A DNA stretch of 64,000 bases from the NCBI GenBank assembly GCA_053919585.1, contig JBSSHM010000096.1. The stretch is one strand, 5' to 3'. The first letter of the stretch is position 1, and the number at the start of each line of letters is the position of its first letter. Positions 1 to 64,000 of the stretch are shown piece by piece. A program made the translations under genes and the position numbers. Under the pieces are notes generated by a model. It was not told where the DNA came from, did not search any database, and worked only from the letters and a program-made list of their open reading frames with translations. The stretch comes from Euprymna scolopes. Its lineage: Eukaryota.

Positions 1-1771
1 TTTAAAAAAAACATAAATAGAAAAGAATTAAAAAGTAGAGAACGAGATTCGAAAGTCAAAATAATCGAAAGGAAGATTAAATAAAGTATTACAAAAAATC
101 GGGAGTGGAGTGTTACAATCTTGCTATTGATGCGTGTACTAATGATGTAATTGAATGACGTAAAGAACACGGGCTTGGGAAGAATACGGTAGGGGAAAAA
201 ACGGAAAGAGAAGCCTGAGATATGACGTGTCAATTTAAAGAGAAAGATACTTTCAAATAAGAAGGAAAAAGGTGATATATAAAAAAACGAAGAAAGAAGT
301 AGATTCAGAAAAAATGTATTATCAAAAAAGTATATAAACATTGGTAATTGTTTTAGATAAAGATCATTCCTGTTTAAATTGATAAAAACAAAATTAGTGA
401 GAAAGTAAAACTAAAAAAAATTAAGAATTTTTAACTCATGTCTATATAGTTAGAGTGGGGCGAAGAAAATATACTGGTCTCAAAAAAGTTTTAAAGGAGG
501 AGTGGCTAGAAAAAGTTTAAATGAAAGAGAGATTTAAGTTGAAATAAATATAATTGGGGATGTAGAGGCGTAGATGTTTATCAATATTAAAAGACGCTTT
601 AGGGGAAGAGTATTGAAAAAGTAATAATTAAGGGCTAAAGTACTAAATGAGGAAAACCTTCTTTTTTTTTTAGAATAGAGTGATAAACAATAAAGCGGTA
701 TAAAATAATATCATAGAGAAAAATCGTGTATAACCAAAGAGAAATATAGTATCAGCTCATTAAATCGGAAGTTTCCTTCTGGCTAAAGGCTGACGGGGTT
801 TTAAATGCAAAGGGCGAATGTGTTAGAAGGATGTACAGGGAATTGGAGTAAAATAGTCATTGTCAAATTAAAATGGTGTAAGTGTAAATAAAAAAAACGA
901 TTTATGGAGCAGTAAACGTTGTTAATTACAGGTCAGGGTGATATAAGTATTATTAACTAATAACTCAAAAGTGAAGTGAATGGGGTGGAACTACTTATTT
1001 AATTCCGAATTAGCTATACTTATATTTTCCTATGTCTAAAGTTTGAAATCAATTTGATTTTAAAATTAATGTTGTTAATACTTTGAGATAAGGTGATAAT
1101 GCTTACAGCTTTAAATATTAAAAGCTGGCAAGAATTAGCGCTTGGTGTATAGGATTTAGATTTTTTAGTATTGACCCTTTAATGGGGAGCTTATGTTTTA
1201 ATCCTAAGATTTGTAATTAATGTAGAAAGTGTAGTAGTCTTATTGTTGTCAATGAAATCTTTGTTAAATGAATTGTTATGATTTAGAATGCGTAGTTTGA
1301 TTAGCGTGAATGTTCAGCCAATGTATGTATGGGTTTATGCGGATTCTGTTGATTACTAATCCTATGATTACTACTAGTAACATTAGATAAAGAAAGTAGG
1401 TTATAATGATTGTGGTTATGGATATTTCAGGCGTGGGTAGTAGCTGTAGGAAAAGTCGACAATATACCCGGTGAAATTATGGGGCTGGTTAACATATTTA
1501 CTGTTATACTAAGCAATTAGGGAGGGACTAATTTTAAAGGATTTAAACATGAGTTTTCAGAGTTTACTTGATAGATGAATTGAATTAAAGTAACAATTAT
1601 TAAGAAATGGGGATAGTATTTGAATTTGATTCGGTTACTGTACAAGCATAGATTACATCCTTGTGTATGCAATTTTTACCTAATAATGAATTTAGTTGGT
1701 TTTGGCAATTAAATCTAGTAGTCAGTGTACAGAGATTAGGCTTGATTGAACAATCCTAATTTTCTATCCTA

Positions 1772-1975
1772 ATACCAGCGGACACCTGATTGCACCAGGG
1801 GATCACCACACTCTTCAGCAAATTTATATACACTTTAGTGTTGATTTTAAAGCCGACTTTGAAAATGTGAGGTGACATGATGTGCTTCTCATTTCAAACC
1901 ACACCAATGACCATAACCGTGACCGACAACTTTGTTTTCATCACACTGGGCACACCCTTGTTGTTCGAAGCAATC
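1772..1975 (-). mobile_element. Tc1/mariner transposase fragment (decayed)
   Basis: Minus-strand translation SNNKGVPSVMKTKLSVTVMVIGVV*NEKHIMSPHIFKVGFKINTKVYINLLKSVVIPWCNQVSAG. It matches the region between the first and second catalytic Asp of mariner-like transposases. Contains a stop; no TIRs seen. Confidence 0.75.
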
Positions 1976-2599
1976 AAATATGCATTTTGAGGCTGCTGGC
2001 AATGATCCCGTTTTCATAACTGAGATCTATAGAGAGAATGAGTTGTACAGTGGAGCATCTCCGATATTACTCGGTAAAAATTGTGTCACTTTCATACATG
2101 ATAAAAGGTTCCTACCGTTCTTTGGATTTGTACACAGCTGTCCAACTAGTAGATGATCTGCAACAACAAGATAATAATAATAAAATAAATGATTTTCATT
2201 TAAACTAAGGGCAATGATTTTACGATCTTTATTATTCAATGTATTTCGCATTGTTTTCACTAGTCCTCATGTATGTTTTTGATCGCTCATGCATTCATTT
2301 TTTTTCGTGTTTAGAAATGAATTCTCTATATTCACTTGCACTGTCATAAGATCATTCGGTATACTCACTAATTCCATAGCTAGCTGTAAGATATATTGTT
2401 TTTCATTTTGTTTTTCATCAATCAGAAGTAGAATCATCATTTTCTTTGGCTATAATTTTATCGCTCAACCCTGTATTCTACCATCCTACATTCATTAACC
2501 CTTATTCTCGGGTGATCCTTGCACTGTGATAAGTAGTTACTCTCTAGTAAAAAGACGCCATCAGTCACAGCTATTCTTTCACAGATTTGCAATACTCTG

Positions 2600-3950
2600 A
2601 ACCACTTTGAATATGTTTGCAAATGAATTTGCATCGTCCCAACATCCGTTTTGTATTGGCATCCTACTGAAAGTGCCCATTTGTCATCACTTGCATTTTT
2701 GGCTGACTATAAGCCTACATTTAATCCTAGTTGTCTTTGCACTCATCCAGGAGTGTTTTCTCCTCACGGTCTTTCCCTTTCCTCGACACTTGTAAAGTGT
2801 TTACTTTGGCGCAAGTTAATGTCGGCAGTAACATTTTTTTCATGTTGAGGGAGTTGGTGTTATCTTGACTGTAATTATTTTTCATATCATTTTTAGATAT
2901 TAGGTGAGTTCAGAATATTTGTTTCACTTTTCCGTATCCCTGATAGTCATTCTGTGATCTACATGAAGTGTGAACTCTACAATCTGGCAGCAATTTTTAC
3001 ATCTTGTCAACCATTATGCTATATGGTCTCCTTGCTTAGATGGGTTTATCTGTTTGACTGTATATGCCCCATAGGATTTTTTTGTTTCTGCTTTAAGTAT
3101 TGTTACCACCTATTTTGCTGCATTCAATCATTACGTGGCTTAGTTTTCGTTGCCATGTCAATGTGTTTTTATGAATACTATTTTTTGTCATAATCTGATT
3201 ATTAATGTCGCAATTGTTTGTTTTCCAATTTATATTTTCTAATTTTATCTTTGTCTTATTCATTTTTACAGTGTAATGATTAGCTTTCCCGTGCCATGTG
3301 TAATATATTTTTCGATTTTATTTTGTCATTCACATGTTTTAAAAGTTAACCAGTCTTTTTCTCCATCTATTCTGTTTGCATAGAGTCGACTATTATCATT
3401 CTTTTCCTCAGTTCTTAATTAGTCCGGCCTATGAACGGACTAGTGCATTTCACTATGGGTACTACCAAGGTTTTTCAACATTTTATTAGACACTTACTAT
3501 ATAGTTTTGTTTCTATCAATGTGTATCTTCTCCCTGCGTATTCTTTTTTTCTATTTCTTTTTCAAATTTTGAATGATATAGATAGTTTGCTCATACATGT
3601 AGAAATTCCAAATATATGTAGAGGTCATGTTTTCCTTGCATCCTCATCTCCTCTTATTTAGATAGTTCCACACCTAATTCTGCCTTTATTTTGTCCCTTC
3701 TTATAAATCACAGTGTGTTGTATTCCATTGCAGATTCATCTCGGATATGCTGCCTACAAGTTCTGGTTGTGTTTAGCAGTGTATTTAGTCATTTCGTCTG
3801 TAAACTTTAACCCAGCTTGACTGCCCTAAGTATATTGTAAAAGTTATCATGTTTCTTATGCACAGTAGTGATGAAAGGGAATCTCCTTAGAAAATATTGC
3901 TTCATAATTTATCCAAGCTATGTACTGTTCTTTATCTGGTAGTTTGATTT
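2600..3950 (-). mobile_element. highly degenerate non-LTR retrotransposon RT region, possibly RTE-like
   Basis: Scattered minus-strand remnants in RT order: QAGLK (about 3815, cf. QAGFR) and KRGD/ARK (about 3640, cf. RGVRQG). Many stops and frameshifts. Confidence 0.35.
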
Positions 3951-4999
3951 TTCAAAATGTTTTTTTTTAAATCTCATTTAACTTTACTCTCCAGTTCATA
4001 TTGGCCCTGATGATATGTTCGCAAAAAATGCATAATAGATCGATGCGTATCGTACATACGAAATTAGCAAAACACAGTACGTTATTGTCTATAACCTTTT
4101 CGTCATTAATTTTATGGACATTATTTTAGATAAAACATGGGACCACAGCATCCGGGCGACCAAATTTGTGCCCTATTTGTCATAAACATAAACAATGTAT
4201 GTAAGGATTAAAGAGTCATAACAAAGGAATTGAGACATACAGGTTCGAATGTGAACTCAAGGTTCGATTTCCTCTCTCCATATAAAAATAAATAAACGCA
4301 CAGATTGAGTGTATTACCTTTGCCAATATGCATAAGATTTTGAAGTAAATAAAAGGAGTTTTTAAACTGAATAAATACAAATATTATTAACTTAATAGAT
4401 TTTGCGTTGCTTGCGAAAGCTGAAAACCATCATGAAACTAAAGCTACCAGATCTGAATTTCATCTTTGAGTTTTAATATTTAAACCACCTATCAATATCA
4501 GTTTTATTGTTCTGTAAACATTGAATGTATGATATATTTTTCATAGTCTGTCTATTTTTTCAAATTTATTTCGAAAACTACCATACGAATTTGATTGAAA
4601 TTTTGTATAGGCTTTCAGGATCATAAAATACGGTGGAAGTACTATTGTTATTTTTTACTCACGTTCACCCCTTATAAAGAAAATCACCAATTGGACGTAA
4701 GGGGTTACTATTTGAGGCCACGTATAGGAAAATTAACTAGATATTTTTGTGTTATATTTCAACTTCTGCATATCAGTACAGCCAGGGAAGCAAGAAGAAT
4801 GAAGGCCATTCTAAAATCTATCTGTTCCCGGGAAGAAACTATTAGAATAGAAATCTTTCTGGCATTTAGGGACAACAACAGTAAAGGGATGAGATCTTAT
4901 TGCTAATCGGGTTTGTCGAGGATATATAGGTCGAGGGGGTACAAAGCATACAATTTACTCAAAACACATTAAATTAAAATATTTGTAAAATAGGCACAG

Positions 5000-5265
5000 T
5001 GATGCAACATTGCGGCGATGAGACAGGGGCTGAATCTTAGTTGATAAAGTGGCAGCGATTAGATTGACAAAATTTTTGGACATTATCTAAGAGAGAAAGA
5101 CTAGCGGAAGATTCACTAGCCCAGATGTGGCCACAATACTCCATGCATGGATGAATGGTGGCCTTGTAAAGGTACAGGATACTCACAGGTATGAGCAGTC
5201 TTCTAGCTCGATAGAGAGGACCACCTTCTTTGCATAGCTTAGTTGATAAAGTGGGACTGATTTGA
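5000..5265 (-). mobile_element. CR1/L2-group LINE fragment (C-terminal to RT)
   Basis: Minus strand reads ILYLYKATIHPCMEYCGHIWASESSASLSLLDNVQK, homologous to ILYLYKSQVRPRIEYCCHIWAGA of the 26.6-28.3 kb copy. Confidence 0.75.
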
Positions 5266-7000
5266 TTGATAACTGTTTTTTTTTTTTTTACTTTATCTAA
5301 GTTTTAGTTAAAACAGGCAAAAAGCCATAATAATGCCCATCCAATTAATTAAATGTTAAATTAAATAAGCAGTAAATATCATATTATCCGTTCGGTGCAC
5401 TGTTAGGGATTAATAATTGTTAGTTCCAATCTAATATGTACAAATTGACTCGGATATATCTATAAATTGGACATAAATCACTGATTCTAAGTTTAACTTT
5501 TGCACAGTGTTAATGAGTTAAAATTCTAGTTTACTTAAAATAGAGAAAATCTAAACGTAATTATTATTTTATATTAGGATTATATTTAATCTGCGCTTTT
5601 TACGATGCTTTCAAACGTAGTCAATTGACCGACATTCATAGATATTCTCATATTCTGGTTTATCTGAAAAGGATACAAACTTCAGTAAGTTATCGCCATG
5701 AATAAAACGTCTGAATACCACCTTCGTTTCGTATCTGTATATAATATCTTTTCATTATGATGACTAAATGGCACAAGACGTCTGTAACATATCGATAATA
5801 ATCTTTAAAAAAGTAAAGAAAATATTCTACGCATTAAAAGTGTATCCGATTTAATGTTTTTCTCAGTTTTTGCGAAAATGCCATGGCAATAAATCCTTGT
5901 AGATTTCGCTGTTAAATCTGACAATGCGATAAATTTAGTAGAAGTCATTTTCTTTGACGTAATTCATCCTATTCTAATCTTTTAATGAAGATTATATCAT
6001 CGGTGGTTCTCGCCTGCTCGTTTATGTTCAAAATTGCATATCTGACGAAAAAGACCTATCACATAGAAATCTGTACTGAATATCAAAGAGACGCACAGCA
6101 CGAAGACCGGAATTGTCCGGCGATAATATCCAAAGGATAATATAATTAAGTTGATTTATTACAAACACACTGATTCATGAGAAACGAAAATAGGAAGCAA
6201 ATAAATATTTTACAAGTGCATGTACAATTCCATTTCAACTGAATAAATGTAAATAATATACGTAGGTATATAATAGTGATGGGGCTATTCCAATATTTTC
6301 CCGATTCCGATAAAAGTACAGATTCCGAGCTGACTTCCCGGTTCCGTTACAATTACCGATTCCGATTTTTTTATAAATATCCAATTAATTAACTATAAGA
6401 TTGCTATTTACTCCGATTTTATTAAAAACAAATGTTCAATATGTAGATAGTTTTCTTACACGTCAAAATACACTTGTGGAGGAGGATCTATCGATTGTCG
6501 CTTGACTGGTAACTAAAAATCAGTCAATATTTATTATTTTATCATTATTACCAGCAATGGAAGTTGTATATAATGACTTTAATTAGTTATGTAAAAAAAA
6601 GTCCAACGAACAATCAGATGATTAGAGGTTCCACCCCTTTTGTTAATTCCACTACAACTACGATATGTGTTGACGGTTGATTGCATTACGACACAAGCGC
6701 CTCATGCACTGACTTTCCATCTTAAACTCAAGAATCTACCACATATGAGGTGAAATGTGCGCGCCTCTTTACTCACGAAGCTATACGGCTCAGTTGCACA
6801 TGCGTGGAAATTATCAATCCCTTATTATCTGATTATTGTTCATATAAATATAATTGTGTAAATAGATTACGCGGTTCTTATTGCCGCATTTTCTTTCGCT
6901 TCGAGCAGGGTTTTATTTTTTTGTATATCAAGCACAAGAGAATAAAAATGGAAAGATATATTGCATAGATGTACGCATGCGTAAAGGTCACATGAGTAAA

Positions 7001-7909
7001 TCTATATATCTATAAAAGTGAAATTATCTGTGGGTGTGTACCTGTGCGTGTGTACCTGTGCGTGTGTATCTGTGCGTGTACATGCCCCTACCAAACTACT
7101 CTGTTACTTTTTAGTCTACATACTTGAGATTCAACATAAGCGCTATTGAGATTTAGAGAAATCTCTTTAATCGGTTTTCGGTCTGAAATTTGGCTGTCAA
7201 GGGGTCAAAGTTCAATGATTTGACCTTTGAAAACTCTACTAAACTCCTCCGCCAATTTTGGGTCTAAACATTTGAAATTTTAGATGTAGGTTACTTGGAA
7301 AATGATCAAACATTTTAATTTGATTTGAGACCCAAAAAGGGGCTCAAAATTGGAGTTAAAGTATTTTTAAAAAATACTTATGCGATGTCTACCTATTTCC
7401 CAGCCAATTTTTGGTCTTAATATTTGAAATTTTACATGAAGTGTCTTCAAGCATGGGCAGGCTTTTTAATCTGTTTTTTGTCAGAAAACTTTGCTTTCGA
7501 GGGTTCAAAGGTAAAAGAGTTGACCTGTAACGTCTGTAGCAAACTATTCAGTCAATTTTGGGTATAAACATTTCGGAATTTTACATAAAAGTATTCAGAA
7601 ATGTAACAAGGTTTTTAATTAGTTTTGGGGCGTAATTTGGTTTCCAGATGGTAAAAGTTTAAAGGGTTAAAATTTGAAAATTTACCAACTCTTTCGCCAA
7701 TTCTGAGTCTAAACACTGTAAATTTTAGATGTAGGTTACCTGAACGTNNNNNNNNNNNNNNNNNNNNNNNNNNNNNNNNNNNNNNNNNNNNNNNNNNNNN
7801 NNNNNNNNNNNNNNNNNNNNNNNNNNNNNNNNNNNNNNNNNNNNNNNNNNNNNNNNNNNNNNNNNNNNNNNNNNNNGAGGGCCCGAGCAACACCAGGATG
7901 AACGGCTAG
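7001..7909 (+). mobile_element. non-autonomous Helitron, family A (long variant)
   Basis: 5' A|TCTATATATCTATAAAAGTG. 3' CCCGAGCAACACCAGG hairpin then CTAG|T (7906-7909). No TSD. Internal ~150 bp degenerate repeats (CCAATTTTGGGTCTAAACATTTGAAATTTT at about 7252, 7404, 7552, 7697). Spans an N gap. Confidence 0.85.
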
Positions 7910-10521
7910 TACTAAATAATAATAAATGAGGAAATTTGTTTATGCTTACGTTATCAATCTTCATATCAATTGAAAACATGTTAGATTGTAGTTAATAACT
8001 CGGAGTTAAATACATTAATTGATTGTGAGTTAATAAAACACGCATTAAAAGTTTAACGGAAATATAGAAAGCACTACTCACGTAACCATTGCATTTCCAT
8101 ACCGTTCTCTCAGAATGTTATAATTTACTTTTTTATTCTCTTGTCACTTGTAGATTGATATTATAAACTGACTTAGTATTTGATAGAAAGACATGCGAAC
8201 TTTATAAAATATCACTACTCGTGAAGAAACGCTTTTCTATTAATTTATTTTTGAATAATACAATATACATCTTGCAATAATAATAAATATATTTAAGACT
8301 ATCCTTCGATTTTTAAAGCAAACAGGCGCGTAAATTCTTCCATCAGTACTCATATTTCTCCAGAGATTTTATTTTAAAGCATTTTTTCTCAAAATTTTGA
8401 TATTTGGCAATCGTTCGTTCATTAATCTCTAAGTACAATATTTTTGTTCAAAATTATTATATATCCTGATCTTCCAAGAAATACAACATACGGAATCATT
8501 AATTCAATTTCAAAGCATTTGTACAACAAAACGTCTGTTTATTTCTGGCGCGTATAGTAAGATTCAGTTATGTATATGACGTACATTTATTTTATCGCCA
8601 TTCACTTTTACGAGCGAACATGCTAGTGATTGTCTCACAAATATTATGGATGATCCAAAATGGAATCTGGACGAAACGGATTTTCAGCCTTATATATTAT
8701 AAAATACTTTGAATATTGTCTTGATGGATATTATATTTTAGATACTCACATGAATAAGGAGATGCTTATAGTCTGGTAAGTGCAAACTCCATACATGGTA
8801 ATATCCGCTTCTTACGAAACGTCCACTAAAATTCCCTCACATATCAGTTACGTTTATAAGGCCATTAAAATATGTTGCACATCACTAAAAGATGGCGAAC
8901 ATTTGAAGGCTTACTCATAGATGGATTAGTAACTAAAATGGTGATAATTATGGTAAATAATTGTTAATTATATTAAGGAGTCTACGTATTTAATTGCATG
9001 CATAGATATTAGTCGAACACGTTGTCATTTATGTTCTTGTTGGTTTTAATGGAAATCGCCGGGAAACAGAGACACTTTTCTATATTGGAGATATTTTATT
9101 TGGTTTTTGTAAGTCTACATTTACAAGAAGATTGATATCTTCCAGATCAAAAAAAAAAAAATTAGATCATAAGGGAGCAAATAGATAGTAACTCATCGTG
9201 CGGTGTTCGAGTCATGGTTTCCTTATAGACTAGTTTTCATTAGATATGTTGGCAAATTTAATATCGTCCCTCACGATTGCATCTAATTATCTTAAAGTCA
9301 ATGTCAGCAAAGCCGAATCACGTGAGGCGAATTCTCGTAACTTCTGATTCTGACGCATTGCGTTTGATTTCAGTTATTTATGACTTTGATGTCAGTGCGA
9401 TTCCGACTATCTAGGTAGAAAATAGAATGCGTCAAACATGAATCCACATGGGGACGTATAGCCTGCACGTTCTCTTATGCGTATTAGTATTTCAAATGCG
9501 GACAATCAAATCGCGAGAATCATAATTAGGAATGTTCATTGGCCTACACCAGTAACGTGTTTCCTGTATCCGATTCTGCACATTTTCATTACATGATGAC
9601 AACCGCATTTATGTAGACACAACAGAAAAATGTAGTGATTATTTAGTTCCAATAAATTCTTAAATTAAATCATAACGCAAGATCAGTTTTATTTGTACAT
9701 AGGACTTTTCCTTAGAGCACTCTTCGTTGTGCTATAGTACAGAAATACTCTAATGTGCTTTGAGGTTTTGAATCTAGGATCGAAATTCGACTGCTTTTTT
9801 TAAGCAATCAGATATCCCAACCTCCACGTCGTCTCTTTATATCTGTCTTACATTCTATCTCACTGTTATTATTTCTGTCTGTTTGTTTTACTGCCNNNNN
9901 NNNNNNNNNNNNNNNNNNNNNNNNNNNNNNNNNNNNNNNNNNNNNNNNNNNNNNNNNNNNNNNNNNNNNNNNNNNNNNNNNNNNNNNNNNNNNNNNNNNN
10001 NNNNNNNNNNNNNNNNNNNNNNNNNNNNNNNNNNNNNNNNNNNNNNNNNNNNNNNNNNNNNNNNNNNNNNNNNNNGAGTAATAATATATTCTATGCGATT
10101 TGAAAATGTGCATGAAAAATGAACATAGCAATGACTAGCGCTAACTAATTTGTTACTGTAAATTACTGTTCTACATTCTTAAAACATTTGAGGCACGTGT
10201 CTTAACAAATGTTACTACTGCTTTGTTGCCTAATTTACAGGCATATGACTTCTAAAATTGTCAGTCCTTCTGTGGTTATAATTGAAATATGCTTACATTA
10301 TGAAGTAAGCAATGTGGCTTTTTTGACATAAGCGAATTCCAATTTTGTCGCAGGGATTCATATTAGGTCTACAAGATACTTTTCTTGTTTTAGCCGATGC
10401 AACTGAGAAGAATGATTTACATATTGAAGACACATGACTCCAGTCCCTTGTTTGGTTTATTATATATGATCGTACACTTTATCTGTCTTACATGGCAATT
10501 CTTTTCGCAGGTAAAATGTTT

Positions 10522-11367
10522 ATCTATCTATTTATCTCTTATACAAAATAAACATAATCTATGAGTGTGTTCGTATGTGTGTACGCGTGCGTGTGTGTAT
10601 GTGTATGTGTGGGTGTGTGAAAGAGAGACAGAGAAAGAGAGAGAGAGAGTTCGCTTCTTATAGATTCGAAAACAGCTAGGCCGATTGTTTTGTAATTCTA
10701 CGGAAAGGTGTTTTATGTATCTAGGAGTAGGCTTACGTACTTTTTTTTATCGGAATTCATCGAATCAGAATCGAAAATCGATAATCAAAACACTCTGAAT
10801 AAAGAGAGAAGTCTGATGCGATATTTGAAAACAGTTTTATACAACTAAACATTGCACGCACATTTTGAGGTTTTCTCAATGCAAAAGCACTAATGGTAAG
10901 CATATAAAATCAACTATAAAATTTTGTAAGACAGGGGCGCGTTAGTAATGCATTCTTATAGAGAGCCATTGTACTATTATACTTGAGCATGTTTGTTGAC
11001 CTTTAATTCAAGTTATTACATGAAAATATTTTCATAAATTCAACATTTGGTCCGTCGATAAGACAGGTGCACGTTCGAAATTAATGTTTCTGTTTGGAGC
11101 AAATTGAACAATGACACTCGCCTTTTGCACTTTTAACTTGAACTGAGGTGATTATTCAATTTCTTTTATTAAATAAACAGTTTATTGGCTACAGTATAAT
11201 GTAAACTACAATGTATTGTAGACAAAGAAACTGCTGAAAGGCAGGCCCAGCTTCCCCTCCAGTACACAGCGCGGGGGTTCGAAACTAGAGCAAGCAATCA
11301 ATTTTTTGAATTAATAGTGGGAGATTAAACAGATTTCAACGAAAATATGACGGTGGACAATATGTTG
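10522..11367 (+). mobile_element. non-autonomous Helitron, family B (3' end probably in N gap)
   Basis: TC/TA-rich start followed by (TG)n(AG)n. Blocks homologous to 51571-52203, e.g. GACAGG..CGTTCGAAATTAATGTTTCTGTTT..AGCA..AACAATGACACT. Confidence 0.6.
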
Positions 11368-11768
11368 NNNNNNNNNNNNNNNNNNNNNNNNNNNNNNNNN
11401 NNNNNNNNNNNNNNNNNNNNNNNNNNNNNNNNNNNNNNNNNNNNNNNNNNNNNNNNNNNNNNNNNNNNNNNNNNNNNNNNNNNNNNNNNNNNNNNNNNNN
11501 NNNNNNNNNNNNNNNGTGAAAAATACCTTAGCAGAGCTAAATATATTTTTTATTATTTCAATGTTGAGTGTATTTACTTAAATAATTACCAGTGGTTACA
11601 ATAGTCTTGATAAAAACAATGAATACATACCGTCACTTGATTTAAGCTAAAATAAAAAAAGAAAGAAGCTTTAATAGTCTGATGATATGAACTGGATAGT
11701 TTGTTATCCACACTATTGATAAATATTTGTAATGGTTTAAGTAACTACACCCGAGGTTTAAATAATAA

Positions 11769-11771
<3 letters not shown>

Positions 11772-11844
<73 letters not shown>
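11772..11844. repeat. (TA)n microsatellite
   Basis: Pure TA dinucleotide run. Similar tracts at about 14660, 15413, 22433, 32594, 38458, 38527, 41361, 42255, 48268, 48379, 48708, 58803, 61341 and 62433. Confidence 0.99.
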
Positions 11845-11848
<4 letters not shown>

Positions 11849-12354
11849 TTTTAGATGGGGCAATTCATTGGTACCGTCGGTTTCAAACCCGACAATGAGA
11901 ATGATTTTAGATACCCAAATCAAGCTTGCTCCAGCCAATACAAATTTCTAAAACCTTTCTGTACACAAAATATAAATACGCTCTTATCTTAGGATTTTCC
12001 TTATAATTGAACACTCTGCTAACTTTCTTTTTCCACAATGCTTATAGAATTAAATATAAGATAGAAAAGCAAATGTTAAAAGTACCCAGACAAAAAGATG
12101 TTAAAAGGCGCGAACAAATATAGGAGAAAAAACTATAGGTCAANNNNNNNNNNNNNNNNNNNNNNNNNNNNNNNNNNNNNNNNNNNNNNNNNNNNNNNNN
12201 NNNNNNNNNNNNNNNNNNNNNNNNNNNNNNNNNNNNNNNNNNNNNNNNNNNNNNNNNNNNNNNNNNNNNNNNNNNNNNNNNNNNNNNNNNNNNNNNNNNN
12301 NNNNNNNNNNNNNNNNNNNNNNNNNNNNNNNNNNNNNNNNNNNNNNNNNNNNNN

Positions 12355-12958
12355 TGTATGTTGGCTTTTTGTATATCACATATAAACAATAATATCTCTG
12401 AGTAAACAACGAAGGTCGCCTGTCTATTTACTTTGCTCGATTTCGGGAAGATAAATTTCCAACAGTTTTCGCTCGCCGCATGTGGATTAGACTTTTTCGT
12501 ATAATAAAAGCGACACTGATTCTGGCAGTATTTTTCCGCTGGCGACCGCCGCAAATGTCCGAAAGCAATCAGCTTTGATCAATGTGGAAACATTTTCCTT
12601 ATTTGGACAAGGGGAGGCGGCACCCCCTAACATCTTGGGAACATAAAAATAAAAAAAAGCGTTTCCGCAGTAAATGAAATACTATCCCGCAGTCAAGTTG
12701 ACCTCACTGAGTCATTAAAACGTGTACCTGCCAAATCTAAGTAATTAAAAATATTAAAACTTGTGTCCGTTAGTATCGCACGGTGGCCCAATGGTTAACG
12801 TCGCACATTTTTTTCACACTTTAATTTCCAACTTCACCTCAAGGGTCGGTTTCTGTCCTCATACTCACTTACCTAAACTTTTTTTTTTATTTTAACCCCG
12901 CCCCCTGCAGTTTTGATTTACCTCCAAATATCCGGGCAACGCCGGGTACCCCCGCTAG
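12355..12958 (+). mobile_element. non-autonomous Helitron, family D (5' end probably in N gap)
   Basis: Ends CCGGGCAACGCCGGGTACCCCCGCTAG|T. Body is unlike families A-C. Confidence 0.7.
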
Positions 12959-13030
12959 TACTTTCTTAAATCAGAGTCCATTTTCTGCAGACTGTATTTG
13001 AAGCCAGTCAACGGCGGGTACTTTTGCTAG
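12959..13030 (+). mobile_element. 3' terminus of Helitron family C
   Basis: TACTTTCTTAAATCAGAGTCCATTTTCTG...GGCGGGTACTTTTGCTAG matches the ends at about 13715-13778 and 14594-14659. Confidence 0.7.
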
Positions 13031-13779
13031 TCTATAATATAAAGCTGAATGTCTGTGTGTGTATGTGTGCGTGTCTGGTCAGGAATAGGCTCCTGTATGG
13101 TTGATTATTTTAAAAAACTGATTACATATAATAATAGAACATGTATCGAGACACAGGAATGAATATGTTTGATCCGGCAGAACAGTGGTTCATTAAAATG
13201 TGTGGTATGTGTTCGCGTCTGGTCCACAAAGTATGGAAATAAAAAAATTAAAAAAAAGTTTACAAATGTTTCTGATATAGATGTACATAAAAATACTTTG
13301 ATAAGTATGTTTCAACTTAAATAGAGATGGAATAATAAAAGTGTGGGGTATGCGGTCGCGCCTGACCTCTATAGAATGGAAATATTCACACACTTTAATA
13401 AAGAATTTTACTATCTATCTGTGTAAGTATACTTTGATAATTATGTTTCAGTTTGAAGAAATATGGTATAATAAAATTCTGGGGTGTTCGCTCGCACATG
13501 ACCTCCATAGAATGGAAATATGGCACAACGTATAACAAGTTTTTTTTATATAGATCTACTGAATATTGTGATAAGGGTTTCATTTTGAACAGGTATGGTA
13601 TAACAAATTATGGCGTTTATCTATTTTATTTTTACTTTCATCATATTTTGCTTTGGTTTTGATACCTCCAAATTTAACCCAAATTTACAATCCTTTCTTT
13701 TCATAACCTATCATACTTTCATAAATCAGAGTCTATTTTCTGTACGCTGTTTTGAATCCAGTAAACGACGGGTATTAGT
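13031..13779 (+). mobile_element. non-autonomous Helitron, family C
   Basis: Starts TCTATAATATAAAGCTGAATGTCTGTGTG immediately after a CTAG terminus. Internal ~140 bp degenerate tandem repeat (13270-13610). Degenerate end CGACGGGTATTAG. Confidence 0.75.
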
Positions 13780-14307
13780 TACTTAAGAAAATGTCAGCAA
13801 GAGTTCTTAAAAGACACTAAATATAAAAAAATAAATAAATAAATAATAAATAAATAAATAATGAAATATATATATTTTTTTTTTAATTTAAGGGGAGAGG
13901 ATGGCCGATGTTTGCAAATTCAGTACAAAGCAGGTAAGTGTGTAAGTAAATGCGTATAGTAAAATATAAGTTAATATACATGCAGAATATAGATGTGTGG
14001 GTAGATATGAATATTTAAAGACTAAGACGGAAATTTAAGATAAGATACCGGCCAAACAAGAATAAATAAAGAAGTAAAATAAAGGATATTACAAAGTATT
14101 AAAAACGTGTGTAGAAAAAACGATAAGGTTAAAGAAGAATTATATATCTATCTGAAAGGGTAAATAATAACTATGTAATTTTAAAATTTCCATAATTATA
14201 TTTGGACTCATGTTTACAGAAATAGATTAGCTCGTTTTTAGAATCTATTATATTGTTACTTTGAGGGGAAGTAATAGTTATAGCTTCAGTAGTGCAGAGG
14301 CTTTTCA

Positions 14308-14658
14308 TATCTATCTGTGTAAGTATACTTTGATAGTTATGTTTCAGTTTGAAAAAATATGGTATAATAAAATTCTGGGGTGCTCGCTCGCACATGACCT
14401 CCATAGAAGTTTAACCAGATTGTTTTTATATAGATCCACAGAATATTGTGATAAGTATTTCAGTGTGAACAGGTATGGTATAATAAATTATGGCTTTTAT
14501 CTATTTTATTTTTACTTTCATCATATTTTGCTTTGGTTTTAATAGCTCCAAATTCAACCTAAATTTACAACCCTTCCTTTTCATAACCTATCATACTTTC
14601 ATAAATCAGAGTCCATTTTCTGAAGGCTGTTTTTGAACCCAGTCGGGTACTTTTGCTA

Positions 14659-14659
<1 letters not shown>
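14308..14659 (+). mobile_element. 5'-truncated Helitron family C copy
   Basis: Close direct copy of about 13412-13775. Ends CGGGTACTTTTGCTAG|T, followed by (TA)n. Confidence 0.8.
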
Positions 14660-14732
<73 letters not shown>

Positions 14733-15409
14733 TGAGAGGTATAAGTAATAAAGAGTGGACAATACGTTAGTACCGCTGAGTATGTTTTTTTATTTTTATA
14801 TATACAAATTTTTAGTTTAGAGTTTGTTTAATTTAGATCACGTTTTGTTAAGTTTTACGCATGTTTAACATATTTTTTTTATTACGAGGATACAGGAAAA
14901 AAAATCTACGATATATCTACCATTGCATTGATTTCCTGCTCAAATTATCTACACCCTTATTATACAAGATATATAGGTCGTATGTTCAAGCGCAATCCGC
15001 AGGACGTATGTTTGCATTGTCGCAACGACTAACGTCTCGAAAACATTTCCACTTTTCACTTTATATAACCCCCCTAAATAATGTCTGCCTTTGCTGACAC
15101 GTTTGAAGCTCACTTCAAATACGTTGGCCATACCCGTCACACTTTGACCTGACTGATATTATGCATGACACATTTCTATACTGATTTCTTTTATTTTTTC
15201 CTGTTCGTTTCTTTCTATCGCCTCTTTCTTTATATAATTATATGTCCATCTCTCTCTATATATATTTCTCTTGATATCTTAATTTTCACGCGTACCCCTA
15301 GTATACTTTTTTTGATTTTAACTTTTACTATCTGAGAAAACAACCAAAATCTCTCGGTTGCAGAAAAAATTGTTATGCACTAAGTTAATATTTTGAGGTT
15401 GTAAAATAA

Positions 15410-15461
<52 letters not shown>

Positions 15462-16612
15462 TATACACACACACATATATATATGGGTAGGTAGAGTTTT
15501 TAATAGTAACAGAGCGAGGGATGGGAAAACTGGTAATTACCATTAAATCATTACACAACATATTTTTCTACAAAATGTTTACGTTATATGAGGAAACACA
15601 TTTAAATTGTAAACTCACTTGGGATTCATTTAAGTAACCTATGTTACTGAAAAATGTCGGCTAGTAAAATTGAGGCCGATTAGTACAGCAAATAATTTGA
15701 GTAAATATATGTAACAGTATAATTTTTTGTGAAATATTAATAGTGTTCTTACTAAATCAGGTAATATGCAATAAAAATAGAATTCTCTAAAATATGTAAT
15801 CTAAAATGAATATGCCAGTTAAAAAAATCCGGTTTAATTTCGGCTCAAAGAATTATATTTTATCATTGGTTATATAGTTTCTTTTTAAAATACATCTTTA
15901 AATAACACAAAAACACACTTAATCATTTCAATTTGTAAATATTTTTGCAAGTACAAATTCATCAAAATTTCCCTTTCGGTTTGTAATAGTTCCAAAAACG
16001 AATTTGCATCTAAGTATAGCCTTTTTGAGACAGAAATATATTAAGAAAGTATTTAATAACTTATTATTTCACATTTGATATTCACGTGGGATTATTTGGT
16101 GTTATGTCCATGTACGAGTTTCGCAGCTTGTTATTTACATTTTATTTTAAGAATTCTTTTTTAAAAACTGTATTTTTATGTTGTATGGTTTATATGTTAT
16201 TGTTTTTCATTCTTTAAATTCAAAGTTCCGTGCTAAGTAACTGCCATTGAGATCACACTAGGCTAAGTCGTTTTTACTCATACAGTGTCCCTATTTTTCA
16301 CACATAAAAACATAATTTGTATTTAAGACTAACTTCGTGTGGAGGCGAGTAAATAGCGAAAAAGGGTTCTGTTGTAAATTGTTATTTCAAAATTTATTGC
16401 TTTTCATTCACAATATTTACATAGATATATTGTGTATTTTTTAAGAAAATCTATTCTTTATTATTCAAATAGAATTAATTATTAAAAAAAAATAATTTAA
16501 TATTTTTTATAATTTGTCATCATTACTACACCAACTGCCTTAATAAAAAGGTTAATAAAATTGTTGGAGCTTCGGTTATTTCATTGTTTTACTATTTTAT
16601 TTTAAATTTTAA

Positions 16613-17213
16613 TGTTTTGACAATCTTCTGGGTTTGGCCTTTACTCCTGATCTTTAATCGAACACGTACATCAAATCTGTTGCCAGGGACGCTGGGATAA
16701 TTGTGCGATCCTGCCACCGCTCCAGAAGGTATCTCACTTCTGATGCAATTCTCTATCTGTATAAAAGCCACAGAAGAGACGTTGCAAGCCTGTCTTTGTT
16801 TTATCGTTATTTCCATGGCAGGTGCTCGTCTGAGCTCCAATCCCCCGTCCCCCCTCGCCAATCTTTCACGAAAAACACCCGTCTGGCTGAAACTACTGTC
16901 AATAATTTTCCCCACTCTTTATCCGTGCCTAAATCCAAACGTAGATTCCATGAGCTAAGCTTCTTTCTTACAGCTGCACGCCAGTGCAACTCTCTGCCGC
17001 TTGCCTGTTTCCCACCTAACTACAACTTGGACGTTTTCAAGTCCAACACAAACAAACTCCTTACACACCGCCTCCTTAGGTAAGACACTCTTATCTAACC
17101 ACCCAATACTAATAATTACTACAATAATATCTAATTAATTACTGTACACACAATAATCCTTATCCCTGAGTTGCCTTCGGGCCTTGATAAGCGGTGAAAC
17201 CCATGTAAAAAAT
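16613..17213 (+). mobile_element. 5'-truncated, internally deleted CR1/L2-group LINE
   Basis: ORF 16703-17083 (RSRRYLTSDAILYLYKS|HRRDVASLSLFYRYFHGRCSSEL...) is homologous to 26763-27288. Shared 3' UTR (CCTTATCCCTGAG...CTTGATAAG) and TGTAAAAA tail. Confidence 0.9.
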
Positions 17214-17989
17214 ATATATATTTATATTCAAAATTTCATAATTTTTATCATCTTACATTGCATTTCTTTAACTCACTTGACACTTATAATCCTTGGCAGT
17301 ATCTGTTTTGTAGCACAACATTAACTATTTTATCAATCAGTAAATCTATTTTGTCTTAACTCATCCCAAGAAATAGCAACAGTTAATCCACCAAAGGAAA
17401 TAAATGCGTTTGTAAATGATTAAAAAATCCAAAAATTCTGAAGAAAATCTACAAATACCGTAAATCGTGCCTTAATTTCGCCATTTTAAATGTCAGGAAT
17501 AAAGTCATTAAGACCCACGTATACATACTAACAAATTCCATTACTGTATGCGTTTATTGCAGAAATGTTATTTCTATTAATTAGTAAAGCCATTATTTAT
17601 TATTAAATCAACCATATATTTACTCAAATAGCATCACAATTTATAATCTATTACACCTGTGTATATATACGAAACTAAGAAAAATTCAATTTCCAATTGT
17701 ATTAAATTAATTATTAATCTGAATTTAAAACTATACATAATTAAGTTATTACTGATGTAATGATTAAATTATTATTACATGAATTCTTGAACGTTGAAAT
17801 TATGGAAATCGCTATAAGTGGATTTCCATAATTGTCTCCTTTGAGAGAAAAAATGAAGGCCAAACTTATCTGTTTTTATCCGTTAGGGTAAACATGGATT
17901 AAAAGTTCGCAAACACAATATCCAAGAAAAAAAAGTTGAGATGGCGAAAGTTTATCTCTTCCTCGAATCTTAGTTCCAAAGAAGAATTC

Positions 17990-18128
17990 AATCGACAATA
18001 CGATTTTATTTGGAATGATAATCCGCAATTTAATTAATTCAAATCTCAGCCAGATTAAATGTTGAGGTTAATCGACAATACGATTGTATTTGACTAATAA
18101 TCCGCAGTTTAACTGATCCAAATCTCAA
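17990..18128 (+). repeat. degenerate direct repeat, 80 bp period, 2 copies
   Basis: AATCGACAATACGATT.TATTTG...ATAATCCGCA.TTTAA...CAAATCTCA at 17990 and 18070. Confidence 0.8.
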
Positions 18129-18129
18129 T

Positions 18130-18450
18130 CATCGATGAGGTCCGATTCTCGGAGCGACTGTTTAATATACCGGGCTATCTCGCTTCTTTTCGCCAACTGT
18201 TTATTTCTTATTTCCCGCCACGAATATTCACTGTCTGGTTGCCATGACGACGTATTTCCGCTCGCTACGGCGATATTCACACCCAACCTCTGTCCCATTT
18301 CCCTCAGCCAAGTGTCTGCCACGCCACATCATTCATAGAGAGAGGGGGTTATCTGGTTCATTAGATTTTTAAGAAAGAGAGAGATAGCGAGATATATATA
18401 GAGAGTAAGTTGAGAGATTGACTGTTCGCTTTGCTCTGACGTCACAATAA
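18130..18450. promoter_or_regulatory. putative promoter/enhancer island
   Basis: CpG-rich sequence not repeated elsewhere in the window. TTTCCCGC (E2F-like, 18211), GTTGCCATGACGAC (RFX X-box-like, 18238-18251), TGACGTCA (CRE, 18437-18444). Confidence 0.4.
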
Positions 18451-19039
18451 AAATACGAAAAATATATCCAGTTTGGTAGAAAAGTAACTTCTCTTGCCTT
18501 TTATAACATTTATTTGTTATATATTTGTTTTTTGACAACTTTTTAGAATATATGTGTACAGTAATACACACCCATATTCATTTTGATTGAAAAAAAAAAT
18601 CATTTTGATTAAAAAAATAGTTTAATTTTAATATTTGTTTATTGTCTAAACTCATATCAAATGTTTTGCTTGTGTTCTGCTTCAAATATTCATAATCTTA
18701 CATGCATAATTTTCATTTAATTATATTAAATAAACTTCAAGTTTACTACAAATCAAATCGTGTTCTTTCACTTTTTTAAAATGTAATTTATAAGTAATTA
18801 AAGAACGCATTCTAATCTTTAAAATCTATAATACAACGAAATATTCAATTGCGTATAATACTTAAACAAACAACTAGTTTTTGTATTATTTTTTTATTAT
18901 TAATATTAGATGAGTTTCAGTATAAATCATCGTGTTCTTTATTTCAATCCAATTTTGAAGTTTTGTAACGCTGTCTGTAAAAATTACTGTTGATTATTGA
19001 CAGTCTAAGAGTTCAACATATCTTGCTTGTTGGGACTTC

Positions 19040-19409
19040 GGCGATGACGTCATTTTTTCAGCTGGCCGGCCATCTTTATAACGAAGGCCACGCCACCATC
19101 CCCCCACCAAAAGGGGAAGCCTGGCATTTTCTCACCGGAAAGGGGGGAGCTTGGCAGTTTCTCCCACCAAAGGAGGGAGCCGGTGTCCCCCCCCAAGGGT
19201 GGGGGGGAAGGCCAGGAGGAGGTGACTTTTTTCTTTGGGGGGGAAGCCTCCAGGCCCCCTCCTCCCTGAAGGTGGGGTTGGGGATTATCTCTCCCTGAAG
19301 AGGGGAGGCCGGCACCAAGCATGTAAATCCAGAGGGGTGACGTTTTTTGTTACCCCTCGAAGTGGGAAGGGGGCCGATCACCCAGGCAACGCCGGGTAAC
19401 CCCTGCTAG
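19040..19409 (+). mobile_element. GC-rich Helitron 3' portion
   Basis: G/C-run-rich body ending CCCAGGCAACGCCGGGTAACCCCTGCTAG|T. 5' end not identified. Confidence 0.65.
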
Positions 19410-19544
19410 TTATTATTAATATTATCTTTTTGAATGCGATGCTGTAAAATTCCCATTCGGCATATGTTTACTACACTAATATTCTTAAATCTAGTATTAA
19501 TAAACAGTTATCGAAATATTTAAGTAGTTAAGCATAATGGTTGA

Positions 19545-21512
19545 ACTTTTATATATAGGTTCATTGGACATGGATCTAACTTAATAACTAAACTTGACCC
19601 CAAAACAATAATTTTTAAGGAATGATGATAGGGATCAAAATTAAAAAAAAATCACCATTTTTTTTTGCTCAACATACATCTCCAAATAGCCGGGCAACGC
19701 CGGGAACCGTGCTAGTATATCTATCTATATCTATAAAAGTGAAAGTGTCTGTGTGTGTCTGTGATTCTTTGTCTGTACATTTCCCTACGCAATAACTCTG
19801 TCAATTTTTACTCTACATACTCGAAATTTGATATACAGGGTACCGAGATTTGGGAAAATCGATGTGATCGGTTTTTGGCCAAAAATTTGGCGATTAAGGG
19901 GTCAAAGTTCAACGATTTATCATTTGAGAACTCTGCCAATGTCCTCCGACAATTTTTGGTCTACACACTTGAAATTTTAGATATAGGTTCCTTGGACATT
20001 GATCTAACTTAATAATATGATTTGAGCCCAAAACAAAAAATGTTAAGGGGTCAAAAAAGGGGTCAAATTAAAAAAAATACGTATGCGGTCTCTGCCAAAT
20101 TACTCAGACAATTTCTGGTCTAAATATTTGAAATTTTACATAAAGGGTATTCAGAGATATGACAATCTTTTTCATCGGTTTGAGACGAACATTTTTAGTT
20201 ACCAATATATAAATGTATGCATGTATGTATGTATATTTGTATGTCTGCCTAAAACTTTCAATACAGGCGACGGATGTCACCAAGATAATGATCGTTTTAA
20301 ATTTTACAAATATCGAAAAATTGGCTGAAAACATTAATATCTTTCCTTCAACTAGGCACTTTTCTACAAGGGGGCACTTTTTTCACCGATATTTTTGAAA
20401 GTTATCCTCTCCTTTAGATTGTCTAGCCTTAATTAAAAAAAATGTCGCTTCCGTTTTGGCGGTGGTCGTAACAGCATAGATGTTAGAGTTTTACCCCGAT
20501 CTTTTCCTCTTTCGCGGTACGGGTTCGAGCCTGCCTTCCTACTACCACATATTTTTTTTTGTTTGTTCAACAGACACATCCAAACACCCGGGCAACGCCG
20601 GGCTGAAACGCTAGTATATCTATAAAAGTGAAAGTGTTTGTCTGTGTCTGCACATTTCCCTACGTAATAACTCTGTCAATTTTTAGTCTACAGTCTCACA
20701 ATTTGATATACTGGGTACTGAGATTTGGGAAAATCGATGTGATCGGGTTTTCGCCAGAAATTTGGCGATTAAGGAGTCAAAGTTTAACGTGTTGACCTGT
20801 GAGAACTCTACTAAACTCCTCCGAGAAGTGTGGGTCTACACACTTGAAATTTTAGATATAGGTGCCTTGGACATGGATCTAACTTAATAACTTGTTTTGA
20901 TCCCAAGCAATAGATCTAAAGGGGTCATAATAGGTGTAAAATGTAAAATTTTAAAAAAGAATAACCTCTAAGGTCTCTACCAAATTGCTCAGACAATTTC
21001 TGGTCTAAACATTTGAAATTTTACATGAAGAGTATTCAGAGAGAGGGCACGCTTTTTCGTCGGGTTGGGTCGAAATATTTAGTTACCAATATGTAAATGT
21101 ATGAATGTATGTATTTTTGCATGTCTGCCTAAAACCTTCGACAGAGGCGACTGAATTTTATAATATCAATATCTGTTTTAATTTCGACCTTTCAGACACA
21201 AATATCTAAAAAGTAGCTAAACACATTAATATATTCACCTTCAACTGGACGGTTTTCTACAGGGGTCGTTTTTTTCACCGATATTTTTTAAAGTCATCCT
21301 CTCCTGTCTAGCCTGAACTTAAACCTACGTCACTCCCGGTTTGACGGTAGTCGTAACAGCAAAGCTGCCACGTTTTTCCTCCGTTTTTTTTTTTTTTTTT
21401 GCTCCTTTGCATTACGAGTTCGAACCGGCCTTCCTACTACCATCTTTTTTTTTTTTTTTTTTGCTTAACATACATCTACAAACACTCGGGCAACGCTGGG
21501 TTAAAATGCTAG
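19545..21512 (+). mobile_element. head-to-tail array of three Helitron family A units
   Basis: Units at about 19545-19715 (deleted), 19716-20614 and 20615-21512. Each ends with a CGGGCAACGCYGGG hairpin plus CTAG. Units 2 and 3 start TATATCTAT..AAAAGTGAAAGTG directly after the previous CTAG. Confidence 0.9.
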
Positions 21513-22428
21513 TAATCTATAGTCTATACACACGCTTCCATTTCAAAGAGGGTAAAGTTTTTACGACCTAAAGCTTCGTAGTCAATATTATTCATAATCA
21601 AAATGCTTTTATAAACATTAGTATGGTACTACAGCAACGTATATTTTTCCTCTGACTACAATGATCCTTTCTTGTAGCTAATACGGAAATCGTATTTGAT
21701 ATATTTGTGTTCGGGATTTAAAAAAAAAATTAAAACATATTTATATATTTATACACATTGAGATGGAGTGAGATAGCGTAGTAGTTCACCCGCTTATTAC
21801 TTACTGGCCCTTAAATGTATACTCTACACGGTTAATTTTGATACAAAGACAATTAATTTTTTTTTACTAATTTTTGTTAGCTCAATTTTCACAACTAAAT
21901 ACGTCAAACGAACGCACACGCACAGTTACACATAGAAATATATTTTATTAAATATTTGCTTAAGAGATTCAAACGTTAATTAGAATTAATTGCCATCAAC
22001 CAAAAAAATCTTTCACATTCACCACAATTTTAAGTATAAAATTATTCTAAAGGGGGAAATAATTGGAGATTTGTCCGCCCATAATTTCTAACAATATTGT
22101 GGCCCCATCTTTTAAAGTATAACACTCCAAAACTATAATAAGATTAAAAAAAAAAAACTGTTGATTTTATTTTAGAAATACTGGTCTTTAATGCCGGTCA
22201 AAGGTTAAATAAGAATAAATAAAATAATTATACAATGAAGAGCAACAATTATAATTTTTTAAAAAAATCATTTAAAATAATTAATCACTTACGGGGAATT
22301 TTGAAAGATTGGAAAATACTCGCGCAAGAAGTGAAGACTGTTATTCGGAGGTTTGAAAGGGTTGAAAATAGTATCATTTAACAAAAAACGTCTATTTTAT
22401 TTAATGAAATATGGAATAGAGAAAAATG

Positions 22429-22476
<48 letters not shown>

Positions 22477-22974
22477 GCGCGAAATAGTTAATGTATTATA
22501 AACAAGCTGAGCATCAAGACACTGTTAAAGTAGAGCTGAGGAGACCAGTCATTGCAAATGTATGAGTCAACTTTAACGTAAACAAATGGAATCCGACACC
22601 GGAAATAATTAATTCGCGTAACGTTATATATGTGAATGAGAAGTTGTGAAGATTGTAATTTTTCATGATTTTATTGACCCTGTATAAACTTCCGACTTTA
22701 TTTGCAATAAAGCATTCCGAAAAGATCAATTTTTCACGAGGAATTTTTAATCTCGGTTCGCNNNNNNNNNNNNNNNNNNNNNNNNNNNNNNNNNNNNNNN
22801 NNNNNNNNNNNNNNNNNNNNNNNNNNNNNNNNNNNNNNNNNNNNNNNNNNNNNNNNNNNNNNNNNNNNNNNNNNNNNNNNNNNNNNNNNNNNNNNNNNNN
22901 NNNNNNNNNNNNNNNNNNNNNNNNNNNNNNNNNNNNNNNNNNNNNNNNNNNNNNNNNNNNNNNNNNNNNNNNNN

Positions 22975-23575
22975 CTACATTATGTATCCAAACTTTGTGG
23001 ACACCCTGTAGATTATGTAGCCAGACTTAGTGGGCACCGTGTAGATTATGGAGCCAGATTTGTGGACAACCTACTGCTGATTAAACATTTCAGGCCAATA
23101 AAAAAATCTTTAAACAAATAAAAGATAAAGGATAGATTTAAAACCCCTTACTGCTTAAGGTTACCAATACTGCAATCTAACTGGTTATGGAAACAAAAAG
23201 CTACATTTAAAAGATTTATTTTTTTTAAATTTACATTTTTATTAAATTAGCCTTTTTCACATGATCAACATTATTTAAAAAAATATTAAAAGACCAGAGA
23301 CAAAAATTATATTACATTGCACAAGAAGTGTTTGAATAGTGTAGGAAAAGATTCAACAATCAACCTTCATAATGAGTTCTACCGTCACTGCTTTTGATAT
23401 CTTCAAAAATTCTTGGGGACATGCTAGAAATAGGGTGCCCTTTTAAGTGCGGGGGATTGTGCTCCAGTTTCTTAAGATGGCTCACGAAGTTCATTTATTG
23501 TTGAATATTGTTTGCCATTTCGATAAAAATCTCTTGCCATCACTCCCCAAACATTTTCAATTAGTGATGTTTGAG
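22975..23575 (-). mobile_element. Tc1/Tc3-like transposon 3' end
   Basis: Minus strand reads IENVWGVMARDFYRNGKQYSTINELR...SMSPRIFEDIKSSDGRTHY. TIR-like TACATTATGTATCCAAACTTTGTGGACACCC at 22976, with internal TTGTGGACA repeats. Confidence 0.75.
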
Positions 23576-24974
23576 AGGATATACAATTTATAACAAAAAC
23601 TTTGTTAGAGATTGATCACTTGGTGAATTAAAATAATCCTGCAATGTCGTTGCGATTAAAAGGCGATTAAAATATAAGGCAAATGCTGAAGGGAAACACT
23701 TACACGTGTATTTATTAGGTCGACGAGTATTCTACACAGTACCATAATAATAAATAAATGAATAGAGTTACAATTTACAAGAGCCTTTAACAAATATATA
23801 GATTTTTTAAGCAACAGATGTATACACAGCTCAAAACCCAAAATTAGTCTAAAACAATAGCTACCGACGAAAGACAGCGCACCATAAAAAGCAAAATCGA
23901 GTTGCAGACATACAGGTAAAACACAGGCATTTCAAATTTATAAAAGAAAAAATATGTTGCCAATCTATTATCTTGCGCAAACACTAGATAATTAGATTAC
24001 CATAGAGAACCTTTGTTTGCTCTGTCTTCTTTTTCTTTTATTGTTCATTTATAATAAAATCAACAAACCCATAGTGTAACAGAGTGCGGATCCGCGTATG
24101 GAACCACCAGCAGTTGCACAACAGCCAACGTATGCAAATAACAGAGTCGTGTGTACGGTAACTTCCCAGCGAGAAAAAAAAAATAGAGGAAAACGGAAAC
24201 ATAAAAAGCAAAAGTTGACCGAGATCGACAGTAACAAAAAGAGTCCTAAACATGAACAAGCAAATTCAGAGTTTCACGTGCTCGAAGCATCAGAGTTTTA
24301 TAAAGATAATTGGAGTAGAGAAAACGTGGAACAAGCTGCAATGTGTTATGTTGGAAGTATTTACAAATGTATATGTTGTTTCAACTGAAAACAACAAGTT
24401 AGCCGAATAATACTCTTGTATTTGTTTCTTTGCAAATGTCTGCATACATGGTGTGGGTTGCAAGGGTCGACCAGTAACAACTACGTAAGATTAAAAAAAA
24501 AAAGTTGATCACTTACAGAAAGAAAATACTAAAACCAAACAAAAGATTTAATTAGAAAACATTGGTCCCTCCTTGTTTTATTAATACTTATACTTGTTTG
24601 CTAATTAATAAGATACACAACATGCAATCATCACACACAAAAACTGATTTTAACACATTCACGTGTTTACTCCAATTTCCTTGAAAGCTTGGCGAAAGAA
24701 ATTAACGAAAATTTTCTACAAATTATTTATAGAAACCTTTAATTGGGCAGATATATATTTAATTTTGTTGGCTTCAAATATCGCCCAATCAACCCAAGAC
24801 GAAAAGATAGAAATGTATTTGCTTATGTGTTTATTTACAAGTTTCTGTATATTTTTACGCATTTATACGGAAAATATTTCTCGTCGATTTATTATCAAAA
24901 TATCTTTACTTCTATAAAATCCTTTTTATTTTGTTTGTATTGATATTCATATTAAAAACCATCTATTCTATTAG

Positions 24975-26452
24975 TATTTATTTACTTTCTCACCAAAGCA
25001 AAATGTGACAAGAGGACGTTTTTTAAAACCAGCTCCCCAAAAAGCAAACAAAAGGAGCACTCTGGTTGGAACTAAAAATAATCATTGTCCCAGTATAGAG
25101 GGTTTACCCTCGATTGACTGTGACAAATTACTATAAGTGCAGCATCTGCAGAGCAGATACTACACTTTGATCAGGGCCTGAAGGCCAAGAACGACAGGGT
25201 ATTAATTTGCTCCCCCACCAAGCAAATAAGACACAAGGCTGATTTTTAATGTAAGGGGTGAAGGGGAAACGGGGAACTGGATAGTGACAATGGATATGAA
25301 GGGTTGCCCCTATATTGACCAAGGTCTTATATGTGGGTGTACCCCCACATCTTGTTTTGCCGCCTCGTCCCTTAAATTGCGGAGAAAAGGCCCCAACGCA
25401 AGGACATACAACAGAGGTGCTAGCGGACAACCCTAGCGTACCGACCGAGAGCCTCCAAAGGACTCCGACAACCTACCATTTACTTGTACCGTTACCGCAG
25501 GATCACAATACAGAACGGACATCGGCTTGTGGAAGTCCAGACTAAAGCCGGCAGTCTCCATAACAGATTCAAAGAAACCATGATCGACCCTATCGAACGA
25601 TTAAGACTGATCTAAATTGATCAGCGCAGCTACTGTGTCGTCTTCTAACCCCTCTATGATCGCGCGCAACAAGTGCAAGTTGTTTTAAATCGATCTCCTC
25701 TTCACAGAACAAGTCTGATCCGCTTCGACCAAGAAGCCGATAACAGCCTGCAGTCTTCAACTCTGTGTTTAGCAGAGTTATAGGCCTATAATAATCTAAG
25801 TCCTTCTCACTATGCCGCTCTCTTATCTTCGGAAGTGTGATCACTCCTTTTGTTACCTGCACAGGGATGGATCCCTGAGCAAAACAGTGGCTAAACACAC
25901 CCGTCAGAATATGAATAAACATGAGCGACAGCCTCAAATACAGTTTGTAGGGCAGACCATCGCGCCCTGGAGATTTGTTATGGCTAACCTGCTTCAATGC
26001 AGTAATGAGCTCACGCTCCGTAACCATTCAATCACAGCTAGCTGCTCGAGCCGCAGGAAGGTAAGGCGAGCCGGCAAAATAGCTGCTAAACTCCTGGCCG
26101 CGGTGTCTGGGTAGTTGGGAAAAGCGTCCCTCCAAATGTTGCCGAAACCCATTGCAAATTTCTCGAGTCGATCCGAGGGTATGTCCTTCCAGGTTTTTCA
26201 CCTTCCGAATGTACCCATCCGAGCCGCATCTTAAGGCGGCCTTACGCTCAAGAGCTTCAATGTTTACGGCTCCGTTAGAGACTCTGTGTAACCTAACTCA
26301 TGACCTTCGTAACGTTCGCTAGCCAAGCGCTGGAGGTACCCCTTAACTACTGCTATCTCTAGGGGATCCCCACCAGCCACTGCCCGGATCAGCCTATCAT
26401 CTAGGTGTATTTTGTTCCGTGCCCTAGTTAAGGCCAGGCGTTGGTTATATTG
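24975..26452 (-). mobile_element. Tx1/L1-clade non-LTR retrotransposon remnant (RT pseudogene plus probable 3' UTR)
   Basis: ALKQVSHNKSPGRDGLPY...YRPITLLNTELK (ORF 25590-26027), then ALINLDQS..FDRVDH..VQVNGRLS..SVR*GCPLAPLLYVLA down to about 25390. Truncated by the 100-N gap. The 3' boundary is inferred. Confidence 0.85.
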
Positions 26453-26643
26453 NNNNNNNNNNNNNNNNNNNNNNNNNNNNNNNNNNNNNNNNNNNNNNNN
26501 NNNNNNNNNNNNNNNNNNNNNNNNNNNNNNNNNNNNNNNNNNNNNNNNNNNNGTCATGATTTCTCTATTGCTTACGACATAAGGCAAATTATTCACAAAT
26601 GCACTCGTGGGTTCAAAACTAACAGATAGTATTTACGACACGT

Positions 26644-28345
26644 TTTTTTACACAGTGATCACCACTTATCAAGACACGGAAGCCACTCAGGGATAAGGGT
26701 TATTGCAAGTAAACTGCGTTAGTGTGGAGATTTGATGAAGTTTTTACTTAAGGGGCGGTTCATTAGGAATTTGTTAACGTTGGACTTGAGTCTGGTGGGA
26801 AGTAGGCAGACGGAACAGACTTCCACAGACGTGCAGTTCTAAGAAAGAAGCTTTGTTCATGGAATCCGCGTTTTGATTTAGGCACAGATATAGAGTGGGG
26901 GGAAATTTTCACAGTGGATTCAGCTCGACGGGTGTTTTTCGTGAAAGATTGGCGAGGAGGGACCAGAGATTGGAGTTCAGACGAGCACCTGCCATGGAAA
27001 TAACGATAAAACAAGGATAAGCTCGCAATGCCTCTTCCGTGGGAGAGAGGGGGTAGAGAAAAGGGGATCGCCCACTAAGCCACGAAGTCTATTTTGTACT
27101 CTGTCAAGGAAGGATTGGCTGTTTTTAGCAGCTCCTGCCCAGATATGGCAACAGTATTCAATCCTTGGACGTACTTGGCTTTTATATAGATAGAGAATTG
27201 CATCAGTAGTGAGATATCTTCTAGAGCGGTAGAAGGATCTCACAATGTTTCCAGCGACCTGGGCAACAGATTTATGTACGTGTTCCATTTCAGATCAGGA
27301 GTAAAGGTCAAACCCAGAAGCTTGTCAAAACACGGGGCCTCACCCAGACGAGAACCATCCATTTCAATTGATGCCAGATGGGGATGAGAGCATTGATGAT
27401 GTAAGGATAGGAGTTTGGTTTTAGATGTATTAAAGGTAATCAGCCACATCTTCCCCCACTCGAGATCAGAGGAGAGAGAATCAGAGAGAACTTTGTCATT
27501 TACAGCCTTTGACGTGTTGCCGTAGATAGTCGTGTCATCAGCATGGATGTCAACGAATGATTTACGTATGTGTTTAGGGAGGTCATTGATGTAGATCAGG
27601 AAGAGAGTTGGACCCAGTATTGACCCCTGAGGAACTCCAGCATTTATATTGCAGGCCTCCGATTTTTTTCCATCTACCACTACTCTGATGAGATTTTCGG
27701 AGAGAAATGATTTAATGATTGAGAAAACATTTCCAGTTATACCGTAGCTGGAAATCTTGTGAAGTAGACCCTTATGCCATACCTTGTCGAAGGCCTTTGA
27801 TATGTCAAGAGCAATTGCCCTAGAAAGGAAGCCTTTGTAAAGAGATTCACTAATCCTGTGGGATATAACTGTCAGCACATCTGCGGTAGATATTGCAGAG
27901 CGGAGACCATATTGTGTGTCACTAAGAAGGTTATTCCTGCTGAGGTGGTTGACTATTTCTCAATTTAATATGGATTCCAGCAACTTACTCATAACACACA
28001 GGAGACTTATTGGTCTGTATTGAGAGGGGGATGACTTATCACCTGAATTCTTAAATACAGGGCAAACTGATGAGGTCTTCCAGAGAGTCGGAAAGCACTT
28101 CTCCTTAAGGCAACGCTTACATAGTATCGTAAGTATGGGAGCAAGTTCTGGTTGAAGCTTTTTAACACTATAATTGCGATGTCATCAGGGCCAGTGACTT
28201 TACTGGAATCTAGGTTCTTGATTCTAGAATTAGCTGCAAAGTTCTTGGCAAATAGTTTGGCTTTGTCTGACGCTGACGAGATGACCTCTGGGCCATTGAT
28301 AATGGTTGGGATAGAACGCACACTTCTGTTCAGGATCCTATTTGT
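26644..28345 (-). mobile_element. CR1/L2-group LINE, 5'-truncated, RT pseudogene
   Basis: ORF 27240-27878 has LDISKAFDKVWH, AGVPQGSILGPTLFLIYINDL and HADDTT. Frameshifted flanking ORFs 28007-28321, 26977-27288 and 26763-27014. 3' UTR and A-tail at 26644-26705. Confidence 0.95.
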
Positions 28346-28439
28346 TATTTGTTTCTTACAACTTGTTAAGACCTGTGCTCCTATTACCTTCTATCTCCAT
28401 TGGGATCTGTCGATCACTGAGTTATATCAGTTAAGATAA

Positions 28440-29650
28440 AACAAAGTGATTGCAAGATCACATACATTTAATGAATTTATTGATTATGTCTTTGTTTTAA
28501 GACTTTTAAAATGATATGGTATAAACGTCTACTTCACAATAGTTTGCTACAGAATATGCGGAGATGCCATCTCAATTAAAAATCTATCTATTTCGATGGA
28601 GTTGTATAAATGACCGTCGATTTGCAGAAATAAACAGCTTATAGTATCAACACTAGCGTCTCTCATGGTTCTACAATGGATCCAACTTTCTTCCCAATCT
28701 TCATCAATGATATTCCAAAACAAAATCGTAAATCACTCGTATACTTATATGCAAGCGAAATTAAATCCATGACAACATTTTACAGACCAGCAATGCCCAA
28801 ATATATGTCCGATTCCCTCTCTTCGGATATTGAGCACGTTGTGGAATGGAGAATCATGTGGATGTGTAATTTTAATAAAGCTAAAACCAAGCTTGTATCG
28901 TTTAATTATATTCGCTCTAACAATCATCAAGCTCCAATAGAATGTATGATTGTCCTTTTGAGGAAACACTTTGTCTTAACAAACTTTTGAAGCTTGCTCT
29001 TTTGATTTGTAATTGAAAACATGCATCAAATCTGTTGTGATTGATTTCTGGTTAATAGTTGGATCAATCTTCCGGTGCAGATATGTCATTGCAACTGAAA
29101 ACGTCTATCTGCATAAGGCAAAATATGTGACAAAATAGAGTACTCTTGCGTATCTAAGTAGGAACTACTCAGCTCAACCTATCCTGCCTTCTGAGATTTC
29201 AAATCCTATTTCAAACCTATTCCATCCGCTGAACATTCTTTCCCACAAAGCAGCCGTTGCGAGCCTGTCTTTGTTGTTCGATTATTATTAAAAGACCTGT
29301 TTGAGCTCAACCTTATGGCCCCCTTGCTTGACTTTTCTCAATAAACAATCGACTAGCTACAACCACTCTCAACAATTATTCGAACTTCTATCTGCGCCGA
29401 AGTCTAAAACGAGATTCCATTAACAAAGTTTCCTTCATATAACTGCCTATCTGACTTCCCGTCCGACTACAAGTCGTATACTTAAAGTCCAATGCAAACA
29501 AGTATTTAATTAACCCCCCTCCATAATCAGATCATGCGCAATCAACAACATTAATAGTTACTACACTAATTCCTTATATTTATCCACCCTTATATCCAGG
29601 TGTCCTTCGGCCTTGGTAAGTGATAATTCCTTTCTACATAAAAAAAATAC
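28440..29650 (+). mobile_element. older, degenerate copy of the same LINE family
   Basis: MDPTFFPIFINDIPKQNRKSLVYLYA..LSSDIEHVVEW..FNKAKTKL is collinear with the 27 kb copy. Same 3' UTR motif at 29587-29620. Confidence 0.85.
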
Positions 29651-30319
29651 AAAACACTTAACTTCTAAATATATTTGTATTTTTGTTAAGGATATGTTTC
29701 CTCAAACTTTACCATCGTTTATAGAAACGCAACTGGGTGTTAATTCGTTGAGCATTAATGACATTCTACTCATCTCTTCATGCACTAATTTTATAGTAAG
29801 ATTAGACAATATTATTTATTTTTAACATCAGCATATCTGTAAGAATAGAAATGTACACGTACTTATGTGAATTAATTTGACAAATTTCTAGAAATAGCGA
29901 TAATAATTTTATTATGAGTATTATATTTCTAAGAACGTAATAGAGAATAATATTTGAGGTAATTTAACTTTGATAATTGAATGTTAAAAAAGAGGAAGAA
30001 TTGAACTCCCAATTTTGCTCATTATTAAAAGCATGTGTGCATATAAAAAAGTTTTGGACAAGTCAAAAATAATACGATGTCATAGATATGAAAATCACAA
30101 TACAAGTCGGAAAATGTAACCTGTATTTTAGGAACTTTGGTTAATATATAGAAATAATACATTTTTTTTTAAATTTCCATGAAATAAATCATGCAAATGT
30201 ATTGCAAGTATAATACTGAAATAGATCCGGAATTAATTTACTCTTACTAATACAATTTATTATTTTAATCACTATATACAGTATTCACATAATGTTATTG
30301 CACGATATTATAGAAGATA

Positions 30320-32590
30320 CAGTAGTGCCCAAAAGTTAAGGAACGATCGATCATTTTTTTTAACTAACTTTATCTATGAAAAAGAAAAAAAAATGGTGAA
30401 TGTTTCAATGTTTAATAATGGTAGTTACATACATTTTTCTTAAAGTTTTGATTTTAATACATATTAGGTTTTTTTTTAAATATAAATAAATTTAATTAAA
30501 TTACAGGCGTCCAAAAGTTAAGGAACTAGAGAAATTCATTATGAAAAAATAAAGAATCATTCCAGTATTTAGTGAAAAGCCCTTGTTTTCAATCACACTA
30601 TGGCATCCTTTGCTGCAAAACAGAACCAATCGTTCACATGTTATAGGTGAAATATTATTCCAGAGATGTTTTTAAACATCCGCATTAATCATCAAGATTT
30701 GGGAGGGGGTTCCTTGATCTTATCACCAATAATTTCCAAACATTTTCAATTGCATTCAGGTCTAGCCTCTGAGCTGGCCAATCCAAAACGCAAATATTGC
30801 ATTTATTTAGCTCTTCTAAAACTATTTTTGATTTATGTCACTTTGCGTTGTCTTGCATAAAGATATCAGAATTAGAAACATTAGGTCCCACATTTTCTCT
30901 TATCAAGTCTCTATACATTCGGGCATTAACTTTTCCATGAATTCTCACAAGGGGGCAAGTTACTTTTGAAGATACCATGCCCCATACCATTATACTGCCG
31001 CCTCAGAATTTTACTGTACTTTCAACGCACTTAGGGGCAGTCTTTCTCCATTTTTCCATGTGGCCTTTTGTCTGATCCGAAAGATTAAATTTAGATTCAT
31101 CAGTAAAATGAACCTTTTCCCATTTTTTCCTCCCAAAACAAATGTTTTTCGGCGAATAACAATCTGACCTATTTATTCTTAATAGAAATTAAAGGCTTTG
31201 ATGGACTTTTTGAAAATAATCCAACTTCGTTTAATCTTCGTGAGATCATTTGTCGGGAAATCTTGTGTCCAGTTTCGGATGTAAAATCCCGGGATATCGA
31301 AGCCGCAGTTTTAAAGCGATCAGAACGAGATGATCGAGTGATTTTTCTATCACCCCTTTTAGTTGTTATTCGGGGTCGGCCCGATTTTTTCTTTTCAGTT
31401 AATGGTACACCTTTTTTTCTATTTTCAGTAATCCGAAAAACAACGCTTTCAGACCTTTTCAATATTATATCAATCTCCCCTATGGACTTTTTTCACTATA
31501 ATGGTCACAAATAAGCTGTTTTTTCTTGTACAGATAGACTTTTTCGAATATTCGGAGTCGACATTTTGTTGTTGTTAATAAAATTGTTAAGGTTTGTATT
31601 AATTTTCTGCGTTTCTAAACTTTTGGACGCCTGTAGTTTAATTAAATTTATTTATATGTAAAAAACTAATATGTATTAAAAAAAAGTTTTATTTAACTAC
31701 CATTAGTAAACATTGGTAAATTCAGTCAATCTTTTTCCTTTTTTATAGATAAAGTTCGAAGCCATTCAAAAATACAAGTGGGAAGAAAAAATGAGGAAAG
31801 GTTCATTTTACTGATAAACCTACTTTAATCTTTTCGGATCAGAAAAATTCCACATGTCAGAAGAAAAAATGGAAAAAGACTGCCCCTAAGTGCGTTAAAA
31901 GTACAGTAAAATTTGGAGGCGGCAGTATAATGGTATGGGGCATGATATCTTCAAAAGTAACTTGCTCCCTTGTGAGAATTCATGGAAAAGTTAATGCCCG
32001 AATGTGCAGAGACTTGATATGAGAACATGTGGTACCTAATGTTTCTAATTGTGATATCTTTATGCAAGACAACGTACCGTACCATGAAGCAAAAATAGTC
32101 TCAGAAGAGCCAAATAAATCCAATATTTGCGTTATGGATGTGCCAGCTCAGAGATCAGACCTGAATGCAATTGAAAATGTTTGGAAAATTATTGGTGATA
32201 AGATAACAGAAAAAAAACCCCAAAAAATCTGGATTTATGGGAATGTTTAAAAACATCTCTGGAATAATATTTCACCTATAACATGTGAACGATTGGTTCT
32301 GTCTTGCAGCAAAAGATGCCATAGTGTGATTGAAAACAAGGGGCTTTTCACTAAATACTGAAATGATTCTTTATATTTTCATAATGAATTTCCCTCGTTC
32401 CTTAACTTTTGGACGCCTGTAATTTAATTAAATTTATTTATATGTAAAAAAAAAACTAATATGTATTAAAATCAAAAATTATTTTTTTTTCTTTAACCAC
32501 CATTATTAAAGATTGGAAATTTCTTTTTCATAGATAAAGTTAGAAGCCATTTAAAAAAATTGTTGATAGTTCCTTAACTTTTGGACGCTA

Positions 32591-32593
<3 letters not shown>
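30320..32593. mobile_element. Tc1-family IR/DR transposon, fused inverted (fold-back) dimer
   Basis: TA|CAGTAG...CTACTG|TA termini. ~210 bp TIRs with doubled CCAAAAGTTAAGGAAC. Decayed transposase on minus (ATG at 31564; KKSGRPRITTKRGDR; FTDESKFNL). Second 3' half on plus (QDNVPYH...DLNAIENVW...TKY*). Confidence 0.93.
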
Positions 32594-32665
<72 letters not shown>

Positions 32666-32841
32666 AAATGTGTATTTAGACAGCATATTTTCATTGAGAC
32701 ATGTAGTATTGAATAGCACAGTGTTTTTGTTTGATTATCTTTTTCTGTAGTTTTTTCCATTCAACGAATGGTATTTTTGACATTACAGTCGAACCGGTGT
32801 ATGAAAGTTCCGAGATCTATTTCATTATTATATGTTGTTCT

Positions 32842-32880
32842 TGCTAGTACTTTCGACATTTCATCTGTCGTCTTCAGGCA
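32842..32880 (-). ncRNA. minimal type I hammerhead ribozyme motif (PLE-type)
   Basis: Minus strand: UGC CUGAAGA c GACA-loop-UGUC GAAA GUAC UA GCA. Core present, 4 bp stem II, palindromic GUAC stem III, 3 bp stem I. Confidence 0.6.
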
Positions 32881-33074
32881 GTTTTGGATTTAGAATGTTG
32901 TTGTTGTTCGCTTCGTTTAATTTATAGGTGGAATCGGGTGAAGAAGCGAGTCATGTGTAAAAGGTGCGGTTTTGTGTACGTTTTTAATGATATTCAGATA
33001 AATGGATGAGCGTTATTTAAATTGTGATTTACAGGTTTTTATTTGAATTTAAATAATGATGCGATTCGTGTGTA

Positions 33075-33647
33075 AGAACTGAAAGTGTCTGTGGGTGTGT
33101 GTGTCAGTGTGCGTGTGTACATTTCCAGTCCAAAGTACTCTGACAATTTTAAGTCTACTTTCTTGAGATTTGACATAAGCAGTATAAAAATGGGTAACAT
33201 TTTTAATCATTTTCGGGCAGAAATTTGTTTGTCAAGGTGTCAAAGTTTAACGATTTTACATTTGAAAATTCTACCAAATTGCTCTGCTAATTTTTGGCCT
33301 AAATATTTGAAATTTTATACGTAGGTTACTTGGAATGAGATCAAACTACTTAATGTGATTTGAGCCCCAAAAAATAAATGTTAAGGAGTCAAAGTTTTAA
33401 AAAATTTGACAACTGCCAAGAGATCCAAGTTTGAAGGATTTTAATTTTTTGGTATTTAGCTTTCAATTTAGCCAACTTTGGGTCTGAATATTTGGAATTT
33501 TTCATACTGAGTATACAGACATCAAACAAGCTTATTAACAGTTTTTGTGCGAATTTTTTTCTTGCCAAGCGGTCAAATTTTAAAGAGTTGACCTTTGAAG
33601 ACTCTACCAAACTCCTTCCAAGATTTTGGGTCTAAACACTTGACATT
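33075..33647 (+). mobile_element. Helitron family A copy (long variant; 3' end probably in gap)
   Basis: CTGAAAGTGTCTGTGGGTGTGTG...TACTCTGACAATTTTAAGTCTAC... is collinear with 7018-7560. Confidence 0.8.
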
Positions 33648-34139
33648 NNNNNNNNNNNNNNNNNNNNNNNNNNNNNNNNNNNNNNNNNNNNNNNNNNNNN
33701 NNNNNNNNNNNNNNNNNNNNNNNNNNNNNNNNNNNNNNNNNNNNNNNNNNNNNNNNNNNNNNNNNNNNNNNNNNNNNNNNNNNNNNNNNNNNNNNNNNNN
33801 GTTTTGNNNNNNNNNNNNNNNNNNNNNNNNNNNNNNNNNNNNNNNNNNNNNNNNNNNNNNNNNNNNNNNNNNNNNNNNNNNNNNNNNNNNNNNNNNNNNN
33901 NNNNNNNNNNNNNNNNNNNNNNNNNNNNNNNNNNNNNNNNNNNNNNNNNNNNNNNNNNNNNNNNNNNNNNNNNNNNNNNNNNNNNNNNNNNNNNNNNNNN
34001 GTGAGAGATAGATAGAAAGATATATCAATATACATATCTATTTTTCGTATAAATACGATAACTTTTGTAATGAAGCGAATAGTGGTTTTATCATAATAAA
34101 TTTACAACCAGGAACTTATTATATACTCTGTTGGTATCT

Positions 34140-34535
34140 CGGAAAAAATAATAAACGGTAGAATATACTGGGAGATTCTTGAGAAGGTTCTTTTAGAAAC
34201 TTGCAATTTTTTAATACATGGTAGAAGGTTCGTGCTTGAAGACGACAATAATTCTAAACATATCGTGAAATTTACAAGAAATTTGTTTCAAAATAATGGT
34301 GTTAATACTTTTAATTATCAAAGTTAGTCTTATGCTTCAATTGGGCTTTTTAGCATTTCTAGAGTACTTTGTAATTAGAGTTCTTTTGAAGAATCCACAA
34401 AATATCAAGCAAATATAAGAGTTTGCAAAATAATAGGGTTATATTACTGCGGACCATTGTGAATAATTTGTGGCTTACTGAAGAAAGTGGCTGGAAGCCT
34501 TGAAACAAAATTAAAGAGAGATTACAGAATAAAAT
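34140..34535 (+). mobile_element. very degenerate Tc1 transposase 3' fragment
   Basis: INGRIYWEILE...FVLEDDNNSKHIVK resembles the Tc1 QQDNDPKH motif. Confidence 0.5.
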
Positions 34536-37500
34536 AGTAAATTAGTATGAAATATATTTGCAAATGGTTGTTTTACACTTTGATAAAAATAGACCGACAG
34601 TGCGTTTTAATGTTTTATTTCATACAAAACCAAGATCGCTTTACAAGATACCTGTTCTGAAATATCGGAAAAATCACGAAAATTAAAAAGAATAATCGCT
34701 AAAGTAACATATATCTAATACTTATGCATATTACGATGTATGATAAGTTTATTTATCCGAACATTTGTGGAAATATGCATCCGTCATAGCTTTGATAAAC
34801 CGGATATATTAGGGTCAGGAAAAGAGGCAAAAAGTGTTTCTGAGATCAGAGAGACAACAATCAGACACGCATATATTGTTTTTCTTTAACTAACATAAAC
34901 TGTCATTACTTTATATAATATATCATGCATCAATGTCATTTATTTACTTCAACAGTGCTCAATACGTGGGAAGATTCAAAGTTAACAAGACATGGCAGTT
35001 GAGTTTTTAAGACTTTTCAGAGATTTATCTACCTAGGATATCAAGGGAGAATGCGAACATTCTAACCTAATGATTTCCGAGGATAAAACGCGAAATATTC
35101 TGTGCAGTTTCATTGGAATATATTTTCATAACGTGCCATATATATTTATGTATATGTATATTTTTCATCACAAGGTTAGTTCATAAATATACATCTTTAA
35201 TGTCTTTCATTTTTGTATATATGCTTACGTTATTCGTTTATAGTTCTCATGTGTCATTAACTTGATATTATTAGCCATTATATTATTATTGACTTTTTAA
35301 TGCCCTTTTTTCTCCGAAATCTCGTGACGTTAAAACTTCTTAAGCTTTCTCCTTACTTTGATCGTCAAGTTATTTCATCTGATTCTAAATATTCTCTTCT
35401 GAGATTCGTATTTTTTGTGTCGCCGATGATTATTTCTGCTCCGAGCCTTGTCAATAAAATAAACAAATCCTAAAATCACCCATAATATGATTATCTCTCC
35501 GTTAAAAGGAAGTGACAGTCTCATCTTATCAGTCATATTTATATTATATTTTTTTTAGTTATGTGTTTTTTTTTATTCCTCATAAATCCTTTTACTAATG
35601 ATATATTTTTCGATATCACCCCAACTTGATACTTTGTTCTGTCTTGTCAAGTGGCTTATGCTTTTTAGTTTATGGAATAGTGTTCCTCTCTATACAAAAT
35701 ATTTAGGGCGACTAGACTATAAACCATATATTATAAAATAATATATTTCACAGCTTATTTTTGTTAGATTCATTCTTCCCTTTGTCTACTTATAACTGGT
35801 ATTCATCATCAGCAGCAACAGCAGAAGAAGAAACACCTCGTTCTTATTAATTCTTCACAAACTTTATTGCGTTTTTCTTCAGTTCATATCTTATAAATTA
35901 ACACTTCAACGTGACACATCAACTTTGCGATGAAGTATCATAACCATCTTTAAAGAACAATGACTACACTGGAAATATATACCCGTCACTGGGTAACAGT
36001 TACGGAGAATTTAAGACAGACAGAATTAACGCCAGTGACCGCCTCCGTCCAAATGTGACAGACACGTCTGAAAAGAGTATTAATTACGAGGGCAGTAGCC
36101 GCTGCTGGGCTGCAGGACTGTTTCATCATGGTTTTATGCAAAACACTAACCGTGCTATATTTAAGTTCTGTTATTCAAGCATAATGTGACGTTATACTAT
36201 ATTGTTCATGTAGTAAAATGTTAGTTGATATTACAGAATAATTAAAAAAAAATCCCCACCACCTATTTTAAGAATATGTCTGTACATAATTCCGTTTCGA
36301 TTTTAGTATGGTCCGTATTCTACATTACAATCCATTTGCTAATTTATAAGTGCATGAATATAGCACTCACTTAAATAACAGTATGACCAAAATAGGATGC
36401 TTATTTTTAAAACTTGGAAATGTCGTTAGAAAAAGACTGCATGTCTTCGACTACCGCTACTTTCATAAAGTAATCACGATCAAAACCGCTAATTATCAAT
36501 ATTGCACGCCACTAGATGACATCACCGGCCAATGTATGATAGTGCACAACAATTGAAAACAGGCGATATGAAAAAAGAGCTCATCTACAGTTACCGCCAA
36601 CTATAAGACAGACTGTCAGTTACTAAAAGTGCCGCTACTTGATAACATAATCCGGCAATAGGGGATAGTGCACGATAATAATAAAAATAGGCGATTTCAA
36701 ATCAGGGCGATGCAATAGGAGGGTACACTAGTCACTATAGATATTGACTGATATTGACTGCTATTTTCAGATAAAGCCAAGTAAATGTAATAAATGCCGC
36801 ATAACTTTAATGAACAATAGTGCTCGTCATTAAAACATGCACTTTTATTTTGCTAGAGTTCAGTTGAGGCCGATAGTGGTCATAACAGAGAGAAAGCGAC
36901 AAAGACAGTTGTAAAGGCAGCAATTGCCTATTACTAAACGCTAGTAACAACCTCAAAACAACACTAGCCGACAAGTCCGTCAGTGACTGCTAGTTGCAAA
37001 TAGAACCAATGCGCACTAATAAACGCCAGTACACAAAAGAAATCGCTCAAGATCAGCAATAATTTCTAGTAACTACAAGTGCTTAAATGATTTTCATTAC
37101 TAAAAACCATATAATTTCATTTTAGTCACGACCGCAAGTTTCCACTATCTTCCAGAGCTGACTTAATGTGCTTTAAAAAATGAGTCGTATTACTGAATCT
37201 GTTCTAGCTTTGTGTCATACGTCTAGCGGGCAACGCATGTACACACATTATACTGATTGTTCATAGCTCGCACTCACGACTGTTTCTTCACCATTATTCC
37301 CCAAATATTCTATCATTTCCTTCGTCTGATTCATTATCCATTTTAATTTTACTATTACTTTATGTTATTGAAAATCCTTACTATTCTGCATAGTTATAGA
37401 TTTTGCACTATCACAATAAATTGAATCAACATGTTCATGGAATATTGATCGCTCTACTCACCCAAAATATTTAGATGGACTATGTTGGACTGTGTGACCT

Positions 37501-37877
37501 TCCGGAAATTTCTATCTGAAGATTTTATACGAATTGACATTTCGAGACATCGTATCCCGCAATCTACATCCCTGAATAAATCATATATCTGTCATCTTTC
37601 GCCCATTTAATTTCATAAATTTTATCATATAATTGAACTTATAACTTCATATATATGAATTATTCTCTGGTAGATATTNNNNNNNNNNNNNNNNNNNNNN
37701 NNNNNNNNNNNNNNNNNNNNNNNNNNNNNNNNNNNNNNNNNNNNNNNNNNNNNNNNNNNNNNNNNNNNNNNNNNNNNNNNNNNNNNNNNNNNNNNNNNNN
37801 NNNNNNNNNNNNNNNNNNNNNNNNNNNNNNNNNNNNNNNNNNNNNNNNNNNNNNNNNNNNNNNNNNNNNNNNNNNNN

Positions 37878-38364
37878 CGCCCGGCGTTGCCCTGATGTTT
37901 GGGTGCGTATGTTGAGCAAGAACAAAGTGGTAGTAGGAAGGCAGGCTCGAACCCCTACCTGAAAGGAGGAAAAGAACGGGGTAAAAGCTAACGGTTATGA
38001 GTATTTGGAAGAGACCGCAGAGGTCAATTTTTTTAAAACTTTGACTCCTATTATGGCCCCTTAAAATTTATTGTTTTGGGCTCAAATAAAGTTATTAAGT
38101 TAGATCCATGTCCAAGAAACCTATATCTAAAATTATGAATGCGTAGACCTAAAATTCTCGGAGGAGTTTGGTAGAGTTCTCAAAGGTAAAATCGTTGCAT
38201 TTTAACCCCTTAATCGCCAAATTTCTGGTCAAACACCGATCGCATCGATTTTCCCAAATCTCAGTGACCATATATCAAATTTCGAGTATGTAGAGTAAAA
38301 ATTGAGAGAGTTATTGTGTAGCGAAATGTACACAGAAACACACACACAGACACCTTCACTTTTA
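37878..38364 (-). mobile_element. Helitron family A copy
   Basis: Reverse complement of unit 19716-20614 with an internal deletion. CCCGGCGTTGCCC hairpin lies next to the gap. Confidence 0.85.
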
Positions 38365-38455
38365 AGTTATCTCTTACTTTTAGCTTAAATTTACTGGCAT
38401 ATGAACGATAACTTAATTATATAAACGCAGTATAATTCGGAATACTACAAATTAG

Positions 38456-38495
<40 letters not shown>

Positions 38496-38522
38496 GTAAC
38501 CACTTTAGTAACCAACGCAGTA

Positions 38523-38588
<66 letters not shown>

Positions 38589-38589
<1 letters not shown>

Positions 38590-39933
38590 TAGCAATCGGT
38601 GCCCGGCGTTGCCCAGGTGTTTTGAGGTTAATGCTGAGAAAAAAAAAAGGTCAATTTTTTAAAACTTTGACCCCTATTATGACATCTTAACATTTATTGT
38701 TTAGGGATCAAGTAAAGTTAATAAGTTAGATCCATGTCCAATGAATCTATATCTAAAATATCACGTGTTTACTGTTTAGACCCAAAATTGTAGGAGTTTG
38801 GTAGAGTTCTCAAAGGTCAAATCGTTGAATATTGACCACTTAATCGCCAAATTTCTTAACCAAACAGAAAGTTCAAGTAGGGGGAGTTCCCTTTTTTTTA
38901 TAGCGAGGCCAAATTTCGCGAATTTGGCCTTTTTTTAAAGCAGTTTGGCCTTCAAAATTTCTGTTTGGCCTTTTTCTTCACCGATGAAATCTGGAGACGC
39001 AACGGGAATTTTCGGCAAAAAAATGTTGTTACTATGCACATCTATGTAATGAAATACACTTTGTGGCAAAATTTCAGGAAAAACTAATGGATGGTTATCT
39101 CGCAATAGTCCGGAAAATTCGCTAAATTATCTCGTCAAGACCTTAATTCTCGAATTTTTGTGCATTTTTGGGGGGGGGGCTAATTTGGCATAATAGTGTC
39201 CATTTAATAGTATTATCTTGAAAAAATAAAAAAATAAGGAAAATTACCAAAAAAAACAAACAAGAACAACAAAAGTGTGCCGTATTTTTAAAAGTTTTAT
39301 GGCGTTGTTTTTATTTGCTTTTTTTGTTTCCTCGGTGAAGAAAATGGCCAAACAGAAATTTTTAAGGCCAAACTGCTTAAAAAAAAAGGCCAAATTCGCG
39401 AAATTTGGCCTCGCTATAAAAAAGGGAAATCCCCCTACTTGAACTTTCTGTTTAATTTCGCTTGTAGCGTTGATTTTTTTCTTTTTTCGCTATAAAAAAA
39501 TAACTACTTGATGAAATTACGTGATTTTTTCTGTAGGAAAACTTTATCCCATGACGAGTACGTACAACATATTTTTTTAAAAAATATTTCCATTTTTTAA
39601 TGTCAATGGAAAACTGCACAAGTACCCAAACCCGAAATGTAAAGACCACGAGTGAACGCGCGTTTTTTTTTTTTTAGTTTAGTTTCATAATGGCGGCCGT
39701 GATGTCGGAGATTCGATTGTTAGATTGTAAGTTAGTTTCGTATTTTTGTAATTTGTAAATCGCAAGTTAGGAAAAAATTAAACCCTTCACAGATGGACAA
39801 TAAATAAAGGCATACTATTTTATGGTAAAGTTAAGAGCCTACGAACCATAGTTTGTTAGGAGATGTGATTATTGGATTAACCAATCAGAAATCGTCTGTG
39901 GCACACACATCTCTGTTTTTATAGATATATAGA
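38589..39933 (-). mobile_element. chimeric Helitron (family A 3' part, MITE, different 5' part)
   Basis: A|CTAG...CCCGGCGTTGCCCAGG at 38589. Family A body runs to 38860. A Helitron-type 5' end TCTATATATCTATAAAAACAGAGATGTGTG lies on minus at 39933. Confidence 0.65.
38865..39450. mobile_element. MITE with ~120 bp TIRs (CAG...CTG, hAT-like ends)
   Basis: 38865-38984 is nearly the exact reverse complement of 39332-39450. Repeated TTTGGCC motifs. No TSD recognisable. Confidence 0.9.
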
Positions 39934-39954
39934 AGATATATATGTATATATATA

Positions 39955-39988
<34 letters not shown>

Positions 39989-39989
39989 T

Positions 39990-40305
39990 CCACAGTCAAG
40001 CAACATTGCAGCTTACGAGAGTCATGGCAGCCAACAAACCGGAAGTCCAAAACTCTAGTTTCACCCTCATTTGGACTCATCAGTTAGATATATCCAAACT
40101 CGGAATTGGAAACGTGAGCCTTTTGCATGCGAGGCGAGTACTTTGCCACACACAAGAAAGTCTATTAACTAACAGAGACCAAGCAAATCGCTGCGAAATT
40201 ATTCTACTTCGTCTCGAGAAGGGTTGTGGTCATCCAACCAGAAATAACCTACAGTGATTTCTCACGAGTAGGAACTTAATATAGCCTATGCCATCCAGCA
40301 TTCAA
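39990..40305 (-). repeat. copy of the ~400 bp tRNA-Ala-containing repeat
   Basis: Reverse complement is collinear with 58010-58375 and 58420-58770. Confidence 0.8.
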
Positions 40306-40859
40306 ATGTAGCGGACAATTAGTAATAGTTCTTTTCAGAATATGAGAGATTATATAATTATCTACACTGTCGAACAACGTCGCAACTAACACGAGCAATG
40401 ATAGCAAAAAAACTAGACGTTCACTACTCGAGTTTCGGACTCTTATGGTCTCATCATGGCTGAGTGACTTCACCCTTTTGTTCGAGACGAAGTAGGTTCA
40501 GTTCATATTCATATTTCCCGTTGGTTTAGGTGGACGTCAACTAAGAAATTTTCGTTTTATGGACGATATCGTTATTCTTTAAAATCCACAGAATCTCTAC
40601 GTAAACTCATAGAAAAAGTAATAAATGAGTATCCAAGCTTGGTTTGATCCGGAATGCAGTGCATGATTTCAGTATGTGTCATTAACTATTGATCTACGTT
40701 GGTTACTAAAGTGGATTAATTTCCTTACTTTGGCTAATGAATCCAATTCATGGGACGATCGTGATATGATATAAAATCCCGTATAGCTAAGAGTGAATAC
40801 ATATTTATCAAGCTTAACCCAGTATTATGCCCCAATGCCACAACGTCCAAGACTAGATA

Positions 40860-41200
40860 AGACATTCTTAAGTTTGGTATGTCTTATTCTATGGTTGCGA
40901 AAGCAGGACTCTCTGCCTAAACTGCAGAAACGCATTAACAGAGTAGAAATTTGGTTTGAGAGAAAATGTTAGGGATACTTTTGAAAGACCCCACCTAACG
41001 AGGAAATATGGATTAAAATGGGATGCAATAAGAATTGCTAATCAGACCTAACACGAAAGACAATTAATTTTCTGACGACGTGTTTGCCGTCAAAGAAACA
41101 TAGAACACAGAATATTTATTATTGACTGGTAGAATGACAGTATCGAAAAAGAAAGGTCGACGCAGGCGCATTTCATAATCAACTTGATCTATTAGCAGGG
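40860..41200 (+). mobile_element. RTE-like LINE 3' fragment
   Basis: YGCESRTL...INRVEIW...NEE...RQLIF...KKGRRR follows the RTE C-terminal motif order. Degenerate. Confidence 0.6.
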
Positions 41201-41357
41201 GCAATCGTCCACAGTTGAGGTTTTTGGGGCTATAAATAGCCAACATCATAAGAGAGCCGTTGTCGGTGACGCTGTTAAACGGCAAGGCTGCTGTTTCTGT
41301 TGCCGTTTCTTTTGCTGTTTTAGATGCTGCTGCTGCTACGGATGGTAAACATAATGC

Positions 41358-41405
<48 letters not shown>

Positions 41406-41740
41406 TACAGGAAAAAGGGTTGTCCCTTTCATTGAAAATAAGAAGAAGATTAGATGGGTGAAAGTGAGATTAGGATAAGCCGGAACTCTAACCTTGTAAG
41501 CAAGGTTCAGAAATAGAATGTTAGAAATCGGAATGTTAAAAAGGCCTATTGTTAAACACTATTAAAAATAGTTAGATATTATTTATATTTCAAGCATAAT
41601 AATTGAGTGTCATTCTTTTTTAAACTGAATATTAAAAATGCCAGCTGAAAAGACTGAAGAATACAAATTACAACGCCATTGATAAAAAATAGGTTAGTTT
41701 AAAAAATAGGTTGGTTGAGAATTCTTTATTGTCAAAATTG

Positions 41741-42052
41741 TGTTAGGAAAAACGTGTGCATTAGCCACGTGTGTTGGTCAGGTTTTGGAACGACGCGTCT
41801 GACGTCATAGCAATAAGAGGATTCTCAATATAAAAGCAAGAGTTAGTCAAATTAGAGTAGTTGAGGCAGAACAGTTGAGTCTGCTAGTCAGTTAGGGAGA
41901 GAGTTGAGAGTCATTTGGAAGCGAAGGGAAGAACAGTAAACAAAGTAGATCCCGAATTTGAATTCCTGACGTCATCATCATTCGACCAGTCGAAGGAATA
42001 AAATAATCATGTTTGTGTTTTTCTAAAACTGATCTCGTGCCATCTTTCAACA
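41741..42052 (+). mobile_element. possible solo LTR
   Basis: TGTT...AACA ends, 312 bp, TATAAAA at 41829, AATAAA at 41997, two TGACGTCA motifs. No clear TSD. Confidence 0.35.
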
Positions 42053-42250
42053 CTCAAAAGGTAATGTGCGAAGCATCTTATTATGAACCTTTCGTAATTC
42101 TCTCATGAATATGTATCAATATCACCCCGCTATATATGCTAAGAAGAAACATCCCGGAACTGTATAAATATAGTCCTCTCTATATCTGCGTCATCGTTAC
42201 TTCTGTATTGCATGCCCCCGCTATATTTTAAATATGAATTCCTTGCTATG

Positions 42251-42321
<71 letters not shown>

Positions 42322-45300
42322 GCAATCCATAATATGCAACAAGGAATAATTCATTGCAAACTGTACACATTTTTTTAGAATGTGGTTATAAAGTTTATGA
42401 AAAAAATCTTATATATTAATTATATTATAAAATTTCTGTACTTTATTGTGTTAAAATGTAAAACGTATAATGGCCTGTAGGCCACTTCGAGAGGAAAATA
42501 AATAATGCAATATGAATGAAATATAAAATATTGTATCGAAACTAATTAATTGTGCTAATTCGGCGTTTAAGGTCACCGTAACCCACACATTTGCGCACAA
42601 TTCCAAGAACATCAAATAGAAATAGAAACAGAATGACAAAAACAACTAAGGAATGAAAACGAAAATAATATGTCATTATACACATGATTTATTTAGAAAT
42701 ATAGTTTGACACGGACTGAAACGGAGGGAGCAATTCATTTAGATCGAACCCGCACGAACATACACAGCGACACACACGTCCATTATGAAAGATTTTTGCA
42801 GATATATGTTATAAATTGTTCTATAGATATGTAAGCATTTTAACAGTTTAATAGTACATTACGCAAGCCCAAATGTCTATACCACACATGCGAGAAAAAA
42901 AAAACTATTGAATATTTTTCTACGCTGCGTGGGAAAAGATTAAAAAAAATTAAAGAATATAAGAAAACAAGCGATTTACGGAATACTCATGATTTTTCTC
43001 AGTAAATCCAATTAAGATAGATAAGTTATAATAAAGTAAATGTAATAAAATAAAAAATTTGGTAAATTCAATTGAAATAAATTATAACAACTATATGTAA
43101 AAATGATATTATAATAAATGATGCAAAAAAATTGAAAACAAAATCGAAACTAAGTATTTTCCTATATCTTATTTCATTATTAAAAATGATTTTTTTTTTC
43201 AACGAAACATTACAATACTATATAAATATTTAGAGAATTCCATATTAAAGGGAAATAGAAAGCTATTCAAATATTTTATCTGTAAAACATTTGATTAATA
43301 TAATTAACTAATTAAACATGCAGTTAATCAACACATACACCGTTTCTAATCATCAAAAAGGGGCGAAGGTAAGGGCTAATCATTTTTATAATGATGATGA
43401 GTTCATTCTGCGGAATTTTCATATGGTTAAGCGAGGCAGTTTTGCCTATACAGAATTGTTGTATAAAACTGCAATGGACTATACACTAATTCTAAGCATT
43501 AGTATGAAAGTAATCCATAACTTCTAGAAACCTAACTTATATAGTATAGTATAAGAAGTTTTAAGATATATGATCTAAAATAAAGGAAAGGGGAGTTATA
43601 TGGCATGAATGTGATCATAACTATTCAGCTATTTATCTAAATAGGGAATTAGTGAAAAAAAAACTATTTAATAAGTCAACGCACTGAGCTATTAGAATAC
43701 ACGTGTCCAACAAAAGAAGTCAATCTAAGCAAAGGTATTATTTGTATATATTTATAAACATTACAGTGTCCGTAGAAGAGATAATCATTAATTTTAGAAT
43801 GAATCCAGAAAATTTATATGCGCTACTTTATTATATAGATTTTTCTATATAAACAGTTTTATTATGCAAGGTGAATCCAAACTGGCTGTATTTAATGTGT
43901 TTCATAATTTTTTATTGCGAAATAATTTCATGTTTATATTAATTTTATCTTTATTTTAGAGTAATGTAATCATCTTAAAATCCTCCTAAATTAAATGGTT
44001 ATATAATTTGAAATAACTTGTGTACGATTTTAATTATATCAGTACAGTGCATTTTAATAAGTAATACACGTTTCTAGATGTGAAGCTTCTGGTTAAGTTT
44101 ATTAGAAAAGTACACTGTTTATTATCTATATTTTTATTTTTAACAGAACGCATGTAGTGTGAAATTTATACTTTGATTAATGTGAACATAGCGCTAATAT
44201 ATATGTGTGGTTTGCAATGCTCCTGAACTATATTGCTATTGTGGAAAATTCGATTGAGACTAGGAGCGTGTGGATGTATAATCAGAGTGAATTTGATCGC
44301 TACTTTCTAATTTAATAGAGTCTAAACTTACATGATTGGGGTTTCCCTATTAGGATATTTGAAATTGTGAAAATTCGTACATATAAATACAGCAAGTTCT
44401 GAAATATATGTTTGTTAGAGCTTGTGCCGGTCTGGGTGTGTACCTGTGTGTTTTTGTGTGCGAGCGCGCGTGTGTGTGAGTGTGCAGGTTTAATGGGAGT
44501 GAATTGTGGCCCCGGCATGTTTCAGTGTGCGTCATACATTATTTATGAATGAATTAATATATCTCAGCGACACTAATTAGTTAAGATAAAGTATTTAATA
44601 TTTTATTCATATTATAATATTTAATAGGTCTATATCATTTTTTCTCTCGCCGTGGCGTATATTCTATTACAAGTTTTATCTCATAATATTTTAATATATA
44701 ATTTTAATATATATTAATTGGATCAGAGATTTTTCAGTAAAGTTTATATAACTAACTTTTCACAAACACATTGTATATTACGCCTGTTAAATTTATTAAA
44801 ATCTGTAATGCATTAGGCCTAATCACATACGATGGATTGCTGCGTAATACCTAATTATTACCATTATAAGCAGCAGCAGTAATAACAACAACGGCTGCTT
44901 TATAGCTGTATAAATAGAAAGATACGGAATATTTTAGCAATCATTTTTGTTAGCTAAACTTATACAATATTGCCTATTATTTAATTAATAATTGTACATG
45001 GTTAATATAAGATATAATTGGGAAATATCATCAGCAAACAAGAATCCAGTATTAGATTAAAAATTATAATAACATTAAATATCTAAACACTCATCAGGGC
45101 CAAAAATCTAAAAATGTCATTTATATTGCAGACTATTTTTTACGAGGCTGGCATACGAATTCTCAGATCTACGTGTGGTAAAAAATAATTTAAATGTCCA
45201 AATGTAAGGACAATATTAAAACATATCTAGCAAATAATGTAAAAGTGTTTTTACTGGAAAATATGTTTTTGTTTTGATTTATTTAAGATATTTTGCATTT

Positions 45301-47242
45301 TTAACGGTTTTTACGGAAATAAAATAATCAAAGATTACGTACAATATAAATAATGGTTAGACATTAAAGTACTTGTTCAGTTTTCTACAGAATGTATGTG
45401 TTTTAAGAAACATCTTAATGGAAACTAATGTAATATAGCTGGAAAATTGGATTTTGTCCTGCATTTCTGTAATATTCTTCTATTTTTAGGTGAATATAAA
45501 AATATATTCGTTACATAATCACACCAACATCTGTATGTAGCCATTCTAGTTCTATGCAGTAGCATAAATTTTTATATTATTTGGGTAATTAATGAACATT
45601 TAAATACATCTTTGTTTTAGTATTTTTAAGGTTAGTTGCATATGGAGAAGTCTTCTCATTGAATTTACTATTTAGAATTACTTGGAATCTAAAAGTATGC
45701 TGATACTGATGGCACTTATTTAGATCAATACATTTTTGGTTGGGGCGAGAAATGTTCATGTTAATTTAAATAGGTTTTACACCAAAAGAACTTGTCAAAC
45801 TGAGAATACTATATAAGAGTAAGGGTTCAGATTAAATCACTATAGACAACAACCTCATCACTATAAAAACAGCATACGAGACAGGAGGTATCGCGATCAT
45901 GAGCACCACCGAATGTATGTGCACACTTAATCTGTACATGACACATACTATAATACTATGCAACATTATACAGTTCATCCATGAACAAAAACACTTTAAT
46001 CCAATAAAAAATACATTTACAATTAAACAAACGGGCATGGGAACAATAACTAAACTAGACGCCACACTAACAAATAATGAATCTTACAAATCCCCTCAGT
46101 AACGCAACTGCACACTAAAATCTAAACACCCTATTATGCATAAATTATAGGTAAAGCTGCTAAGAATAATGCCGAAAAATTAACTCCAGACCACTACAAA
46201 TGGTTGTCTTGACGCAATATCTAACCTCCATAAATTCCTCTTCAGTAATCAACAGCATACTCGTACACCTTACAGCCGACGAGACAATAACACTATCGAT
46301 TAGCGAACATTTACAAATATATAGTATGGCGAATAGTTTTTGTTTATTTCTACTTCGTTATTTTATTAATCTAGGCTATTGGCCCCCGTCCNNNNNNNNN
46401 NNNNNNNNNNNNNNNNNNNNNNNNNNNNNNNNNNNNNNNNNNNNNNNNNNNNNNNNNNNNNNNNNNNNNNNNNNNNNNNNNNNNNNNNNNNNNNNNNNNN
46501 NNNNNNNNNNNNNNNNNNNNNNNNNNNNNNNNNNNNNNNNNNNNNNNNNNNNNNNNNNNNNNNNNNNNNNNNNNNNNNNNNNNNNNNNNNNNNNNNNNNN
46601 NNNNCCAACCTATTTTAAGGACACCAATAACAACCTATAAATTCCACAAAAAAAAAATTGTCAGAAATTTTCCAAACAACACAATTCTAGTTAAATTGTA
46701 TGTATTTTCTATGTATTCTAACGTTCACACGAGGAAAATATCCGCTTGAATAAGGGTTTACACATCTATACCGCCATGCAGCTACTCCACTTAAAGAAAT
46801 AAAAGTTAGCAGCAAAACAAGCAGAATTTTCATAAAATGACAATAAAAATCATCTCCACAAAGATTAATTATATTAAACAAGAATAACACTAGAAAACTA
46901 TACAACCACCTAAAGAGATATGCACACAACTTCAACTAGGCTCTTACCTAAGCAGAATAAACAATAGCTCTCATTAGGGTAAAACAGCAGCTTGTTAACC
47001 TTCATTCTCCACGTGCATCAACAAAAGACATAAAGCACTTACGCATAACAAAACGTGTAACTTACCTAGATGTAAGATATGCCAAGACATCAACACTTAG
47101 GAGGCATTCGTCCACCAAGGAAAAACATCCAACAAAACTCCTTAGTACCACTTAATTGCATACTCACTCTCTCTCTCTCTTTCTCTTTATATATATATAT
47201 ATATACATATTATGTGCATTTATGCAGCATCTTCTCATATAC

Positions 47243-47281
<39 letters not shown>

Positions 47282-47299
47282 GTATATTTAGGCAGCATC

Positions 47300-48260
47300 T
47301 ATGGGTTAAGATGAAATAGAATATTTAAAGGGTATATTTCAGAATAATTCCGTTCCTAACTTCACATACGAACCAAGTACTAATAATAAACTCTCGTGTT
47401 TAGACGTTCTCATTGACGCTAGTAGTAAATAATTAATCACCTCCGTTTTTAACAAACCTGCATCCGTTAATTCCTGTATTTTAAATTATAAAACCGAATG
47501 TTCATTCCGTTATAAAACGAATATAGTAATAGAAGAAAAGAGTATAGTAGAGTAAGGAATCTTATACATCGTGCAAAGGTGATTTCCTCAAATCAAAAAA
47601 TATTTTCAATGAATTTTAAAATATAAAACAAATGTTAGTAAATAATCAAATCCCACACTCTCTTGTAGATGAAGAAGTAAACTAGCCATTAGCAATTTGA
47701 ATCAAATTAAACATATCCAAGAAAAATATCAACTTATTAATATATATTACCGTAACCAGTTATACAAGAAATCAAAAATCGATGAAAGTATTCTTAAAAA
47801 TGTAATCTGTAGATACGTGGCTCCCAATAATAATAAAAAAATAAAATGTATTATATATTATTACAAAATATACAGACAACAAGCCTTGTAATAAAAAAAC
47901 ACCATTTCGCGGGCAAATGACCTGTTGGAAAGGACCAAGGTAGTTTACAAATTCAGCTGCCCAAAACTAGAGTGTATCTCCAATACTAGTAGCTACATTG
48001 GTTCAACAACTTACACATTGTCGCGAGGATTGACTCTCTACCTCTCTAACTCTAGCTCCATTTTACAACATTTGAAGGGACATGGCTGTTATCATTCGGA
48101 ATTTCGAAGGATTATGGTAGAAAATACAAGAGTATTGCAGAGTGAGAGAAATGTAAATAGGCTAAGAATACTCGAGGCGTTGTATATTAAAATAAAGAAA
48201 CCTAAGATAAATAATATTAATTATGAGCGCAGCCGAAACGTTTTGAAATGTTTGGGATAA
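47300..48260 (+). mobile_element. Penelope-like element (Penelope/Poseidon type): RT C-terminus plus GIY-YIG endonuclease
   Basis: NNKLSCLDVLI..TSVFNKP..NLIHRAKVISS remnants. ORF 47925-48260 reads [37 protein letters not shown]. Confidence 0.9.
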
Positions 48261-48263
48261 ATG

Positions 48264-48342
<79 letters not shown>

Positions 48343-48374
48343 GGGGGGTGTTTGCGTGTGTATGTGTGTATGGG

Positions 48375-48439
<65 letters not shown>

Positions 48440-48542
48440 TCCGCCCACCTAACTTGTAACAAGCAAACATGTGACTATGAAAAAATGTATATATATATAT
48501 GTAATTTAAAAAAAGACAATTTCTACATCTGTCTCTACAATA

Positions 48543-48585
48543 TGCCTGAGGATGATAGAAGAACTTCTGTCGAAATCGCTCTCGA
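48543..48585 (+). ncRNA. degenerate hammerhead motif in PLE tail
   Basis: CUGAGGA u GAUAGAAG aa CUUCUGUC GAAA. Core and stem II are present; stems I and III pair poorly. Confidence 0.45.
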
Positions 48586-48704
48586 TTATGGATCCAACAT
48601 ATACAATTTCGAGAAGAAAACAAAAAGGACTATCCGGAGATTGTAGAAGATAAAAAGAAAAATCGTAAAACAGAATAACTCCGTGCTATTCAATAATATT
48701 TGTC

Positions 48705-48767
<63 letters not shown>

Positions 48768-49783
48768 CATCAATTACGTTGCATATTCGACTCATTTGTT
48801 TTTCTCATGTTTATCTATCTCTATATCTGAATTTACCTTATAGGCTAGTTACATTGTACGAGCTCCTATAAAACAAGACTATTAAGCAATTTTGGTTTTG
48901 ATAACGAACTTTTTTTCTTTCCTGTCCCTTATATCATCCCCTCTTTCCCTGTGTCTCTTTTTTCTCCATACATATGTACATAGATTTGTGTATATGTATA
49001 TATGTATATGTATGTGTACATGTGTATACGGTTAAGAAAGGCCATCTATGCAAGCTAAGTTACTAACCACCTGAGATCTTATTGAACACCTTGTTCTTTT
49101 ACCTTCTCCCGCCATACTTCAAACGCATCCCCTGCATTATAGTGTGGAAGACCCAATAATACGGTCGATAATTTTGTTGAAAATAGCGTAGTTTCTAAAC
49201 CATATTTACATTTGTTAACGTATAGATATGCGTATGTAAATATATTGTAATAAATTAATATGATATTTAGTTAGCAAGACAAATAAAAAAAGGATGTTTT
49301 AATGCTTTATTTTTTAACGGAATGCACATGTAATCTATAATTTGATTATAAAGGAATTCATGCACTTTATATGATGTGTTGTGTAAAATAATAAGGTTTT
49401 CTCATTGTCTTCTATTCCCGGATTTATTAGAAAATGGATTAAGCAAAAAACAATTGTGATGATGTAAATCTGTACTTAGCGGAATTACTCTCATATGATT
49501 CCCTGTTATCAGAGTGCGTCAGAACATTTTTAAATAAGCATAAAGAATACCTTGCATTTTTATTAGAAAAACAAAGACTTCATTCAAACCCTATATGCTA
49601 TAGATTAGAATAAGTAATTTTTTATTCAAATCTCATGTGCAATATAGATTCCNNNNNNNNNNNNNNNNNNNNNNNNNNNNNNNNNNNNNNNNNNNNNNNN
49701 NNNNNNNNNNNNNNNNNNNNNNNNNNNNNNNNNNNNNNNNNNNNNNNNNNNNNNNNNNNNNNNNNNNNNNNNNNNNNNNNNNN

Positions 49784-51282
49784 GTTCGCACTTGTTATTT
49801 TTTACAAAACCCAAATTTATGCCAAATTCAATGTAACAGTTTAAACAAGTCATACTGCTTAATTTGAGTTGCCGCTAATTCCTTTATAATTTTACCAGTT
49901 CATAATTGTACTTTTAATTGAAGTATCCTTGAGTTTCCATTAATTTAAAAGCAATATTTTCAAATTAATACGGCAAAAAGTATCTCCGCAGCAACAAATA
50001 AGCTTAGAACCAGCTTAAAATATTCACATTTTTAGCTTCTATAATCGAAATTGTCCTTTGTTCCTAGATTATACACCATAACATTTAGTTATATAACACA
50101 AGATTCTCTTGGAAAGCGTCAGGGACTCATTAATCAAATCCCTTCTTGTTTAAATGTGATGAGAAAACGGTGCGACTAATTGTCCAAAATCACGAAAACA
50201 TCGACAGTATTCATGATGCCCCTAAATCTGGTCGTCATATAATGTTACTTCTTACAGGGAAGACAATGTGATCAAGATCAGCAGCCACAGAAGCAAATTC
50301 GTTCCAAAATCCAACATCAGTGTAATCTTGTTAAGAAATGCTCTCATTCAATAGTTGAAAATGTTTACAAATTATTTTGCTAGGCTGTGTTCCAAGACGC
50401 AAGACAATGATTTCTGTAAATCATGACCCTTGATATTGTGATTTTTAGCGAGTAATGAAAGTTCAATAGGCTATCCAGTGATAGTAGGCAGTGCGCCCGT
50501 AAAGCAAGGACAAAGCTTTAATTCAAGGTGCACAATTTCAACATTGCAAAATGGTAGAGGTCCAGCTTTGGTGTAGGATGATATTAGTGGCAGTGCTTCA
50601 CGGCTAATACTTCGCTTGAAAGGTTGAATTCACTCTATCAAGTGTATTAATATGTTGACTGATCATTTTCTTCCATACTGTGGTCGGGAGTTGGAGGTTA
50701 ATCTTATCTTCGTGCACGATAATGCTCCTATTCACACAGCTGGCAGGGTTCAGGTGTTCCTTGGAAAGCATAATATTCCGTGTTTCGATTGGCCTGCAGA
50801 ATCTCCAGACCTCAATCCTATTGAAAACATATGCCATTAGATTAAGTAAAATATGTGCAATGATACAAATTTTAATCTGGAAGAACTTTGGACAAAACTT
50901 TAAGAGAACTGTGATGCATTTTTACCGCAGAAAAATTCAAAAGAATGGCCAGAAAATCTGCTGGTTTTCACATTGCAGAAAGGCTTTGCTGCTAAATGAT
51001 AACTAGTTCGTTGTGTTTCTGTAGTACATTTGTTGCATTAATGTTATAAAGTTACATTTTAATAATTTTCCTTGTTCAGAGTTTCTCTTGGCCTTCCTGA
51101 TTTGGAGTTATTATTTTTTATTTGACGTGGGCACTATGATTCTTCAATTAAAAAGCAAATATAAACAGGTCAAATTATTGAATAATAAAAGACACATCAG
51201 ATAACGTATAGCTTTTTTAAACAGTTACATTCAAATCAGCTTAATTTTGTTGAGTTCGAGGGCGGACTTTGTTTTGGGCGTA
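49784..51282 (+). mobile_element. decayed Tc1 IR/DR element, same family as 53339-55860
   Basis: ORF 50652-50840 reads FVHDNAPIHTAG...WPAESPDLNPIENI. TIR remnants GTTCGCACTTGTTATTTTTT and GCGGACTTT. Confidence 0.88.
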
Positions 51283-51542
51283 TTACAGAAGATTGTAAGA
51301 AATTGCTTTGCGTAACACCTTTGTTAGAGAGATTATGAAAGAGGAGGTAATTTAGACCATAAAAATCCGAGCGTTCAATGTACAAAAGAACAGTATCTTA
51401 CATTTAAAACTGGGTTATCCTCTCATTTAAAATAGATTTTGATTCGCAAGAACGTTAAGGTCACCTTGCAGTAATTTTAGTAAGATATAGAATAATATAT
51501 CAAGGAAGGTTTTTTCTTCTTTTGTATACGTATTATTTAAAT

Positions 51543-51570
<28 letters not shown>

Positions 51571-51575
<5 letters not shown>

Positions 51576-52203
51576 CTATTATATTAAAAGGACTTTTAAA
51601 AAGAAAATTGTGTATCTGTGTATCTGTTTCTATGTGTGTTCGATCCCTATGTACTCGAAAATTGCTGGGTCGATTTTTCGAAATTTTATACGAATATACT
51701 TCATGTGCGTGGCAGTGTTTTCATATAGATTTTGTGGCAGAATGTATTCGATGAGTATCGATACTCGATAATGGAAATATTACGATGAAAGGCGAAACAG
51801 GAAATTCGAACAGAACTTAACATCTTACACAGCCTCACATCACAAGTGCATTTGACAGGTTTTATTACCACACAAACCGAAATGCCCAACATATAAAATC
51901 AACAATACGTTCTTTGATATGACAGGGGGTCGTTTGAAATGAATGTTTCTGTTTAAAGCACAATTTGACAATGATACTTGACGTTTTTCATTTTAAACAT
52001 TAATGCAAGCCATTATATATATAAAAAAGGGATGTGGAGTTTCCTCCATGTGCATTTTAATGGAACCCCATTTAGATCAGACAATCAATCGTTTTTATTG
52101 AAAATGAGATATTTCATCAATTTCGGCGACATTATACATATGGGAATGTGAAAGATCCATTGATCATCATGTAATCCCGGACAACCTTGGGTCGCACTGC
52201 TAG
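51571..52203 (+). mobile_element. non-autonomous Helitron, family B
   Basis: A|TCTACTATTATATTAAAAG start. Ends CCCGGACAACCTTGGG hairpin plus CTAG. Confidence 0.75.
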
Positions 52204-53338
52204 GAGACTTAGGAGTAACAGTAGAAAATGAAGAGATATACATTAATCTAAAATCTTATTTTACTAAGCATATTTTGTATATTATTTCAATATTGTCACA
52301 CTTGAATACAGGCATTTATAAATAAAACACAAATCGTTTACTTTCTTCATGAAACTATATATGTAAACAAGAGGACATGCCACCAAATGTTAAGAATACA
52401 AAGAGATCTACATGTAAAGAAGTTTAAGTCTTATTCAGAGAGTCTGAAGTTACACTCAAAGTAAAAAAAGCCGATTTATCCTCCTGCTGACCAAATTGGG
52501 TTTAGTAGCAACATTTGACTGATGGCATACTTTTACCCCTGCTGAGAAAATGACATTTAATCTTACACTGAGGTTAAAGATCATAAGCCATGTAGATGGA
52601 GCGTTTCTGCAGTTTTACTTTTATCTTCTATTTTATTCATTATTGCAGCTTCCATATAAGAAAAAGATCTATTTGTCTCAGCAGCTACAATCATTTATGC
52701 TCGGGCCTAGCTGAGAGCCAGAGGAATTGGACAGAAGATGCTTACTTTCCGTTTCGCTTTCACTGACGTATGCCTAGCGCGATATATTTATATATGCAAA
52801 TGTGGATTAATTTCTAAAAAGACAACCGAGTTTTAGAAATATTTAAAGATGGCCGAGGAATATTAAGAGATTAGAACTCTATTAGAGAAATACATACACA
52901 TTTAAATGGCCGTTAGTATGAATATGCATAGATATACAAACAAGTGTACGAATGCACATGAATTTCAAAATAAAATTATTGCTATATATATAAAAATGTA
53001 AATTTGTCTAAGCAAAACATACCTTGCCTCCTCCAGTATTCCTTAATCCCCGTTAAATCCCTTACAGTGTACAATAATGTAATTTATGTATTTACATCAG
53101 TTATAGAAATATAACAAAGAAAACATGCATTTTAAACAAATTCTTAGTGAAAACATGTATGCATATATATATATGTATATATATATATGTATAGCTAATG
53201 AAATATGTATGATAATAATAATAGTAATAGTATACACATAAAAATTTCATTCGAAGTAAACAAAATATATGGCTCTTTTAATAAAGTCGTGTATGCTTTT
53301 ATCTATAGACTAGAGTTATTGTCCTTCTTATTTTTATA

Positions 53339-55860
53339 CAGATCCGGAAAAAAAAGTCCGCAATTGTAATTTTTTTCCAAAACTGCAAATTTAAGCTAAA
53401 TCTAATGAACCTGTTTAAACAACCTATACATCATTTGATTCGTCTGTTATTCCTGTATAATTGCACCTGTTAATATTTGACGTTTAATTGAAATATTATA
53501 GTGTTTACGTCAACTTAAAAAAAAAGATTCAAATTGAGGAGGCAAAAAAAGTCCGCAACAACAAATTCACTTAAAACCAGCTTAAATTATCGCGCGTAAA
53601 TCAGTTTAAAATATCCACCAACAGGCAACAAAGCATCTCTAATCGTAATTGTTGTTGTTTCATGTTATACAACGTAACATTTAGTCGACATGCCACGACT
53701 TTCTCTTAGTGGTCATCAGGAGCCCATTAATCTCAACCTTTCTGGTTTATCCAATCGAGAAATCGGCCGCAGATTGAAATGTGATGAGAAAACAGTACAA
53801 AAGTATGTGAATAAGCACCAAAACACCGCGCTCTATAACATCCACGACAGGAAAACAATTGAACACATATCTAACAAAATGGCAGAAACATTAGAGGACA
53901 ACCTCCAATCTGTAGTGGAATGGCGACAAAAATGGATGGTCACATTCAATGCTGGCAAGGCTAAACTGTTTCCTTCAATAATTACAAGAACCCTTCTTTA
54001 CCACCAAGAGCAATGGCCAAAGAGATCTACATGTACATCTTTTAAACTCCTCAGCTTAAAGTTTACAGGAAACATGAGTTGGTAAAATTACATTGAGAGT
54101 ATTGCTAGGGCCGCTGCGAAAAAGTTAGGTTCTCTCTACCCGGCAAGAAAGCTACTAACGCCCGAAAGTATCCCGTGTATTGGGTATTGTTTTCATATTT
54201 GAGCTGGTGCATCTGCTACTAGTCTCTCGCTTTTAGACAAAGTTCAAAAGAGAGCCGCTAACCTGATAGGTTATGAACTGTCATACAAGCTTCAGCCTCT
54301 GTCCCATCGACGAAATGTAGCACCCCTCTGTCTGTTCTACAAGTACTTTAACGCTAATGGCTCCGACGAACTGCAAGCACTTGTACCCCCTCGACGTTAA
54401 TACCCCGGGCAAACCCGACAAGTAGCAAAATCCCTCCCCTTCACAGCTGAGATCCCTAGATTTAAGAGAGGATTCTACTCGAGTACTTGTTTCCCCAGAA
54501 CCGCTAGACTTTGGAATACCCTTCCCGGTTCCTGCTTCCCCAACTATACTGACATGCCGAAGTTCAAGTGTAATGAGAACCGACATCTTGCTCCCCAAAT
54601 TCCCACATAGTGTCCCTGTATCTTATGTCCCTGATAATAACCCTCTACATCAAAGTGCCAATGCACCTTGTTTGGGGTGAGAATGTAATAAAAAAACAAA
54701 AAATAAACCAAACGCCGGCAGTGTTTGTGATATTCCTTAATCTGGTTGTACTAGAGTTACCTCTCAATAGGAAAGACAATGCTATCAAGATCCGTAGTCT
54801 AAGAAACAGATTTGAAACGGCTCCCCCAAATGCAGCAACAGCGCAATCTTGTTAAAAAGTGCTCTCTTTTTACTGTCAAGAACAGATTAAAGGAATTTAA
54901 TTTGCGAGGATACGTTGCAAGATGCAAGCCAATGATTTCTGTAAAGAACAGAAAGCGCCGACTGTATTTCGTCAGATTAAATGAAGATCATGACTCTTCA
55001 TATTGCTCAAACTGCTTTTTAGCGACGAAAGCAAGTTCAATACACTACGCAGTGATGGTAGGCAGTAGGTCCTTCGGAGGAAAGACGAAGAATTTAATCC
55101 TAGGTGCACAGTTTCAACGCTGTAAAGTGGTGACGATTCAGTGGTCTGTGGGACATTAGTAGTACCAATTGTCCAGGGCAAATATAGTTCGCTTTCAAGG
55201 TCGGATTAATTCGACCAAGTACATTAATATGTTTGCTGAGTATGTTTTACCCTACTTGCATCGGGATTTGAATGATAATCCAATCTTCATTCCAGGATAA
55301 AGCTCCCATTCACACAGCTGGCAATGTCAAGAGATTCCTGGAAGAGAATAATATTCCGTGTTTGGATTAGTCTGTATAACACCCGGACCTCGATCCTATC
55401 GCACACGTATGACATTACATCAAGCAAAAGCTACGAAATGATAAAATTTCAAATTTGGAAGAATTTCGGACAAAAGTTAAAGAAAAGTGGGATGCCCATT
55501 CCCCGGAGTATTGCTGCAGTCTAATTCAAGGAATTCTCAAAATATTGCAAGCTGTCAAATTGTAGAATTGCTATGCTACTAAATATTCACTAGTTCATTG
55601 TATTCCTGTTGCATTTTTCTTGCGTTTATGTCCGAAAATCACATTTAAATAACAAATGTCTATTGTGCGGACTTTCTTTTTGCCCCCCCACATTTTTAAT
55701 CTATTGGCTTAAGTTAATAGTAAAATATAAGCAGGTTAAATTATAGAAGAATAAAAGCCGAATCAAATTAGGTATTGTTTGTTTAACCAGTTACATTAAA
55801 TTTTGCTTAAATTTGCAGGTTTTGAAAATATTACAATGCGGACTCTCATTTTCCCGCCTG
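53339..55860 (+). mobile_element. Tc1 IR/DR transposon interrupted by a LINE
   Basis: TA|CAG..AAAAAAAGTCCGCAA (repeated near 53545), mirrored TGCGGACT near 55666 and 55837. Transposase starts MPRLS..LSNREIGRRLKCDEKTV, resumes at 54718 (VKNRLKEFNLRGYVARCKP; FSDESKF; QDKAPIH). Confidence 0.92.
53829..54706 (+). mobile_element. 5'-truncated CR1/L2-group LINE nested in Tc1
   Basis: LEDNLQSVVEWRQKWMVTFNAGKAK..., YCFHI*AGA, LSHRRNVA. A-rich tail. Imperfect TSD ACCAAAACACCG (53817-53828) / ACCAAACGCCG (54707-54717). Confidence 0.9.
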
Positions 55861-58009
55861 TGTATATTCATATTGTTTTAGTGTGGGTTGAATGATATAA
55901 TACTAATTATTTTTGTTCATTAAACTATTATTAGTATGCTTTTTAAATATATATTAATAATAGAATTAGTGTGATAACACAAAATAGTATAACGATCCAT
56001 TCCTGGATAATTTTATAGTGTTTAATCTGCATTGACTTAAGTTTTGAATCATATTACCTTTACTCTCAAACTTATTGTTTTTATTATGAATTTCCGTGTC
56101 CATTGTTTGATTTTTCTATCTTCATTCATTCTTTCCTCATTGTTATGCCCTCTCTTCCATTTCATTTCCTTTATTTTACTTTTATTATTAGTTCTTATTT
56201 AATGATTCCTTATTATTTAACCATAACATCTATTACCTAGGCACTTTTACTTAATTCACTGAATGTTATTTATTGATTCTAGAGATAATATAACGTAATA
56301 AAATTGGTCTGAAGGTCTTAAATGCAGCAAATACGTAATTTCTGGACATGCTACTCGCGAACGATGCAATGTCGTTATTGTTAGCTTTTGAACAGCAATA
56401 AATTGCCAATTGAGAAANNNNNNNNNNNNNNNNNNNNNNNNNNNNNNNNNNNNNNNNNNNNNNNNNNNNNNNNNNNNNNNNNNNNNNNNNNNNNNNNNNN
56501 NNNNNNNNNNNNNNNNNNNNNNNNNNNNNNNNNNNNNNNNNNNNNNNNNNNNNNNNNNNNNNNNNNNNNNNNNTTGTCTGCCTGTAAAATGCGCTTAAAT
56601 ATGATATTTTCATAAATGCAGATTTCGTATTTGTTATTATATTATATTGAAGCAAATATAGGGTAATGATTTATAAATTTGAAAAAAAAAATGGCTTGTG
56701 CACTACAACTGAATATCGAAACCAAAATATTTAGTTTACGATTTACTTTTTTCCCTTGATATAATACTTGAGCTATGAAGACATGTCAAGTTAAAAATTA
56801 AAACATGCAAATTAGCTAGATTCTTTGCAGATGGATGCACTTCCACATCCCTTATATGACGGAGTTTATTTATTTAAAAAAAACGAAACATGTTTTTANN
56901 NNNNNNNNNNNNNNNNNNNNNNNNNNNNNNNNNNNNNNNNNNNNNNNNNNNNNNNNNNNNNNNNNNNNNNNNNNNNNNNNNNNNNNNNNNNNNNNNNNNN
57001 NNNNNNNNNNNNNNNNNNNNNNNNNNNNNGAATTTGTGAATTATATTCTTGTCCTTAAATGTACACTTTACTGTAGGGACTGCTTTTATAATAGCACTCA
57101 AATGTTGCTGTAATTCTTTTATGTCGCGTTTGGTTGGTGTTAGTTTTTTTTTATAATTTTATTTGTTCTTTTGAATGAGAATCTCAAACTTGTGATTCCT
57201 AATCCCTGGAAACTAGCATATACAAATTGCACTAAACTATAACACACATTGTGTTTCATCTGTTTACGATAAAGAATGTTCATCCGTATACGTTATAATA
57301 GCCGATAACCTTGAAATAAAACGTCGCTGACGTTCGGAAGCAGATATAGTATGACCAGAAATTAGGGTATCGGTTTTGTCAAAGAACCTGTATTAGCTTG
57401 TGGAGATACATTTCTTGATATAACCAATGTGTTTATGTATTCACTCTAAAACATTTCTTAGCGTTGTGTTAGAAGTATGTTTACGTTTTGTGTTTTTCTT
57501 TTCAATAAATTATGGAAAATGAAAATACCTCATAATTTAAATATTTTTGTAATTCTGTCTATCAGATACTTCATTCATGAATATATATATATATATATAT
57601 ACACGTATATATATATGAATTTATATGTGCCTTATATATATATATATTATTTATTATTATAAAATCATCGAAATATACCGTCTTGGATAACGATAATATC
57701 TTTTAAATGTAAGTGAATAATATCCTGAAATAATTTATGTATACATATACATATATCATGTTATGTATGTACACGTCTATTTAGCACACTATTGTGTGTA
57801 TATACGTTTATATCTATACTTATACCTATCTATTAGATACCTATGAAATAATTAATCTATCGATCTTTTCATCTCTTTTTACTGGGGACGCATTTATTAT
57901 TAAGGTCTGAAAAACACCCCGAGACTAGGGTAATATATGTAATATTGAAGTGTAGTAATCGTTAACTTTAAGTACGGTAAATTTATTTTGAAGGCGACAG
58001 TTAAACACT

Positions 58010-58792
58010 TGAATGTTGGATAGCTTCGTCCTGGCGAATATAAAGTCCTTACACTTCAGACATCGGCTGGGTCATAGCTAGGTTAGATTGCAGCATCCTT
58101 TGTTCGAGATGAAGTAGATCAATTCCATAGTCGTTTTTTTTTTCCGCTGTTTGTTTGATCTGCATTAATTAATAGACGTTTTTGTGCGAGATGCGTTTGT
58201 TTATGTGGCAAAATATTGCCCTTGCATGCAAGAAGCTCGGGTTTCTAATCGCAACTTGGGGCATGCCTCTCGATTGAGCTCCAATGAGTGCGAAACTCAA
58301 GTCTTGAACTTCAGGTTTGTTAGCTGGCATGGCTCTGGTAAGCTGCGACGTGGTTTGGGTGTGGAAATAATTACACAATATCTCACATTAGGAAAATTCT
58401 ATAATTAATTGCTCGCTAGGAAATAAGGTTGTGTGGCATCATCCTGACGAGTAAAAAGGTCTACTTGTGAGACATCGGCTTGCGAGTTTGCTTCGTTGGA
58501 TAACCACATCCCTTTATTTGAGATGAAGAAGATTCATTCTATAGTCGAATTTTGCCGTGTTGATCTGTGTTATTTAATAGACTTTCTGGGTGTGGTGTCT
58601 TTGCTCATGTGGCGTAGTACTCGCCTCGCATGAGAGAGGCTCGGGTTTGAATCCCGAGTTGAGATATGTCTAATTGATGTGCTGAAATGAGTGCGAAATT
58701 CTTATCTTGGGTTTCCAGTTTGTTAGCTGGCATGTCTCTGGTGAGCTGCGATGTGGTTTTGCTGTTGAAGTAAGTATACAATCTCTCACATT
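58010..58792 (+). repeat. tandem dimer of a ~400 bp repeat with internal tRNA-Ala-like module (SINE-like)
   Basis: Units at about 58010-58390 and 58420-58792 align over their length. Confidence 0.8.
58594..58668 (+). pseudogene. tRNA-Ala(CGC)-derived sequence
   Basis: GCTCATGTGG (A box/D arm), CTCGC-CTCGCAT-GAGAG anticodon arm, TCGGG-TTTGAAT-CCCGA T arm/B box. Mismatched stems. Confidence 0.6.
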
Positions 58793-58799
58793 CTGAATA

Positions 58800-58858
<59 letters not shown>

Positions 58859-60850
58859 TGTGTGCGTATGTGTGTGTATAATTATTCGAGTGTATATTCG
58901 TAATAGCGCCTATTTTCTATAGTATGTATATAATCCAACCATTGGAAATATTTGGATATTTGCATAATGTTCATTATTACATTATAATAAGTTTCTAACT
59001 AAGTATATAGAACATTATGTTTATCATATTTTATCTGAGTGAATACACATTTTATATTTCTGTTTATTTTTTAAATCTTTTATCGGCTGGCTTTAAATGC
59101 AAGTTTTCCATCTACGTTAAAATTCACAGAGAGTACATATTTCCAACTTTAATTTGAAACGCAAAAATTCATTTATGAAACACATATACTTCAAATAAAC
59201 TCTTTCATAATTCAACCCCCTTCCAAAACTTTAATCTCTACATTTTTTTGGCTTTGCGACGCAAGCTGTCATGGATTTTTATTTTTTCCTTCGTCCCTTT
59301 TCCCTTTTCTCCTTCTCCTCAAATTAGTTTAATTTATCTTCTTTTCATCGTTTAAGACTATTTCCGAAACCCGGAATGATCGATCCGATATTATGAACCC
59401 ATGACTGTGAGAAACAGACTGGAATAAAGATTTTGTGTAAATTTTTATCAAATACAAACTTCTTGAGTTCGGAGTTTTGTCTTCTAAATTTATATGTATG
59501 TTTTGACATATATAGTTTTGTATATTTTTACATGTGAATGCGTGTTGCAAAACTCGGTGTAGATATATACATATATATATATAATGAAACGGAATATAGA
59601 TCTCCAATATGATGCGATGTCTCCGCAACCACAATTGATTCTGGATTTCTTCTAACCTTCTATATAATTTAACATTAAATGAGCTCCGACTTTTTGGCCA
59701 CAAAGTGTTCAACGAGATATGTCACCTTCAGCATTTTTTCAAGGTTGGCGATTGAGGGAGGGGGGCAAAACATGACAGATACAATTTGTTTTTTTAGTGG
59801 GGTGGGGCTGGAATTACATTTCAAACATAAAATCACAATAAATTTAATTATTTGGCAAATGTCTAGTTTGTTGGCGTAAATCATCTGACCGACAAAAAAT
59901 TATAAAGAGTCTTTAGGTTTTATATAAAACACTTTATGAAACCTTAAGCTTAAGTTTGAAATAAAGCCCCCAAAATTTCGCTTTTGCATAATTTTGTATA
60001 ATTTTTAGAAATTTAAGACAATAATGTATCTTCAAACCGTTGTGTAAAACGTCATCATTATACCAATAAATAGTGACGTCATCATTCCGTGTATTTCGGT
60101 AAATTTCTATGGAATATCAGTTATGCAGAAACTTATGAAGTAATAAAATGTACACTAAAAGTATGGCTGAAAATGATATAATACTTATATTTTATAAAGC
60201 ATATTAATTTTTAATAACGAACTACACAGAAGATAAATTAAGTTTAACCTGTTCTCTTAGTATATGTATCTAAAGTTTATTAGGGGAGTCCGTACATTTT
60301 CGAAAAGAAAACGTGAAATTTTGGATTATCACCTATGCATTTTTAATAATCAAATCTAAAGTAATTGTTTAAGACGAATTTGCTTTTGAAATTTTTATTC
60401 TGTCAAGATACATGTATTTTATTATATGAATACATTTTGTATCATTATACATGTTATATAAAAAAAGCTGTTTCAACTTCATATTGTGTAATATCGAATT
60501 TCATATCATTTACACCATTTTAAAATCATTTTTCTTTTAGACTTCTCTTTTTCGTTGTAAGTAAAATAATTATATTACTGGGGGATAAATCATGAAAAAT
60601 AATTTATTTATTTAGTTTTTATTAAAATATTTATTTTATGCTATATTTTATTTACACCTTAAGAAAAGTGNNNNNNNNNNNNNNNNNNNNNNNNNNNNNN
60701 NNNNNNNNNNNNNNNNNNNNNNNNNNNNNNNNNNNNNNNNNNNNNNNNNNNNNNNNNNNNNNNNNNNNNNNNNNNNNNNNNNNNNNNNNNNNNNNNNNNN
60801 NNNNNNNNNNNNNNNNNNNNNNNNNNNNNNNNNNAAATATGCTCACATCC

Positions 60851-60905
60851 CGCTGCTACAAACAGCCACTTGTTTCAATCAAACAACAGATATCATCAGG
60901 CAGCG
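60851..60905 (-). ncRNA. type I hammerhead ribozyme (sense to the PLE)
   Basis: CGCUGC CUGAUGA u AUC-loop-GAU u GAAA CAAG-loop-UUUG UA GCAGCG. 6 bp stem I, intact core, GUA cleavage triplet. Confidence 0.8.
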
Positions 60906-61337
60906 ACTTGACTATTCAAAAGTTCAATGAATAATGGATTTTTATTTTAGGTAGGAACTCTTTAGAAGTTGGAGTTAAAAAACTTAAAACACAGGACTTT
61001 AATTAAATAAAAAAGTAAAAAGGGAGAGGCAATTTAAATAAAGTTAAAAGATTACAATGGGGAGAGAGTGATTGAGAAGAAAAAAAGGAATAGAGACAGA
61101 AATAGAGAAAGAAAATATAGAGAAAACAAAATAGAGANNNNNNNNNNNNNNNNNNNNNNNNNNNNNNNNNNNNNNNNNNNNNNNNNNNNNNNNNNNNNNN
61201 NNNNNNNNNNNNNNNNNNNNNNNNNNNNNNNNNNNNNNNNNNNNNNNNNNNNNNNNNNNNNNNNNNNNNNNNNNNNNNNNNNNNNNNNNNNNNNNNNNNN
61301 NNNNNNNNNNNNNNNNNNNNNNNCCCCCCCTCCATAT

Positions 61338-61375
<38 letters not shown>

Positions 61376-61850
61376 ACGGAGAAGAAAAGAAAAAAGAAAC
61401 AAAGGGTTATAATAAAGAGAATAAGAACTAGAAGGAAAAGGAAAGAATAATGAGATCTAGTTAAATAGAGAAAGAGAGAAAGTAAGAATTTGACAGTATA
61501 TAGAAAAAGAAAAAGAAAAAGAAAAAAACCTGCGTGTCAACCAATTTATGAACAATTATACAATTCAGTAATGAAGCATATTATTACAAATACAAACAGA
61601 AGATACAATCCAAGCGTCAGAGATGAACGTGTCAAAAAAGGCAGGGAATGCATTCTGCTAGCATATTTATCCTCTTACATACGTCCACGAGTAAAATCAA
61701 CGCAATTCAAACATACGTCTACCATTAATTAGGCCCTTTATGCTAAATGATATAAGTTTAAAGTTTTCGCGTTTTTATTAGATAAATATATGAATAAAAG
61801 AAAAAAATAATGATAAAACAATATTAAAATTATTATTAATAACAATAAAC

Positions 61851-61898
<48 letters not shown>
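61851..61898 (+). repeat. (AAT)n microsatellite
   Basis: Pure AAT run. A similar (ATT)n run lies at 39956-39988. Confidence 0.98.
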
Positions 61899-61902
<4 letters not shown>

Positions 61903-62442
61903 CAGAATAAAATTAATATTTATTATCTTTTTAATATAACATATTTAGCCATAAGAGGGGATTAAATGAATTAAATAGGTCCAATAATTATAAATAAAAA
62001 ACTACTAATATTTNNNNNNNNNNNNNNNNNNNNNNNNNNNNNNNNNNNNNNNNNNNNNNNNNNNNNNNNNNNNNNNNNNNNNNNNNNNNNNNNNNNNNNN
62101 NNNNNNNNNNNNNNNNNNNNNNNNNNNNNNNNNNNNNNNNNNNNNNNNNNNNNNNNNNNNNNNNNNNGTAACTATACTATTAAGTTGGAAGTTTAAGCTA
62201 TTTAAGTATAGATATAAAGTCATATTAAATCACAAAATAATACATTCAATACCAGATTACTAATAACACAGATACAAGTACACTTACCTATAAATATATT
62301 CAGGCAAAAGAAGTAATTAAATCAACGAAATACTCAAAAATAGCGACGCACAGGTAGATAGTACCCTAATTAAAAATAATAAGATACATATGTATATACT
62401 CACAGAGAACCAACCGACATACTAATAAGCATATATATATAT

Positions 62443-62487
<45 letters not shown>

Positions 62488-62921
62488 TATAATCTTATGT
62501 ATACACATACATACAAAAAATACACAAAAATATGCACACAATCATATACTAATACACAACAACGCACACACACATATATATACTCACACATAAATATGTA
62601 TAATTTACATAAATTATATATATAGAAATACATAAGAATACAAATAATTTGGCAAGAGTACAGATAGATGCATACACACATAGAAACATACAAATGGATT
62701 GAATAAACATGGGAGGGTATACCAAATAATATAGAAATATATAGATCTAAGTACACACGGTCATAAAATAAATACATAGACACATACATATACACATAGA
62801 CACACATGTATATAAGATAGGAGAAGTAAAGAATGAAATCAGGAGAGGAGAAAGTATATTAATAGAATATTAATAAATTATAGAAATCAGTGACAATTTT
62901 TAATTTATTTAAATTTTATAT

Positions 62922-63285
62922 CTAAACTAAATTACTTAAAAGATGGGTTTTATAATGTTTGCAATTAATTGAATTTTCGTGCTTCTTATTTAATAATTTA
63001 TCTCTTTCTCTAAAAGTAAGTATAAATAATTTCTCATAAAGACATAGGTAGCAAGGCGAGTTTAAAGATGAACAGGTTTTCGCTTTCTTTAAAATTTTCC
63101 AATTTACTGTTGGGGAGTAACCTTGCTCTACTAGTTCATTGTAATATTTAGACAAGGAAGTTCTATTTTTGTACTCATTATTTTCAAAAGAGCACTTGTG
63201 ACCGGTAAATCTTTCTTTAAAATTGTTATTTGTCATTCCTATGTAATATTTTTTTTCATTCGGATTTTCCTTAGTAGAAATTAAA
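62922..63285 (-). pseudogene. GIY-YIG endonuclease C-terminal part of a PLE ORF
   Basis: YYIGMTNNNFKERFTGHKCSF..TSLSKY..VNWKIL..CYLCLYEK..LLNKKHE..CKH. Open frame, 5'-truncated. Confidence 0.9.
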
Positions 63286-63417
63286 TTAAATTGCCTCTCC
63301 CTTTTTACTTTTTTATTTAATTAAAGTCCTGTGTTTTAAGTTTTTTAACTCCAACTTCTAAAGAGTTCCTACCTAAAATAAAAATCCATTATTCATTGAA
63401 CTTTTGAATAGTCAAGT

Positions 63418-63472
63418 CGCTGCCTGATGATATCTGTTGTTTGATTGAAACAAGTGGCTGTTTGTAGCAGCG
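63418..63472 (+). ncRNA. type I hammerhead ribozyme (inverted copy)
   Basis: Same sequence as 60851-60905 on the opposite strand. CUGAUGA 63424-63430, GAAA 63447-63450, GUA 63464-63466. Confidence 0.8.
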
Positions 63473-63764
63473 GGATGTGAGCATGTTTATATAACAATAA
63501 ACAAGTATTATCAGCTCTTTTTATTGAGCACTATCTAACAACCTCGTTGAATTCATTAGTCCATTACTTTTGAATATAAAAAAACCCCGAGTATATATTT
63601 ATATATATATATTAATATATATACATTTATATATATTTATATATATACTCGGGTTTTTTATATTCAAAAGTAATGGACTAATGAATTAAACGAGGTTGTT
63701 AGATAGTGCTCAATAAAAAGAGCTGATAATACTTGTTTATTGTTATATAAACATGCTCACATCC

Positions 63765-63819
63765 CGCTGCTACAAATAGCCACTTGTTTCAATCAAACAA
63801 CAGATATAATCAGGCAGCG
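63765..63819 (-). ncRNA. hammerhead copy with core mutation (CUGAUUA)
   Basis: Third copy, in the right arm of the palindrome. The G8 position of the core is changed to U. Confidence 0.6.
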
Positions 63820-64000
63820 GCTTGACTATTCAAAAGTTCATTGAACTTTTGAATAGTCAAATCGCTGCCTGAGTATTTTTTTATTATTAAATAGTTACAT
63901 GAAAGTACAACATCGTTTAAAAACAACCTCCCCTCCCATTTTAAGAATGGTTTTCTAAATAGTTTTGTTATTACTTCAGCATGGTCCGTATTCTGTAAAA

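What the first reader, a model, noticed from the sequence alone, without database searches (positions are those of the whole stretch)
60838..63872. Young Naiad-like Penelope element carrying a full type I hammerhead ribozyme in three inverted copies
Seen: an open GIY-YIG frame with C-terminal CxxC..CxH is followed on minus by ~1.9 kb of simple-sequence-rich DNA and then a ~200 bp tail. The tail is duplicated almost identically and inverted at the 5' truncation point (63285-63485). It folds as an HHR with a perfect 6 bp stem I and a true stem-loop III. Known: PLE pLTRs carry HHRs, usually minimal ones with palindromic stem III, and inverted 5' pLTRs occur on truncated copies. Inferred: near identity of the copies suggests recent activity, this HHR might cleave as a monomer, and the EN-to-HHR distance looks long. 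The Naiad assignment is from recalled motif pattern only.
Basis: partly seen in the sequence, partly recalled or inferred. Interest (0 to 1): 0.75.

Follow-up and report, generated by a model that had tools for sequence, protein, structure and literature searches.

The report
Hydra-type Penelope retroelement with hammerhead
This is a broken copy of a very abundant, recently active Penelope-like jumping gene of the already described "Hydra" type (not "Naiad"), whose end piece carries the self-cutting hammerhead RNA motif typical of that type, here with an unusually long third stem; it is a good example of a known kind, not a new kind.

Summary
The sequence features are real. On the minus strand lie the last 118 codons of a GIY-YIG endonuclease ORF, a 1.9 kb microsatellite-rich 3'UTR and a ~210 nt tail. 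The tail recurs inverted at the 5' truncation point and once more beyond a (TA)-rich centre.

Both assembly gaps sit in the 3'UTR, and their flanks are collinear with other copies.

Full copies elsewhere in this 5.9 Gb genome encode a 708 aa protein. Its fold is a telomerase-like reverse transcriptase followed by a C-terminal GIY-YIG domain.

Every diagnostic motif matches the Hydra clade of Craig et al. 2021: DKT, a CxCx5C linker, no CCHH, CxxC and CxH around E/N, and (TA)n targets. The Naiad assignment is wrong.

Rfam does not detect the hammerhead. A covariance model built only from 29 relatives' ribozymes finds both intact window copies (22.8 bits, E 2e-4). A second family in this genome keeps the same core with different stems.

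The third window copy has a dead core (G8 to U).

Two things are unusual. The unit is 4.4 kb, against about 2.4 kb in relatives. Helix III is 16-18 nt, against 8-10 nt, yet still palindromic, so cleavage as a monomer remains unproven.

Verdict: a new member of a known kind.

The parts
60835..61045 (-). 3' tail (pseudo-LTR part) of the 5'-truncated element, unit positions 4413-4623. The last ~20 nt and the target junction are hidden in the N gap 60672-60834.
   Evidence: 99.5% identical to the tail of full copy L032. Forms inverted repeat I2 with 63278-63488.
60849..60907 (-). Hammerhead copy 1, with an intact core. The predicted cut lies between 60857 and 60856 on the minus strand.
   Evidence: Model R1, built from relatives only, gives 22.8 bits and E 2e-4.
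61046..62921 (-). 3'UTR of the element. It is about 1.9 kb, AT-rich and full of microsatellites, and it contains two assembly gaps (61138-61323 and 62014-62167).
   Evidence: Collinear with unit positions 2497-4412 of L032. Gap sizes agree with the unit to within 2-5 nt.
62922..63281 (-). C-terminal part of the RT-EN ORF. It holds most of the GIY-YIG endonuclease domain from just before the YIG motif to the stop, and is 5'-truncated at unit position 2140.
   Evidence: tblastn places it at residues 590-708 with 99.2% identity. Pfam GIY-YIG matches at E 0.002. The modelled domain aligns to I-TevI with Z 8.6.
63278..63594 (+). Inverted 3'-terminal fragment (unit positions 1-317: tail plus 86 nt extension). 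Its 3' end abuts the (TA)-rich centre.
   Evidence: 99.05% identical to L032 over 317 nt. The same arrangement is seen in L013, L017 and L020.
63416..63474 (+). Hammerhead copy 2, with an intact core. The predicted cut is after A63466.
   Evidence: R1 gives 22.8 bits and E 2e-4. Its parts were read directly from the sequence.
63595..63644 (.). (TA)-rich centre of the palindrome. It is the remnant of the (TA)n target, and the 3' ends of two fragments face it.
   Evidence: Sequence. In six other loci the 3' ends of family copies abut (TA)n after ..AGTAT.
63645..63845 (-). Second short 3'-terminal fragment (unit positions 115-317).
   Evidence: 96.6% identical to the unit. It is the right-hand arm of inverted repeat I1.
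63763..63821 (-). Hammerhead copy 3, with a dead core (CUGAUUA, G8 changed to U).
   Evidence: R1 gives 13.8 bits and E 0.15, and the alignment shows the change.
63837..63872 (+). 36 nt fold-back piece (unit positions 115-150) at the 5' end of the short fragment. It marks the right edge of the composite.
   Evidence: Direct repeat D4 and inverted repeat I23. DNA beyond 63874 is unrelated to the element.

Best explanation
The region is a composite insertion of one very abundant, young Penelope-like retroelement of the Hydra clade.

**The element.** A full unit is 4,412 nt. It consists of:
- a leader;
- a 1.9 kb microsatellite-rich 3'UTR;
- a tail that carries one sense-strand type I hammerhead, which lies 183 nt upstream of the next ATG in tandem copies.

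**The window copy.** It is 5'-truncated inside the EN domain (unit position 2140). A separate 317 nt 3'-terminal fragment is joined to it head-to-head. A third 203 nt 3'-terminal fragment, with a 36 nt fold-back, sits on the other side of the same (TA)n target. This is why the tail, and with it the ribozyme, appears three times.

**Inferred mechanism.**
- The EN cuts (TA)n.
- Reverse transcription is primed at one of two ..AGUAU sites (unit positions 231 or ~320) by microhomology with the TA target.
- cDNA synthesis often stops early.
- The second target end, or a snap-back of the cDNA, primes an inverted copy. This leaves two 3' ends facing outwards.

**The hammerhead.** It is the clade's usual pseudo-LTR ribozyme. 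It is presumed to cut read-through or tandem transcripts after the A at unit position 189. Its helix III is a lengthened palindrome, so it could pair within one RNA or between two.

**Shown and inferred.** The anatomy, the clade membership, conservation of the motif and the (TA)n junctions are shown here. Cleavage, priming by microhomology and twin priming are inferred.
For: **ORF and folds.**
- The full ORF and tandem period come from L032 and L033.
- The AlphaFold model has pLDDT 93.5, and its best Foldseek hits are telomerase RTs (3du5_A E 9e-9).
- The EN domain model has pLDDT 89.1. It aligns to I-TevI with Z 8.6 (rmsd 2.4 A, 90 of 92 residues), T4 EndoII with Z 7.1 and UvrC with Z 5.9. 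The next, unrelated rows score Z 2.8 or less.

**Hydra motifs.** A 95-sequence alignment shows the DKT (K116-T117, 90% or more), the linker cysteines C565, C567, C573 and C579, the Y..YIG..R..H motif, C666/C669, E672, N687 and C696/H698 as invariant or nearly invariant. The clade definitions are in PMC8557442 section 11.

**Hammerhead.**
- 64 of 80 relatives from metagenomes have a sense-strand hammerhead beside the ORF, against 2 of 80 on the antisense strand.
- In an alignment of 29 of these ribozymes, 14 of 16 pairs show changes on both sides. 85.8% of cells are paired, against 62.5% when shuffled and 32-44% when slid.
- Model R1, built from these relatives only, hits the window copies at 22.8 bits, E 2e-4.
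- It is the only descriptor hit in the 4.4 kb unit. 11 of 2,000 shuffled units give any hit.
- Family 2 shares 55% amino-acid identity with family 1. Its non-coding DNA cannot be aligned to family 1, yet it has the same core 179 nt before its ATG, with different stems I, II and III. There the hammerhead is the minimum-energy fold.
- The U.U pair at 10.1/11.1 occurs in 26 of 57 distinct relatives' ribozymes.

**Junctions.**
- 3' ends abut (TA)n at unit positions 231 or ~320.
- 20 of 29 EN-anchored loci have an inverted segment at the 5' truncation point.
- Among the first 100 exact ribozyme matches there are 31 pairs in the order (-,+) and one in the order (+,-).
Against: - Rfam's hammerhead models give nothing here. 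They also give nothing in 10 relatives, so this blank carries little weight.
- In family 1 the hammerhead fold (-9.4 kcal/mol) is 7.6 kcal/mol less stable than a competing fold, in which the stretch UUGUUU pairs with the AAACAA that contains the core GAAA. Helix II has only 3 weak pairs. The region's z-score is -1.09.
- The genomic copies show no trace of templates whose 5' end was made by the ribozyme. The 41-mer just 3' of the cut site (7,441 copies) is not commoner than the one 5' of it (9,038 copies). 5' boundaries do not pile up at the cut site.
- The unit (4.4 kb) exceeds the 'generally <3 kb' given for the Hydra clade.
- No tree with named Hydra, Naiad or Neptune references could be built.
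- Only assembled contigs of RNA runs were available, so RNA ends were not seen.
Confidence: 0.82

Rival explanations
1. The element is a Naiad-like Penelope element that, unlike other Naiads, has acquired a hammerhead.
For: Only a recalled resemblance of the CxxC..CxH pattern. [quoted passage not shown]
Against: The EN is C-terminal in every full copy. The motif is DKT, not DKA. There is no CCHH between GIY and YIG. The linker is CxCx5C. Each of these fits the published Hydra definition and contradicts the Naiad one.
Confidence: 0.02
2. The motif descends from a true hammerhead, but in this family (family 1) it is catalytically weak or inactive. It would be carried along passively by a family that amplified recently. 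Alternatively, it works only as a dimer between two RNAs.
For: - Helix II is 3 bp with a U.U pair at its base.
- A competing hairpin hides the core GAAA, and the hammerhead fold is 7.6 kcal/mol above the minimum-energy fold.
- Helix III is predicted at 0 to -1.4 kcal/mol as a hairpin and at -10.9 to -18.9 kcal/mol as a duplex.
- Metazoan PLE hammerheads showed low activity in vitro (PMC4209133).
- The DNA copies show no excess of ends made by the ribozyme.
Against: - The core is intact in 9,038 exact copies.
- The two family-1 variants differ at one helix III position by a change that preserves the structure, U.G to U-A.
- Family 2 keeps the motif as its minimum-energy fold, although its non-coding DNA is otherwise unalignable with family 1.
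Confidence: 0.35
3. The hammerhead-like pattern is a chance match in AT-rich repeat DNA.
For: Rfam reports nothing. The region's z-score is -1.09.
Against: - The model built from relatives only gives E 2e-4 over 128 kb searched.
- The descriptor hits 11 of 2,000 shuffled units.
- The motif has the same place and strand as in 64 of 80 relatives and in family 2.
Confidence: 0.03
4. The inverted and palindromic tail copies are an assembly artefact of an unplaced, gap-rich scaffold.
For: The window lies on a small scaffold (C492). It has three N gaps within 3.2 kb and a perfect-centre palindrome.
Against: - The same arrangements occur on chromosome-sized contigs: L013, L017, L020, L034 and L035.
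- (-,+) pairs of the ribozyme are the rule genome-wide.
- The copies differ from each other by 2-5%, so they are not one collapsed read set.
Confidence: 0.05

Closest known systems
Hydra clade of Penelope-like elements (Craig, Yushenova, Rodriguez & Arkhipova 2021, PMC8557442)
   Same: - A single ORF with RT followed by a C-terminal GIY-YIG EN.
- DKT instead of DKG, and an (R/K)WK motif.
- A CxCx5C linker and no CCHH.
[quoted passage not shown]
- Insertion into (TA)n.
- A hammerhead in the pseudo-LTR.
- Partial tandems and inverted 5'-truncated copies.
- Aquatic invertebrate hosts, molluscs among them.
   Different: - The unit is 4.4 kb, against 'generally <3 kb'. HHR-to-HHR distance in 13 relatives has a median of 2,427 nt. 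The difference is a 1.9 kb microsatellite-laden 3'UTR.
- Copy number is in the thousands to tens of thousands, where the paper reports 'a small number of families'.
- Helix III is 16-18 nt rather than 8-10 nt.
Minimal hammerheads of metazoan PLEs (Cervera & de la Pena 2014, PMC4209133)
   Same: - Type I topology, in the sense strand of the flanking repeats.
- An odd or unpaired position at the base of helix II.
- No recognisable loop-loop contacts.
- A palindromic helix III.
- Frequent pairs of motifs on opposite strands, 100-700 bp apart.
   Different: Helix III here has 6 pairs plus a self-complementary loop, where those motifs have 0-2 pairs. Helix II of family 1 is shorter (3 bp) than the 6-8 bp reported there.
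Hammerheads of EN-deficient PLEs of fungi and protists (PMC4209133)
   Same: A long helix III in a PLE ribozyme.
   Different: Those elements are telomere-associated and lack an endonuclease. One of their ribozymes was shown to cut as a monomer. Here the element has an EN, the host is an animal, and activity is untested.
Naiad PLEs (PMC8557442)
   Same: High copy number in invertebrates, (TA)n preference, and pseudo-LTRs with inverted copies.
   Different: Naiads have an N-terminal EN, a CxC (zf-CDGSH-like) domain, DKA, CCHH and an IFD, and lack canonical hammerheads. The features tested here (EN position, DKA, CCHH, absence of canonical hammerheads) do not fit; the CxC domain and the IFD were not examined.
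Animal non-LTR retrozymes (PMC7229834; bioRxiv 10.64898/2026.07.22.740005)
   Same: Type I hammerheads. A U.U pair at the base of helix II is reported in axolotl HHR_Amex2. They are proposed to derive from PLE pseudo-LTRs.
   Different: Retrozymes are short non-coding tandem repeats that make circular RNAs. Here the ribozyme sits in an autonomous element. The short head-to-head tail pairs seen in this genome are inverted, not tandem.

Membership tests
Penelope-like elements, Hydra clade | Single ORF with RT followed by a C-terminal GIY-YIG EN | tested here: met
   The 708 aa ORF is in L032. The RT part resembles telomerase RTs. Residues 555-708 fold as GIY-YIG, with I-TevI at Z 8.6.
Penelope-like elements, Hydra clade | CCHH motif inside the EN is absent | tested here: met
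   There is no cysteine between the GIY strand (VVYQA) and YIG in the window family. No conserved Cys column appears there in 95 sequences.
Penelope-like elements, Hydra clade | Linker with a CxCx5C motif | tested here: met
   The motif reads C-N-C-x5-C. C565, C567 and C573 are invariant in 95 sequences.
Penelope-like elements, Hydra clade | DKG changed to DKT; an RWK motif is present | tested here: met
   A-D-K-T is at residues 114-117 (D and K invariant, T in 90% or more). RMKWK stands here where relatives have RMRWK.
Penelope-like elements, Hydra clade | [quoted passage not shown] | tested here: met
   C666, C669, E672, N687, C696 and H698 are invariant. All are present in the window fragment.
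Penelope-like elements, Hydra clade | Insertion into (TA)n | tested here: met
   All ten 3' junctions inspected abut (TA)n. The window has a TA-rich centre at 63595-63644.
Penelope-like elements, Hydra clade | Canonical hammerhead in the pseudo-LTR | tested here: met
   Core and three helices are present. R1 gives 22.8 bits. 64 of 80 relatives carry one. Cleavage was not tested.
Penelope-like elements, Hydra clade | Short element (<3 kb, 'generally') | tested here: not met
   The tandem period is 4,412 nt. This is a tendency rather than a defining trait, so membership is kept.
Penelope-like elements, Hydra clade | Placement within the clade in an RT phylogeny with named reference families | not testable with these tools
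   No Repbase or curated reference sequences were available.
Penelope-like elements, Naiad clade | N-terminal GIY-YIG EN, CxC domain, DKA, CCHH present, no canonical hammerhead | tested here: not met
   The EN is C-terminal, the motif is DKT, there is no CCHH, and a hammerhead is present. The CxC domain was not looked for.
Hammerhead ribozyme, type I | Conserved core: C3-U4-G5-A6-N7-G8-A9, G12-A13-A14, the A15.1-U16.1 pair, and H17 | tested here: met
   CUGAUGA is at 63424-63430, GAA at 63447-63449, the A63450-U63465 pair closes helix III, and A63466 is H17. Copy 3 fails this test (G8 changed to U).
Hammerhead ribozyme, type I | Three helices around the core, with helix I open-ended | tested here: met
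   Helix I has 7 bp, helix II has 3 bp above a U.U pair, and helix III has 6 bp. Helix sequences differ between families 1 and 2 while pairing is kept. Covariation is seen in relatives.
Hammerhead ribozyme, type I | Match to the curated Rfam models (RF00163 and relatives) | tested here: not met
   No hit at gathering score or at E<=10. There is also none in 10 relatives, so the models are blind to this class.
Hammerhead ribozyme, type I | Site-specific self-cleavage | not testable with these tools
   Only assembled contigs of RNA runs were available. The DNA copies give no sign either way.

The most novel reading that the evidence does not exclude
The lengthened, still palindromic helix III (16-18 nt) is found in at least three PLE families of this genome and in none of 80 relatives. 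It could be a lineage-specific change that makes the pseudo-LTR hammerhead cut efficiently, either as a monomer or through a much stronger dimer. The ribozyme sits a near-constant ~180 nt before the ATG. It could then produce an uncapped but translatable, unit-length RNA, as recently shown for hammerheads in chrysovirus UTRs (PMC13725137). That would help explain why these families reached thousands of copies.
Probability: 0.2. Interest if true: 0.6.

Novelty: new member of a known kind. Interest (0 to 1): 0.33.

Why it matters
This corrects the classification from Naiad to Hydra, and removes the apparent paradox of a Naiad with a hammerhead.

It shows that the little-studied Hydra clade can dominate a large invertebrate genome. 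There are at least 9,000 exact ribozyme copies and many intact ORFs.

The genome offers two diverged, apparently active families whose hammerheads keep the core but differ in all three stems. That is a natural pair for testing what PLE hammerheads do, which is still an open question in the field.

The two alternative ..AGTAT/(TA)n ends and the strong (-,+) pairing bias are concrete handles on how integration works.

Tried and rejected
**RNA family searches.** Rfam at gathering score, at E<=10 on 3.4 kb, on 101 nt, on family 2 and on 10 relatives gave no hammerhead anywhere. I treat this blank as uninformative for this class.

**Protein sequence searches.**
- Pfam on the full ORF gave no RT family.
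- A PDB sequence search with profiles gave nothing useful.
- Fold comparison was needed to identify the domains.

DNA of relatives came from one metagenome scan instead.

**Test for in-vivo cleavage from DNA copies.**
- In about 25 loci, 5' boundaries are scattered and do not lie at the cut site. An apparent pile-up in family 2 came from the reference copy's own junction.
- Exact 41-mers on the two sides of the cut site are about equally common: 9,038 on the 5' side and 7,441 on the 3' side.
- The result is no support for cleavage, but it is not evidence against it.

**RNA runs.** All were held as contigs. They show the family in poly(A) and oligo-dT libraries of two studies, but give no ends, strand or proof of transcription.

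**Other points.**
- Model R1 scores family 2 only weakly (10.3 bits) because of its long inserts.
- I considered and dropped three readings: a C/D-box snoRNA (weak matches to the UGAUGA box only), a miRNA hairpin for the 63509-63728 palindrome (scores far below gathering and symmetric on both strands), and a second ORF in the 3'UTR (none).
One genomic copy (L032) served as the yardstick.

Full report
**What is in the window.**

- On the minus strand an open frame runs from 63281 to the stop at 62922-62924. It equals residues 590-708 of the family's ORF at 99.2% identity.
- About 1.9 kb of AT-rich, microsatellite-laden DNA follows on the minus strand. It contains two N gaps.
- After that comes a tail at 61045-60835, which runs straight into a third N gap (60672-60834).
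- The tail recurs inverted at 63278-63488 (211 nt, 98% complementary).
There a 50 nt (TA)-rich centre begins.
- Beyond the centre lies a further partial copy (63645-63845, minus strand) and a 36 nt fold-back (63837-63872).

**The gaps, tested first.** I aligned the gap flanks to a full genomic copy, without reading any letters into the gaps.

| Window segment | Unit positions matched |
|---|---|
| 60835-61137 | 4623-4321 |
| 61324-62013 | 4129-3412 |
| 62168-63281 | 3255-2140 |

The three segments are collinear. The unit stretches that fall in the gaps are 191 nt and 156 nt, against 186 and 154 N. Both gaps lie in the non-coding 3'UTR, so reading frame is not at issue. The left gap hides the last ~20 nt of the element and its target junction.

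**The family.**

- The window lies on scaffold C492 of a 5.9 Gb assembly with 46 chromosome-sized contigs.
- The EN fragment finds more than 45,000 first-look candidates in this genome. The best 150 are 98% identical.
- Full copies carry a stop-to-stop frame of 738 codons, which holds a 708 aa ORF. They occur in tandem arrays with a period of 4,412 nt.

| Unit positions | Feature |
|---|---|
| 1-231 | tail |
| 232-372 | leader |
| 373 | ATG |
| 2496 | end of stop codon |
| 2497-4412 | 3'UTR (1,916 nt, 23% GC) |

- In tandem and full-length copies the tail lies both directly 5' of the ORF and 1.9 kb 3' of it. The tail, the long 3'UTR and the ORF therefore belong to one element.
- A second family (719-codon frame, 55% amino-acid identity to the first) is also abundant.

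**Classification.**

- Sequence libraries barely recognise the protein. Pfam gives only a sub-threshold GIY-YIG match and no RT family.
- A model built on 95 homologues has pLDDT 93.5. Its best structural matches are telomerase reverse transcriptases, followed by other RTs.
- The C-terminal 154 residues, modelled alone (pLDDT 89.1), align to GIY-YIG nucleases: I-TevI with Z 8.6 (rmsd 2.4 A, 90 of 92 residues), T4 EndoII with Z 7.1 and UvrC with Z 5.9. The first seven rows are all GIY-YIG enzymes, and the next rows drop to Z 2.8 or less.
- Craig et al. 2021 (PMC8557442) define Naiads by an N-terminal EN, a CxC domain, DKA and CCHH. They found no canonical hammerheads in them.
- The same paper defines the Hydra clade by these features:
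  - a C-terminal EN;
  - loss of CCHH;
  - a CxCx5C linker;
  - DKT and RWK;
  - CxxC and CxH around the conserved E and N;
  - (TA)n targets;
  - hammerheads that are readily detected.
- Every one of the Hydra features is present here and conserved across 95 homologues.
- The Naiad label is therefore wrong. With it goes the apparent novelty of 'a Naiad with a hammerhead'.

**Is the hammerhead real?**

- The elements are all in place. CUGAUGA is at 63424-63430, GAA at 63447-63449, helix III (6 bp) at 63450-65 and A63466 is H17. Helix I has 7 bp. Helix II has 3 bp above a U.U pair.
- Rfam finds nothing. The region's minimum-energy fold is not the hammerhead.
- I therefore turned to comparison. 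One metagenome scan returned 80 loci that encode relatives at 38-44% identity.
- A simple descriptor finds a sense-strand hammerhead next to the ORF in 64 of these loci, against 2 on the antisense strand.
- 26 of the 57 distinct motifs have the same U.U pair at 10.1/11.1.
- In an alignment of 29 of them, 14 of 16 pairs show changes on both sides. 85.8% of cells pair, against 62.5% when shuffled and 32-44% when slid. The motifs were chosen by a pairing descriptor, so the percentage paired is inflated. The variety of pair types is not.
- A covariance model built from these relatives alone was run unfiltered over the whole window. It finds the two intact copies at 22.8 bits (E 2e-4) and the third at 13.8 bits.
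- Rfam is equally blind to ten of the relatives.
- The motif is the only descriptor hit in the 4.4 kb unit. 11 of 2,000 dinucleotide shuffles of the unit give any hit.
- Family 2's non-coding DNA cannot be aligned to family 1. It still carries the same core 179 nt before its ATG (183 nt in family 1). It has C.A at 10.1/11.1, different sequences in all three helices, and compensatory changes in helices I and III. There the hammerhead is the minimum-energy fold at -18.3 kcal/mol.
- Two family-1 variants differ at one helix III position by U.G to U-A.
- I conclude that the motif is a true, selected hammerhead of the clade's usual kind.

**Limits on the ribozyme claim.**

- In family 1 the hammerhead fold (-9.4 kcal/mol) is 7.6 kcal/mol less stable than a competing fold. 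In that fold UUGUUU pairs with AAACAA and hides the core GAAA.
- Helix III is 16 nt here and 18 nt in family 2. It is 8-10 nt in all 76 relatives' motifs.
- The 16-mer is also fully self-complementary (8 of 8 pairs). It is predicted at 0 to -1.4 kcal/mol as a hairpin and at -10.9 to -18.9 kcal/mol as a duplex between two copies.
- Family 2 and a third family seen in L021 are 8 of 9 self-complementary.
- So this is a lengthened palindrome. The dimer mode proposed for minimal PLE hammerheads (PMC4209133) remains open, and cleavage as a monomer is not indicated by the energies.
- The third window copy has G8 changed to U and should be inactive.

**Why three tails, and how the element inserts.**

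- In other loci the element's 3' end abuts (TA)n at one of two positions, unit 231 or ~320. Both follow the letters AGTAT.
- This suggests that the nicked TA target primes reverse transcription by microhomology. That is an inference.
- 20 of 29 loci anchored on the EN have an inverted segment at the 5' truncation point. It is either a snap-back of nearby sequence or, as in the window, a short 3'-terminal fragment.
- Among the first 100 of 9,038 exact matches to a 41-mer of the ribozyme, I counted 31 pairs in the order (-,+). Twenty of them are 77-280 nt apart and eleven are 2.6-5.5 kb apart. There is only one close pair in the order (+,-).
- The window's main pair (60849-60907 minus, 63416-63474 plus, 2.57 kb apart) belongs to the common (-,+) class. 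Two 3' ends face outwards, as expected if both ends of the cut target prime cDNA, or if the cDNA snaps back.
- The third tail is a separate 203 nt fragment on the other side of the same TA tract.
- Inverted 5'-truncated copies are a known PLE trait (PMC8557442, Fig. 2 legend).

**What is unusual.**

- Relatives have 64-511 nt between the stop codon and the hammerhead (median 126 nt), apart from two outliers near 2.9-3.0 kb. Their HHR-to-HHR period is 2,386-2,847 nt (median 2,427 nt).
- Here these distances are 2,055 nt and 4,412 nt.
- The cause is a 3'UTR packed with (TA)n, (TG)n, (ATT)n and similar runs. Family 2 has one too.

**Activity.**

- 56 of the 61 best ORF matches have no stop.
- Window segments are 98-99.5% identical to an intact copy.
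- Contigs from poly(A) and oligo-dT RNA libraries of two studies cover the whole unit with few differences. The tool warns that contigs prove neither transcription nor ends.
- I looked for the ribozyme's footprint in the DNA copies and found none. 5' boundaries are scattered. The 41-mer 3' of the cut (7,441 copies) is not commoner than the one 5' of it (9,038 copies).

**Verdict.**

- This is a well-preserved, truncated and rearranged copy of a young Hydra-clade Penelope element with its clade-typical hammerhead.
- It is a new member of a known kind.
- Two features are worth a specialist's note: the expanded 3'UTR and the lengthened palindromic helix III.
- The earlier notes of this scan that I saw report other Penelope EN relics with hammerheads elsewhere in this genome. 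They agree with the abundance found here but were not used as evidence.

Noticed in passing
window 40043-40091 (-): A different, minimal hammerhead gives the best hit of model R1 in the window (23.3 bits, E 1.4e-4). It has G.U at the base of helix II and a very short helix III. It lies just downstream of a stretch that looks like a tRNA-derived (SINE-like) head. A near-identical motif is at L048:147-195.
   Followed up: partly
whole genome; first 100 places (contig C1): 40 of the first 100 exact family-1 ribozyme matches form head-to-head (-,+) pairs only 77-280 nt apart. These are short palindromes made of two 3'-terminal tail fragments. Their 5' ends cluster roughly 15-35 nt upstream of helix I. 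This could mark a preferred RNA start or a reverse-transcription stop.
   Followed up: partly
L036:1173-5151 and L048-L059 (own genome): A second abundant Hydra-clade family. It has a 719-codon frame and 55% amino-acid identity to the window's family. It carries its own hammerhead (L036:1265-1340) and also a long microsatellite-rich 3'UTR. The estimated unit is about 4.6 kb.
   Followed up: partly
L021:490-615: A ~120 nt palindrome sits between (TA)n runs. It consists of two inverted copies of a third hammerhead type, with CUGAAGA, a 4 bp helix II and an 18 nt near-palindromic helix III. Its 3' end lies only 11 nt after the cut site.
   Followed up: no
L032:5727-5881 and 1387-1541 (tail region): In contigs of poly(A) RNA libraries, the summed word depth over the tail is hundreds of times that over the ORF (for example 190,823 against about 200-300 in run X7). 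This may only reflect the many truncated DNA copies, or it may reflect abundant short tail RNAs. Contigs cannot tell the two apart.
   Followed up: no
L013, L017, L020, L022, L032-L035: The family has two alternative 3' termini, at unit positions 231 and about 320. Each ends in AGTAT directly followed by (TA)n. The 89 nt between them behaves like the one-sided 'tail extension' described for PLEs.
   Followed up: partly
L001:2290-2980 (just beyond the window's right end): Right of the composite insertion lies a run of roughly 100 nt repeats, each containing a ...ggcattac...cctctcatat... motif. It is followed by long (TA)n tracts and is unrelated to the element.
   Followed up: no
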